DNA of 41,363 bases from a virus. Position 1 is the stretch's first letter; each line of letters starts with the position of its first letter. Shown here in pieces: positions 1 to 41,363 of the stretch. The stretch lies in IMG/VR virus record IMGVR_UViG_3300045988_121266; one strand, 5' to 3'. The notes beneath the pieces were generated by a model. It was not told where the DNA came from. It saw only the letters and a list, made by a program, of their open reading frames with translations, and ran no database searches. The translations under genes were made by a program, and so were the position numbers.

Positions 1-497
1 ATTACGGAACACAGAATGCCACAGTTTTTCTGCTGTGGAACAAAGGAACAGACGGTGTTTGGTACTGCACCAGAGAATACTATTACTCTGGACGAGACAA
101 AGGAAGGCAAAAGACAGATGCAGAATATGCAAAAGATTTAGAAAGCTGGCTGGATGGAACAGAGATTAAAGCCGTTATCGTCGATCCGACAGCAGCTTCA
201 TTTATTGCTGAGTTGAGAAAAAGAGGATTTAGAGTAATAAAAGCAAAGAACGATGTAGAAGATGGTATCAGACTGGTGTCCACAAAGTTGAATTTGATTA
301 AAATTATCTTTTCCAATGTTTGCCAAAACACAATCAAAGAGTTCGCATCGTACATTTGGGATGCAAAGGCCGCTGAACGAGGGGAAGATAAGCCGATAAA
401 ACAATATGACCATGCAATGGACGCAGTAAGATACTTTGTATATACAATCTTTGGGGATAAACCTCGTTTAAATAGAAACCTGAAAGGAGGACTATAA
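1..497 (+). CDS. terL: Terminase large subunit, C-terminal (nuclease) part. The 5' part of the same gene is at 40402..41363 because the contig is circularly permuted.
   Basis: The frame is open from base 3 to the TAA at 495-497. It reads ...YGTQNATVFLLWNKGTDGVWYCTREYYYSGRD...AVIVDPTAASFIAELRKRGF...YDHAMDAVRYFVY. Bases 1-55 equal 41309-41363, so it continues the ORF that runs off the 3' end. The joined length is 1404 nt (467 aa). Confidence 0.9.
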   Translation, partial: YGTQNATVFLLWNKGTDGVWYCTREYYYSGRDKGRQKTDAEYAKDLESWLDGTEIKAVIVDPTAASFIAELRKRGFRVIKAKNDVEDGIRLVSTKLNLIKIIFSNVCQNTIKEFASYIWDAKAAERGEDKPIKQYDHAMDAVRYFVYTIFGDKPRLNRNLKGGL

Positions 498-498
498 A

Positions 499-1866
499 GT
501 GTTATTTCGATTGCCGTCAGAGGAAGAGCTGACAGATAACAAATTGAATGAATTCATAGCAAAACATAATGCAGAGTGCGCCTTTCGGTTCAAACATCTG
601 AAAGATGCGTATGAAACAGACTACCAGATTTTTCACCAGAAGCCGAAGCCGGATTATAAACCAGACAATCGTATTGCTGTGAACTTTGCAAAATATATGG
701 TGGATACATTTAACGGATATTTTATCGGGAATCCAATTAAGATATCTGTGGATGATGATGCTGCAGGCAACATCAAAAAATATGTGGAGCTCCTGGATCA
801 GTACAATGATCAGGACGATAACAATGCGGAGCTGTCGAAGATCTGTTGCATTTACGGAAAAGGATACGAGATGTATTACGTGGATGAACTGGGAAATATC
901 GGGATTACATATCTGACACCGTTTGATGCTTTTATGATCTATGATGATTCGGTATTGTGCAGAGAACGATACTTTGTTCGACTGTACATAGATTCGAATG
1001 ACGTTTTGCACGGTAGTGTATCCGATGCGGAGAAGGTACGTTGGTTCACCCAGAAGGGAAAGCTTATCTGGGAGGAAGAAGAAAAGATACATGGATTTGA
1101 CGGGGTGCCAGCTACAGAGTATGTGGAGAACAAGGAACGCACATGTATCTTTGAACCGGCAATCTCGATGATTGACGCTTATAACAAAGCAATCAGCGAG
1201 AAGGCAAATGATGTAGATTATTTTGCGGACGCGTACATGAAAGTGCTTGGAAGCAGGCTGGATGATGATGATTTAGAGCATATCCGCGATAAAAGGATTA
1301 TTAATCTGGAAGGAGACGCCGATACTGTTATAGTTGATTTTCTGCAGAAACCAAACGGAGATACCACACAGGAGAACTTGATTGATCGCTTGGAGAAATT
1401 GATATTCCAGATCAGTATGGTTGCGAATATCTCAGATGAGAATTTCGGTACAAGCTCTGGCATTGCTATGAAGTACAAGCTGCAGGGAATGAGCAATCTG
1501 GCCAAGACGAAGGAGAGAAAGTTTACGTCCGGAATGAATCGACGGTACAAGTTGATCTTTTCCAATCCAGTATCTGGAATGAAAGAAGATGACTGGGTGA
1601 AACTGCATTACCATTTCACCCCGAATATTCCATCGAATGTACTGGAAGAGAGTCAGATCGCCGGCAACTTGGATGGAATCGTATCACAAGAGACACAGCT
1701 TGGTGTACTGTCTGTCGTGGATAATGTGCAGAATGAGATGGAAAAAATCGAGAGCGAACAGGAAAAAGCCAAGACAGATCCTGTTATGACACAAATGTTC
1801 GGAGGTGCGGGTGATGGCAAGCCAGGAGTACTGGAAGAACCGGGAAACGGAAGCAAAGAAACATAA
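499..1866 (+). CDS. Portal protein (SPP1 gp6-like family)
   Basis: 455 aa with a GTG start 8 nt after AAAGGAGG (483-490). It lies directly after terL. The segment NRIAVNFAKYMVDTFNGYFIGNPIK and the overall layout are typical of SPP1-type portals. Confidence 0.9.
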   Translation: MLFRLPSEEELTDNKLNEFIAKHNAECAFRFKHLKDAYETDYQIFHQKPKPDYKPDNRIAVNFAKYMVDTFNGYFIGNPIKISVDDDAAGNIKKYVELLDQYNDQDDNNAELSKICCIYGKGYEMYYVDELGNIGITYLTPFDAFMIYDDSVLCRERYFVRLYIDSNDVLHGSVSDAEKVRWFTQKGKLIWEEEEKIHGFDGVPATEYVENKERTCIFEPAISMIDAYNKAISEKANDVDYFADAYMKVLGSRLDDDDLEHIRDKRIINLEGDADTVIVDFLQKPNGDTTQENLIDRLEKLIFQISMVANISDENFGTSSGIAMKYKLQGMSNLAKTKERKFTSGMNRRYKLIFSNPVSGMKEDDWVKLHYHFTPNIPSNVLEESQIAGNLDGIVSQETQLGVLSVVDNVQNEMEKIESEQEKAKTDPVMTQMFGGAGDGKPGVLEEPGNGSKET

Positions 1867-3331
1867 TATCATAGACGAAGAAGAGTATAACCGCCAGATT
1901 CAGGAAATCTATCAATCCATGATAGATGAAATCACAAAGGAAATAAATGGGTTCTATGCCAGATATGCCAAAAAAGAAGGCATTACGATGGCAGAAGCCA
2001 AAAAGCGCGCAGATAAGCTTGACATCGATGCCTATGCCAGAAAGGCAAAGAAGTACGTGGCAAAGAAAGATTTCTCGGATGAAGCGAATGAAGAGATGCG
2101 GATCTACAACCTGACTATGAAAGTGAATCGGCTAGAGCTCCTGAAGGCGAACATTGGCCTGGAGATGGTATCAGGCTTTGATGATCTTCAAAAGTATTTC
2201 GATAAGAAACTGACAAAGAGAACACTGGATGAATTCCGGAGGCAGGCGGGGATCCTTGGAAAGAGTATTATGAAAAACGAAAAGTATGCTCATGCAATTG
2301 TGAATGCATCGTTCAAAAATGCCACATATTCAGACCGTATTTGGATGTACCATGGTATGCTCAAAGCAGAGTTGGAAGGACTGCTTGCATCTGGACTGAT
2401 TAAAGGAGAGAATCCGCGTAAACTCGCTAGACATCTAACGAAGCGTTTTGGAGTATCAGCCTATAATGCTGAACGACTCATGGTAACAGAGCTTGCAAGA
2501 GTGCAGACAGAGGCTCAGAAGCAGTCTTTTATCCGTAACGGTTTTGATGAGTATGTGTATGTTGCATGCACAAAAGGCGATGTATGTCCGATTTGCAAAG
2601 GGCTGGACGATAAGCATTTCAAGGTAGATGATATGATGCCCGGTGAGAATGCTCCGCCAATGCATCCGAACTGTCATTGCAGCACAGCCGCATATATGGA
2701 TAATGAGGCTTATGAGGAGTGGATAAACAGCTATCAGGAACATGGATTGAATTTCGAAGATTGGAAGGCTTCAAGGGAAAGCGAAGAAAGTAAAAAGAAA
2801 TATAAATATGCTGATACAGTTGTGAAGAAATCACTTCTTACGTCTTCGGAGTACCGAAAGAAATTCAATCAGGTATCCGGCAATTCAAAGGTGAATCGTA
2901 GAGCATGGAACATTTCCAAGGATATGCTAAGTCATAGATCTGGTACAAAGTTTGAAGATTTGGCATTTATCAATGTAGTCAATGGGAAATATGCAGTGAA
3001 CAAAGACTATGATGTAGAGAGCAAGGCAAATATGAATAAACAAATGAAGCAGTTGCTGGAAGAATCGGAGCCAGAAACGATTATCGCAATACATAATCAT
3101 CCAGGTAGCAGCGTTCCGAGTCTTGCAGATTTGATGACTTGTGTGAAACGAGGGTACAATTTTGGACTGGTAGCTTGTCATGACGGTAAGGTGTACAAAT
3201 ATTGGGTAGATAAGAATAAATTCAATTCTGTGAATGCTGGATTTGCCCTTGACCGGATGGAAACGCAAGGGTATGATAAAGAAGTAAGAACATGGCTAGA
3301 ACAAGCAGGAGTGTATTTGGAGGTGTGGTAG
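1814..3331 (+). CDS. Minor head / head-morphogenesis protein (Mu F / SPP1 gp7 family) fused to a C-terminal JAB/MPN-like domain
   Basis: The MuF signature is NPRKLARHLTKRFGVSAYNAERLMVTELARVQTEAQ ... CPICKGLDDKHFKVDDMMPGENAPPMHPNCHCS. An extra C-terminal domain of about 180 aa carries IIAIHNHPGSSVPSLADL (3092-3130). The ORF is open from GTG 1805, but ATG 1814 is better spaced from GGAGG (1801-1805). Confidence 0.85.
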   Translation: MASQEYWKNRETEAKKHNIIDEEEYNRQIQEIYQSMIDEITKEINGFYARYAKKEGITMAEAKKRADKLDIDAYARKAKKYVAKKDFSDEANEEMRIYNLTMKVNRLELLKANIGLEMVSGFDDLQKYFDKKLTKRTLDEFRRQAGILGKSIMKNEKYAHAIVNASFKNATYSDRIWMYHGMLKAELEGLLASGLIKGENPRKLARHLTKRFGVSAYNAERLMVTELARVQTEAQKQSFIRNGFDEYVYVACTKGDVCPICKGLDDKHFKVDDMMPGENAPPMHPNCHCSTAAYMDNEAYEEWINSYQEHGLNFEDWKASRESEESKKKYKYADTVVKKSLLTSSEYRKKFNQVSGNSKVNRRAWNISKDMLSHRSGTKFEDLAFINVVNGKYAVNKDYDVESKANMNKQMKQLLEESEPETIIAIHNHPGSSVPSLADLMTCVKRGYNFGLVACHDGKVYKYWVDKNKFNSVNAGFALDRMETQGYDKEVRTWLEQAGVYLEVW

Positions 3332-3332
3332 C

Positions 3333-3515
3333 ATGGATGAAGTGTATAAAAGAATATGCGATAAATTGGGTTGTGAACCTAAAGATATTGCAATTCCGGA
3401 GTTCAATACAGAGGATGATTCATGGGAAAGCCCCTTTAAAGTATTGACTAATGAAGAAATGAATTATATAGTGAATCACGGCTGCCTGCCAGGAATTGAA
3501 CCAATTCAAAAGTAG
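3333..3515 (+). CDS. Small acidic hypothetical protein (paralogue 1 of a tandem pair)
   Basis: 60 aa with GGAGGTG 8 nt upstream. It shares the pattern Y-x-RIC-x-KLG ... EDDsW-x-sPF-x-VLT-x-EE-x-nY with the next ORF. Confidence 0.7.
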   Translation: MDEVYKRICDKLGCEPKDIAIPEFNTEDDSWESPFKVLTNEEMNYIVNHGCLPGIEPIQK

Positions 3516-3547
3516 CGATGCTGGAATGTCTTTGGAGGTGCTTTGAT

Positions 3548-3721
3548 ATGGCAGTTGATAAAGAATATGAAAGAATATGCAAAAAACTGGGATTCATTCC
3601 ATCAGAGTATAAATATGATGGACCGATAGAAGAAGACGATACTTGGGTAAATCCATTCTCGGTTTTAACTGTAGAAGAAAATGATTATCTGTATGAAAAC
3701 GGATATTTATATCAGAAATAA
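3548..3721 (+). CDS. Small acidic hypothetical protein (paralogue 2 of a tandem pair)
   Basis: The ORF is open from 3518, but ATG 3548 sits 7 nt after GGAGGTG (3534-3540). The sequence MAVDKEYERICKKLGF...EEDDTWVNPFSVLTVEENDYL parallels 3333..3515. Confidence 0.7.
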   Translation: MAVDKEYERICKKLGFIPSEYKYDGPIEEDDTWVNPFSVLTVEENDYLYENGYLYQK

Positions 3722-3759
3722 GTGTCACTAGTTAAAATGAGTAGAATGGATATGAAGTA

Positions 3760-3942
3760 ATGTGGTATGGAAAAATGACACAAGAGCTGGAAAAGCTATA
3801 TGACGATTACTACAAAATGTTCGGTCGTACTCCTGATGGATATATGGAGCTGGAATACGGAGAAGGCTCATATAAAGTGTATGTGAGAGATATTAAAAAA
3901 TCATTAAAGCTGAAAAAAGAATTGCCAGAGTTTGTAGAATAA
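3760..3942 (+). CDS. Small hypothetical protein
   Basis: 60-aa ORF co-oriented in the head-module accessory island. An alternative start is ATG 3775. No recognisable motif. Confidence 0.5.
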   Translation: MWYGKMTQELEKLYDDYYKMFGRTPDGYMELEYGEGSYKVYVRDIKKSLKLKKELPEFVE

Positions 3943-3977
3943 GTGTAAATTACTTCAAGAGTAAGGAAGTGAGATAA

Positions 3978-4311
3978 ATGGCTCAAAATGATTATTTTGT
4001 GATTGTATACCGAGTTTTAAAGTACCTTTACGATTGCCTGAAAAAAGGCGAAAAACCAGAAGCCAGAGTATTTAGTTGCATCGACGTACAATATCCCGGA
4101 AAATTATTGGATATACATTCTTTTAAGCTTGATTAACGAAGAGTATATTAAAGGGATTAGGGTTAATCATACAAAAGATGGAGTAATTTTTGGTGATTTG
4201 CAAGAAGCTATTATCACTCCAAAGGGAATAGAGTATTTATTTGAAAATTCATTGATTGAGAAAGCCAAGAAAACATTGAAAGATGTAAAAGATATGATAC
4301 CGTTTATTTAG
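3978..4311 (+). pseudogene. YjcQ-like phage protein gene split into two frames (3978..4136 and 4042/4129..4311)
   Basis: Frame 0 reads MAQNDYFVIVYRVLKYLYDCLKKGEKPEARVF...*. Frame +1 is open from 4042 and reads KPEYLVASTYNIPENYWIYILLSLINEEYIKGIRV...ITPKGIEYLFENSLIEKAKKTLKDVKDMIPFI. Together they resemble a single ~108-aa YjcQ-type protein (family recalled from memory). Both frames encode KPE at 4053-4068. Confidence 0.5.
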
Positions 4312-4379
4312 AAAAGCCACTGATCATAATGATTGGTGGTATTTTTATACTCATTTTTCTCGGAAAGGATAGATGCAAT

Positions 4380-4667
4380 TTGATTGAAGTAACCGTCCGC
4401 AAGGATGAAATAAAGATATCCGGGCATGCAAATTATGCTGTTTCCGGATCAGATATCGTGTGCGCCGGTGTAACAGCACTTGCACAGACACTGATCAAGT
4501 CCATAAAGGACCTGACAGACGATAAAATTGAATATGAGATATCTCCCGGGAGGGTGGATATAAAGTATGGGAATCTATTAGAGAAGTCGAAAACTCTGGT
4601 GGATTCCTTTTTCATTGGCATCTGTATGATTGCCGAGGAGTTTCCGGAGTATGTCCGGATCATGTAA
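4380..4667 (+). CDS. prp: Prp-like cysteine protease (ribosomal-processing protease / DUF464 family)
   Basis: IEVTVRKDEIKISGHANYAVSGSDIVCAGVTALAQTLI contains the family's GHA...G-DIVCAG-S/T-A His/Cys signature. The ORF is open from 4329. TTG 4380 follows GGAAAGGA and gives a typical ~95-aa size. Confidence 0.8.
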   Translation: MIEVTVRKDEIKISGHANYAVSGSDIVCAGVTALAQTLIKSIKDLTDDKIEYEISPGRVDIKYGNLLEKSKTLVDSFFIGICMIAEEFPEYVRIM

Positions 4668-4791
4668 CTTAATGTGACCGGGATGTCGTTAAACTACACA
4701 TTCAAGATGCAACGACCTGGGCTTAAATGAATGGGGCGGGGCGGAAAGGATAGATAAGATGAAACACATGAATAATCACTGGAGAATTCCA

Positions 4792-5433
4792 ATGAGCAAC
4801 CTGCAGTTATTTACAGAACCTGGAGGAGACGGCGGCGGATCCGGAGAAGGGAACGGTGCTGGAGCTGGGGCAGATACTGGAAATAACGGTAACACAACAA
4901 TGTCATTTGATGATTTCCTGAAGTTGGGAGGCAATCAGTCAGAGTTCGACCGGCGTGTCCAGAAGGCAATTGATACGGCTGTGACAAATGCACAGACCAA
5001 ATGGAAGACACTGACGGATGATAAGGTATCAGAAGCAGAAAAGCTCGCTCAGATGACTAATGAAGAAAAGGCAAACTATAGGGCGAAGAAAGCAGAGGAT
5101 GCTTTGGAAGAAATGAAGCGCCAGAATGCCAGATCAGACATGGCGAAAGAAGCACGTAAGATGCTGGCGGATGAGGATATCACTATTCCGGATGAATTGG
5201 TTATGAACCTTGTGGCAGAAGATGCAGATGGAACTAAGGCAGCAGTAGAAGCCTTTTCAACTATGTATAAAGAAGCGGTCCAGAAAGCAGTGAAAGATGC
5301 GTTAAAGGGGAAAGCTCCAAAAGCAGGTAATGGTGGAGATAAACCACCGATGACAAAAGAACAGATCTTAGCAGTGAAGAATCCGTCAGAAAGACAGAAG
5401 CTGATCGCTGAGAACATCACATTATTTCAGTAA
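4792..5433 (+). CDS. Capsid scaffolding protein with an L27-like N-terminal leader
   Basis: It lies immediately upstream of the capsid gene and is a charged, helical, Ala/Lys/Glu-rich protein. The ORF is open from 4759, and ATG 4792 is 6 nt after GGAGA. The N-terminus MSNLQLF/TEPGG resembles the Prp cleavage motif. Confidence 0.75.
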   Translation: MSNLQLFTEPGGDGGGSGEGNGAGAGADTGNNGNTTMSFDDFLKLGGNQSEFDRRVQKAIDTAVTNAQTKWKTLTDDKVSEAEKLAQMTNEEKANYRAKKAEDALEEMKRQNARSDMAKEARKMLADEDITIPDELVMNLVAEDADGTKAAVEAFSTMYKEAVQKAVKDALKGKAPKAGNGGDKPPMTKEQILAVKNPSERQKLIAENITLFQ

Positions 5434-5450
5434 GAAAGGAAGTATGAAAC

Positions 5451-6659
5451 ATGCATGATATTAGAAGATTAGGTCTGCAGGTATTTGCAGCACCGAATAA
5501 CCTGACAGGAGAAGTGCAGATCGAGGTAAAAGCCAGAGAGATTGACTTTGTCACATCCTTTGGTAAGAACCTGAAGGCACTGTTAGATATTCTGGGAATT
5601 ACCAGAATGATCAGAAAGGAAAACAATTCGGTATTAAAGACCAAAACGGTAAAAGGTGAACTGCAGTCAGGAGATGTTGGAGAAGGCGAAGAAATCCCGA
5701 TGTCCAGATACACAGTAGAAGAAAAGCCTTTTGATACGATCAAGATTGAAAAATATCGTAAAGGCGTATCTCTTGAAGCCATTTCGGAAAAAGGTTATGA
5801 GGCGGCAGTACAGGATACGGATGATGAGTTCAAGTCCGATCTGCAGAATGTAGTGACTGATAAATTCTACGCACAGTTAAAAGCCGGATCTCTTACAGGA
5901 CACGAAACAACTTGGCAGATGGCTGTTGCAATGGCGATCGGAAAGGTTGTGGCTAAGTTCCAGAAGATGAAGAGAACGGCAACCGGAGTAGCTGTTTGGG
6001 TAAACACTCTGGATGTGTACAAGTATCTCGGTGCAGCAGATATTACACTGCAGACTGCATTCGGCTTCAAGTATCTGACAAATTTCCTCGGAGCGGATGT
6101 TGTATTTGTTACATCTGAGGTTCCGCAGAATGTTGTAATTGCAACACCGCTCAACAACATGATTGCATATTATGTTGATCCGGGAGATTCAGAATTCGCA
6201 AAAGCAGGACTTTCGTTCACAACGGATTCAGAGACAGGATTCATTGGGTTCCATACAGAGGGAACATATAGTCGTATGATTTCCGATAACTACGCAATCA
6301 TGGGCTTACGTCTGTTCTGTGAATATTTAGATGCAATCGCATACATTTCTGTAGGCGAATCTGATACACAGACCTTAGGAACATTAAGCGTAACGTCAGA
6401 GGCTGGATCAGAAGCAGGGGATACAAAGCTGACGGTGAAAGAGCAACTGCTGTCACTAAGAAACTGCTGGAAATACAAAGATGCTGCAGCCGCAACTTCA
6501 GTAACTTACGGCATGGACGTTAAGAACTGGTCTAAGTGGGATGGTGAATCAGAGATTGCTTCGACAGCAGGGCACCATATCACACTGGTTGAATGTGATC
6601 AGAACTACAAAGCTGTTCGTTCTGGTGATGTAGCTGTAACTGTCAATCCAGGAGCATAG
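5451..6659 (+). CDS. Major capsid protein
   Basis: 402 aa, placed directly after the scaffold gene and before the connector genes. The N-terminal leader MHDIRRLGLQVF/AAPNN resembles the Prp cleavage motif. Size and position are typical of an HK97-fold major capsid protein. Confidence 0.8.
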   Translation: MHDIRRLGLQVFAAPNNLTGEVQIEVKAREIDFVTSFGKNLKALLDILGITRMIRKENNSVLKTKTVKGELQSGDVGEGEEIPMSRYTVEEKPFDTIKIEKYRKGVSLEAISEKGYEAAVQDTDDEFKSDLQNVVTDKFYAQLKAGSLTGHETTWQMAVAMAIGKVVAKFQKMKRTATGVAVWVNTLDVYKYLGAADITLQTAFGFKYLTNFLGADVVFVTSEVPQNVVIATPLNNMIAYYVDPGDSEFAKAGLSFTTDSETGFIGFHTEGTYSRMISDNYAIMGLRLFCEYLDAIAYISVGESDTQTLGTLSVTSEAGSEAGDTKLTVKEQLLSLRNCWKYKDAAAATSVTYGMDVKNWSKWDGESEIASTAGHHITLVECDQNYKAVRSGDVAVTVNPGA

Positions 6660-6672
6660 GAGGTAAGGAAGT

Positions 6673-6945
6673 ATGTATAAGGTAATCAAACATTTTATCG
6701 ATCTCCATGATAACGATCACTCTTATAACGAGGGAGATATCTTCCCTCGTGAAGGAGTAGATGTCAGCAAAGAAAGAATCGAGGAGCTGGCCGGCAGTAA
6801 CAACAAACAGCACACTCCGCTGATCGAACTTGTGGAAGAAGATCCAGACAATACAGCCGGCACAGATACTGCAGAAAAAACATCAAAAGCCGGTAAGAAG
6901 AAAGCAGAGAGTAAGATGCCGGAAAACAAAGAGCTGGCAGAGTAG
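6673..6945 (+). CDS. Hypothetical head-associated protein with an acidic/Lys-rich C-terminus
   Basis: 90 aa with the strong RBS TAGGAGGTAAGG. It lies between the capsid and connector genes. Confidence 0.65.
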   Translation: MYKVIKHFIDLHDNDHSYNEGDIFPREGVDVSKERIEELAGSNNKQHTPLIELVEEDPDNTAGTDTAEKTSKAGKKKAESKMPENKELAE

Positions 6946-6954
6946 GAGGAGCGT

Positions 6955-7284
6955 ATGATTGAAGATCTGAAAGTCTTGTTGGGACTGCCGGAAGAAATAG
7001 ACGGAGCCTTAGAAAATAAATTGCTGTTAATTTTAAAGGCTACCAAACAAAGGCTGCGTTTCCTTCTTGGGGGGTTAGAGCCTCCGGAAGAGATGAATTA
7101 TATCATTCTGGATGTGTCAATCATACGGTTCAACAGAATCGGTTCAGAAGGACTTTCCTCTCACAGTGTTGAGGGAGAAAGCCTTTCTTGGTCAGAAAAT
7201 GATTTTGCGGGATACATGGATGATATCCGGGCATATCTGGATGATCAGAAAGAATCAAAGAAAGGTAAGGTGAGATTCCTATGA
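6955..7284 (+). CDS. Head-tail connector / DNA-packaging protein (gp6-like)
   Basis: 109 aa with RBS AGGAGGAG. The N-terminus MIEDLKVLLGLPEEIDGALENKLLLILKATKQRL and its position are typical of gp6-like connectors. Confidence 0.65.
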   Translation: MIEDLKVLLGLPEEIDGALENKLLLILKATKQRLRFLLGGLEPPEEMNYIILDVSIIRFNRIGSEGLSSHSVEGESLSWSENDFAGYMDDIRAYLDDQKESKKGKVRFL

Positions 7285-7583
7285 GATATGACACACCTAT
7301 ATACTTCCAGAAACTCACCCCTGGAGAGTATGATCCGGCTACCGGTAATTACGGGGAAGACACGATATCGGAAGATATGAAGTCTGCCTCAGTCATGGAT
7401 ACCGGTACGAATACGATGATGCTTGTCTATTCCGGAATTAAGGAAGGCAGCCTTACCATTCACCTGCAGAATCATTATGACCGGCCATTTGACAGGATTC
7501 GCGTAGGGAATAAAACATATGGCGTAGATTTCAGCAGGAAGCTCCGGACGAAGCAGGTATATGTTGTGTCGGAGGTGGTGTGA
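7281..7583 (+). CDS. Head closure / head-tail adaptor protein
   Basis: 100 aa, with an ATGA overlap with the upstream gene. Size and synteny match SPP1 gp16-like head closure proteins. Confidence 0.6.
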   Translation: MRYDTPIYFQKLTPGEYDPATGNYGEDTISEDMKSASVMDTGTNTMMLVYSGIKEGSLTIHLQNHYDRPFDRIRVGNKTYGVDFSRKLRTKQVYVVSEVV

Positions 7584-7915
7584 TGGGAGTAAAGCTGATT
7601 GGTTTTGAAAAGTTGGAGGCTAAACTGACTAAAAACATGGATCTGTCTGCTGTTAAAACAGTAGTTAAGAAAAATGGAGCAGAAATGCAGAAAAAAGCTA
7701 TGAAAGAAGCTCCTGTGCTCACCCATCATTTACAAAAGTCAATTATGTTGGAAATTACAGATGGCGGCATGACTGCAGAGGTTGAATCAACAGCGGAATA
7801 TGCAGGTTATCAGGAATATGGAACGAGATTCATGAAAGGAAAACCGCATATACGCCCGGCATTTGATGAGCAGAAAGGTAAATTTAAGTCGGATTTGGGA
7901 AAACTTGTGAGGTGA
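7583..7915 (+). CDS. HK97 gp10-family tail component
   Basis: HHLQKSIMLEITDGGMTAEVESTAEYAGYQEYGTRFMKGKPHIRPAF matches the gp10-family pattern (tG-L-kSI ... YA--vE-GT). GGAGG lies at 7571-7575. The ORF is open from GTG 7580. Confidence 0.8.
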   Translation: MGVKLIGFEKLEAKLTKNMDLSAVKTVVKKNGAEMQKKAMKEAPVLTHHLQKSIMLEITDGGMTAEVESTAEYAGYQEYGTRFMKGKPHIRPAFDEQKGKFKSDLGKLVR

Positions 7916-7919
7916 TAAG

Positions 7920-8315
7920 ATGGATCCACAGCAGGAATTGTTCAGTGCTGTTTTGATGGCATTGAAAGAAAAATATGAGGATACGGGAGTTGGTGTGTAT
8001 GACACGGATTTACCGCCTGAGGATACGCCGTATCCTTTTGTTTACCTGGCGGATTGCTCCGAGAGTGATCAGGCTACAAAAAATGAGATTATCGGCGAGA
8101 CTAATCTGATGTTGAAAGTCTGGCATGATAATGTACGGCAGAGAGGAACGGTATCTGGTATCTTGGCAGATATCAAGAACATCTGCCGATCAATCGAACA
8201 TACAGAACATTATGCCTGGAATATGCAAAGGCCGACACAGAGAATCTTGCCAGATACAACAACAAAACAGCCGCTTCTTATGGGAATCCTAGAAGTGGCA
8301 TTTAAATTTAGTTAG
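7920..8315 (+). CDS. Tail completion / tail terminator-like protein
   Basis: 131 aa, placed between the gp10-like gene and the major tail gene. The call rests on synteny only. Confidence 0.55.
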   Translation: MDPQQELFSAVLMALKEKYEDTGVGVYDTDLPPEDTPYPFVYLADCSESDQATKNEIIGETNLMLKVWHDNVRQRGTVSGILADIKNICRSIEHTEHYAWNMQRPTQRILPDTTTKQPLLMGILEVAFKFS

Positions 8316-8327
8316 GAGATGACAATA

Positions 8328-8864
8328 GTGAAGAACAGAAAGTTATTTGGACTGCAGTTATTTGCAGAAGCAGTAGCAGGAAAAAAGATCGTATATCTGT
8401 ACCGTATCCTGAGTACAGAGAAAGATCATGATGCAACAGCACTTGCGTTTACAACAGAAAATGAACGTACAAAGTCGAAGGATGCTGATTCGACAGTGAC
8501 AAAAGATGGTACAGTACGTACACCGGGGGCAGCAGAAGGAGAAATCACAGCATCAAGCCTTTTGAAAAAAGGAGATGAGTTCATCGATGAGTTGGAAGCA
8601 GCACTCGACGATGATGAAAAGATGGAGATCTGGGAAGTAAACTTAGCAGAGCCGCAGGCGAGCTCGACTGATAAATTTAAGGCAAAATACTTCCAGGGAT
8701 ATCTTACGGAAATTGATAAGACATCCAATGCAGAGGATAATGTAGAGTTATCATTGACATTTGGACTGGAAGGAAAAGGCGTAGATGGCTATGCAACAGT
8801 TACTGCAGAACAGCAGGAAGTAGCAGCATATGTATTTGCAGACACTCAGAAGACAGGAGCTTAA
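8328..8864 (+). CDS. Major tail (tube) protein, phi13-like, with an L27-like N-terminal leader
   Basis: About 180 aa, followed by a strong terminator and the G/GT chaperone pair. The leader is (MTI)VKNRKLFGLQLF/AEAV. ATG 8319 directly abuts AGGAG with no spacer, so GTG 8328 (9-nt spacing) is preferred. Confidence 0.75.
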   Translation: MKNRKLFGLQLFAEAVAGKKIVYLYRILSTEKDHDATALAFTTENERTKSKDADSTVTKDGTVRTPGAAEGEITASSLLKKGDEFIDELEAALDDDEKMEIWEVNLAEPQASSTDKFKAKYFQGYLTEIDKTSNAEDNVELSLTFGLEGKGVDGYATVTAEQQEVAAYVFADTQKTGA

Positions 8865-8893
8865 GAGGGCGAGAAGAATCGTCCTCTTTTTTT
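8864..8893 (+). terminator. Rho-independent terminator after the major tail gene
   Basis: AGAGGGCGA-gaagaa-TCGTCCTCT forms a 9-bp stem with one G-U pair, followed by a T7 run. Confidence 0.8.
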
Positions 8894-8896
8894 GAT

Positions 8897-8910
8897 GTGC
8901 GACATCGCGC
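8897..8910. promoter_or_regulatory. Copy A of the recurrent palindrome GTGCGA-NN-TCGCAC (here GTGCGACATCGCGC)
   Basis: It lies 3 nt after the terminator T-run and immediately 5' of the RBS GGAAGGGAGA of the chaperone gene. Confidence 0.45.
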
Positions 8911-8929
8911 GGAAGGGAGATAAAACAAT

Positions 8930-9322
8930 ATGATGGAACTTACAATCAACGGAACAGTATATCAGTTTAAATTCGGGATGGGATTCTTAAGAGAAGCAAA
9001 TAAGCTTACCGTAGTTCCGGTTCAGGGAATGCCGGGAACAACAAAAGAGATAGGAGCAAGGTATCTGATCGCTAGTGTTGTGGTTGATCAGGAACCGAAT
9101 GCACTGGTAGATCTGTTAGATTTGGCGAATAAGGGAGAGAATCCAAGAGTAACAAAGGCAATGTTAGATTCTTACATTGATTCGGAAGAGGTAGACATCG
9201 ATGAGCTCATGGAGAAAACAAAAGATTTTTTATCGAAAACAAATGCTACCAAGAAAGCAGTGAAAGAGATCTTGAAAGAGTACGAGGAACAGATGGCGAA
9301 GAAGAAGGCTCAGGAGCTGTAG
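8930..9322 (+). CDS. Tail assembly chaperone (G-like)
   Basis: 130 aa, located between the major tail and tape-measure genes. Begins MMELTINGTVYQFKFGMGFLREANKL. Confidence 0.8.
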   Translation: MMELTINGTVYQFKFGMGFLREANKLTVVPVQGMPGTTKEIGARYLIASVVVDQEPNALVDLLDLANKGENPRVTKAMLDSYIDSEEVDIDELMEKTKDFLSKTNATKKAVKEILKEYEEQMAKKKAQEL

Positions 9323-9657
9323 AAGAAGACCTATATAAGACCGTAGCAAGGAATTGCTTCCGGTATTTTGGCTTCACGTCATTTAAACAGGTGGATCAGC
9401 TGACATTGGCAGAATATGAACTTATGATGGAGGCTTTAGAGCTTCGGATGCTTGACGAGAGTTTACATGAACATCGTCAGGCATTTTTGAATTTTGCGGT
9501 AAAGGCAGAAAAGAAAGCTGGCAAAGGCAAGACCAAACCAGTTTACAAGAGATTCCGGCAGTTCTTTGATTTCGATAAAGAACTGAAAAAAATGAAGAAT
9601 CGAAGGAAACCATCCAGATTTGCTGGAATAACCAAACTGCTGGATAGAGAGGAGTGA
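8930..9657 (+). CDS. Tail assembly chaperone frameshift product (GT-like), made by a -1 shift at 9226-9232
   Basis: The -1 frame is open from 9205 to 9657 and contains ...EEDLYKTVARNCFRYFGFTSFKQVDQLTLAEYELMMEALELR. The canonical heptamer T TTT TTA is in the zero frame at 9226-9232. Confidence 0.7.
9226..9232 (+). other. Programmed -1 ribosomal frameshift slippery heptamer (U UUU UUA)
   Basis: Zero-frame codons gat ttt tta match X XXY YYZ. The downstream -1 frame is open for 142 codons up to the tape-measure RBS. Confidence 0.65.
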
Positions 9658-9661
9658 GAGG

Positions 9662-12661
9662 ATGGCAGAGTCGTATAGTGTAAAAGCAATATTATCAGCG
9701 CAGGACAAAAACTTTTCATCCATTATGAAATCATGCCAGGGATATGCAAATAATCTGAAAACTACTCTCACCGGCGGTCTTGGATTTGGTGCAATGGCTG
9801 CAATCGGCGGGAAGGCGATGTCGCTGGTGACAAATTCAGTCAGTGATTTGTCGAAAGAGACGATAGAAACATCGGATTCCATGTATAAGTTGCAGGCAGC
9901 TATGAGATTTTCCGGGTATTCCGAAGCGGAAATACAGAGAATAGCCGGAGCAACAGGTACATTAAAAACATATGCAGATAAAACAGTATTCTCCCTGCAG
10001 GATGTTATGGGTACATTCGGCTCACTTTCGGCAAATGGAATCAAAGACGCAGACAAGTTGACGGAAGCAGTCGGTAATGCAGTTGCTGTATTTGGTGGAG
10101 GTGCAAAGGAATATTCCTCGGTAGCACTTGCGTTTTCACAGGCAATGGCGGCAGGAGCTTTACATGCTCAGGATTGGAACCAGATCATTAATGCCAGTCC
10201 GCAGCTTGCTGGAGGCTTACGGAAAGAGCTGATTAAGCTGAATCCAACATTAGGGAACGACTTCAAAGGAGCAATGGAAAAGGGTGCAATTACCGCAGAC
10301 ATGCTCGGACAGGCTATCAATAACATTGGTATGACTGACATGGCGAAAGAAGCAGCCACATCCGTAACAACATTTGAAGGTGCTATGGGTAACTTAGAGG
10401 CATCTGCAGTAAGCGGAATGATGAAGCTTTATGATACTTTCGCAAAGCCTAAAGTGATTGATTCAATCAATGGGATGACCGGTAAGGTGGAGGCGGGATT
10501 TGACAAATTGTCCGTTGGAATTCCAAAAGCAATCGAACTTATATCTCCATACTGGAACGTGCTGAAAACAGATGCAAAAGAGGTAGGGACAGCCTTTGGA
10601 GAGGCAGCTGGTGCGATTATTGACGAAGTACAGGAACTTACCGGAGCATTTGGAAAAAAGGAAAGTGTGGATAATTTCTCTGAAAGCATGGGAACAGCAA
10701 CAGATGCATTAACTACATTTGCGGATTTTCTAAAAGATCATGATAAAGAAGTGGCAAAAGCAATTACGCTGTTACCGAAATTATATGTTGCTTTTAAAGG
10801 CTTTAAAATAGTCAGTGCAATCGCCCCTGGTGTCAAAACTTTTGCGGGCGCAATTGTAAGCATGACAGGAAAAGGAATAGCGACGCTGGCAGGTAAGTTA
10901 TTTGGCGTAGCAGCGGGTGAAAAAGCGGTAGGCACTGCAAGTAAAGAATCATCAGGGACTATCGTAGAATCAGCAAAAGCATTTGTAGCGATCGGAGCAG
11001 GAGTAGCATTGATTGCAGCAGGATTTTCCCTTTTGGCATATTCAGCCGTGCAAATCGCACAAGCTGGACCACTGGCAGCAGGAGTACTGATCGGCATGAC
11101 GGTTGCAGTGGCAGGCTTAATGGTTGTTGCCAAAAATGTGGCGCCGGCTATGACGGTCGGAGCAACCGGATTCATTGCCTTTGGTGCGGCTGTCCTGATA
11201 GCGGCAGCGGGGATTGCTGTATTATCACTGGCGGCTGTTAATCTGGCGAATGCGGGACCGCTTGCTATAGGCTGTATGGTTGGTATGGTTGCGGCAATTG
11301 CCGGACTTGCCCTTGGCGCAGCAGCACTAGGACCGGCATTGACAGCCGGAGCAGTAGGTCTCGTTGCCTTTGGTGTAGCTATATTACTGGTTTCAACCGG
11401 AGCACTGCTGGCAAGTGTTGGGCTTGCCATAGTAGCAGGTGTGCTTCCGACCATTGTGCAATATGGAATTCAGGGAGCGGCTTGCATCGCAACTCTCGGA
11501 GCAGGCATGATCGTATTTGGCGCTGGGGCTGCAGTAGCCGGAGCGGGATGCATTGTCCTTGGTGCCGGACTTGTAGTGGTAGGTGCCGGACTTACGGTGG
11601 TTGGTGCAGCTGTCCTGATTGCGGCAGCGGGTGTGTTGCTTCTGGCAGCAGGAGCACTTGCCCTTGGCGCCGGTCTTACGGTAGCTGGGGCAGGACTTCT
11701 GTTGATGGGAGCTGCATTCCCTGCTGTATCATCCGGAGCTTTAGCAACGGTAGGAGCACTGACAGCCTTAACAGCATTATCATTAGGTCTTGCGGCTGGA
11801 ATGGGAGCATCGGCTGTTGTAGTGGTAGCATTTGGAGCTGCTATGGCAGGCGGCGCAGTTGGCACCCTTGCAATGGTGGTAGCATTAAAGTCTGTTAATT
11901 CAAGCATGAAATCAATTGCATCCAATGCGAAGAGTGCTCAGAGCTCTTTAACAAGTATGAGATCCAGTGTGAACGTAGTGAATGCAGGACTGGATGCACT
12001 GGGAAGTAAGGCAAAATCTGCTATCAATGCGCTGATCAGTCAATTTACAAATGCAGAAGGAAAGGCAAAAAGCTCTGGTAATGCAGTTGGAAATAATTTT
12101 AATAGTGGAGTGTCAAGTGGCATGAGTCGCGCAGTATCTACGGCAAGATCCATGTCTGCGTCTACAGTATCAGCCATGAGATCAGCTGGATCCGGTTCAT
12201 ACAGTTGCGGTGTATATATAGGAGCTGGTCTTGCAAATGGTATGGCAAGTCAGGTTGGGCGTGTAAGATCTGTTGCGGCGCAGTTGGCAGCTGCAGCAGA
12301 GGCGGCAATTGTAGCAAAAGCTAAGATTGGAAGTCCGTCCAAGGTTACTCATAAACTGGGCGGCTATTTCGGTGAAGGATGGGTAAATGGAATTTCTGAT
12401 AGGGTCACAGATGCGAAAAAGGCAGTATGGAAACTGGTAGACATTCCGGATTTAGTTCCTGTTCCGGAAATTGGAGCTGGATTAAGAATCGGCATCGAAG
12501 ATTTGAATGATGATTATGACTACACCAGAAACGAAACCTATACCATTTACGTCCCTGTTGAAGTAGATGGCCGGCAGGTGGCAAAGGCAACGGCGAAATA
12601 CACCAAAGAAGAAATTGAACAGCAGCAGAAAAGAGATCTTCGAAAGAAAGGCATGAGATAA
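9662..12661 (+). CDS. Tail tape measure protein
   Basis: 999 aa. The N-terminal tape-measure domain pattern is FSLQDVMGTFGSLSANGIKDADKLTEAVGNAVAVFGGG...AQDWNQIINASPQLAGGLRKEL. A very long Gly/Ala/Val/Leu hydrophobic core follows. Position is after the G/GT pair. Confidence 0.95.
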   Translation: MAESYSVKAILSAQDKNFSSIMKSCQGYANNLKTTLTGGLGFGAMAAIGGKAMSLVTNSVSDLSKETIETSDSMYKLQAAMRFSGYSEAEIQRIAGATGTLKTYADKTVFSLQDVMGTFGSLSANGIKDADKLTEAVGNAVAVFGGGAKEYSSVALAFSQAMAAGALHAQDWNQIINASPQLAGGLRKELIKLNPTLGNDFKGAMEKGAITADMLGQAINNIGMTDMAKEAATSVTTFEGAMGNLEASAVSGMMKLYDTFAKPKVIDSINGMTGKVEAGFDKLSVGIPKAIELISPYWNVLKTDAKEVGTAFGEAAGAIIDEVQELTGAFGKKESVDNFSESMGTATDALTTFADFLKDHDKEVAKAITLLPKLYVAFKGFKIVSAIAPGVKTFAGAIVSMTGKGIATLAGKLFGVAAGEKAVGTASKESSGTIVESAKAFVAIGAGVALIAAGFSLLAYSAVQIAQAGPLAAGVLIGMTVAVAGLMVVAKNVAPAMTVGATGFIAFGAAVLIAAAGIAVLSLAAVNLANAGPLAIGCMVGMVAAIAGLALGAAALGPALTAGAVGLVAFGVAILLVSTGALLASVGLAIVAGVLPTIVQYGIQGAACIATLGAGMIVFGAGAAVAGAGCIVLGAGLVVVGAGLTVVGAAVLIAAAGVLLLAAGALALGAGLTVAGAGLLLMGAAFPAVSSGALATVGALTALTALSLGLAAGMGASAVVVVAFGAAMAGGAVGTLAMVVALKSVNSSMKSIASNAKSAQSSLTSMRSSVNVVNAGLDALGSKAKSAINALISQFTNAEGKAKSSGNAVGNNFNSGVSSGMSRAVSTARSMSASTVSAMRSAGSGSYSCGVYIGAGLANGMASQVGRVRSVAAQLAAAAEAAIVAKAKIGSPSKVTHKLGGYFGEGWVNGISDRVTDAKKAVWKLVDIPDLVPVPEIGAGLRIGIEDLNDDYDYTRNETYTIYVPVEVDGRQVAKATAKYTKEEIEQQQKRDLRKKGMR

Positions 12662-12672
12662 GGAGGGCAGAT

Positions 12673-14247
12673 ATGTATAAATTTGTAGACACTACAGAGA
12701 GACAGGAAGAGCAGATACTGCCCTCCGAAGCTCTCAATTTTAACGGAGTCTATTTTGAAAATGTAATCCCCGGATATCGGACACTATATGTGTCCGGCCG
12801 GGAGATGATCGAAACAGAAATTACAGATTTGGATACGGAGATTATGGATGGATCCAGATATCGAAGAAAACGGTATAAGCCGAGAACGATCACTGTCGGG
12901 TATCAGCTGATCGCTAAGAGTAATGCGGAATTCCGGAATGCTTATAACAAATTGAATTCATTACTTGATGTGGCAGAAGCGAAGCTGATCTTCTTGGACG
13001 AACCGGATAAGTATTATGTTGGAACGAAGGTGAATGCCGGCGATGTGCCGCATGGCAGGAATGCGATCACTGCAGAAATTGAGTTCTATTGCTCAGATCC
13101 ATTTAAATATTCCGTAGAAGAGTACGAGGTTGCGCCAACTGCAGATGACGGGACAACATTTGTTGTTGATTATAAAGGAACGTATAAAGCACATCCAACG
13201 TTCGAAGCAGCGATGGAAAATGGAGAGAATGGATTTGTCGGATTCGTTGATCAGGATAAACATATTTTACAGTTCGGAAACATCGAAGAGGAAGATGGGG
13301 AGACGTACAAAGAAAATGAGACATTGGCTACGCTTCAGGACTTTTTCAATGCACCGGATGATACATCTGGAACGGATTTTATGCATCCTTTCTACGGAGC
13401 AAAAGGATCCCTCGGAACATCAACATGGTTTAATACCAAGTTCCTTTCTTTGAAGTCTGCAGGGCAACAGGTTGGCCGCGCAAACGGTGGACTCAGAACC
13501 ATCATTCTTCCGGCGGACTCAACCGGTGATCAGGAAGGGTGTCAGAACTTTTATTCTTATTTCCATATCCTGTTTTATGCCGGATTGATGGGACAGACCG
13601 GAGAAATGTGTATTAACTACCTGACAGCAGACGATAAGCTTATTGCCGGTGTGAACTGGTATAAATCGGATATGAGCGGAAATACAGGACATTATGATCT
13701 AGTCTGCTACAATCCGAACAAGAAGAGTACCGATCAGCAGGCGGGACGTGTGCTGAAAACGTACACTTATATGACAAGTCATCTGCGGAAGCAAAATCCG
13801 TGGTACTGGAACTGGGGACATTGTGATCTTAGAAAAGAAGGCAGTAAACTTACATTTTTCTATAATGGCAGTTATCCGAGCTTCAATATTCCGGAAATAG
13901 CGGATATGAAATGTGCCAAGATTCAGATTGCGATTAAGCAGAGAGGAACAAGATCAGGGAATAAGTATCTTACATACAACGGGATCAATGCTTTTTATTT
14001 TCAAAAGTTGCACGTAGAAAAATGGAGAGATGTACCGAATAAATTTGCGCAGGACTGCAGTTTGATTGCAAATTGTTCAGATGGATCAATCCGGATGAAT
14101 GGTCTGCCAAAGCCGGATCTGGGAGCTCTTGGAAATGACTGGGAAACATTTTGCTTGAAGCCGGGAGTTAATCAGGTTCAATGCTTGTGCTCCAGCTGGG
14201 CGAAGAAACCGACGTTTAAAATGAAGTACAGGGAGGTGTTCTTGTGA
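12673..14247 (+). CDS. Distal tail protein (Dit) with a long C-terminal extension
   Basis: The N-terminal siphovirus tail-component pattern is [19 protein letters not shown]...[34 protein letters not shown]...[12 protein letters not shown]...[14 protein letters not shown]. At 524 aa it implies extra, probably carbohydrate-binding, insertions. Confidence 0.85.
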
Positions 14248-17200
14248 TCATATATTTTGCTGACAGGGCAATGAACATTCTTGGATCAGCATCTACCGGA
14301 CTGCCGAAGGGACTAATAATTACAAATGATAAAAAGACAGAAGAAATATCCGAAGGCGTGGCAATCTTTGAATGCAATTTGGATTACAATTTTGTAAATC
14401 CGGATGAGGACGAAGAACAGGAAGTTGATGTGAAGAAGCTTGCTGCAGTAGGAAATTTCATCTTAAAACAGAGTGCGGACAGCAGTGAAGTGGAAGTATA
14501 TACGATTATTGATTCGACGATAGATCCGATTCAAAGGGATGCCTCCATCTATGCTGAAGATGCGGGACTGGATCTGTTAAATGAAGTGGTCGGAAAATAT
14601 GCTGCAGATAAAGCTTATAACATTGCCTATTACATTAATAAATTTGCATATGATTCTGGATTTGAAATCGGAATCAATGAGGTAAGTAATCTTACAAGAA
14701 AGTTGTCCTGGGATGGTGAAGACACAGCGACAAAGAGATTACTGAGTGTAGCTACACAGTTTGACAACGCTGAGATTGGATTTGGCTTCAAAGTCGAGAA
14801 TATGGCTGTGACTGGAAAATACATCAATGTGTATAAGAATAGGGGGAATGATTCGGGTGTTACTTTGAATGTTGGCAAAGAGGTTAGCGGATTTCGAATC
14901 AAGAGTTCCATCGCAGATCTTGCAACAGCATACCGCTGTACCGGCGGAACACCGGAAGGATCAGAAAATCCGATTACATTAAATGGTTATAAGTACGATG
15001 ATGGAGATTTTTATGTAGAAGGATCCTATGTGAAATCCCGGAAAGCACTGGAAAAGTGGAGCCGGTATCAGATTAAGACAGAAAAGAATAAGAATGATGT
15101 TGGACATATCGTAAAATCCTTTACATACGATACGACATCGAAATCTGAATTGTGCAATCGAGCCGTATCCAGTCTTAAGAAGATCTGTGATGAAGCTGTT
15201 ACCTATGAGGTAGAGTTGTTATATCTTCCAGATGGGGTGAAGGTAGGTGACACGGTATCCATTGTTGATGATGACGATAATATATATCTTACTGCAAGAC
15301 TGTTGAAATTAGAGATGTCAGAATCGAACGATACAAAAGAAGCAGAGCTAGGGGATTATGTAAGACAGGGAAGCGGTATTGATGCAAAAGTTATGGAGTT
15401 GGCAGAGCGATTTGAGAAGATCGCTAAGAATCGTAATTTTTATACATGGACAGCCTTTGCAGATGATGAAAATGGAACGGGAATTTCGGCCAATGCTTAC
15501 GGAAAAGATTATCTCGGAATCGCTACGAACCGGCTTGCGAAAGAAGCTGATCTTTCCGATCCGACGCAGTACACATGGGTAAAGATAAAAGGTGAGCAGG
15601 GCATTCCGGGAACAGCGGGTAAAGATGGTAAAACAACATATTTCCATATGAAATATTCGGCGGTACCGAACCCGACATCATACAGTGACATGACGGAAAC
15701 ACCAAACAAATATATTGGAACTTATGCAGATTATGAACTGGATGACAGTACAGATCCATCGAAATATACGTGGGGAAAATTCCAAGGCGACAACGGCGAA
15801 GATGGTGCAGATGGAATTCCAGGGAAAAATGGAGAGAACGGCGAGACGAGTTATGTGCATTTTGCTTATGCGACCAGTGCGGATGGAAAAACTGGATTTT
15901 CGACAACAGATACTGTCGGGAAAACATATATGGGACAGTATGCAGATTTTGAAAAAGCTGATTCTGAAGATCCGACAAAGTATCGGTGGAGTAAATTTCA
16001 AGGTCCCCAGGGCCCACAAGGTGAACAAGGACCACAAGGCTTGCAGGGGTTACAAGGTGAGAAAGGTGAACAGGGTATCCCCGGTCCAACAGGAGAGACA
16101 GGTGCCACCGGAGCAACAGGTCCCCAAGGACCGGCAGGCAAAGATGGAACGAACGGAAAGACCAGTTACTTCCATATAAAATATTCCCCTGTAGAGAATC
16201 CAACCTCATCTCAGATGTCAGAAATACCGAATACCTATATCGGAACCTACGTGGACTATACAGAACAGGATTCGACAGATCCAAGCAAATATACCTGGTA
16301 CAGATTCCAAGGCTTACAGGGCGCACAGGGAACACAGGGAATCCCAGGAACCAATGGTGCAGATGGGAAAACATCATACTTGCACATTAAATACTCCAAT
16401 GATGGCGGTAAGACATTCACATCAAATTCTGGAGAAACAGTCGGGGATTACATTGGACAGTGTACGGACTTTAATCGGGCGGATCCTACTACGGTGGGAG
16501 CTTATACATGGAGTAAGATCAAAGGTGAAACAGGAGCGAAAGGCGAAAAAGGAGATAAGGGAGCCACAGGAGCTACAGGTCCTCAGGGACCTCAGGGAGT
16601 GAAAGGTGATACTGGTGCGACCGGACCACAAGGTGTAAAAGGTAATACAGGACCACAAGGACCACAGGGGCCACAAGGGCAGACAGGAACAGCTGGTAAA
16701 GATGGACAAATGCTCTATGCGACATGCGATACTGCAGCTGGAACCGTAGCGAAAGTTGCAAGTTTGGCGGCTGGAACATTATCTCTCAAAGCCGGAGCAA
16801 CAGTAGCTGTTAAATTTACTTATGCAAATACCGCATCCAGTCCAACACTTAATATTGCTGGTACAGGTACAAAAGCAATGTATATCCAAGGTGTCCGGGA
16901 TGTATATTGGACCGACGGAGCAACCGTAACCTTCACATATGACGGTATAAACTGGAGAGTGGCATCCGAACCAGTATATGCGCCAACAGCTACGATCGGT
17001 AATGCTGCTGGATTCAATGTGTTTATAGATGGAACCAGTGTACAAGTTAGGAAGGGGACTGAAGAACTTGCATCCTTCAAAGGTGACGAGATTCGATTAG
17101 GAGAGGGTGTCGATTGTGCAAAAGTATTTATAGGTGATCTGGAAATAGGTGTAGATGGAGCAGAAACATATCTTAGAAATTCATCTACGAGAATTTCAAC

Positions 17201-17630
17201 GAAGGCATCACATGAGGGCGGATCGGCATCAGTACCATCAGTAGTCGTTAATGATACAGATACGTATGTGAACGGCGAGAGTATGACTGCTTTATTTACA
17301 AAGGTGGATAACAAGACGAACAGAGAGTGGACATTACTAAAGAACCAGACCTCAGCAGGAAACTCCACAATTACAGTCGATGTATCGCAGTATTCAGAGT
17401 TCATGATCACGTGCGGACTTGCAAGCAGTACAAATGGAAATTATTACCGAGAACTTGCAAGCACGATCGTACCGGCACAGGTATTAACAAGTCGTTCTGT
17501 TGTAGATCACGGGTCCGGTTCACATCAAGCATATTATTCTAGTGCATACAATGGTGGGATCTCATATTTGAGTAGCAACAAGATTAAAATCTACAACAAC
17601 GGAGGTATCACAAGATTATACGCAAGATAA
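14244..17630 (+). CDS. Tail-associated / tail fibre protein (Tal-like N-terminus, collagen-like repeat stalk, C-terminal receptor-binding region)
   Basis: 1128 aa, with its GTG start overlapping the Dit stop. It lies after Dit. It has five collagen-like G-X-Y runs alternating with repeated ~50-aa modules (TSY-H-KYS...YIGtY-D...DP-kYtW-kFqG). Confidence 0.85.
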
Positions 17631-17706
17631 TCGGTTGAAAATGAATCTTTCTTGGAAAACTTCTCCTTCTGCTGTATAATGACAGTGGAAGGAGAGTGTA
17701 GTAATA

Positions 17707-18348
17707 ATGAATAAAATGTTACAGTTCTTTAGCGAAAATAAAGATGCTTTAACTTCAATCGGAATATTACTTACTTTTTTAATCAGCAGTATTTCGCTTT
17801 ATTTTTCTGTTAGAAACAACAAAGCAGTACATTATGTCAATGCTGTTACCCAAAATAGAGTTGAGTGGTTATACAAATTCAGAGAATATATATCAGATTT
17901 GATTAGTACAACAACGATTGATAATGTAGACAAGGGGATGAAAGATTCAGATACATATAGAAAGCATATAAGTGAAATAGAAAAATTGAGATTTTTAATA
18001 CATATGCATTTAAATTTTTCAGATGAAATTGATAGGAATATTGATAGGTGCGTAGAAAAGCTAGTCTTTTATTACCAAGGACTGCGTGCTTCGTATTTAC
18101 GATATTATGAAAAAGAATGTTACGAAAAAGAGTTTCGCCAAGAATTGGAAAAATATTTGATAAATAGGAGTATATGGGAAGAAAAACTCTTGAGACATGT
18201 TCGAGTGTATCTGAAATTTGAATGGAATAGAATTAAAATCGAAGCGACTGGAAGGACATATAAGAAAAATAAGCAATGTGAAGATTTGAAAAAATTATAT
18301 GAATTATATGATGGCAATAATAAGAAGAATCATAATGAGAGAGGTTAA
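17707..18348 (+). CDS. Hypothetical membrane-anchored protein (AT-rich moron between the tail fibre and the lysis cassette)
   Basis: 213 aa with one N-terminal TM helix (LTSIGILLTFLISSISLYFSV) followed by a charged helical domain. The region is visibly more AT-rich than its flanks, and the gene has its own terminator. Confidence 0.7.
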   Translation: MNKMLQFFSENKDALTSIGILLTFLISSISLYFSVRNNKAVHYVNAVTQNRVEWLYKFREYISDLISTTTIDNVDKGMKDSDTYRKHISEIEKLRFLIHMHLNFSDEIDRNIDRCVEKLVFYYQGLRASYLRYYEKECYEKEFRQELEKYLINRSIWEEKLLRHVRVYLKFEWNRIKIEATGRTYKKNKQCEDLKKLYELYDGNNKKNHNERG

Positions 18349-18362
18349 CACCTCTCTTTTTC
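18337..18362 (+). terminator. Rho-independent terminator of the moron gene
   Basis: AGAGAGGT-taac-ACCTCTCT forms a perfect 8-bp stem followed by TTTTT. The stop codon lies in the loop. Confidence 0.75.
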
Positions 18363-18381
18363 TATGCAAGGAGGTGAATAC

Positions 18382-18459
18382 ATGGAAATCAGAGCGAGAC
18401 CGAAAGGTCTTATTTTTATACGCAAAATTAAAAAATCGAGGTACATAGAGTGTATGTAG
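18382..18459 (+). CDS. Possible 25-aa basic mini-ORF (MEIRARPKGLIFIRKIKKSRYIECM)
   Basis: A perfect AAGGAGGTGA lies 5 nt upstream of the ATG. The ORF is very short and overlaps the next gene's start. It may be only a leader or a chance ORF. Confidence 0.25.
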   Translation: MEIRARPKGLIFIRKIKKSRYIECM

Positions 18460-18728
18460 ACGTAAACACAATCATTACTGCCGGAAGCTTATTAACGGCC
18501 GTAGTGGTTATCTTTTCTGCTGTTTTCGCAGTATACAAGTGGTATTTAAGACAGAATGAGCAGGATAAAGAGATAGAGAGAATGAAATCGGAACAATGTT
18601 TGCTTACTTATGGAATTCTGGCTTGTCTGAAAGGTTTGAAAGAACAGGGATGTAATGGACCTGTTACAGAAGCAATAGACAAGATTCAGAAGCATATAAA
18701 TAAGCAAGCGCATGATCAGGAGGATTAA
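18450..18728 (+). CDS. Small membrane protein of the lysis cassette (holin-associated)
   Basis: 92 aa with a GTG start 8 nt after GAGGT. It has an N-terminal TM helix (IITAGSLLTAVVVIFSAVFAVY) and lies immediately upstream of the holin. Confidence 0.6.
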   Translation: MYVDVNTIITAGSLLTAVVVIFSAVFAVYKWYLRQNEQDKEIERMKSEQCLLTYGILACLKGLKEQGCNGPVTEAIDKIQKHINKQAHDQED

Positions 18729-18730
18729 GC

Positions 18731-18994
18731 ATGGATATTAGTACATTAGGAACAGTAGTAGGGATTGTAGCAATCTGTTATGTAATTGGACTTGGCTGCA
18801 AGGCATATGAGAAAATTCCAGACAAATGGATTCCGGTCATCATGGCCGTATGTGGCGGAGTTCTGGGCGTTGCCGGACTCTATACAATGCCGGACTTTCC
18901 AGCCGGTGATGTGATTAATGCAGTTGCGGTCGGAATGGCCAGCGGATTAGCGGCAACTGGAGTAAATCAGTTATATAAACAGCAGTGTAAGTAG
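18731..18994 (+). CDS. Holin
   Basis: 87 aa with 2-3 TM segments: VGIVAICYVIGLGC, IPVIMAVCGGVLGVAGL, AVAVGMASGLAATGVNQLYKQ. The RBS is CAGGAGGA. It lies directly upstream of the endolysin. Confidence 0.85.
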   Translation: MDISTLGTVVGIVAICYVIGLGCKAYEKIPDKWIPVIMAVCGGVLGVAGLYTMPDFPAGDVINAVAVGMASGLAATGVNQLYKQQCK

Positions 18995-19014
18995 AGGGCG
19001 ATTATTCGCCCTCT
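18993..19014 (+). promoter_or_regulatory. Stem-loop AGAGGGCGA-ttat-TCGCCCTCT (same stem sequence as the 8864 terminator, but no U-tract)
   Basis: Perfect 9-bp stem overlapping the holin stop codon. It is followed 15 nt later by palindrome copy B. Confidence 0.5.
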
Positions 19015-19029
19015 GACATATTATATAGT

Positions 19030-19043
19030 GTGCGACGTCGCAC
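19030..19043. promoter_or_regulatory. Copy B of the recurrent palindrome (GTGCGACGTCGCAC, perfect)
   Basis: It directly abuts AGAAAGGAG, the RBS of the endolysin gene, and is preceded by TTATATAGT. Confidence 0.5.
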
Positions 19044-19057
19044 AGAAAGGAGCAATT

Positions 19058-20410
19058 ATGGCACATTTATTTATTATAGCCGGACACGGAGCCGGTGACA
19101 GTGGAGCAGTTGGATACGGCTATACAGAGGCAGAGAGAGTCCGGGCACTTGCAAGACGAATCGTAGCATACGGAGGAAGTAATGTTACTCTTGGAGATAC
19201 AAACCGGAACTGGTATGCCGACAAAGGCATTAGCTCACTCAATATTCCAAAAAGCTATCAGATCTTGGAGCTTCACATGGACAGCGGAGTAGCTATGGCA
19301 AAAGGCGGTCACGTAATCATCAAGGAAGGATACTCTCCAGATCAGTATGATACAGCACTCGCCAACTTCATCGGTTCATTCTTCCCTGGCAGAGCAAATA
19401 AGGTAGTAGGCAGAGCGCATCTTGCCAACGTCAATCGTGCAGCTGCAAAAGGTTACAGCTATAGACTTCTGGAAAATGGATTCATTACAAACCAGGGAGA
19501 TCTCAACAAATTCAATTCCAAGATCGATGACTTGGCAAGAGGGATCCTCAAAGCATTCGGAATCACGTCTGCAGCACCAGTAGCATCAGTCAAGAAGACA
19601 GAACCTGTCGATGGAGAGATCAAGTCCGGTGGAGTATTCCAGAGCAAGACGGATAAGTTTGGTACAATCTCATATCAGGCTCACATGAGAAGTGCTGGCT
19701 GGGGAGCTTGGCAGTCTGACGGATTAATGGTCGGTTCAACAAACCAGAATCGCCGGATCGAAGCACTGCACATCCAGCCGGTCGGAGAAACAGATGTTGT
19801 TGTCCATATGAAAGGAATCGGAAACAAAGAATACAAGAACATTACCAAAGACACGCTGATCGGAACCACCGGACAGAACAGAAGACTGGAAGCAATCCGG
19901 ATCACCGGAAAGGAATCTTTCTACCTGTACAGAGTCCACCAGAAGAGTATTGGCTGGTCAGAATGGGCCAACAACGGAGAGTGGGCTGGTACGACCGGAA
20001 AAGGTCTGCAGATGGAAGCACTGGAGATTAAGAAATCCATGTTTTCAGTCGAGCCACACGTACAGAGCAAAGGCTGGTTGTCACCAAGAGCCGCAGAGAA
20101 TGTGATCGGTATCACCGGCCATGCATTACGTCTGGAAGCACTCAGAATCAACCCATACGGAAAGACGATCAAAGCGAAAGCACACATCCAGAGCAAAGGC
20201 TGGGTGGATTACGGCACGATCACCAAAGATACGATCATCGGTACAGTTGGAGAAAAGAAACGTATTGAGTGCTTATGTTTCGAAGGCGACTTCGAATACC
20301 GTGTTCATATCCAGAGTTCCGGATGGACAGACTGGACAAGAGCCGATGGAGTAGCTACTCTTGGAACTGTAGGACAGGAACTTAGAATCGAGGCTATTCA
20401 ATTTAGATGA
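19058..20410 (+). CDS. Endolysin: N-acetylmuramoyl-L-alanine amidase with six C-terminal ChW cell-wall-binding repeats
   Basis: The N-terminus HLFIIAGHGAGDSGAVGYGYTE...ELHMDSG...YRLLENGFITNQGDL is Amidase_3-like. From 19667 there are six repeats of the pattern Y-x-hHhQs-GW--W---G---GT-G---RhEAh-I (ChW). The ORF is open from GTG 19028, but ATG 19058 follows AAAGGAG. Confidence 0.9.
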   Translation: MAHLFIIAGHGAGDSGAVGYGYTEAERVRALARRIVAYGGSNVTLGDTNRNWYADKGISSLNIPKSYQILELHMDSGVAMAKGGHVIIKEGYSPDQYDTALANFIGSFFPGRANKVVGRAHLANVNRAAAKGYSYRLLENGFITNQGDLNKFNSKIDDLARGILKAFGITSAAPVASVKKTEPVDGEIKSGGVFQSKTDKFGTISYQAHMRSAGWGAWQSDGLMVGSTNQNRRIEALHIQPVGETDVVVHMKGIGNKEYKNITKDTLIGTTGQNRRLEAIRITGKESFYLYRVHQKSIGWSEWANNGEWAGTTGKGLQMEALEIKKSMFSVEPHVQSKGWLSPRAAENVIGITGHALRLEALRINPYGKTIKAKAHIQSKGWVDYGTITKDTIIGTVGEKKRIECLCFEGDFEYRVHIQSSGWTDWTRADGVATLGTVGQELRIEAIQFR

Positions 20411-20448
20411 TTTTTGCTAAAATGTAGCATATAAATAGGTAAAAATCC

Positions 20449-20500
20449 ACTTTATAGGTTATAGCAAAAAGGTCAACCAAATTGTTATAACCTATAAAGT
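20449..20500. other. Candidate attP core for the serine integrase
   Basis: Perfect 15-bp inverted arms, ACTTTATAGGTTATA (20449-20463) and TATAACCTATAAAGT (20486-20500), flank a 22-bp spacer. The spacer has further symmetry (GGT-CA-ACC) around a non-palindromic central CA at 20474-20475. The 52-bp total lies in the 128-bp gap next to the 3' end of int. Confidence 0.5.
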
Positions 20501-20503
20501 ATA

Positions 20504-20532
20504 CGCAAACCCTTGATTTTACTGGGTTTGCG
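20504..20532. terminator. Stem-loop between the convergent endolysin and integrase genes (probable bidirectional terminator)
   Basis: CGCAAACCC-11 nt-GGGTTTGCG forms a perfect 9-bp stem with T/A-rich flanks on both sides. Confidence 0.55.
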
Positions 20533-20538
20533 GGCATT

Positions 20539-22020
20539 TTACCTGTATAAGAAAAAGTAGATTTTAAGAGAATCGTTCTTGCGATCGTAGATAATCTTGT
20601 CGATGATCTGCTTCAGGGCTTCGTTCTTTTGAATGTATGTATAATTGTTGGAGATGAGAATATCATATACACTCCGGACCTTCTGAAGCATAGCATCCGC
20701 TGGATCCTGATCGGATTTACGAGCTGCCTTTTTCAATTCCTTTAATTGTTGTTCTAAGGATTCCCGTTCTTTCTGAATGATAGCTTTATTCGCTTTATAT
20801 TCTTCCAGTGTATCAATCCCTTCCCGGTAGGAGGCTTTTATTCGTTCCTCTTTGCCGGTTAAACTTTCCAAATGTTCTGTTATAGCCTTGCGCTCATCAA
20901 ACTGCTCTGTGGGTTGATATTCACGCAATTCATAGACAATATCTTTGGTATCCAATATTTCTTTGATACTGGCCAGAACTTCCTTCTCAAGGACCAGTGA
21001 GCTGATGCCGTTCGGCTTTTTACATTTACCTTTACTGTATCCGTAGCAGGAGAAGTAAGAATATTTTTCCCCATTGACTCGTTTCATAGTGGTTGAGGTT
21101 AGGGTGCGTCCGCAATCCGGGCATTTCAGCAGTCCGGAGAGCCAGTGCTTATAAGTGGAAGAGGGACGCTTGCCAACCGGCTTGTAGGTGGCTTTAAATC
21201 GTTTCTGCGCTGATTCAAAGAGTTCCTTTGATATGATAGCCGGCTGTTGTCCTTCTGTAACAATCCATTCGTCCTTATCTTTGATACGATTAGTGCTGTT
21301 CTCTGTCCGGTTCCACCGGATCATGCCACAATAGGAAGGATTCTGGATGATATATTCGACAGATCTTCGCTCAAATGGCTTTCCGTGCGAAGTCTTGAGC
21401 CCTAAAGAATTTAGGTATCTGGCGATATCAAAGAAGCTCATGCCTTCATTTGTGTATTTTTCGAATATAGTCCGAACAATCTTTGCTTCTTCCGGAACAA
21501 TCACCGGCGGCTTGCCATGCTCCACAACTTTGTAGCCGAGTGGTGGACGCGCCTGGTATGCTCCGCGGAGTGCATTTTCTTTCATGCCTCGATACACTTC
21601 GCCAGATAATCGGATAGAGTAATATTCATCCATCCACTCGATTATACGCTCGATCAGGCTGCCAAAAGGATTGTCGGAGAGTGGCTCGGACACACTCACG
21701 ACATCTACATTGTGCTGTTTTTTTAAAAGAGACTTGTATACGATGGATTCTTCCTGATTCCGGGCAAATCGTGAAAACTTCCATACCAGGATCAGATCGA
21801 CTGGACGGTCATCACCTTTGGCCAGTGCGATCATCTCCTGAAAGCCGGGACGCTTGTTGGCTTTTCTTCCGGAGATACCTAGGTCCGTGAAGATCTTCAG
21901 GATTACAATATTGTTCTTGGCTGCATAGTCCCGGAGGAGATGCTCCTGGGAGTCCGGGGAGATCTCTTCCTGATCATGAGTGGATACCCGGATGTAGCCG
22001 TATGCATATTTTACGCTCAT
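20539..22020 (-). CDS. Large serine recombinase (phage integrase)
   Basis: 493 aa. The N-terminal resolvase catalytic domain is YGYIRVSTHDQE...GISGRKANKRPGFQEM...LILVWKFSRFARN. It also has a recombinase domain, a zinc ribbon (CPDCGRTL...YFSCYGYSKGKCK) and a C-terminal coiled coil. Confidence 0.95.
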   Translation of the reverse strand: MSVKYAYGYIRVSTHDQEEISPDSQEHLLRDYAAKNNIVILKIFTDLGISGRKANKRPGFQEMIALAKGDDRPVDLILVWKFSRFARNQEESIVYKSLLKKQHNVDVVSVSEPLSDNPFGSLIERIIEWMDEYYSIRLSGEVYRGMKENALRGAYQARPPLGYKVVEHGKPPVIVPEEAKIVRTIFEKYTNEGMSFFDIARYLNSLGLKTSHGKPFERRSVEYIIQNPSYCGMIRWNRTENSTNRIKDKDEWIVTEGQQPAIISKELFESAQKRFKATYKPVGKRPSSTYKHWLSGLLKCPDCGRTLTSTTMKRVNGEKYSYFSCYGYSKGKCKKPNGISSLVLEKEVLASIKEILDTKDIVYELREYQPTEQFDERKAITEHLESLTGKEERIKASYREGIDTLEEYKANKAIIQKERESLEQQLKELKKAARKSDQDPADAMLQKVRSVYDILISNNYTYIQKNEALKQIIDKIIYDRKNDSLKIYFFLYR

Positions 22021-22044
22021 TGTATCACCTTCCTGTAATTATAT

Positions 22045-22058
22045 GTGCGACATCGCAC
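22045..22058. promoter_or_regulatory. Copy C of the recurrent palindrome (GTGCGACATCGCAC), upstream of int
   Basis: On the minus strand it reads tttttGTGCGATGTCGCACaTATAATtacAGGAAGGTGatacaATG. The palindrome abuts a perfect TATAAT -10 hexamer upstream of the integrase RBS. Confidence 0.5.
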
Positions 22059-22246
22059 AAAAATGGGTACAAAAATAACACCTATGCAGGTGCCAGGGAA
22101 ATGTGATATAATACTCTTGTTCACGGAATGTTATATCGTGCCTTGGCACTGTATAGTATTCAAAGATAGAGGCTCTGGTGCTGGTAACACCGGGGCTTCT
22201 GTTGTTTTATTGTGGATAACGTAAAAACATATATTTTTACGATTTA

Positions 22247-22822
22247 TTAATGATCTGCTAGAGACAGCACATTTGCCGTATATAAATTTATTCCAGAGAA
22301 TGTGGTAAAATCATTGTCATCAGAGATAATATTGGTATGGTTAGTAGAAACACAATTATCTAAGATAACATAATCAAAAGGATCGCATCTGTGTGCAGAG
22401 AAAGTATTTGTAAAATTTTTGAGTTTTGAATTTGTAAAATTAAAATCTAAAATCTTGCAAATAGCAGTAGCGTTATTTAAAGTTGTATGTAAGATGTTCT
22501 GTAATTTTTTTCTTTCCACAGAATCCTTTCGATAATCTTTAGGGGTATAATGGCAGTTAGGATTTGTAGCCAGAAAAATGGCAAACTCATTTTTCTCAAT
22601 TATATTTAATAATTCTGAAATATTGTAAACAGAGGTGCATAATGGGTTACCGTCAGATACTAATCTATCTACGAAATCATAATATGGTTTTGCCTGATAT
22701 TCCACACTTTTTTTTGTGAGACCATAACGTGGATAAACATACCAATAGAGAACGTTTGTATCCAAGAAATATTCTTTTGAATTATTAATGGAAGAGAAGG
22801 AATTAATATCTATAATATTCAT
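22247..22822 (-). CDS. PIN-domain nuclease-like protein (third gene of the GHKL/STAS/PIN cassette)
   Basis: 191 aa with acidic PIN-type motifs: YFLDTNVLYWY (N-terminal Asp), NISELLNIIEK (Glu) and NIISDDNDFTTF (C-terminal Asp cluster). Its ATG is 2 nt after the upstream stop, and its RBS GGTGGA lies inside the upstream gene. Confidence 0.65.
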   Translation of the reverse strand: MNIIDINSFSSINNSKEYFLDTNVLYWYVYPRYGLTKKSVEYQAKPYYDFVDRLVSDGNPLCTSVYNISELLNIIEKNEFAIFLATNPNCHYTPKDYRKDSVERKKLQNILHTTLNNATAICKILDFNFTNSKLKNFTNTFSAHRCDPFDYVILDNCVSTNHTNIISDDNDFTTFSGINLYTANVLSLADH

Positions 22823-22824
22823 AA

Positions 22825-23172
22825 TTATTCCACCTTTTTTGGAGCATTGTTAATGATTTTATCAATTTCGGAAGAAAACTCTGGATTTTCATATATTAGT
22901 TTAGCGTTATCAACCGAGGTCTTATATGTGCTTTTTCCAGTATCAGTTATATTTAATAATTCGATTTTTTCAAGCAAATCAAATCCATAAACAAGCCCTA
23001 ATGAAGCAAAGCTGTTGTTAAAAAAAGGTGAAGCAAAACGTTTGATACCATCAAAGTCAACAGATATTTCTTCCCCGCTTTTGAGTGCTTCTTCAATTAG
23101 GTGTTTTAATACAGCTCCCTTTGTTCTTGAAGCTGCTTCGTTTGTGAAAGACGATAATTTAATTGTGCTCAT
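22825..23172 (-). CDS. STAS-like (DUF4325-type) small protein
   Basis: 115 aa. GAVLKHLIEEALKSGEEISVDFDGIKRFASPFFNNSFASL matches the DUF4325 / anti-sigma-antagonist-like pattern (V-lDF-GV---sSF-de-F). The RBS is AGGAGG. Confidence 0.65.
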   Translation of the reverse strand: MSTIKLSSFTNEAASRTKGAVLKHLIEEALKSGEEISVDFDGIKRFASPFFNNSFASLGLVYGFDLLEKIELLNITDTGKSTYKTSVDNAKLIYENPEFSSEIDKIINNAPKKVE

Positions 23173-23190
23173 AAATTATTCCTCCTTATT

Positions 23191-24087
23191 TTAAATAGTG
23201 TATATATGATCATAATCAGCAATAATTGTGATACCGATAAACGTTCCCATAGAGGGAAAAGACAAATGTTCAAAATTAGATGTAGCATTGTATTGATAGT
23301 ATATATCGTTAGATAAAATATTTAAAGAGCCGTCATTTAGACGAATGAAGTCTTGCAGGTCAGATAAACCAAGACCGCGTGGAATACCACTAAGCAGTTG
23401 CTTAGTTGAATTTCCTCGCTTGAGGGCCCATTCAAGAGCAGATTTTGATGACATTGTATTATCAATTTTTTCTTTTATTAATGCGGGAATGCCGACACCC
23501 GTATCATAAACAGAAAAAGAAAGATATTTTTTCTGTGGCATCCAATGCCCACATGCATAAACTCCATGATTTGCACGAGAGTGATCGACTGAATTATTAA
23601 ATATTTCGTAAATATTCTTAAATAAAACTTCATGCCCTTGTTCTGTTAGTTGGATAGGTGCAAGCTCAAGAATATTGTCAATGTATTCGATAATACTCGA
23701 ATCATCTTTTAAATCGATGGATGCAAATGGTATAGCATTCCTGTTAGAATGAATATCTGGTTGCTTCATAATATGATCATACAAACCGGAATTATAAAAA
23801 TATTCACTTAGTTTACTGTTTTTAGAAGTTTGATATTTAATAGTTTTACCAAATGAAGCACCGATATACGCTAAAGCACCAAGGTACGATGTGAAAATAG
23901 CATGACTAAATCTACAATGTGTAAAGTCAAGGATAATAGTTGTTTCGTTAGAATCAATTAAATCGTTTTGTACTTTGGATAAAAATTTATACGTATCGGC
24001 GTTGTTGTTTAATGAAATCGGAAATATGATACGTTCCGCCATAAAATCATTCCTCGTTTCTTTGGCTATATACAATAGATTTTCCAC
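23191..24087 (-). CDS. GHKL (HATPase_c) ATPase / RsbW-SpoIIAB-like kinase-fold protein with an N-terminal STAS-like region
   Basis: The ORF is 298 aa. The probable start is ATG 24042, 7 nt after GAGGAA, giving 283 aa. Motifs are the N-box YEIFNNSVDHS (aa 160-170), the G1 box VYDTGVGIP (aa 193-201) and the G2 box GIPRGLGLSDL (aa 234-244). The N-terminal segment TTIILDFTHCRFSHAIFTSYLGAL is STAS-like. Confidence 0.7.
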   Translation of the reverse strand: MENLLYIAKETRNDFMAERIIFPISLNNNADTYKFLSKVQNDLIDSNETTIILDFTHCRFSHAIFTSYLGALAYIGASFGKTIKYQTSKNSKLSEYFYNSGLYDHIMKQPDIHSNRNAIPFASIDLKDDSSIIEYIDNILELAPIQLTEQGHEVLFKNIYEIFNNSVDHSRANHGVYACGHWMPQKKYLSFSVYDTGVGIPALIKEKIDNTMSSKSALEWALKRGNSTKQLLSGIPRGLGLSDLQDFIRLNDGSLNILSNDIYYQYNATSNFEHLSFPSMGTFIGITIIADYDHIYTI

Positions 24088-24096
24088 TATACAAAT

Positions 24097-24489
24097 TTAT
24101 TTCATCTGCACCTTCTGCATCAATGCTTCCTGGAGCACCTGCGAGAAGTTAAGTCCCATAGCAGTAGCGGACTCATTCAACCATTCAGGAATGGTGAGTG
24201 TCTTTTTAACAGCTTTCGAACTATGCTTCTTCAGATATGCAAATAAATCAAACTCAATGACAACAAGAAAACCATCATCAACTTTAAGTTCGCTGATATC
24301 TGTAGGATCAGGAATTACTTCCTTTTCTTTCTGTCTGCTTGTGACCGCAAGTCCTAATGCGTCAACGGCATTTTCGTATGCTTGCTGCATATCATCCCCG
24401 TCGGAAAAACATTCCGGGAAATCCGGGAAAGAGATCCAGAACCCGCCGTCTTCTTTATGAAAAATTGCCGGATAAAATAATCTGTTCAT
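24097..24489 (-). CDS. hicB: HicB-family antitoxin
   Basis: MNRLFYPAIFHKEDGGFWISFPDFPECFSDGDDMQQAYENAVDALGLAV is the typical HicB N-terminal fold sequence. ATG 24489 is 7 nt after GGAGGT, and the ORF is open from 24504. Confidence 0.85.
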   Translation of the reverse strand: MNRLFYPAIFHKEDGGFWISFPDFPECFSDGDDMQQAYENAVDALGLAVTSRQKEKEVIPDPTDISELKVDDGFLVVIEFDLFAYLKKHSSKAVKKTLTIPEWLNESATAMGLNFSQVLQEALMQKVQMK

Positions 24490-24528
24490 ACACGATACCT
24501 CCATAATATTTTATTTGTGCCGGCAGGA

Positions 24529-24717
24529 CTATTTAAGCCCCGCCTGTTTTAATATTGCCTGTTCCAAACCTTTTTTCAAGTCTTTGGAGTGATAAGGAAC
24601 AATTACTGTTCTACCAGTTTCCGGATTCATCAGTTTTACATGTGAGCCATTCTGACTAACTACGATGAAACCGTTTTTCTTGAGAAGTTTAATCATCTCT
24701 TTTGGTGTTAATGGCAT
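24529..24717 (-). CDS. hicA: HicA-family mRNA interferase toxin
   Basis: 62 aa. MPLTPKEMIKLLKKNGFIVVSQNGSHVKLMNPETGRTVIVPYHSKDLKKGLEQAILKQAGL is a typical HicA (YcfA-like) sequence. It lies upstream of hicB. Confidence 0.9.
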   Translation of the reverse strand: MPLTPKEMIKLLKKNGFIVVSQNGSHVKLMNPETGRTVIVPYHSKDLKKGLEQAILKQAGLK

Positions 24718-24756
24718 CTTTTGTATCTCCTTTCCTTATCATGATTACATTATAGC

Positions 24757-24801
24757 ACGTGTTAACACGTATGTCAAGCAAATATGTATAAATACGTATT
24801 T
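24757..24801. promoter_or_regulatory. Divergent control region with two perfect palindromes
   Basis: ACGTGTTAACACGT (24757-24770, 14 bp) and AAATACGTATTT (24790-24801, 12 bp) lie between hicA (-) and the XRE gene (+). Confidence 0.45.
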
Positions 24802-24838
24802 TGCGTATAAAATAATTGAAATGTAACATACTAATATC

Positions 24839-25036
24839 ATGAAGATATTACTAGACAAAATAATGTATGATAAACATCTGACCATTCGTCAGCCCTCTAT
24901 CCTTACAGGTGTCCCAAAATCGACAATAGCTGATATCGCATCTGGAAAGATTAGTCCACGACTGGACACACTGGAACAGTTAGCAAAGAGGCTAAATGTT
25001 CGAATTACTGACTTATTTGAGGCGGATATTAAATAA
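24839..25036 (+). CDS. XRE-family helix-turn-helix transcriptional regulator
   Basis: 65 aa. The HTH is LTIRQPSILTGVPKSTIADIASGKISPRLDTLEQLAKRLNVRITDLF. No obvious SD is present, so the mRNA may be leaderless or weakly translated. Confidence 0.8.
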   Translation: MKILLDKIMYDKHLTIRQPSILTGVPKSTIADIASGKISPRLDTLEQLAKRLNVRITDLFEADIK

Positions 25037-25161
25037 GTGTCTGAGCATCCGGACAAATTTATTTATGTGTCTTTTTAAATCGTATTGAATATGATACAAT
25101 ATTCTTGTTGAGGGAGTACTGTATCGAGCGAATCCTTCGCCGTATATATTACTCGGGATTT

Positions 25162-25195
25162 CCCCGGTGTTTGATAGGCACCGGGGATTTTTTAT
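25162..25195 (+). terminator. Rho-independent terminator
   Basis: TCCCCGGTG-9 nt-CACCGGGGA forms a 9-bp stem followed by TTTTTTAT. It sits between the XRE gene and the convergent lipoprotein gene. Confidence 0.75.
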
Positions 25196-25206
25196 ATTAC
25201 ACTATT

Positions 25207-25692
25207 TTATTGTCCTGTAGCAACGCTTGTGTATGCATCCTGCACTTGCTGTGCCTGGGTGGTGTACACTTCTTGCAATTTTCCTGCCCATTCATTGTAG
25301 GTATCATCACTGTCACCATTTTTTAATTTGATTTCAGCCATTTTACTAACACCTTCGTTACAGATTGTAGCCAGTTTTTCGACTTTTGTGTTACAAAGTT
25401 CTGCAAGAGCATTTACGTCACCGTTTTTCTCAGGAGCTTCTGTATTGAATTCATCAACAACACCTGGAGTTGCTTCAGTAATTTTCTGAGTATATTCATC
25501 CAGAATACTCTGATACGTAGTTTCTTCTGACTGATCAGCCGAAGAATCATCAGAAGAAGTATCAGATTTTGCTGTTTCCTCTGTTTTAGTGTCGGACTTA
25601 GAACTTGAAGAATCAGATCCAGATCCTCCACAAGCAGATAATGACAATGCCATAGATGATGCCAGTAATAATGCTACGATTTTCTTTTTCAT
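25207..25692 (-). CDS. Secreted lipoprotein (prophage-expressed; candidate exclusion/conversion factor)
   Basis: The signal peptide with lipobox is MKKKIVALLLASSMALSLSAC. A Ser/Asp/Thr-rich linker follows, then a helical domain. Confidence 0.85.
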   Translation of the reverse strand: MKKKIVALLLASSMALSLSACGGSGSDSSSSKSDTKTEETAKSDTSSDDSSADQSEETTYQSILDEYTQKITEATPGVVDEFNTEAPEKNGDVNALAELCNTKVEKLATICNEGVSKMAEIKLKNGDSDDTYNEWAGKLQEVYTTQAQQVQDAYTSVATGQ

Positions 25693-25849
25693 ATGTTTTT
25701 CCTTTCATTTTATTTGTTTCAAAATGTTTCGTCTCTTGTTATTTTCCAGAGTTTATTTATTCAATCAGATATCTCCGCCATATAAATACTTTCGTATCAA
25801 GAGGGCAGTGTATTTATGGTTAGAGATACTGGGTGAATCAAGTTATATA

Positions 25850-26317
25850 TTATATTTTCTTAAATATCATCAAGTTAGGGATAAAATAAATTGTGTAGTT
25901 ATCTACAGTTTTGTATTCCCCATACTTATTCCGATAGCAGTTAATGCAGTCTTCCAGATATTCTTCTGTAACATCCAAATACTCTGCAATTTCATATTTA
26001 TCTTTACAACCATGTTCGTAGGCTCTGATCAGACCGAATAGTCCGATACTGCGGTTGTATCCCCAAAGCCTTGCCTGCCGTTCCTGTTTTCGATTACCGG
26101 TATATTCCATGTCGATAATATTACCAACAGAAGTATAATGATGACCGAGTTCTTCTGCCAGAACGCAGGCTTTTTCCGTGGTTGTATCTATATTGTCTTT
26201 GATAGCAATGGTACCATCACAATATAATCCCTTTATTTTTTTGCTTTTAAAAGGATAATCAATAACATCTATACCGTCTTTGCAGGCTTCTTCCTGTAGC
26301 TTCTCGTATGTATTCAT
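25850..26317 (-). CDS. immA: ImmA/IrrE-family metallopeptidase-like protein (anti-repressor protease)
   Basis: 155 aa, immediately downstream of the XRE repressor gene. The motif VLAEELGHHYTS sits at the position of the family's HExxH, with the first His replaced by Glu. Confidence 0.7.
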   Translation of the reverse strand: MNTYEKLQEEACKDGIDVIDYPFKSKKIKGLYCDGTIAIKDNIDTTTEKACVLAEELGHHYTSVGNIIDMEYTGNRKQERQARLWGYNRSIGLFGLIRAYEHGCKDKYEIAEYLDVTEEYLEDCINCYRNKYGEYKTVDNYTIYFIPNLMIFKKI

Positions 26318-26362
26318 ACAAACACCTCCCGCTCGAGTATATCAGATAAGCTGTCCTATAAA

Positions 26363-26689
26363 TTACTTAACTCGTTTATTCTTTACGAATTCAGCAAACT
26401 GACGGATTTCATCTAATTCAGATTCTGTGTATTCATCACCATCGAAGTGAGCTGCAAGGGTAGTTGGCTCATCTTGTGTGAAAACAATTATACCATCTAC
26501 CAGTTTCTCAGAATCTAATCCCAACTCACGTGTGATTTTTAAAACATTTGTTATGTTGGAATTGGCAATACCTCTTTTTAGAATACTATCTAAGGTAGTC
26601 CACGGCATATCTATTTTTTCGGAAAATTTTTTCATACTTCCGTATCTATCTATGATGAGTGCTTTCACATTAGATTCTAATTCATTCAT
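26363..26689 (-). CDS. immR: XRE-family phage repressor (CI/ImmR-like)
   Basis: 108 aa. The HTH is GSMKKFSEKIDMPWTTLDSILKRGIANSNITNVLKITRELGL. It is divergent from a Cro-like gene across an operator-rich region. Confidence 0.8.
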   Translation of the reverse strand: MNELESNVKALIIDRYGSMKKFSEKIDMPWTTLDSILKRGIANSNITNVLKITRELGLDSEKLVDGIIVFTQDEPTTLAAHFDGDEYTESELDEIRQFAEFVKNKRVK

Positions 26690-26738
26690 GTAAAGTTAAC
26701 TCCTTTCTTCAGTTGATGATTTGATAATAGCATTAAAA

Positions 26739-26860
26739 TCTCGAAAAATCAATATACTGTCACCGAAAATAAAATAAAAATCTCAAAAAATCGAGAAAAA
26801 CAGGTTGACATTCTCGAATAATTCGTATATACTTTAAAGTGCAATCAAGAAAAATCGAGA
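26739..26860. promoter_or_regulatory. Genetic switch region with four 16-bp operator-like repeats
   Basis: The four copies are TCTCGAAAAATCAATA (26739), TCTCAAAAAATCGAGA (26781), TCTCGAATAATTCGTA (26812) and TCAAGAAAAATCGAGA (26845). The consensus is the quasi-palindrome TCTCGA-N4-TCGAGA. Confidence 0.6.
26805..26833 (+). promoter_or_regulatory. Rightward (lytic) sigma-A-type promoter
   Basis: TTGACA (26805-26810), a 17-nt spacer, then TATACT (26828-26833). The spacer contains operator copy 3. Confidence 0.6.
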
Positions 26861-26874
26861 AAAGAGGTGAGAAA

Positions 26875-27096
26875 GTGTTTCCGAATTTAGAAGCCGAGAT
26901 GGCAAGAAATAAAGTGACGCAAGTAAAACTTGCTGAAATTCTGGGAATTACGCCAACAACGTTATCATTCAAGATGAACGGAAAAAGTACACTTTCATTA
27001 AAAGAATGTGTAGAAATCAAGCGAAAAGCATTTCCAGACAAAACATTAGATTACTTATTTGCAACAGATGAAACAGGTTCAGAGAAAGGAGAGTGA
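26875..27096 (+). CDS. Cro-like XRE-family HTH regulator
   Basis: The HTH is MARNKVTQVKLAEILGITPTTLSFKMNGKSTLSLKE. GTG 26875 follows AGAGGTGA. The ORF is open from 26839, and ATG 26899 is an alternative start. Confidence 0.75.
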   Translation: MFPNLEAEMARNKVTQVKLAEILGITPTTLSFKMNGKSTLSLKECVEIKRKAFPDKTLDYLFATDETGSEKGE

Positions 27097-27157
27097 AGAA
27101 AGAGTGCAATTAGCAACAACAATAATTTCAACAATATCGGCAGTTTGCAACATTTAC

Positions 27158-27685
27158 CTAATTTTCTATATTAGGAAAATGAACTAAAAAAGATTGATGT
27201 CTCGAGAAATGATGAATTCGTTCTTGCGCAGTTATATCAATTTTCATGGAAGTATATGGTGAATCAAAATAATATCCGAATTCTTCAGATGTATGAGGGT
27301 AAAGTACAACTTCATCCAACAATGGCTCTGAATATTTGTAATCCGGAATAATATCCGAAAGTACATGTTGAAATGGACCTGCTTCAGAATATGTCTGCTG
27401 AGGTTCATAGCTTGTTAACGGATGTAATGCGCTTCCGTTTGGAGAAAAGAACTGAATATCCGTGATAGTAACAGATACAGCAGAAACATTATGAATTGTG
27501 AACCAATGGATTGGTGGATCTGGTTCTTCGAAATATAGAACATCGGCATGGATTTTGATTTTTCGTCTATTGCATTTTTGCGTGTAGTAAATACTATACG
27601 CAGAAAGTAAGAGAGCCAAAAGCGCTATTGCAAAATTCAATTCATCGAGGGACAGGCTTTTGAAAACATTAATTATAGAAGCCAT
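27158..27685 (-). CDS. Hypothetical membrane-anchored protein (opposite strand to the early operon)
   Basis: 175 aa with an N-terminal TM helix (FAIALLALLLSAYSIYY) followed by a beta-rich domain. Its orientation suggests lysogen expression. Confidence 0.65.
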   Translation of the reverse strand: MASIINVFKSLSLDELNFAIALLALLLSAYSIYYTQKCNRRKIKIHADVLYFEEPDPPIHWFTIHNVSAVSVTITDIQFFSPNGSALHPLTSYEPQQTYSEAGPFQHVLSDIIPDYKYSEPLLDEVVLYPHTSEEFGYYFDSPYTSMKIDITAQERIHHFSRHQSFLVHFPNIEN

Positions 27686-27764
27686 AAAAGTACTCCTTTC
27701 TTTGGAAACTTGGGTACTGGCATACCCTGTAAGAAAAGTATAAGAGAAAAAAGGGAGAAAGACA

Positions 27765-27899
27765 ATGTCAGGATATAATTTTAATCATTTTACAGGAAAG
27801 ACAAGAGGTAAGGCTTCGAGAAAGAAAAAGATTCGAATGAAACAAAATCATAAAGATAAGTATGAGAAATATTCCAATAACAGAGGAATAGTGAGGTAA
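27765..27899 (+). CDS. Possible 44-aa highly basic protein
   Basis: The RBS GGGAGAAAG is 5 nt upstream. The sequence is MSGYNFNHFTGKTRGKASRKKKIRMKQNHKDKYEKYSNNRGIVR. It is too short for the supplied ORF track. Confidence 0.3.
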   Translation: MSGYNFNHFTGKTRGKASRKKKIRMKQNHKDKYEKYSNNRGIVR

Positions 27900-27907
27900 G
27901 TATAAGA

Positions 27908-28270
27908 GTGAAGAAAATTATATTTGTATTATTTGCGTGCTTAATCCTCTTAACAGGGTGTAGTCAGAAAATAACAGAAGGAGAGATATATGAAAAAGAA
28001 TTTCTTCCAGAAGAAACAAGAACAATTATAATACCGATGATTCATACGAATGGGAAATCATTATACACGACATATGTGCCGGTAACACATCATTATCCAG
28101 ATAGATGGCGCATTTCTATTAAATCGATAGAGAAAAATGACGATGGCGATTATGATACAGCCGACTACTATACGACGGAAGAAGTATATAACAGCTGTGA
28201 AGTTGGAGATATGTTTTCCTACGATGAAAATAGGGACTGTGAAGAGGAACCGGTTGAGAAGAGTAAGTAA
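27908..28270 (+). CDS. Small lipoprotein
   Basis: GTG start. The signal peptide with lipobox is MKKIIFVLFACLILLTGC. Confidence 0.75.
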   Translation: MKKIIFVLFACLILLTGCSQKITEGEIYEKEFLPEETRTIIIPMIHTNGKSLYTTYVPVTHHYPDRWRISIKSIEKNDDGDYDTADYYTTEEVYNSCEVGDMFSYDENRDCEEEPVEKSK

Positions 28271-28285
28271 TGCAGGAGGTGCAGA

Positions 28286-28498
28286 GTGCAAGGATATTAC
28301 GATTCAGAACATAGCGGAAAAGGATTGGAAACGCCAACAGGACAATTAAATATTAACGTTAAAAATCTACCAGAGTTTAAAGAATTGGTAGAACAGGCAA
28401 AGCATCAAGCCGACCAATTGCAACGAACAATTAATCAGCTTAGTTACTTTGAATTGAAAATCGATTTTAGCTGTGGTGAAGAAGTTACTTCGGAGTAA
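28286..28498 (+). CDS. Hypothetical protein
   Basis: 70-aa ORF with a GTG start after AGGAGGTGCAGA. Co-oriented early gene. Confidence 0.55.
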   Translation: MQGYYDSEHSGKGLETPTGQLNINVKNLPEFKELVEQAKHQADQLQRTINQLSYFELKIDFSCGEEVTSE

Positions 28499-28598
28499 TA
28501 GAAGATACACTCTTGGTGACTCATTTGATAGGAAAATATACCAGAGAACCGCAACAAGTACAAACCATTCCACATAACCTATAAAGAGGTGATGCAGT

Positions 28599-28751
28599 TT
28601 GAAACATATATTTATTTTAAGACTTATACGAAAAGAAGATGGAAGTCTTATTTCTGAAAGAGATATGGATACTATGGCGGAAAAAGATAAGGATGAAGCC
28701 GTGAATGAGTTAAACGGGAATTCTGTTGGATATTTAGGATACCAGAAGTAG
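28599..28751 (+). CDS. Possible 50-aa hypothetical protein
   Basis: The TTG start is 6 nt after AAAGAGGTGA. The sequence is (M)KHIFILRLIRKEDGSLISERDMDTMAEKDKDEAVNELNGNSVGYLGYQK. Confidence 0.4.
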   Translation: MKHIFILRLIRKEDGSLISERDMDTMAEKDKDEAVNELNGNSVGYLGYQK

Positions 28752-28784
28752 AAAACCGCTTAGGCGGTAGAAGGGAGGACAAGC

Positions 28785-28913
28785 ATGAAAAGAAGAGGAC
28801 CAAGAACAAAATGGCAGAGAATCATCAGAGAAACGGTGTTTGAGATCCTGATCGGCGCCGCAATCGGACTTGCATTTGATGTAATGTTATTTATCTGGTT
28901 GCTTGTAAGGTGA
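28785..28913 (+). CDS. Possible 42-aa membrane peptide
   Basis: The RBS is GAAGGGAGGA. A basic N-terminus (MKRRGPRTKWQRIIRE) is followed by one TM helix (VFEILIGAAIGLAFDVMLFIWLLV). Confidence 0.45.
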   Translation: MKRRGPRTKWQRIIRETVFEILIGAAIGLAFDVMLFIWLLVR

Positions 28914-28928
28914 AGGAGGTGAGAAAAA

Positions 28929-29174
28929 ATGCATGAGATACCCAAGATACTGACAGAGAAAGAATTTGCCAAGCGACTGCAGCTGGCCAAAGAAACTCTG
29001 AACGAATATAACTGTAAAAATGACATCGAAAAAGGCTTAATCGTAATGTCCGGATGGGTAAGCGCTGATGGCCAACCGGTATATACACCGGCACAGCTTA
29101 AGAGACTGTTTGATCTAGTTTACAAAGGAGATGATACCGATGGGACAGAGAATGTGGCAGACGCCATCTGCTAA
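28929..29174 (+). CDS. Hypothetical protein
   Basis: 81 aa with the strong RBS GAAGGAGGTGAG. Confidence 0.65.
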   Translation: MHEIPKILTEKEFAKRLQLAKETLNEYNCKNDIEKGLIVMSGWVSADGQPVYTPAQLKRLFDLVYKGDDTDGTENVADAIC

Positions 29175-29322
29175 GCAGGAGTGCAGGAACTGCGCCTACA
29201 TGAGAGATTTGGGCGATGGAGAGTGCATATGCGGGAAAGACCCATCCATAACGGTCATGGAAGAGTACCAGGAATCAGAAGACTACAGATCCTGTGGATG
29301 CCCGGAATGGAGATGGGGATAG
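29140..29322 (+). CDS. Small Cys-rich (zinc-binding-like) protein
   Basis: The Cys pattern is CRNC...CIC...CGC. ATG 29140 is 9 nt after AAAGGAG. It overlaps the upstream gene's 3' end. Confidence 0.55.
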   Translation: MGQRMWQTPSAKQECRNCAYMRDLGDGECICGKDPSITVMEEYQESEDYRSCGCPEWRWG

Positions 29323-29346
29323 TGATACAAGTGAATAAAAAAATAA

Positions 29347-29373
29347 GGCACATCATTATGCGGATGATGTACC
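29347..29373 (+). other. Stem-loop in the 186-bp non-coding region upstream of rep (candidate origin element)
   Basis: GGCACATCAT-tatgcgg-ATGATGTACC forms a 10-bp stem with one mismatch. Confidence 0.3.
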
Positions 29374-29508
29374 TCAAGACTTCTTCGCCTACCGAAAATA
29401 TAAGTCAAAATCATAATACCATCGGCGGGCGGAAAAGTCAAGAAATACGGGCATTTTCGTCCGTTTTCATCACTTGTTAAGAATATTAAAGATAGGACAT
29501 ACAGGTGG

Positions 29509-30243
29509 ATGAAAAAGAGATATAAAAGACTGATATATACGTTTGAACATTCGGTAGAGGTATATGAATACCTGGATGGGAAGTATGGAGCACCGGGAAC
29601 GAAAAGAGGGAAGAAGAGAAAAGCCACATTGGAAGAGATCCGATTCCGGAATCAGTGGAATAGAGAAAGAAAAGCAAGGCATAAGCTGAAGACGTGGTTC
29701 CATGAGAATGATTACCTGGTATTGTTCACATACAAAAAGAATAAGCGTCCACCTGATATGGAGACTGCAAAAAAGCATCTGGCGCAAGCCATGAGGAAGG
29801 TGAGAGAAAAATATAAAAAAGCTGGGAAGAAAATGAGGTGGATGGCAAATATCGAAGTAGGTACAAAAGGAGCCTGGCATGTACATATAGTTATAAATCG
29901 GATACCGGATGCGGACATCATCATTAAGGATGCCTGGGAGCATGGAGCAGTAACCTTCAAGCACCTGTATGAGGCAGGAGATTTCAGAGATCTGGCCGGA
30001 TACATCACGAAAACACCAGAAACATGTGAACGCTATGGAGAACACTTGAGAGAGACAAGCTATCATGCGTCCCGCAATATGCCTCTGAAGGAACCGGAAG
30101 AAGAACGCTTTGTGCAATGGAGAGAGATCAAGGACAGGAAAGGCTACTACTTAGATAAAAATACATACTACGAAGGAACAAATAAATTCACCGGGTACAA
30201 ATACCGGTATTACACCATGATTAAGTTGGATAGGAGGATTTAA
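29509..30243 (+). CDS. HUH-superfamily rolling-circle replication initiator-like protein
   Basis: 244 aa with the three ordered Rep motifs: YLVLFTYKK (motif 1), GAWHVHIVINR (HUH, 29878-29886) and LAGYITKT (catalytic Tyr, 30001-30012). Confidence 0.7.
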   Translation: MKKRYKRLIYTFEHSVEVYEYLDGKYGAPGTKRGKKRKATLEEIRFRNQWNRERKARHKLKTWFHENDYLVLFTYKKNKRPPDMETAKKHLAQAMRKVREKYKKAGKKMRWMANIEVGTKGAWHVHIVINRIPDADIIIKDAWEHGAVTFKHLYEAGDFRDLAGYITKTPETCERYGEHLRETSYHASRNMPLKEPEEERFVQWREIKDRKGYYLDKNTYYEGTNKFTGYKYRYYTMIKLDRRI

Positions 30244-30244
30244 A

Positions 30245-30661
30245 ATGCTGATTTTAGATAGAGCAAGCGAAAACAAACTGGAAGAGCTGGTATTAGTATC
30301 TCGAAAACTCAATGGAGTATTGAGAGAAATCTACCCGGGAGTACATAAGATTGAACCGGATCGCGCCGCTCTACTGTGGTGTGCAATCGATGATGAAATT
30401 GAAAAAAGACAGAAGCAGATCGACAAGATTCTTGCGACGGAGAGCGGAGCAGAACAGATTGTACTACGGAGAGCCTGCAGTGAGTTAAAAAAAGAATACG
30501 AACAGTACAACCAGTTAATGGAAGAACTCTATGGAGAAGAACTTCTACCAGCCACTATTCCGGAACTGCTGATTGGATCCGTGAAGAGAGCAACACTGGA
30601 GATGAAAGAGTCGAACCAAACACTGCAGAATATCAAAGAGGCAATGAAAGAACATGTTTAG
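30245..30661 (+). CDS. Hypothetical protein
   Basis: 138 aa, helical, with RBS GGAGGA. It is tightly packed after rep. Confidence 0.65.
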   Translation: MLILDRASENKLEELVLVSRKLNGVLREIYPGVHKIEPDRAALLWCAIDDEIEKRQKQIDKILATESGAEQIVLRRACSELKKEYEQYNQLMEELYGEELLPATIPELLIGSVKRATLEMKESNQTLQNIKEAMKEHV

Positions 30662-30989
30662 AGTAGATATTTACATAGTCACAAAATGCAGTTCCAACAG
30701 TAAAACACTGGGAAAATATGGATTCGTATGCACCTGTGCTAAGAAGTCCGGAGAGATTGGAAAAATCCAAGATACCGGTCAGATAAAAGGCACACGACAC
30801 GAAACAGAAGTAAAGGCGATCACAGAAGCATTGAGCCGCCTGAACCAGTCATGCGAGGTCCATATTCACTGTGAGGATACGTTCGTGGTCAACATGATCG
30901 ACTATCACATTAGTGGATGGGCTGGAAATGACTTCCGGAAAACCAATGGAACACCGATCGCCAACGCAGAAGGCTGGCAGAAGCTCTGA
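30654..30989 (+). CDS. RNase HI-like protein. RNase H-like similarity continues in the same frame past the TGA at 30987-30989, up to the TAG at 31074-31076.
   Basis: TRHETEVKAITEALSRL, VHIHCEDTFVVNMI and ISGWAGNDFRKTNGTPIANAEGWQKL align by eye with E. coli RNase HI segments (..MELMAAIVALEAL.., ..STDSQYV.., ..W..KTADKKPVKNVDLWQRL). After the stop, KKMQGHLIRMKKGRHAYSNE resembles ..[20 protein letters not shown]. Confidence 0.6.
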   Translation: MFRVDIYIVTKCSSNSKTLGKYGFVCTCAKKSGEIGKIQDTGQIKGTRHETEVKAITEALSRLNQSCEVHIHCEDTFVVNMIDYHISGWAGNDFRKTNGTPIANAEGWQKL

Positions 30990-31076
30990 AAGAAGATGCA
31001 GGGGCATTTGATCAGGATGAAAAAGGGACGACATGCATACAGCAACGAAATTAGAAAAACAATGGAGGATACATAG

Positions 31077-31565
31077 ATGTTTGATAAATTTGGAGAATTT
31101 GACTCTGCTGACGAAATCAACAGGGAGGCAGCAGCACAGTTAAAAGAAGGGGATCTGGACGCTATTAAGACAATAGCAGAAGAAAATGGCTTAGATCCGG
31201 AGGACGCAGAGGATTTTTGCACCGGTGCAATAGATTCTCTGACTACTCCATTACTGGCAGCGATCGGGAAATTGGAAATGGAATCGAAAGATTTAGGACT
31301 CAAAAACATGATGGAAGACTGGAAAAACTTCCTGATTCAGATGTGTGAAGAAGATGACCAGATGGCGCAAGCTGTACGTAAGAAAGGAAAAAGTCTTGAA
31401 AAATGTATGGCACAGATATTAAAAGTATCGTTTGAAACGAAAGCGCAACTGGATGATAGAATCGTACGGGCAGCAGGCTTAAAACCACCTATCTATCTTG
31501 GAATTCCTGGAAAAGCACAGATTAGAAAAATTGCAGAAAAATATTATAAGGGTGAAGAAAAATGA
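31077..31565 (+). CDS. Hypothetical protein, possibly PcfK-like
   Basis: 162 aa and acidic. The family assignment is a weak recollection of the ..KKGKSL-kCm-qI.. pattern plus its position upstream of a PcfJ-like gene. Confidence 0.6.
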   Translation: MFDKFGEFDSADEINREAAAQLKEGDLDAIKTIAEENGLDPEDAEDFCTGAIDSLTTPLLAAIGKLEMESKDLGLKNMMEDWKNFLIQMCEEDDQMAQAVRKKGKSLEKCMAQILKVSFETKAQLDDRIVRAAGLKPPIYLGIPGKAQIRKIAEKYYKGEEK

Positions 31566-32158
31566 GAACATACAAAGGATTCACAGAAGATCTGAAAGCA
31601 ACCTACGGGAACGGAATCTTCCAATACGAGCCTGGAAAAACATACAGGGAAGAGAAAAGTAAAACCAGAAGTACAGGCTTCCACGCTGCAGAATATCTCC
31701 CAGACTGCATGATGTGGTACGGGCTGAACGATAAAAGCCGGTTCTTCTTGTGCGAATCAGGAGGAAGTATCGATGAAGAGGACGGCTGCTCCATGGTAGT
31801 ATCCACGGAATTGACGCTGATCAAAGAACTGGATCTGCTGGATATCGCCGGCCACACCATGATGTACATGGTCGAGCACCCGCAAAGAAAATGGATCAGT
31901 ATGGTGGGTGGAGTAATGATCACGAGCGATGCTGCACATACAGGAGCAGGCAGACTGCTTGCAATAGCAAGAGGAGAAAGACCGATCGTATACGGGATTG
32001 AGGGAACGGCGGTCGGATGGATCCTTGAGAGCGAAGGAAACATTATAGCGGCCAAGGTTGGCATAGTAGGACAAGCTGGAATAGAACCGGGAGTAAAATA
32101 TACGATCACAGCCAACCGGGAACTCGTGGAGGTGCAAGATGAAACGGAAAGCAATTGA
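31562..32158 (+). CDS. Conserved phage hypothetical protein
   Basis: 198 aa, with an ATGA overlap. The N-terminus MRTYKGFTEDLKATYGNGIFQYEPGKTYREEKSKTRSTGFHAAEY resembles a recurrent phage domain of unknown function. Confidence 0.65.
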   Translation: MRTYKGFTEDLKATYGNGIFQYEPGKTYREEKSKTRSTGFHAAEYLPDCMMWYGLNDKSRFFLCESGGSIDEEDGCSMVVSTELTLIKELDLLDIAGHTMMYMVEHPQRKWISMVGGVMITSDAAHTGAGRLLAIARGERPIVYGIEGTAVGWILESEGNIIAAKVGIVGQAGIEPGVKYTITANRELVEVQDETESN

Positions 32159-34304
32159 GAAGATAGAACCAGCAAAGACCAGGAAAAAAGGGCATATCGC
32201 GACAGTCCAGACATTAGACGATATTGCAATCATTAATGTATTCAATGACAAGGTTCTGGCAGTGAGATACTGCATCAACTGCAAAACAGGAGAACACGAA
32301 TATTGGACCGAAAAGAATGGCTGGAAGAAAGGAAAACTCATAACAGCAATAGAAGGAAACTGGTACGAATGGGTATGGATGAAACATGATTATAAGTATC
32401 CAAAGATTGCTTCAGAGGAAGATAGAAAGAGACTCTTGGATATAACACAGGATAAATATTGCGCAAACGATGTATGGAGTCGGATAGATCACATGGAATA
32501 CAGTTACGATTATGACATTCGGCAGACTGCAGAACATAACAGAAGAGCGAAGATAAATAATTTCATGATCAAAGCACCGAAGCTTCCGAAAGATGCAGAT
32601 GAATGGTTCTTTGAAAAAACAACTGGCGAGGATTATATGTTTAAAGAAAAAGGAACAGAGAACTTCAGCTGTACAAATTGTGGAGAATCATTTGACAGAT
32701 CTGAGTTGACGCCGATACATCAGGGCAAAAAGAAAGCGACTCACAATGACATGGTGCGATGCCCGTCTTGCGGGAAACTCGTTCAGGTAAAAACGAGAAC
32801 AGATCATATCACAGCCCCCCCTGAGAGCTTATATAAACTTGATAAGATCGACGAAACAGCAAGTGTATTAAGAATCTTCCGTGTAGATATCGAATGGGAT
32901 TCCGGAAGGCATCGGATAGAAATTGATGAAGAAATACGCATTGTGATATACAAACAGGACCTCTTTAAGAGCAATAGATACAATTACAAGATTTTTTACA
33001 ATATCCCATGGGAAGGATGGCATAAAAGCAACAACCTGAATTACCGGGCACGGGATGGCTATATGTATCCTGGAGATTACAAGGGAACGCTGAAGAACAC
33101 CGCTTATGAAGATGGCACAAGGATCGTGGAATTCCTGGCAGCAGCCGGTTGGAAATTAAACTACAACCGTCTGCTATCCGGAGTATACCAGGTAAAAGGT
33201 TACGCAGAAAAGATAGAATATCTGGCCAAAGGACGATTCCGGAATCTACTGAGAGAAACTGTTGCATGTACAGAATATCCGGGATGGAACATGGCATACT
33301 ACGGACCATTAGACATAAGGGCAAAGAACATAAACAAAATGTTCTACATCAACGATCGGCAAAAAATCAACCGGATCCGTGACGAAAACGGCGGAAATGA
33401 AATGGTTCGCTGGATGCAATATTCAGACGAAACAGGAGAAAAGATACCGACAGAAACTCTGAGATGGCTGCTGAGATGTGGACTTGGGCCGGAGGATATT
33501 AGATATCATGCCGGAAAGTATCTGAGCACTACACAGCTGATGAATTACATCAGCAGGCAGCAGAAAGAACAGTATCCGGGATTCACGGAAGAAGCTGTCC
33601 TGGAGCAGTACAACGACTATCTGAGCATGTGTAAAGCATGCAACAAGAATATGCAGGACGAGCTTACATATCGGCCGAGAGAGCTGAAAAGACGGCATGA
33701 TGAAATTGTGATCGATAAACAACAGATGGATATTCTGAAAGAAATGATGGCAAGCCAGGCAGAAAGAGAACAATATGCTCAGGAAATGCGGGAGAAATAC
33801 CCGACAGCAGAGCAGACCTTACACGAGATCAAAGAGCGCTATGAGTACGAAAACGAAGAATACAAGATCATCGTACCGGAATCACTGGTGGATATCGTAA
33901 AAGAAGGACGTGCCCTGCATCATTGCGCCGGCAGCAGTGAGCGGTATTTTGACAGGATCGAGACAAGAGAAACCTATATCTGTTTCTTGAGAAGAAAAGA
34001 ACAGGAAGGCGTGCCGTTCTACACGATTGAGGTTGAGCCATCCGGAACGATCAGACAGCACCGGAGCTACATGGATGAAGAACCGGGAATTGAACAGATC
34101 AGAGATTTCCTGAAGGAATGGCAGAGAGTTCTGAAGAAACGTCTGACCAAAGCAGACAAGGAGCTGGCCAAGATCAGCAAAGAGAAGAGAAATGCAAATA
34201 TAGAAGATCTGAAAGCAAAGAACAATACAAGAGTCCTGCAGGGACTGGCAGAAGACTTCATGGACGCAGAAGAAATCGAAGAATTATTAGAAAAGGCGGT
34301 ATAA
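32139..34304 (+). CDS. PcfJ-like domain protein with an internal zinc ribbon
   Basis: 721 aa. The C-terminal LVDIVKEGRALHHCAGSSERYFDRIETRETYICFLRRKEQEGVPFYTIEVEPSGTIRQHRSY matches the PcfJ-like pattern. The zinc ribbon is CTNCG...CPSCG. Confidence 0.75.
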   Translation: MKRKAIEKIEPAKTRKKGHIATVQTLDDIAIINVFNDKVLAVRYCINCKTGEHEYWTEKNGWKKGKLITAIEGNWYEWVWMKHDYKYPKIASEEDRKRLLDITQDKYCANDVWSRIDHMEYSYDYDIRQTAEHNRRAKINNFMIKAPKLPKDADEWFFEKTTGEDYMFKEKGTENFSCTNCGESFDRSELTPIHQGKKKATHNDMVRCPSCGKLVQVKTRTDHITAPPESLYKLDKIDETASVLRIFRVDIEWDSGRHRIEIDEEIRIVIYKQDLFKSNRYNYKIFYNIPWEGWHKSNNLNYRARDGYMYPGDYKGTLKNTAYEDGTRIVEFLAAAGWKLNYNRLLSGVYQVKGYAEKIEYLAKGRFRNLLRETVACTEYPGWNMAYYGPLDIRAKNINKMFYINDRQKINRIRDENGGNEMVRWMQYSDETGEKIPTETLRWLLRCGLGPEDIRYHAGKYLSTTQLMNYISRQQKEQYPGFTEEAVLEQYNDYLSMCKACNKNMQDELTYRPRELKRRHDEIVIDKQQMDILKEMMASQAEREQYAQEMREKYPTAEQTLHEIKERYEYENEEYKIIVPESLVDIVKEGRALHHCAGSSERYFDRIETRETYICFLRRKEQEGVPFYTIEVEPSGTIRQHRSYMDEEPGIEQIRDFLKEWQRVLKKRLTKADKELAKISKEKRNANIEDLKAKNNTRVLQGLAEDFMDAEEIEELLEKAV

Positions 34305-34305
34305 G

Positions 34306-35691
34306 ATGGACGAGCTTATAAATTACAACGGGTATGAAGAGTTTAAACAGGCAGTAAACAGAGTATTAAACAGAACGGTGGAGGACTTTGTCCTCACCGG
34401 TTATCTGCTGAAACAGGCAAGAGATACAGACATTCTTCAAGGTTCCGGATATGCAGATGAAAAAGAATTTGCCTGGAGCGAATACAAACTGGACACCTCT
34501 CAGGTATCGAGATATATAAAAATCAACGATAAATTTTCAGAAGGTGGCTATTCCCCGAAACTGCAGGACCAGTACCAGGGGTTCGGTTATGCGAAACTTG
34601 CATTAATGTTGACACTTCCGGAAGAAGTAGTAGAAGAATTGACACCTACATACAGCAAAACAGAGATTCAGGCAGTAAAAGAGGAAATCGAAGAGGAAGA
34701 GAAAATCACAGATATCGAAGTAATCCTGGAAGGACAGAAGGAAGAACAGAAAGACCTCGGCAATCTGGAAAAAGCATTGCACCAAATATTCCATGATGAA
34801 CCGGAATTATATAAAACTATGTACGAAACAGTACGGACAACCTGCGGAACAAAATATCTGCAGGAAGTACTTGCACCGGATGGAGATAAGATCTACAGCA
34901 CACGCATTCAGGGAATTGGACGGATTATGCTCTATATGCATGAGTCGAAAGATATTACATTGCACATGGTCCGGTCGGGAGATAAAGAGTTCTATTCCTG
35001 GGACGATGCATTGAGCTACTGCACAATGATCACAGACGGCGAAGATGCGGAAAAGACCTGGGAAGAGGTGTATGGAGAAGAATTCCCGAAAAAAGAAGAA
35101 ATTGCACCGGTGCAACCGAAAAAGAGAAAAGAATCCAAGGTGGTAAAAGCGAAGAAACCAGAACGGAAATCTATAAAAACGGAACGATCGGAAACAAAAC
35201 CAGCAGAACCACAAACAAAACAGCCGGATCCACCGACAAAAAGCGAGGAATTACCAACAAAAAATGAAGAAAAACAAACTGAGACACCTGACACCACTGC
35301 AGTACCTGCAGAAACAAAAGAGAAAGAGTCAGAAAAGGCAGAAGAAACTCCGGAAACAAAAACCGAGTTCCAACAGGAAATTACTGATGAAACTCAGATT
35401 CCGGGGCAGACAGAATTAATCAAAGATTTCCCGGAATACTGCCCGCCGGATATGAATACTCCGGAACAACAGGATCAATCAGAAGTCAAGCCGGCATATG
35501 CTACAAGAAGAATATATATAGCATCTGTCGATGCCGATACGGCAGCAGAATACATGGGAAAAGCCATGGAAAAGGCAATCCGTAATATGCCGGGAGTAAG
35601 TTTCGGAGTCTTGACGAAGGAATCATTCTGGAAAGAATTCTTCGAAACCGAGGTTGATCGGAATGGAGCTGAGATTGAATGTGTGAATTAA
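34306..35691 (+). CDS. Hypothetical protein with a central Pro/Glu/Lys/Thr-rich disordered linker (possible DNA-binding N-terminus)
   Basis: 461 aa. The low-complexity region is ...KKPERKSIKTERSETKPAEPQTKQPDPPTKSEELPTKNEEKQTETPD.... Function is not recognisable. Confidence 0.7.
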   Translation: MDELINYNGYEEFKQAVNRVLNRTVEDFVLTGYLLKQARDTDILQGSGYADEKEFAWSEYKLDTSQVSRYIKINDKFSEGGYSPKLQDQYQGFGYAKLALMLTLPEEVVEELTPTYSKTEIQAVKEEIEEEEKITDIEVILEGQKEEQKDLGNLEKALHQIFHDEPELYKTMYETVRTTCGTKYLQEVLAPDGDKIYSTRIQGIGRIMLYMHESKDITLHMVRSGDKEFYSWDDALSYCTMITDGEDAEKTWEEVYGEEFPKKEEIAPVQPKKRKESKVVKAKKPERKSIKTERSETKPAEPQTKQPDPPTKSEELPTKNEEKQTETPDTTAVPAETKEKESEKAEETPETKTEFQQEITDETQIPGQTELIKDFPEYCPPDMNTPEQQDQSEVKPAYATRRIYIASVDADTAAEYMGKAMEKAIRNMPGVSFGVLTKESFWKEFFETEVDRNGAEIECVN

Positions 35692-36044
35692 TGTTTCCGA
35701 AGCCAACCAAGAAGAAAAAAAGAAAGCACCATCCAGCTCCGATCGTGGACACCGTAAAAGGCGAATGCTTCCTGTGCCGACTGGAAGGCATCCGCCGGCA
35801 GCAGTACACAGAAGAACACCATGTATTCTACGGTGGCGGATTAAGACAGGTAAGCGAAGAGAATGGCTTCAAAGCCTATCTGTGTCCGGCTCATCACAAA
35901 GACGGACCGAGGGCAGTACATAACTGCAGAGAGACCAGAGAACTGTTATGCCGGATATTCCAGAGAAAGTATGAAGAAACCCATACGAGAGAAGAATTCA
36001 GAGCATTAGGCATAAAGAATTACTTGGAGGATGAAAATGGATAG
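35679..36044 (+). CDS. Cys/His-rich putative nuclease-like protein (HNH/NinG-like; function uncertain)
   Basis: The sequence is MFPKPTKKKKRKHH...CFLC...EEHHVFYGGG...LCPAHHKDGPRAVHN. An alternative start is ATG 35691, which overlaps the upstream TAA (TAATG). Confidence 0.6.
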   Translation: MCELMFPKPTKKKKRKHHPAPIVDTVKGECFLCRLEGIRRQQYTEEHHVFYGGGLRQVSEENGFKAYLCPAHHKDGPRAVHNCRETRELLCRIFQRKYEETHTREEFRALGIKNYLEDENG

Positions 36045-36540
36045 AGAGATATTATTTAAAGCAAAGCATGAACATGTAGTAGTCGCAAATAAAGACCTGG
36101 AAGGGCAATGGGTAGAAGGTCTTCTCTGGGATGAAGACTATATTTATAGCAAAGACCTGGAATGCGAAATGCTAATTGACAAAAATACCATTTGCGCCTA
36201 TACGGGATTGCATGACAAGAACGGCAAAAGAATATGGGAAAACGATATCCTGATGTGTCACGACAATCCGAAAGATCTTGTAAAAGCAGTATTCGGAGAG
36301 TTTAACGTCATAGAAGTGGAAAGCGAAGAAGTAATAGACAGTGTAATTGGATGGCATTACGAAGTGATTCCGACGGATGCGCTCAGCAAGTGTGAACCGT
36401 TCTGCTACTCAATGCCATTAACAGACACGTATATTATGCTGAATGAGATGGAAGTGATAGGCAATATATTTGATGATCCGGAATTGCTTGAAGAAAGGGA
36501 TAGAAAAGATGAAAGAATGGAAGAAACAGAAAGAATATGA
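36037..36540 (+). CDS. YopX-family protein
   Basis: ILFKAK...AYTGLHDKNGKRIWENDIL...EVIGNIFDDPELLEE are hallmark YopX motifs. ATG 36037 is 6 nt after GGAGG, and the ORF is open from 36031. Confidence 0.85.
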   Translation: MDREILFKAKHEHVVVANKDLEGQWVEGLLWDEDYIYSKDLECEMLIDKNTICAYTGLHDKNGKRIWENDILMCHDNPKDLVKAVFGEFNVIEVESEEVIDSVIGWHYEVIPTDALSKCEPFCYSMPLTDTYIMLNEMEVIGNIFDDPELLEERDRKDERMEETERI

Positions 36541-36814
36541 CGGAACAAATTCATATACGCTTATATTCGGCCACCATCTGAACAAGCCAAAGAACATTCT
36601 GTGTTTATTCAGAGGAGAAATGACTGATGATTGGTATACAACATCGAGCGTGCTTAGAACTAATTGGACATGGTTAGCATCTGGAACAACAACGGATGAT
36701 GAAGCGAAACTTTTGGTAGAGGAAATGATACAGGAACACTATGAAAACGAAATAGGATATTACCAAGAAATACTGGATGAATTCGAACGGGGTGATAAAA
36801 ATGAGACTGATTGA
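36509..36814 (+). CDS. Hypothetical protein
   Basis: About 101 aa from ATG 36509 (the ORF is open from 36470). Co-oriented and overlaps its neighbours. Confidence 0.55.
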   Translation: MKEWKKQKEYDGTNSYTLIFGHHLNKPKNILCLFRGEMTDDWYTTSSVLRTNWTWLASGTTTDDEAKLLVEEMIQEHYENEIGYYQEILDEFERGDKNETD

Positions 36815-37190
36815 TGCTGATGCAGAGATAAAGAAAATCGAAGAAGAAATCGAGCGGTCATACAAAGTCATTGACCGATGGAGATCAGGAGGAATGCCTG
36901 GCAGCAGTCTATATGACATAGACGAAAAGGTACGAAGAATTGAGAAAAACATAGAAAATTGCAGAATAGAAATCAAAATGCTGAAAAGCTACACTACAGC
37001 ATACAATCCAGAAGCAATTGTAAAGAAACTGGAAGGCAAGATAGAATATGCCGGAAGATTAATGGTAGAAAAACCGGCGGATAAGCTTGATGAAATTGCC
37101 AATAATACAGCAGAAGATTACATACAGGCATATACAGAAGCGATCGAATTGGTGAAAGGCGGTGGAAACATTGAACAGCCAGGAATATGA
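36801..37190 (+). CDS. Hypothetical protein
   Basis: 129 aa from ATG 36801 (MRLIDADAEIKKIEEEI...), coiled-coil-like. The ORF is open from 36777. Confidence 0.6.
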   Translation: MRLIDADAEIKKIEEEIERSYKVIDRWRSGGMPGSSLYDIDEKVRRIEKNIENCRIEIKMLKSYTTAYNPEAIVKKLEGKIEYAGRLMVEKPADKLDEIANNTAEDYIQAYTEAIELVKGGGNIEQPGI

Positions 37191-37332
37191 CCAGATAGAA
37201 GAAGCGGCCAATAGACTGCAACACGAAGCAAGTGTCAAATGCAGCAGAGAGCTTGAAAAAGCCCAGAAGTATAAAGAAGGTTATACACAGGGAGTAGAGG
37301 ATCTGCTGAGATGCATAAGAAGAGGTGAATGA
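37171..37332 (+). CDS. Possible 53-aa hypothetical protein
   Basis: TTG start after GGTGGA. The sequence is helical: NSQEYDQIEEAANRLQHEASVKCSRELEKAQKYKEGYTQGVEDLLRCIRRGE. Confidence 0.35.
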   Translation: MNSQEYDQIEEAANRLQHEASVKCSRELEKAQKYKEGYTQGVEDLLRCIRRGE

Positions 37333-37333
37333 C

Positions 37334-37465
37334 ATGGAGATAAAAGAAAAATTAAAACACTGGTCCATAATGGTACTGACAAACCGGTGCCTGGGATGCT
37401 GCTTATTCTGCGAATGGTGGGATATGTGTAAATGGGAAACGGAGGACAGGAGAAAGAAATCATGA
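37334..37465 (+). CDS. Possible 43-aa Cys/Trp-rich peptide
   Basis: AAGAGGTGA lies 5 nt upstream of the ATG. The sequence is MEIKEKLKHWSIMVLTNRCLGCCLFCEWWDMCKWETEDRRKKS. Confidence 0.4.
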   Translation: MEIKEKLKHWSIMVLTNRCLGCCLFCEWWDMCKWETEDRRKKS

Positions 37466-37524
37466 TACAGAAACACCCAAAAGATTGGCATGAAGTACTT
37501 ACAAAAGAAACGGAGAGATAAAGA

Positions 37525-38220
37525 ATGAGTTTACAAGAATGGGCAAAAAATGAAGTTGAAATCGCATGCAAAAGAGAAAATCCGGATAGAAAAGAAGGCG
37601 AATTTGATTATGGATGCGCTTGCTACGAAAGTGCATTAAAGGCATTTGAGAGCTTATGCGAAGATGGTCACAGTGGTATGAGTATCGGATTCACAAAACA
37701 GATTTTGAATAGACTGATCGATGGAAAGCCACTGACTCCGATAGAAGATACAGAGGAAATGTGGAAAAGATCATGGACAGATGAGAAAGGAAAACATTAT
37801 CAGTGTTCGAGAATGAGTAGCTTGTTTAAAACAGTAACTCCGAATGGAGAAATAAAGTATTCAGACATTAATAGGTGTTACTGTGTTAATCGCAATCATC
37901 CTAATTATGGATACCACAATGGATTTATCGGAAGTATATATGATGCGATGTATCCGATCACGATGCCATACGCACCGGCGGATAAACCGGACAAAATAGT
38001 TTGTGATGAGTTACTCACAGATCCTAAAAATGGAGATTATGATACAAAAGCAATAATTTACATAGAAAAACCGGATGGGAAGAAAGTGAAAATAAACAGA
38101 TATTTTAAAGAATCCGAAGAATCATTTAAGGAAATATCATGGTTAGAATATCAAATCCGCAGATACAAAGACTGGAGAAGGAGGAAGTGGTTAGGAAATG
38201 ACGAGGAAAGACATTCTTAA
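37525..38220 (+). CDS. Conserved phage hypothetical protein
   Basis: 231 aa with RBS ACGGAGAG. MSLQEWAKNEVEIACKRENPD...GCACYESALKAFESLCEDGHSGMSIGFTKQILNRLIDGKPLTPIED resembles a recurrent phage family of unknown function. Confidence 0.75.
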   Translation: MSLQEWAKNEVEIACKRENPDRKEGEFDYGCACYESALKAFESLCEDGHSGMSIGFTKQILNRLIDGKPLTPIEDTEEMWKRSWTDEKGKHYQCSRMSSLFKTVTPNGEIKYSDINRCYCVNRNHPNYGYHNGFIGSIYDAMYPITMPYAPADKPDKIVCDELLTDPKNGDYDTKAIIYIEKPDGKKVKINRYFKESEESFKEISWLEYQIRRYKDWRRRKWLGNDEERHS

Positions 38221-38401
38221 AAAATACGGATTCAGCTGGATGAGCAATGTCAACCTGAAGGAAGAACTTTCGGAACAGGCGGCAGCAGAATTTGAAGATT
38301 TGATAAGAAACCTGGCCGAACATAACCGTGGACCAGCACCACCAGAAACAGGCTGGAAGAAACGGATGTACAACCAATTCATGAAAGGAGCAGGCAGATG
38401 A
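38198..38401 (+). CDS. Hypothetical protein
   Basis: 67-aa ORF that overlaps the upstream gene's end. Co-oriented. Confidence 0.5.
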   Translation: MTRKDILKKYGFSWMSNVNLKEELSEQAAAEFEDLIRNLAEHNRGPAPPETGWKKRMYNQFMKGAGR

Positions 38402-38565
38402 CACGAAACATGATCATCGGGATATGGCTAACAGCATTCCTGCACCCTGTAATTTTCCCATGCGTCCTACACACAGCAAAGGAGATGGAAAAATGGTGGG
38501 ACAAGAAGAGAGTACTGTGGCACGTAGAGCAGCTCCGGAAGATAGAAGAAAAATATAAAGAATAG
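38398..38565 (+). CDS. Possible 55-aa membrane protein
   Basis: ATGA overlap with the upstream stop. It has a TM helix (MIIGIWLTAFLHPVIFPCVL) followed by a charged tail. Confidence 0.5.
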   Translation: MTRNMIIGIWLTAFLHPVIFPCVLHTAKEMEKWWDKKRVLWHVEQLRKIEEKYKE

Positions 38566-38610
38566 CACCAACTGGCATTGTATCACGAATAACCAGTCAA
38601 CATAGAATTC

Positions 38611-38630
38611 CCTCCGGCATCGGCCGGAGG
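38611..38630 (+). promoter_or_regulatory. GC-rich stem-loop directly 5' of an AGAAAGGAG RBS
   Basis: CCTCCGGC-atcg-GCCGGAGG forms a perfect 8-bp stem. It is immediately followed by AGAAAGGAGAGG and GTG 38645. Confidence 0.45.
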
Positions 38631-38644
38631 AGAAAGGAGAGGCC

Positions 38645-38833
38645 GTGGCAAAAGAAGTTAAGGAGTCTCCGAATAAAGACAGACACCTGTGTAAGAAATG
38701 CGTCTACAGGTCAGGGAGAACCGGAATGGGACGCTGTAACTATATCGCAGTTGCAGGACACAGCAGAGGCTGTAAGCCGGAAGAATGCACAGTATTTGTA
38801 AAGGGGAGGAAGCGCAAGAAAGCGCTGTGGTAA
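38645..38833 (+). CDS. Small Cys-rich basic protein (zinc-finger-like)
   Basis: 62 aa with a GTG start. The Cys pattern is CKKCVYRSG...RCNY...GCKPEEC. Confidence 0.6.
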   Translation: MAKEVKESPNKDRHLCKKCVYRSGRTGMGRCNYIAVAGHSRGCKPEECTVFVKGRKRKKALW

Positions 38834-38842
38834 AAAACATGT

Positions 38843-38856
38843 GTGCGATATCGCAC
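38843..38856. promoter_or_regulatory. Copy D of the recurrent palindrome (GTGCGATATCGCAC, perfect)
   Basis: It directly abuts AGAAAGGAG, the RBS of the ORF starting at 38870. Confidence 0.5.
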
Positions 38857-38869
38857 AGAAAGGAGAACC

Positions 38870-39061
38870 ATGAATCATGAAGGTTATCAGGATCCGACAG
38901 CAGAAAGGGCGTTGCGCAGACACAACCAGATGCCCTACCATATGCGCAGGGCACTGACCGATCTGCAAGACATAGCAAGTTTGTTTGGATTTGATATCAT
39001 AACAATCAAGGACAGGCGGACGGGGAGGAAGTATAGAGTTGAAGAGAAGACCGATCAATAA
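38870..39061 (+). CDS. Small hypothetical protein
   Basis: 63 aa from ATG 38870 (MNHEGYQDPTAERALRRHNQMPYHMRRALTDLQDIASLFGFDIITIKDRRTGRKY). The track's GTG 38843 start lies inside the palindrome and is unlikely. Confidence 0.6.
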   Translation: MNHEGYQDPTAERALRRHNQMPYHMRRALTDLQDIASLFGFDIITIKDRRTGRKYRVEEKTDQ

Positions 39062-39446
39062 AGATAAATATGGAATCAGCAAACACAGGTATCTGGAGGT
39101 CATACATCATTGCTTACAATATCCGGAATGGCGGGAAGAACTTGAAAATATGACAGATACTGTGAAAGCAATACAATATGGCCAAGAAGGAAAGGGGAGT
39201 CCAAGCCAGGCATCGGCTACAGAATGCCTGGCTATCAAACGTGCGGAGCTACAGGAAAAATGTGAACGAATCGAGCAGACAGCAATAGAGGCGGATGCAG
39301 ATATCTATCAGTGGTTATTAGAAGGGGTTACCACAGATTATGCGACTTACATATACCTTCGGGATGCCAAAGGGCTCCCGTGCGGGAATCAGAAATATTA
39401 CAGAGCAAGGAGGAAATTTTACTGGTTGATGTCAAAAAAAATATAA
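39039..39446 (+). CDS. Putative late-gene transcriptional regulator (RinA/ArpU/sigma-region-4-like)
   Basis: 135 aa with a TTG start 7 nt after GGAGGAAG. ISKHRYLEVIHHCLQYPEWREELENM ... AIKRAELQEKCERIEQTAIEA ... YYRARRKFYWLMSKK matches the pattern of small activators found just upstream of terminase genes. Confidence 0.55.
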   Translation: MKRRPINKDKYGISKHRYLEVIHHCLQYPEWREELENMTDTVKAIQYGQEGKGSPSQASATECLAIKRAELQEKCERIEQTAIEADADIYQWLLEGVTTDYATYIYLRDAKGLPCGNQKYYRARRKFYWLMSKKI

Positions 39447-39533
39447 AACACACAAAACATCACCACTCACGGCACATAAAAGTGTGTTATTATGATATTG
39501 TCCGAAAATTGAAAAGGACATATTCACCCTGAA

Positions 39534-39563
39534 GGTGGCAGCAGATGATGCTGCCACCTTTTT
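39534..39563 (+). terminator. Strong rho-independent terminator upstream of terS
   Basis: GGTGGCAGCA-gatga-TGCTGCCACC forms a perfect 10-bp stem followed by TTTTTA. Confidence 0.85.
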
Positions 39564-39638
39564 ACGTGAAAATAAAAGATAAAACGAGATTGTTGAAAGA
39601 TAAAAATCAAAAACGAAATGAATGAGGGGTGGTGAGGC

Positions 39639-40409
39639 GTGGCAAGAGCACCTGATCAGAGGGCTGTTGAAGCAAAAGAATTATATGACAAAGGGATGAA
39701 ATTAATTGAGATTGCTAAGAAACTGGATGTTCCGGTTGGGACAGTCCGGAGCTGGAAGAACAGACAGTGCTGGGATAATGCAACGTTGCAAAAGAAAAAA
39801 CGCAACGTTGCGAAAAAAAGAGGCGGTCAGCCGGGGAACAAAAATGCCAAAGGACATGGCGGGACAGGACCGCTGGGAAACAAGAATGCAGTTAAGACAG
39901 GAGAGTTCGAAACTCTCTTTTTTGATACCCTGAATCCGGAAGAACTGCAGCTGGCCGAGACGATTGGACTCGACAAAGAGCAACTGCTTTTACAAGAAAT
40001 ACAGCTACTTACGGTTCGTGAATACCGCATGTTGCACCGAATAGAAGCATTGAAAAATGCTGAAACACAGCAAAACGAGGATGAGAAGTCGCCACCGGGG
40101 ATGACGGTAGTAAAATACACCGATGGACTGGAAAAAGGAGACTGTACAGAACTAAAAGAATATGCCGGAATACTTGGACAGATACAGCAGATAGAAGATG
40201 CACTCACGAGGGTACAGGCCAAGAAACAGAAAGCAATCGAAACTATCCATAAGTTTGGCTACGATGATGCCAAGTTAGAACTTGCTACGATGCAGTTAGA
40301 ACTCCAGATCATGAAACAGGATGGAGGATCGCATGAAACAGCGGACGACGGATTCATGGATGCCATGAACGCTACAGCTTCAGAAGTTTGGGGTGATCAG
40401 GATGTATGA
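39639..40409 (+). CDS. terS: Terminase small subunit
   Basis: 256 aa with a GTG start after GAGGGGTGGTGAGG. It has an N-terminal HTH (MKLIEIAKKLDVPVGTVRSWKNR), repeated GNKNA motifs (GGQPGNKNAKGHGG..GNKNAVKTG) and a coiled coil. It overlaps the terL start. Confidence 0.85.
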   Translation: MARAPDQRAVEAKELYDKGMKLIEIAKKLDVPVGTVRSWKNRQCWDNATLQKKKRNVAKKRGGQPGNKNAKGHGGTGPLGNKNAVKTGEFETLFFDTLNPEELQLAETIGLDKEQLLLQEIQLLTVREYRMLHRIEALKNAETQQNEDEKSPPGMTVVKYTDGLEKGDCTELKEYAGILGQIQQIEDALTRVQAKKQKAIETIHKFGYDDAKLELATMQLELQIMKQDGGSHETADDGFMDAMNATASEVWGDQDV

Positions 40410-41363
40410 AAAGATCACAAATCTGAAGAAAAAGATCCAAGATATGAAGAAAAGCCGTCTGCAGACAGTATATAACCAAATATTCAAGTTCAAACCGTTC
40501 TCAAAAAAGCAGAAACAGGTGCTGACATGGTGGTGTGCGACGTCGCCCGTAAAAGATTACGATGGGATTATAGCAGATGGAGCTATCCGATCGGGAAAGA
40601 CAGTATGTATGTCGCTATCCTACGTGATGTGGGCGATGGAAACGTTCAACGGACAGAATTTCGCCATGTGCGGGAAAACCATCGGATCATTTCGAAGGAA
40701 TGTACTGTTTTGGCTAAAACTCATGCTAAAGGCAAGAGGCTACGGTGTGGTAGACCACAGAGCCGACAACCTGATAGTGATCACAAGAGGAAAAACGACC
40801 AATAACTTCTACATATTCGGTGGAAGGGACGAAAGCTCCCAGGACCTGATACAGGGAATCACACTGGCAGGAGTCTTCTTTGATGAAGTGGCGCTTATGC
40901 CGGAAAGTTTTGTGAATCAGGCTACTGGCCGATGTTCGGTAGATGGATCGAAGTTCTGGTTTAACTGCAACCCTTCCGGACCTTACCATTGGTTTAAGGT
41001 CAATTGGATAGACAGAGCCGTTGGATACATTGGAAAAGAACGGGCAGCAGAGTTAAGGGCGAAAGATGAACCGGTCAAGAATATCCTATACGCACATTTC
41101 GTAATGGACGATAACCTGAGCCTCAGTGAAAAGATCAAAGAAAGATACCGGAATACATACAGAGGAGTATTCTACAAGCGTTACATTCTCGGCCTGTGGG
41201 CGATGGCAGAAGGTGTTATCTATGACATGTTCGATAATGAAAAGCATGTGGAAGATCCGAATGCATTCCAAACAAAGCTGATAAATAGCAATAGATACGT
41301 TAGTTGCGATTACGGAACACAGAATGCCACAGTTTTTCTGCTGTGGAACAAAGGAACAGACGG
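40402..41363 (+). CDS. terL: Terminase large subunit, N-terminal ATPase part (runs off the 3' end and continues at 1..497)
   Basis: ATG 40402 overlaps the terS stop. Walker A is DGAIRSGKT and Walker B is LAGVFFDE. Other segments are KFWFNCNPSGPYHWF and CDYGTQNATVFLLW. There is no stop before the end of the window. Confidence 0.9.
   Translation, partial: MYEKITNLKKKIQDMKKSRLQTVYNQIFKFKPFSKKQKQVLTWWCATSPVKDYDGIIADGAIRSGKTVCMSLSYVMWAMETFNGQNFAMCGKTIGSFRRNVLFWLKLMLKARGYGVVDHRADNLIVITRGKTTNNFYIFGGRDESSQDLIQGITLAGVFFDEVALMPESFVNQATGRCSVDGSKFWFNCNPSGPYHWFKVNWIDRAVGYIGKERAAELRAKDEPVKNILYAHFVMDDNLSLSEKIKERYRNTYRGVFYKRYILGLWAMAEGVIYDMFDNEKHVEDPNAFQTKLINSNRYVSCDYGTQNATVFLLWNKGTD
41309..41363 (+). repeat. 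55-bp terminal direct repeat (identical to 1..55); circular-assembly overlap
   Basis: ATTACGGAACACAGAATGCCACAGTTTTTCTGCTGTGGAACAAAGGAACAGACGG is present at both ends and lies inside the terL reading frame. Confidence 0.95.

Follow-up and report, generated by a model that had tools for sequence, protein, structure and literature searches.

A 16-bp palindrome at gene entrances in gut Lachnospiraceae phages, a candidate site of a sequence-specific DNA-binding protein

A stretch of 41,363 nucleotides from a gut Lachnospiraceae phage, hereafter the window, carries a short palindrome directly upstream of several Shine-Dalgarno (SD) sequences, which raises the question of what recognizes this element and with what effect. 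A preliminary description of the sequence had listed five copies of GTGCGA-NN-TCGCAC and considered them unlikely to have arisen by chance. An exhaustive pattern search of the window with up to two mismatches returned exactly those five, compared to 0.71 on average in 100 dinucleotide-preserving shuffles, of which none gave more than 3 and hence none reached five. The T reported before each copy was present in 5/5 cases, while the base following the 14-mer was A for the three perfect copies (B, C, and D), G for copy A, and C for copy E. The consensus unit was a 16-mer palindrome, TGTGCGAYRTCGCACA, i.e., T-GTGCGA-YR-TCGCAC-A, with the following copies in the window:

8896..8911 (14-mer 8897-8910), no strand assigned: copy A, TGTGCGACATCGCGCG; 14-mer GTGCGACATCGCGC with one mismatch
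19029..19044 (14-mer 19030-19043, perfect), no strand assigned: copy B, TGTGCGACGTCGCACA; before the endolysin gene
22044..22059 (14-mer 22045-22058, perfect), no strand assigned: copy C, TGTGCGACATCGCACA; before int
38842..38857 (14-mer 38843-38856, perfect), no strand assigned: copy D, TGTGCGATATCGCACA
40534..40549 (14-mer 40535-40548), plus strand: copy E, TGTGCGACGTCGCCCG; 14-mer GTGCGACGTCGCCC with one mismatch; within terL

Four of the five copies were intergenic, each 0–11 nt 5' of an SD sequence. Copy A came after the terminator of the major tail protein gene and before the tail chaperone SD, and differed from the 16-mer at two right-hand positions (GCGC instead of GCAC, and G in place of the flanking A). 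Copy D preceded a 63-aa ORF, itself ahead of the genes for a 135-aa protein and terS. Copy E coded for W-C-A-T-S-P in terL, and relatives retained the same single mismatch; since simple arithmetic gives approximately 0.09 such near-matches expected by chance in 41 kb, this copy was probably a coding coincidence outside the system. The surroundings of the intergenic copies contained the following features:

8863..8895, plus strand: intrinsic terminator of the major tail protein gene; 10-bp stem, then a T run
8911..8919, plus strand: tail chaperone SD GGAAGGGAG, adjoining copy A; ATG at 8930
18993..19014, plus strand: hairpin after the holin gene, AGAGGGCGA-TTAT-TCGCCCTCT; no T run in the window
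19044..19052, plus strand: endolysin SD AGAAAGGAG, overlapping copy B by one base; ATG at 19058
22038..22043, minus strand: perfect TATAAT, immediately after copy C on the int strand
22076..22095, minus strand: terminator-like hairpin with a T run, behind the PIN-domain gene; on the int strand it precedes copy C
38857..38865, plus strand: SD AGAAAGGAG of the 63-aa ORF, overlapping copy D by one base; ATG at 38870

On the minus strand, copy C was bordered by a terminator on one side and, on the other, successively by TATAAT (22043-22038), GGAAGGTG, and the ATG of int (22020). The perfect TATAAT was thus where it had been described, adjoining the palindrome, and inspection of the sequence revealed no recognizable -35 element at 16–18 bp from it. 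A TATAAT, TATACT, or TATATACT box was retained in other integrase contexts. The promoter scan called no promoter at any copy of the palindrome.

Stem-loops with the same arms (AGAGGGCGA/TCGyCCTCT) had been noticed ahead of copies A and B, and both were indeed present, at 8864-8887 and 18993-19014; the former is followed by seven T and was called as an intrinsic terminator. The combination had been taken for a duplicated regulatory cassette. Instead, it consisted of an ordinary terminator-type hairpin and an independent palindrome, since in relatives each of the two is also kept in the absence of the other. One stem pair of the hairpin at 18993-19014 was G-U in 21 relatives, G-C in 6, and A-U in 2, a covariation that indicates a putative sense-strand RNA or terminator hairpin. 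The other GC hairpin mentioned in the preliminary description, which adjoins another SD at 38611-38630, was likewise found and was kept in relatives. A search against Rfam gave no match at the gathering threshold anywhere in the window.

Lack of conservation in relatives had been named beforehand as grounds for refutation, and conservation of position was strong. The 16-mer recurred before lysis, integrase, tail, and late-regulator genes in hundreds of related prophage contigs from at least five named genera, and the same sequence occupied the same positions in 21 genomes of Lachnospiraceae and in >100 viral contigs from the human gut. It preceded about 40 unrelated genes, including several families of endolysins, tail chaperones, and integrases as well as anti-defence-like genes, and in one lineage it preceded a tRNA; in five loci (L002, L026, L031, L098, and L114) the palindrome ended 4 nt before a tRNA-Arg gene. 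The site is real, strongly non-random, and conserved base for base over many unrelated genes and several host genera, with variation limited to the central YR step. Its edges were sharp: beyond the T on the upstream side and the SD on the downstream side, different contexts had unrelated sequences.

Among 31 distinct endolysin upstream regions, the arms were invariant or nearly so and the flanks were variable. The layout of copy C was repeated before at least four unrelated integrase N-termini, and about half the loci with the 63-aa protein as anchor had copy D, which was degenerate or absent in the others. At the position of copy A, most tail chaperone relatives at ≥79% identity carried a perfect TGTGCGACATCGCACA; those at 53–59% identity kept the terminator, directly followed by the RBS, and had no palindrome. 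The only DNA relative among cultured phages, Dorea phage DO134P1, shares the structural module with the source phage and contained zero copies. Because the terminator of the distant relatives runs directly into the RBS and DO134P1 has no copy, the palindrome is an add-on. No genome with the element was found among the cultured phages in INPHARED. A search of the accessible full-text library with the four 14-mers yielded no match, and a keyword search yielded general leads only.

The substitution pattern allowed recognition of the sequence to be distinguished from mere base pairing. Perfect arms were found in 127 of 137 distinct SD-linked contexts, and the ten variants were single transitions, five per arm, of which five were compatible with G-U pairing and five broke the pair. 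In the endolysin-anchored loci, which were collected blind to the motif, four of the six stem pairs were invariant and zero compensatory changes were seen, while in the same alignment the upstream hairpin covaried and the spacer varied in both length and sequence. The compensatory or wobble signature of a conserved RNA hairpin was thus lacking, with no pair changed on both sides. The center was always YR (CG, CA, TG, or TA) in all phage-type contexts, and non-YR centers occurred only in high-GC or coding matches of chance appearance. Such a step at the dyad axis is a common feature of operators that dimers bend. Together, the invariant arms, the YR center, the lack of covariation, and the 5/5 split argue for recognition by a sequence-specific protein rather than for a mere RNA hairpin, and judging from this pattern the protein most likely recognizes the palindrome as duplex DNA. 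Of the suggestion that the motif is an operator for a dimeric regulator, the part concerning sequence-specific protein recognition was therefore supported by arms that are invariant over ~137 contexts, while neither the RinA/ArpU-like protein proposed to bind it nor a repressor of the CI/Cro type was, as discussed below.

The reading that we favor, to which we give somewhat less than an even chance, is that TGTGCGA-YR-TCGCACA is recognized by a sequence-specific DNA-binding protein, probably a dimer, which gates entry to selected cistrons; this protein may be phage- or host-encoded. We infer protein binding itself, duplex DNA as its target, and repression or a roadblock as its effect. The sites would mark the entrances of selected transcription or translation units, usually right after the terminator-type hairpin of the preceding gene. 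Units gated in this way would be the endolysin/lysis cassette, the genes that follow the one for the major tail protein, int/xis, the beginning of the late-regulator/packaging block, accessory genes, and, in one lineage, the tRNA. Once bound, the protein would stop RNA polymerase, at int by occluding the spacer ahead of the -10 box and elsewhere as a roadblock to read-through, and the gated units would stay shut until it leaves. At int, the palindrome would hold the spacer position of a promoter, given the conserved TATAAT-like box directly after it. The site would also be independent of translation, to judge from the copies before tRNA-Arg and the -10-like box after the int copy. For a gene set comprising lysis, int/xis, late regulators, tail, and accessory genes, being all off together would fit better than being all on together.

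Several observations are less easily reconciled with an operator. All convincing copies were co-directional with the downstream gene and most lay within 0–1 nt of its SD, neither of which is required of a DNA operator and both of which would suit an RNA element. Read in gene orientation, the center was CA in 58 and TG in 7 distinct contexts (18 vs. 6 among contexts differing in both flanks), a strand asymmetry that one would not expect of a symmetric DNA site, although common ancestry could account for it. The sequence does form a stable RNA hairpin that leaves the SD free, and four sites per genome are few for a silencing system. At copy A a promoter would not fit, which leaves a roadblock as the sole mode of action there, and the searches described below yielded no binding protein.

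A first alternative, which we consider unlikely but worth retaining, is that the palindrome acts in read-through transcripts, as a hairpin (6-bp stem, 4-nt loop) immediately ahead of the SD, used by a sequence-specific RNA-binding protein or endoribonuclease. With similarly low probability, such a protein would control translation, cleave in the A/U-rich stretch just upstream, or protect a new 5' end, and in this way uncouple the downstream cistron from a highly expressed upstream gene. RNA folding predicted the hairpin, at -7 to -8.4 kcal/mol and with the SD unpaired, in all four contexts. Besides the co-directionality and the distance of 0–1 nt to the SD in most contexts, an action on RNA would agree with the A/T-rich positions -6 to -2 and with the usual location after the 3' hairpin of the preceding gene, which gives a succession of hairpin, A/U linker, and hairpin. 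The CA over TG bias is compatible with a strand-specific constraint, and the different GC hairpin at 38611-38630 offers a second, conserved example of a hairpin adjoining an SD. However, covariation was absent, G-U-compatible and disruptive substitutions were equally frequent (5 vs. 5), and the stem was conserved while the middle of the loop varied. Most known cases of protein-hairpin recognition show the opposite. Moreover, some copies precede a tRNA, where an SD or a 5' stabilizer has no role, transcripts starting from the -10-like box of int, between hairpin and SD, would not contain the hairpin, and the palindrome has no Rfam match. A 5' mRNA hairpin controlling stability or translation had also been among the initial suggestions: the hairpin does fold, but plain-hairpin and purely translational roles were weakened by the substitutions and the tRNA copies.

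It seems improbable that the palindrome is the core of a phage-specific promoter, to which a phage factor such as the 135-aa protein would bring the host RNA polymerase. Equally improbable is the corollary that transcription would start at the right edge of the palindrome and give mRNAs beginning at the SD, or a few nt before the tRNA. In many contexts the palindrome was the sole conserved sequence between terminator and gene start, including, for the tRNA-HNH-terminase lineage, the place where the packaging block begins, and the lack of space for a sigma-70-type promoter at copy A would also be accounted for. A perfect palindrome is, however, atypical of a promoter, a -10-like sequence at the right distance followed only copy C, and 45 contexts aligned on the palindrome showed no fixed -10-like signal. 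Neither a phage RNA polymerase nor a recognizable sigma factor was found among the window proteins, the family of the 135-aa protein occurs in motif-free phages, and it is difficult to see why int would be activated jointly with lysis and tail genes.

We likewise give little credence to the idea that the palindrome and SD have no regulatory role of their own and form a module-boundary linker for homologous exchange between co-infecting phages, or the remnant of a small mobile element: homology breakpoints do fall at the element edges, different genes can follow one and the same upstream sequence, just as one gene can follow unrelated ones, and assemblies often break at or near the element (e.g., L016 and L359), but a pure supplier of homology should drift with a gradual decay of identity, whereas the 14 positions are near-invariant across several host genera next to freely varying bases, and any conserved functional site would be expected to show mosaic joints.

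Other identities were rejected. The sense-strand 3' side of the palindrome is a purine-rich SD and not the U tract of an intrinsic terminator, a T run being found only at copy D, in antisense. A sigma-70-type promoter was called at no copy, and TATAAT accompanied only copy C, without a -35. The attP core of a serine recombinase was dismissed on the basis of several copies per genome and of an int-proximal copy that is intact, with both flanks conserved, in viral contigs; the central dinucleotide of this copy was often the symmetric CG. The 6-bp stem is far too short for an RNase III site. An antisense promoter, as suggested at copy B by a -10-like box after the palindrome on the other strand, was set aside since copies A and D have no such box and A/T-rich flanks yield such hexamers by chance. 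To our knowledge, the palindrome fits neither a CRISPR-repeat mimic nor the Spo0A, cre, Rex/CRP, or LexA boxes.

Among known systems, the palindrome loosely resembles the stoperators of cluster A mycobacteriophages. These are sites of the L5 gp71 repressor that are thought to halt elongating RNA polymerase and thereby silence prophage genes; they are 13-bp, asymmetric, identical to the operator of the immunity repressor, and number ~24–30 per genome. In common with L5-type stoperators, a short conserved site is repeated in short intergenic gaps of operons, near gene starts and co-oriented with transcription. Unlike them, the palindrome is perfect, 16 bp long, present in about four copies per genome, common to phages of several host genera, and absent from the immunity region, where the repeats differ. 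Roadblock operators of the LacI family, such as the CcpA cre sites, are palindromes of 14–16 bp, usually with CG as the central pyrimidine-purine step, and block elongation downstream of promoters or inside operons. The palindrome shares their size class and the central pyrimidine-purine step; its half-site GTGCGA, however, matches neither cre nor any operator known to us.

At the RNA level, the E. coli thrS operator, the coat-protein hairpins of RNA phages, and the target of phage Mu Com are small hairpins by an RBS through which a protein controls initiation, with conserved loop or bulge bases and covarying stems. In contrast to these translational operators, the palindrome has an invariant stem and a variable loop center, and what follows it is in some cases a tRNA gene or a -10 box. 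It is also reminiscent of T7 RNase III sites and of hairpin-guided RNase Y cleavage, in which conserved intergenic hairpins are repeated along a polycistronic phage transcript by the next RBS, but intercistronic processing sites are not expected to hold an invariant sequence.

As to the binding protein, the label RinA/ArpU-like for the 135-aa protein encoded at 39039 was not supported, as this protein had no match in Pfam, NCBIfam, or the PDB. Foldseek returned no match at E ≤ 0.001 for its AlphaFold2 model (pLDDT 81), and it belongs to a PHROG family of no assigned function whose homologues are all named "hypothetical". The 135-aa protein and the motif occurred together in the close relatives of the window. 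A 51%-identical homologue in an Aminipila prophage had no palindrome within 10 kb on either side (partial genome), and a 31%-identical homologue in Faecalibacterium phage FP_oengus was accompanied by no recurrent palindrome in the first 50 kb of the 58-kb genome. Both the 63-aa and the 135-aa protein were undetected in many motif-bearing contigs, or present without the motif. The 63-aa protein was modeled by AlphaFold2 with low confidence (pLDDT 67) as two helices and a beta-hairpin, and an exhaustive profile search of its family gave only ~96 clusters of small unnamed proteins.

A phage repressor of the CI/Cro type was also discarded: the immunity region (26690-26870) uses a different repeat, with three copies of AATCTCGAAAAATCGAGAAAA and no GTGCGA palindrome or half-site cluster. 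A Cys-rich protein has a homologue in the motif-free DO134P1, an RHH-like ORF adjoining the tRNA-linked copies is absent from the window, and no LacI-type protein is encoded in the window. Searches of ~50 window proteins against Pfam, PHROGs, and NCBIfam, and PDB sequence searches, gave no candidate. The 321 motif-bearing loci were also examined, by tblastn for presence/absence and by clustering their 14,928 ORFs all against all; this gave no binder either, the result being dominated by the genes with which the loci had been fetched.

More speculatively, and with a probability that we consider low, a single trans-acting factor, possibly host-encoded, could serve as a common switch in many unrelated prophages of human-gut Lachnospiraceae, either as a roadblock on DNA or by binding nascent RNA. 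Such a cross-prophage regulon, to which we assign the same low probability, would place lysis, integration/excision, late-gene entry, and accessory genes under one "master gate".

Lachnospiraceae (Dorea and relatives) are abundant human-gut bacteria, and we know of hardly any experimental study of their prophages. The 16-bp site provides a concrete and testable handle on the silencing and switching of these prophages. It also marks the mosaic joints where phages swap endolysin, tail chaperone, and integrase modules, and could help to place gene starts and transcription units more accurately when gut viromes are annotated. Should the binder prove to be host-encoded, prophage induction across a bacterial family would be tied to host physiology, and if the "master gate" holds true, prophage behavior across the whole family could be coupled to a single signal.

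A pattern search with GTGCGANNTCGCAC, allowing up to two mismatches, recovered exactly five matches in the window (at 8897, 19030, 22045, 38843, and 40535), against a mean of 0.71 and a maximum of 3 in shuffled sequence. These were the five copies claimed in the preliminary description, with no others, and the T it had placed before every copy was borne out when the flanks were read (5/5). As an A additionally follows all three perfect copies, the consensus unit is a 16-bp palindrome, TGTGCGA-YR-TCGCACA. Flank reading placed the copies as follows:

8897-8910, 19030-19043, and 38843-38856 (copies A, B, and D): adjoining, or sharing one base with, the extended Shine-Dalgarno sequences (SDs) GGAAGGGAG and AGAAAGGAG
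22045-22058 (copy C): on the integrase strand, a perfect TATAAT comes next, ahead of the SD and ATG of int
40535-40548 (copy E): within terL, coding for W-C-A-T-S-P

The mismatch in copy E is retained in relatives, and this copy was treated as a coding coincidence. Family searches identified the window as a temperate siphovirus, for which Dorea phage DO134P1 is the sole cultured phage related at the DNA level, and assigned the following genes, together with a replication module:

8319-8864: major tail protein
8930-9322: tail chaperone
18731-18994: holin
19058-20410: amidase endolysin
20539-22020, minus strand: large serine integrase
22247-24717, minus strand: cargo genes, namely HicA/HicB (HicAB) and a defence-like cluster of HATPase-like, DUF4325 (STAS-like), and PIN-domain genes
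37525-38220: cargo gene, the anti-Thoeris gene Tad3
39639-40409: terS

The terL gene seems to span the window ends (40402-41363 and 1-497), but its two parts are not in frame with each other; the window probably represents a complete phage genome that is permuted, or terminally redundant. At the hicA promoter (24718-24765, minus strand), a perfect palindrome, ACGTGTTAACACGT, lies between TTGACA and TATAAT and is probably the HicB operator. Between int and the PIN gene (22100-22210, plus strand), an extended -10 (TGtGATATAAT, approximately 22103-22113) lies about 50 nt ahead of a strong terminator with a 16-bp stem (22165-22203); this pair could yield a small RNA of approximately 90 nt, for which no Rfam or tRNA match was found. 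Between the gene of the 135-aa protein and terS (39450-39565), an A/T-rich promoter-like stretch precedes a terminator with a T run (39534-39555), an order that recalls lambda pR'-tR' and suggests a possible requirement for antitermination at the late genes.

An exact scan of IMG/VR with the 16-mer returned at least 118 stretches, most of them human-gut viral contigs of one common layout, in which a GC hairpin, frequently ending in a T run, precedes 4-25 A/T-rich bases, the palindrome, the SD, and ATG in turn. A 24-mer comprising palindrome and SD, scanned against one genome per species, matched 21 genomes, every match in a prophage-like context; the named genomes were Lachnospiraceae (Dorea, Mordavella, Sporofaciens, Bariatricus, and Acetatifactor) or unclassified Clostridiales. 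None of the cultured phage genomes searched, DO134P1 included, carried the palindrome, and its sequence had no match in the searchable literature. Loci were also collected by protein similarity alone and hence blind to the motif. Among these, the palindrome was kept in almost all endolysin relatives of at least 84% identity and absent from about five endolysin relatives, while some of approximately 70% identity had it without the upstream hairpin. It was likewise retained in tail-chaperone relatives of at least 79% identity; at 53-59% identity, the palindrome was missing and the major-tail terminator led directly into the ribosome-binding site, so that the palindrome is an insertion-like add-on placed between a pre-existing terminator and the ribosome-binding site. 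Over all loci it lay upstream of at least 40 different N-termini, including those of several apparently unrelated endolysin types (amidase-like and GH25-like) and DUF2829-like accessory genes, both judged by eye, as well as several tail-chaperone families, at least four integrases, an excisionase-like HTH protein, and the 63-aa ORF that follows copy D. Two exact palindromes inside coding sequences flanking a PcfJ-like gene (L315, 3334 and 5870) recur as a pair approximately 2535 bp apart in four other related loci (L008, L272, L284, and L321); this pair is not conserved in the window.

Two additional scans, each with one arm and the SD fixed and transitions permitted in the other arm, were pooled with the earlier loci to give 137 distinct contexts, in 127 of which both arms were perfect. 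The ten variants were single transitions, five per arm, of which five were G-U-compatible and five pair-breaking; this split matches the neutral expectation and gave no sign that an intact hairpin is selected for. When 31 distinct endolysin upstream regions were aligned, invariant pairs made up four of the six in the palindrome and none showed compensatory changes, whereas one pair of the upstream hairpin was G-U in 21 regions, G-C in 6, and A-U in 2; the spacer varied in length and sequence. The behaviour of the upstream hairpin is thus that of an RNA or terminator structure on the sense strand, and that of the palindrome is of a site recognised by its sequence. The central dinucleotide alone was free, being always pyrimidine-purine (CG, CA, TG, or TA) in phage-type contexts. 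A dimeric DNA-binding protein would yield invariant half-sites flanking a flexible central step, and an invariant stem with a free centre is the opposite of most protein-hairpin recognition.

Two contexts argue against an SD-dependent role and are better explained by an effect on transcription entering the unit downstream. In one lineage (L002 8878-8971, L026, L031, L098, and L114), hairpin and palindrome are followed 4 nt later by a tRNA-Arg(CCU) gene heading a tRNA-HNH-terminase block. At integrases, a conserved TATAAT, TATACT, or TATATACT box lies between palindrome and SD, so that the palindrome sits where the spacer of a promoter would be expected. Our preferred but tentative reading takes the palindrome as an operator for a putative dimeric DNA-binding protein that would gate entry into selected units: at int, the bound protein would occlude the promoter, and elsewhere it would form a roadblock, the frequent upstream terminator reinforcing the gating.

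An RNA-level hairpin element with a sequence-specific partner, acting in processing, 5' protection, or translational control, appears rather unlikely. It is still a serious rival because every convincing copy is co-directional with the next gene, most contact the SD, positions -6 to -2 are A/T-rich, the predicted fold is a hairpin (-7 to -8.4 kcal/mol) with the SD unpaired, and the centre is CA more often than TG in gene orientation (58 vs. 7 distinct contexts; 18 vs. 6 among those differing in both flanks). Another GC hairpin (38611-38630), whose extended form is conserved in relatives, also adjoins a different SD. This hairpin, CCCTCCGGC-atcg-GCCGGAGG, precedes a 62-aa Cys-rich gene and has a longer nested form upstream of that gene in relatives (L273-L322); its anti-SD-like 5' arm (CCUCC) suggests a translational control element. 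That the palindrome is itself the core of a phage-specific promoter is improbable. Equally doubtful is a recombination linker without regulatory role; the palindrome does fall at mosaic joints, but these are expected at any conserved site.

The search for a protein binding the putative operator did not yield one. An ImmA-type peptidase, an adjoining 108-aa ORF without annotation, and a Cro-like HTH gene in the opposing orientation are read as the lysogeny switch; the palindrome is absent from this immunity region, which has its own triple repeat, AATCTCGAAAAATCGAGAAAA, instead. The three 21-nt repeats (AATCTCGAAAAATCGAGAAAA and variants, 26737-26863) surround a TTGACA...TATACT promoter between a repressor-like ORF (26363-26689, minus strand) and, divergent from it, the Cro-like HTH gene (26839-27096), and are probably the operators of the switch. 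The 135-aa protein, proposed earlier to be RinA/ArpU-like, found no such support in Pfam, NCBIfam, PDB, or Foldseek, and all its homologues are named "hypothetical". Around the homologue from an Aminipila prophage (51% identity), the palindrome was absent within 10 kb on either side, and the first 50 kb of Faecalibacterium phage FP_oengus (31%-identical homologue) held no recurrent palindrome. The 63-aa protein is absent from motif-free DO134P1; however, the protein-anchored scan also failed to detect it in many motif-bearing contigs that are near-complete. DO134P1 does encode a homologue of the Cys-rich 62-aa protein. ORF clustering over 321 motif-bearing loci, which are genome fragments, gave no binder candidate. 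The binding factor may be host-encoded, which would fit the sharing of one identical site, in several genera, by phages whose modules are unrelated.

Among known systems, the stoperators of L5-like mycobacteriophages come closest; there, the site is asymmetric and is the operator of the immunity repressor. The palindrome of the window differs in both respects, being symmetric and not the immunity repressor's operator; as these are defining features, it would be said to work like stoperators rather than to be a member of them. The element belongs to a general kind already known, repeated operator-like sites at cistron entrances; the perfect palindrome, its SD-abutting placement, and its sharing by several phage lineages and host genera are unusual. 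The palindrome is a real and strongly conserved cis-element, apparently undescribed, of prophages in gut Lachnospiraceae, and its interest would grow if a single common factor, from host or phage, proved to use it in controlling lysis and integration.

Follow-up and report, generated by a model that had tools for sequence, protein, structure and literature searches.

A probable vapKSC operon carried beside the serine integrase of a temperate Dorea/Lachnospiraceae phage

A probable phage-borne copy of a known three-gene defence system

The window analysed here is a stretch of 41,363 nucleotides from a virus (IMG/VR record IMGVR_UViG_3300045988_121266). Judging from sequence comparisons, a compact three-gene cassette within it is very probably a vapKSC operon, a toxin–antitoxin-like anti-phage system carried as cargo of the lysogeny module of a temperate Dorea/Lachnospiraceae phage. 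Since vapKSC was named and characterised in 2026 (Chambers, Rani, Min, Villa and Corbett, EMBO J 2026, PMC13373217; bioRxiv February 2026), the cassette represents a known system in phage-borne form and not a new one. An earlier note on this DNA had taken the triad to be unnamed, and had itself listed a match to a named, characterised system as grounds for giving up its proposal; vapKSC is such a system. The features of the cassette are as follows.

22247..22822, minus strand: vapC, 191-aa PIN-domain predicted nuclease toxin
22760..22762, minus strand: codon of vapC Asp21, predicted catalytic residue, aligned with Escherichia VapC D28
22829..22834, minus strand: GGTGGA, ribosome-binding site of vapC, within the 3' end of vapS and 6 nt before the vapC ATG
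22825..23172, minus strand: vapS, 115-aa STAS (DUF4325) predicted antitoxin with a short C-terminal region
23029..23031, minus strand: codon of vapS Ser48 in FASPFFN, predicted phospho-acceptor
23181..23187, minus strand: AAGGAGG, preceding vapS
23191..24042, minus strand: vapK, 283-aa predicted kinase with an N-terminal STAS-like domain (about residues 1–110) and a GHKL domain
23593..23595, minus strand: codon of vapK N150, which with E146 marks the N-box
23908..23910, minus strand: codon of vapK F45, putative ssDNA-site aromatic equivalent to Escherichia VapK F54
24051..24055, minus strand: GAGGA, preceding the vapK ATG at 24042

The three minus-strand open reading frames are tightly spaced, with gaps of exactly 18 nt between vapK and vapS (23173..23190) and exactly 2 nt between vapS and vapC (22823..22824), reproducing the coordinates and packing in the earlier note. 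Their kinase–STAS–PIN order, shared direction and close spacing are those of vapKSC. The ribosome-binding site of vapC lies inside vapS, as had also been noted, which suggests translational coupling of the two genes. GC content is 0.31–0.33 at 22–24 kb versus about 0.42–0.45 in the phage backbone, bearing out the description of the block as AT-rich, and the presence of hicA/hicB upstream and a serine integrase downstream agrees with its placement in an integrase-proximal accessory locus.

Domain assignments and key residues

The domains proposed from the letters alone (STAS plus GHKL, STAS/DUF4325, and PIN) were upheld by PDB sequence matches for VapC and VapS and by an AlphaFold2 (AF2) model for gene 1. 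In single-sequence Pfam searches, the result was solid for vapS only (DUF4325, E 1.1e-11), with vapK and vapC falling just under the gathering scores (HATPase_c, 21.6 versus 26.4 bits; PIN, 23.1 versus 23.6 bits). An NCBIfam search returned only sub-threshold GyrB/histidine-kinase and PIN matches. PADLOC v2.0.0, which contains no vapKSC model, gave no system match, only weak GHKL-level matches to its DrmA and SspC models.

Structures of the type system were more informative. VapC matched 'Escherichia VapC' (PDB 9z7o_C) at E 2.9e-14 as a single sequence and, as a family profile, over its full length at E 1.2e-62. The Asp of FLDTNV, previously proposed to be catalytic, is Asp21 and corresponds by alignment to VapC D28. 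Further acidic residues are E70, D147, D150, D168, D169 and D171, and the acidic residues including D21 are invariant in 80–81 of 82 sequences.

VapS likewise matched 'Escherichia VapS' (9z7o_A), at E 4.4e-7 alone and at E 9.8e-36 over its full length as a family profile. Its S48 aligns with chain residue 66 of 9z7o_A, the native S48 once the 18-residue tag is subtracted. The Ser in FASPF, already singled out as a phospho-site candidate, is thus aligned to a residue whose S48A and S48E mutants were assayed in Escherichia VapS; the column holds S in 74, T in 4 and A in 1 of 79 sequences. The C-terminal region, which in Escherichia VapS (residues 94–116) is needed for inhibition (PMC13373217), is present here to residue 115, with the 9z7o_A alignment reaching residue 110 and the family profile covering residues 2–114.

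VapK is, from sequence and model, a CapK-like STAS plus GHKL kinase without an N-terminal HTH and a homologue of Escherichia VapK. The start at ATG 24042 is preferred because homologues are 283–285 aa long and because of the ribosome-binding site; a recorded product of 283 aa is identical, in line with the start favoured earlier, and the alternative GTG at 24087 (298 aa) was rejected on the same two grounds. A single-sequence PDB search with vapK gave nothing useful, and the family profile matched the ATP-binding domains of CheA and histidine kinases. In the AF2 model (pLDDT 87.8, pTM 0.88), Foldseek matched CheA P4, Topo VI-B and SpoIIAB (TM 0.66–0.69), as well as STAS domains at the N terminus. 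By BLASTP, the protein is 28% identical to Escherichia VapK over 267 aa (109 bits), the latter sequence being taken from the AlphaFold 3 mmCIF of PMC13373217, as no VapK structure is deposited. The FTHCRF motif is identical in the two proteins, which also have the N-box, G1 and G2 in common. The window protein has its G1 box at D180-x-G-x-G and its G2 box at G223-x-G225; E146, N150, D180, G182, G184, G223 and G225 are invariant in 65–67 ungapped homologues, and the F45 column holds F in 56 and Y in 4 of 63 ungapped sequences.

The triad recurs across genomes and viral contigs

The earlier note had named co-occurrence of the triad outside this phage as a check on its reading, and the triad does recur. 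With the PIN gene as anchor, 78 of 80 genome loci have a VapS gene directly upstream and 68 of 80 have a VapK gene upstream; the triad-bearing loci span bacteria and archaea. The complete triad is found on 12 of 13 viral-contig matches. K–S–C order with abutting S and C genes holds in 65–68 of the 80 genome loci and in 12/13 viral loci, with vapS–vapC gaps of −4 to +3 nt typical of the family. Equivalents of VapC D28, VapS S48, VapK F54 and the N-box Asn are near-invariant in 65–82 homologues, and all are present in the window.

Several organisms are named both here and in Dataset EV3 of the published catalogue: Lachnospiraceae bacterium A4, Lachnospiraceae B54_54_AM_H, Pseudomonas sp. GM84, Acinetobacter tjernbergiae and Desantisbacteria. 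Dorea longicatena BIOML-A7 is also listed in Dataset EV3 (PMC13373217). One viral contig encodes VapK and VapC that are 100% identical to those of the window, and the IMG gene IDs 2923823617–19 of BIOML-A7 fit that contig; a near-identical copy of the window cassette therefore appears to be in the published catalogue. Identity of the window itself with the contig IMG/VR UViG_2923822619_000002 was rejected, because only 20471..25199 matches (98.8%) and the flanks diverge.

Genomic setting beside hicAB and the integrase

The neighbourhood of the cassette comprises the following features.

20539..22020, minus strand: large serine recombinase (phage integrase), immediately downstream of the cassette; PHROG phrog_95, E 2.5e-127
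22076..22095, minus strand: terminator-like hairpin and T-run, downstream of vapC and before the integrase gene
24097..24504, minus strand: hicB, Pfam HicB_lk_antitox, E 1.3e-11
24529..24717, minus strand: hicA, Pfam HicA_toxin, E 4.8e-23
24749..24777, minus strand: promoter-like TTGACA-17-TATAAT (12/12, with TG), upstream of hicA

The serine integrase lies directly downstream, and the cassette is therefore cargo of the lysogeny/integration module. The arrangement of vapC followed by a serine recombinase is also seen in loci L006, L012 and L100–L102, and vapKSC recurs between repressor and serine integrase in gut Lachnospiraceae prophages; Streptococcus phage Javan172 probably has the same placement. 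A megablast search of the locus against GenBank phages gave no match, and over its structural half the window is matched only in part, at 79%, by Dorea phage DO134P1.

The hicAB genes form a neighbouring type II toxin–antitoxin pair, possibly co-transcribed with vapKSC. Of 93 loci, only 3 have hicAB next to vapKSC, and 2 of these 3 represent the module seen in the window; on this ground hicAB was rejected as integral fourth and fifth components of the system. The perfect-consensus site upstream of hicA may be a promoter for a hicA–hicB–vapK–vapS–vapC transcript. A scan of the minus strand from hicA to vapC found no terminator-like site. The sequence of the separate vapK promoter suggested earlier (TTGTAT-16-TATATA) is present, but its −35 element fits at only 3/6 positions, the scan did not list it, and promoter-like sites in this AT-rich region are at chance level in number (18 versus 15.7 ± 3.9 in shuffles). 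The better candidate is the consensus site ahead of hicA.

Comparison with known systems

The type system comes from Escherichia sp. E4736, and its VapS–VapC complex was crystallised (PDB 9Z7O; PMC13373217). In that work, Escherichia VapC was toxic and its D28A variant was not, while VapS neutralised VapC without VapK; VapS lacking its C-terminal region (ΔC) and VapS S48E failed to do so, and S48E lost co-purification with VapC. The crystal complex is a 2:2 assembly (VapS2–VapC2) with Ser48 buried in the interface, and VapS leaves the active-site Mg2+ in place. Against phage Bas42 the operon conferred protection of about 2 logs, which D28A, S48A or F54A abolished, the demonstration covering this one phage in E. 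coli only. In the catalogue, 36% of vapKSC operons have other defence genes at a distance of 10 kb or less, and carriage by phages is not discussed (PMC13373217).

The window cassette shares with Escherichia VapKSC its gene order, its domains, all of the mutated residues and full-length VapS and VapC profile matches, at similar protein sizes (283, 115 and 191 aa versus at least 286, 116 and 203 aa). It differs in that its proteins are only 26–28% identical to their Escherichia counterparts, in that it is borne by a temperate phage whose host is a Gram-positive gut anaerobe, with hicAB directly on one side and a serine integrase on the other, and in that the hicA promoter may drive its transcription.

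VapBC type II modules resemble vapKSC in having a PIN VapC with conserved acidic residues and a small neutraliser directly upstream, the genes overlapping or abutting. Their VapB, however, is a DNA-binding antitoxin of AbrB, RHH, MerR or Phd type, whereas the gene upstream of vapC in the window encodes a DUF4325/STAS protein, and release in vapKSC would go through phosphorylation rather than antitoxin proteolysis. The coupling of PIN to DUF4325 was noted in 2017 as group PIN.4, with no function given and no mention of a kinase (Matelska et al., NAR 2017, PMC5499597). From the description of that group alone, we infer that the window vapC belongs to it.

Proposed mechanism and alternatives

By analogy with the Escherichia system, VapC would be a Mg2+-dependent PIN RNase toxin, kept inactive in a VapS2–VapC2 complex in which VapS binds VapC through its STAS domain, hiding Ser48 in the interface and placing its C-terminal region beside the active site. 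VapK would be a GHKL serine kinase resembling SpoIIAB and RsbW and bearing an N-terminal STAS-like domain of its own, switched on by ssDNA that DNA damage or phage replication gives rise to. Active VapK would phosphorylate VapS Ser48, phospho-VapS would dissociate, and free VapC would cut RNA, arrest the cell and abort the infection, so that in a lysogen vapKSC would guard the host, and hence the prophage, against superinfecting phages. For the window locus, it is from the type system that we infer all of the biochemical steps, the RNA target and the role in superinfection exclusion. In the type system too, the ssDNA trigger and the kinase activity of VapK are deductions, drawn from AlphaFold 3 models, analogy with CapK and mutant phenotypes, as Escherichia VapK was insoluble (PMC13373217). 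The general idea of the earlier note, a nuclease under the control of a kinase that serves a prophage in abortive infection or defence, agrees with published vapKSC. Its wiring does not: there the ATPase was to hold the nuclease, whereas in the published system VapS binds VapC and the kinase would free VapC by phosphorylating VapS.

That wiring is the one of classical partner switching, in which the GHKL protein would sequester the PIN nuclease until displaced by the unphosphorylated STAS protein. The parts list is indeed that of the partner-switching modules, because the kinase domain is SpoIIAB-like and the STAS partner has a conserved Ser; SpoIIAB–SpoIIAA–sigmaF and RsbW–RsbV–sigmaB equally combine a GHKL serine kinase fold with a STAS substrate phosphorylated at a conserved Ser. 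In those modules, however, it is the kinase that holds the output protein, with a PP2C phosphatase returning the switch to its starting state, whereas in vapKSC the STAS protein binds VapC and vapK carries an extra STAS-like sensor domain. The homologous crystal structure and pull-downs place VapS, not VapK, on VapC with Ser48 in the interface, VapS by itself neutralises VapC toxicity, and the operon lacks a PP2C-type phosphatase gene, with none among the flanking genes looked at (hicAB and the integrase), making partner switching very improbable here. Still less credible is a switch of the CapK/CapS type, with the STAS protein as a DNA-binding repressor of the downstream gene and the kinase lifting repression after DNA damage. 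CapK and CapS, DNA-damage-responsive regulators of CBASS, Bil and Bub operons, are relatives of VapK and VapS (PMC13373217), and share with them a GHKL kinase with internal STAS, a STAS substrate with a conserved phospho-serine and ssDNA as the proposed signal. But the C-terminal winged helix with which CapS represses transcription and the N-terminal HTH of CapK are both absent: vapS, at 115 aa, consists of STAS and a short tail only, and the vapK model opens with a STAS strand at residue 3. Nor does the vapS family profile match the CapS structures 9Z71–73 at E ≤ 1. The output here would be a protein-inhibited nuclease instead of a promoter, the downstream gene encoding a PIN toxin that homologous VapS binds as a protein.

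A different possibility leaves the vapKSC circuit intact and changes whom it serves, either as an addiction or stabilisation module of the prophage or as a DNA-damage-triggered shut-off of host RNA at its own induction. The cassette lies between lysogeny regulators and the integrase, beside hicAB, other prophages use the same slot, and the published trigger (DNA damage or ssDNA) also induces many prophages. Nevertheless, the type system protected a heterologous host without any prophage context, and the proximity of 36% of catalogued operons to other defence genes also argues for host defence. Most genomic copies, moreover, have nothing but the triad in common with the window phage, and the cassette is therefore not bound to the life cycle of one phage. 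We consider a purely prophage-serving role unlikely, and a vapKSC anti-phage system carried as cargo remains the preferred reading. Less improbable than that role, though still doubtful, is a phage-owned superinfection-exclusion or induction device in place of a host immune gene, in which co-expression with hicAB from one strong promoter would make a five-gene toxin cluster wired unlike the chromosomal type, and the phage's own induction would either spare VapC or use it for host shut-off.

Significance

As a system, the cassette offers nothing new: the architecture, the structure of the toxin–antitoxin core, the key residues and the defence phenotype were all published in 2026. It does indicate that vapKSC is missed or mislabelled by PADLOC v2.0.0, by Pfam single-sequence thresholds and in GenBank phage records. 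All that is mildly new is the placement of the cassette in a prophage lysogeny/integrase module, together with its possible co-transcription with hicAB. This raises the question of how a toxin triggered by DNA damage or ssDNA coexists with a prophage that DNA damage likewise induces. Such a toxin should fire at the prophage's own induction, and its trigger or timing here may therefore differ.

Identity of the cassette

The three minus-strand ORFs described in the earlier note were found as reported, with gaps of 18 nt (gene 1–gene 2) and 2 nt (gene 2–gene 3):

23191..24087, minus strand: gene 1 (vapK), ORF of 298 aa from GTG; 283 aa from ATG 24042
22825..23172, minus strand: gene 2 (vapS), ORF of 115 aa
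22247..22822, minus strand: gene 3 (vapC), ORF of 191 aa

We place the start of gene 1 at ATG 24042 because its close homologues (~120) are mostly 283–285 aa long and an identical 283-aa product has already been called elsewhere. By sequence reading, a Shine-Dalgarno GAGGA lies 8 nt 5' of this ATG; gene 2 is preceded by AAGGAGG, and GGTGGA of gene 3 sits within the end of gene 2.

Among single-sequence Pfam searches, only gene 2 gave a firm match (DUF4325 STAS-like, E = 1.1e-11), with gene 1 (HATPase_c) and gene 3 (PIN) slightly below gathering scores. A confident AlphaFold2 model of gene 1 (64 homologues; pLDDT 87.8, pTM 0.88) resembled CheA P4, Topo VI-B and SpoIIAB in its C-terminal part (Foldseek, TM 0.66–0.69 on target) and STAS domains in its N-terminal part (RsbV homologue TM1442 and SulP STAS, rmsd 2.8–3.8 Å). 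Searches of the cassette proteins against PADLOC v2.0.0 and NCBIfam gave no system-level match. The GHKL part of VapK (23191..24042) weakly matched the PADLOC models DrmA (DISARM, E = 1.1e-5, model positions 101–257 of 1750) and SspC (E = 0.009). VapK also belongs to phrog_3364 (PHROG, E = 1.6e-48), annotated function 'unknown', so phage databases contain the VapK family without a name.

We regard a PDB sequence search as decisive for the identity of the cassette. Gene 3 matched 9Z7O chain C, 'Escherichia VapC' (E = 2.9e-14, residues 2–185), and gene 2 matched chain A, 'Escherichia VapS' (E = 4.4e-7), of the complex described by Chambers et al. (EMBO J 2026, PMC13373217; bioRxiv February 2026). 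Family profiles including the window proteins matched Escherichia VapS (E = 9.8e-36) and VapC (E = 1.2e-62) over their full length, and the VapK profile matched GHKL kinase domains. With no VapK structure deposited, residues 1–286 of Escherichia VapK from the supplementary AlphaFold 3 mmCIF of PMC13373217 served as reference; gene 1 was 28% identical over 267 residues (BLASTP, 109 bits). Both VapK proteins share an identical FTHCRF motif containing Escherichia F54 (F45 in the window), an N-box (EIYANS in Escherichia, EIFNNS in the window), G1 (DFGVGIP and DTGVGIP, respectively) and G2 (PRGLGL). Window VapC D21 (FLDTNV) aligns with Escherichia D28, and VapS S48 (FASPFFN) with native Escherichia S48, the 9Z7O chain numbering being offset by an 18-residue tag. 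The parts of the cassette, including this candidate phospho-serine, had been read correctly in the earlier note. The triad, which the note did not recognise as a named defence system, is already known, named and characterised as vapKSC (PMC13373217), an outcome that the note had itself listed as refuting its claim.

Distribution of the triad

With the PIN protein as anchor, we scanned one genome per GTDB species; the 80 best loci, which were retained, come from Lachnospiraceae, cyanobacteria, Pseudomonas, Acinetobacter, Desulfobacterota, Chlorobia, Chloroflexota and methanogenic archaea. A VapS homologue lay immediately upstream of the PIN gene in 78 of these 80 (the other two end at a contig edge), typically at gaps of −4 to +3 nt, and a VapK homologue lay upstream of VapS in 68, the contig ending before the VapK position in three more. 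Co-occurrence beyond the window phage, which the earlier note had proposed to check, is borne out, and the residues tested in vapKSC are essentially invariant across these homologues.

Dataset EV3 of PMC13373217 names several of the scanned loci: Lachnospiraceae bacterium A4, Lachnospiraceae bacterium B54_54_AM_H, Pseudomonas sp. GM84, Acinetobacter tjernbergiae DSM 14971 and a Desantisbacteria genome. Dorea longicatena BIOML-A7 (gene IDs 2923823617-19) is listed in Dataset EV3 as well. Its gene numbers follow closely on IMG taxon ID 2923822619, the genome that gave rise to viral contig IMGVR_UViG_2923822619_000002, whose VapK and VapC are 100% identical to the window's and which matches window 20471..25199 at 98.8%. 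From this numbering, we infer that an essentially identical copy of the cassette is probably already catalogued there.

Prophage context and mobility

Genes for a portal, head proteins, tape measure, tail fibre, endolysin and ImmA-like metalloprotease mark the window as that of a temperate tailed phage; at the DNA level, GenBank phages yielded a single relative, Dorea phage DO134P1 (79%, part of the head region). GC is 0.31–0.33 over 22–24 kb versus roughly 0.42–0.45 in most of the window. A compositional island of opposite sign lies in the tape-measure gene (9662..12661, 999 aa), with GC up to 0.50–0.54 and negative AT skew at 10500..12500. The N-terminal part of the endolysin (19028..20410, plus strand) is amidase-like (PHROG endolysin matches, residues about 10–200). 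In the C-terminal half, a ~45-residue unit (…GW..W…G(T/S)(T/V)G…RR(L/I)EA(L/I)…), presumably cell-wall-binding, is repeated about six times. In the lysogeny region, a 161-aa ORF (25207..25692, minus strand) has a lipoprotein-type N-terminal signal (MKKKIVALLLASSMALSLSAC-GGSG) and, after it, a linker rich in Ser and Asp; it may encode a prophage surface lipoprotein, a kind of protein that frequently takes part in superinfection exclusion.

The cassette is flanked upstream by hicA and hicB (Pfam E = 4.8e-23 and 1.3e-11) and downstream by a large serine recombinase (PHROG integrase, E = 2.5e-127). We reject hicAB as a vapKSC component: it adjoins the triad in only 3 of 93 loci, comprising the window's own module and a diverged form in L012, and is instead a neighbour. 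Promoter and terminator scans gave the following sites:

24777..24749, minus strand: best promoter-like site, TTGACA-17-TATAAT (perfect sigma-70 consensus, upstream TG), just before hicA (hicAB, 24097..24717)
22095..22076, minus strand: terminator-like site after vapC

Between hicA and vapC the minus strand showed no terminator-like site, which makes a single five-gene hicAB-vapKSC toxin/antitoxin transcript plausible. The internal promoter proposed in the earlier note (TTGTAT/TATATA) exists as a site, but its −35 matches at only 3 of 6 positions, and the AT-rich stretch contains no excess of promoter-like matches over shuffles (18 versus 15.7).

In IMG/VR, the PIN family occurred on 13 viral contigs, 12 with the complete triad. 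A different prophage, with VapK 82% identical to the window's, carries an S24 repressor, a 339-aa gene, vapKSC, a serine recombinase and host genes in that order. The order vapC, then serine recombinase, recurs in L006 and L012 (recombinase identity 43–47%), and other Lachnospiraceae loci have only the triad in common with the window. The cassette is the mobile unit, with the lysogeny/integrase end of prophages as a favoured landing site. The integrase-vapKSC-hicAB block (20471..25199) is 98–99% identical to two IMG/VR contigs (L086/L087), whereas the adjoining lysogeny-control region (25.2–27 kb) matches only patchily (91–95%), which suggests modular (mosaic) exchange between related phages. 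Phage carriage is never discussed in PMC13373217.

Related modules occur in other phages. Streptococcus phage Javan172 (MK448860.1) has an ORF that overlaps the STAS gene end (L003:4251-4781) and matches the VapC profile (E = 5.6e-10), with FIVDTNVW and SHDNDF motifs; only a 39-aa CDS is annotated inside it. A complete vapKSC, wrongly annotated, thus probably adjoins the integrase of this phage. Pairwise, the ORF matches window VapC weakly (E = 0.004). Burkholderia phage vB_E188 (PQ789830.1, L004:2959-4166) and Streptococcus phage Javan132 (MK448850.1, L005:2536-3734) carry, at prophage ends, two-gene modules of a VapK-like STAS+GHKL protein (about 300 aa) and a DUF4325/STAS-like protein (98–99 aa, V(P/S)SSFVNSAF); no PIN gene was found beside either in the stretch searched. 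The Javan132 pair, whose kinase gene is annotated 'ABC-type ... permease component', also occurs in Javan140, Javan39, LYGO9 and phiGBSVK phages.

Proposed mechanism

PIN–DUF4325 coupling was recorded in 2017 as group PIN.4, function unknown there (PMC5499597). In PMC13373217, whose last results section presents vapKSC as a three-gene operon, VapK is CapK-like, combining STAS and GHKL kinase domains, VapS a STAS protein whose C-terminal region is short and VapC a PIN nuclease; of 289 operons, 36% lie ≤10 kb from other defence genes. VapC is toxic, D28A abolishes toxicity, and VapS neutralises it unless its C terminus is removed or S48E introduced; S48E also abolishes co-purification with VapC. 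The crystal complex is 2:2, with Ser48 buried in the interface and the C-terminal VapS helix close to the active site. Protection against phage Bas42 (about 2 logs) is lost in VapC D28A, VapS S48A and VapK F54A. VapK itself was insoluble, and the authors deduced its activation by ssDNA from an AlphaFold 3 model and from CapK, a relative studied biochemically (all PMC13373217).

The best explanation for the window cassette is this mechanism, transferred by homology. VapS would keep VapC inactive until ssDNA activates VapK, which would phosphorylate VapS Ser48 and release the RNase; freed VapC would then arrest growth and abort infection, so that in a lysogen superinfecting phages would be excluded. 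The earlier note had the kinase itself sequestering the nuclease, anti-sigma-factor style. This is very improbable, conflicting with a crystal complex in which VapS is bound to VapC and with rescue of toxicity by VapS alone (PMC13373217). A CapKS-like transcriptional role is excluded because the DNA-binding domains are missing: the CapK HTH and CapS winged helix are absent from the cassette proteins, and the VapS profile matched no CapS structure at E ≤ 1, which also rules out capKS as the identity of the cassette.

The same circuit might instead serve the phage, through addiction or host shut-off on induction, a reading that we consider unlikely and that is prompted by an evident tension. The remaining interest of the cassette lies in its prophage context and in this question of self-induction, DNA damage being both the vapKSC trigger and the prophage inducer.
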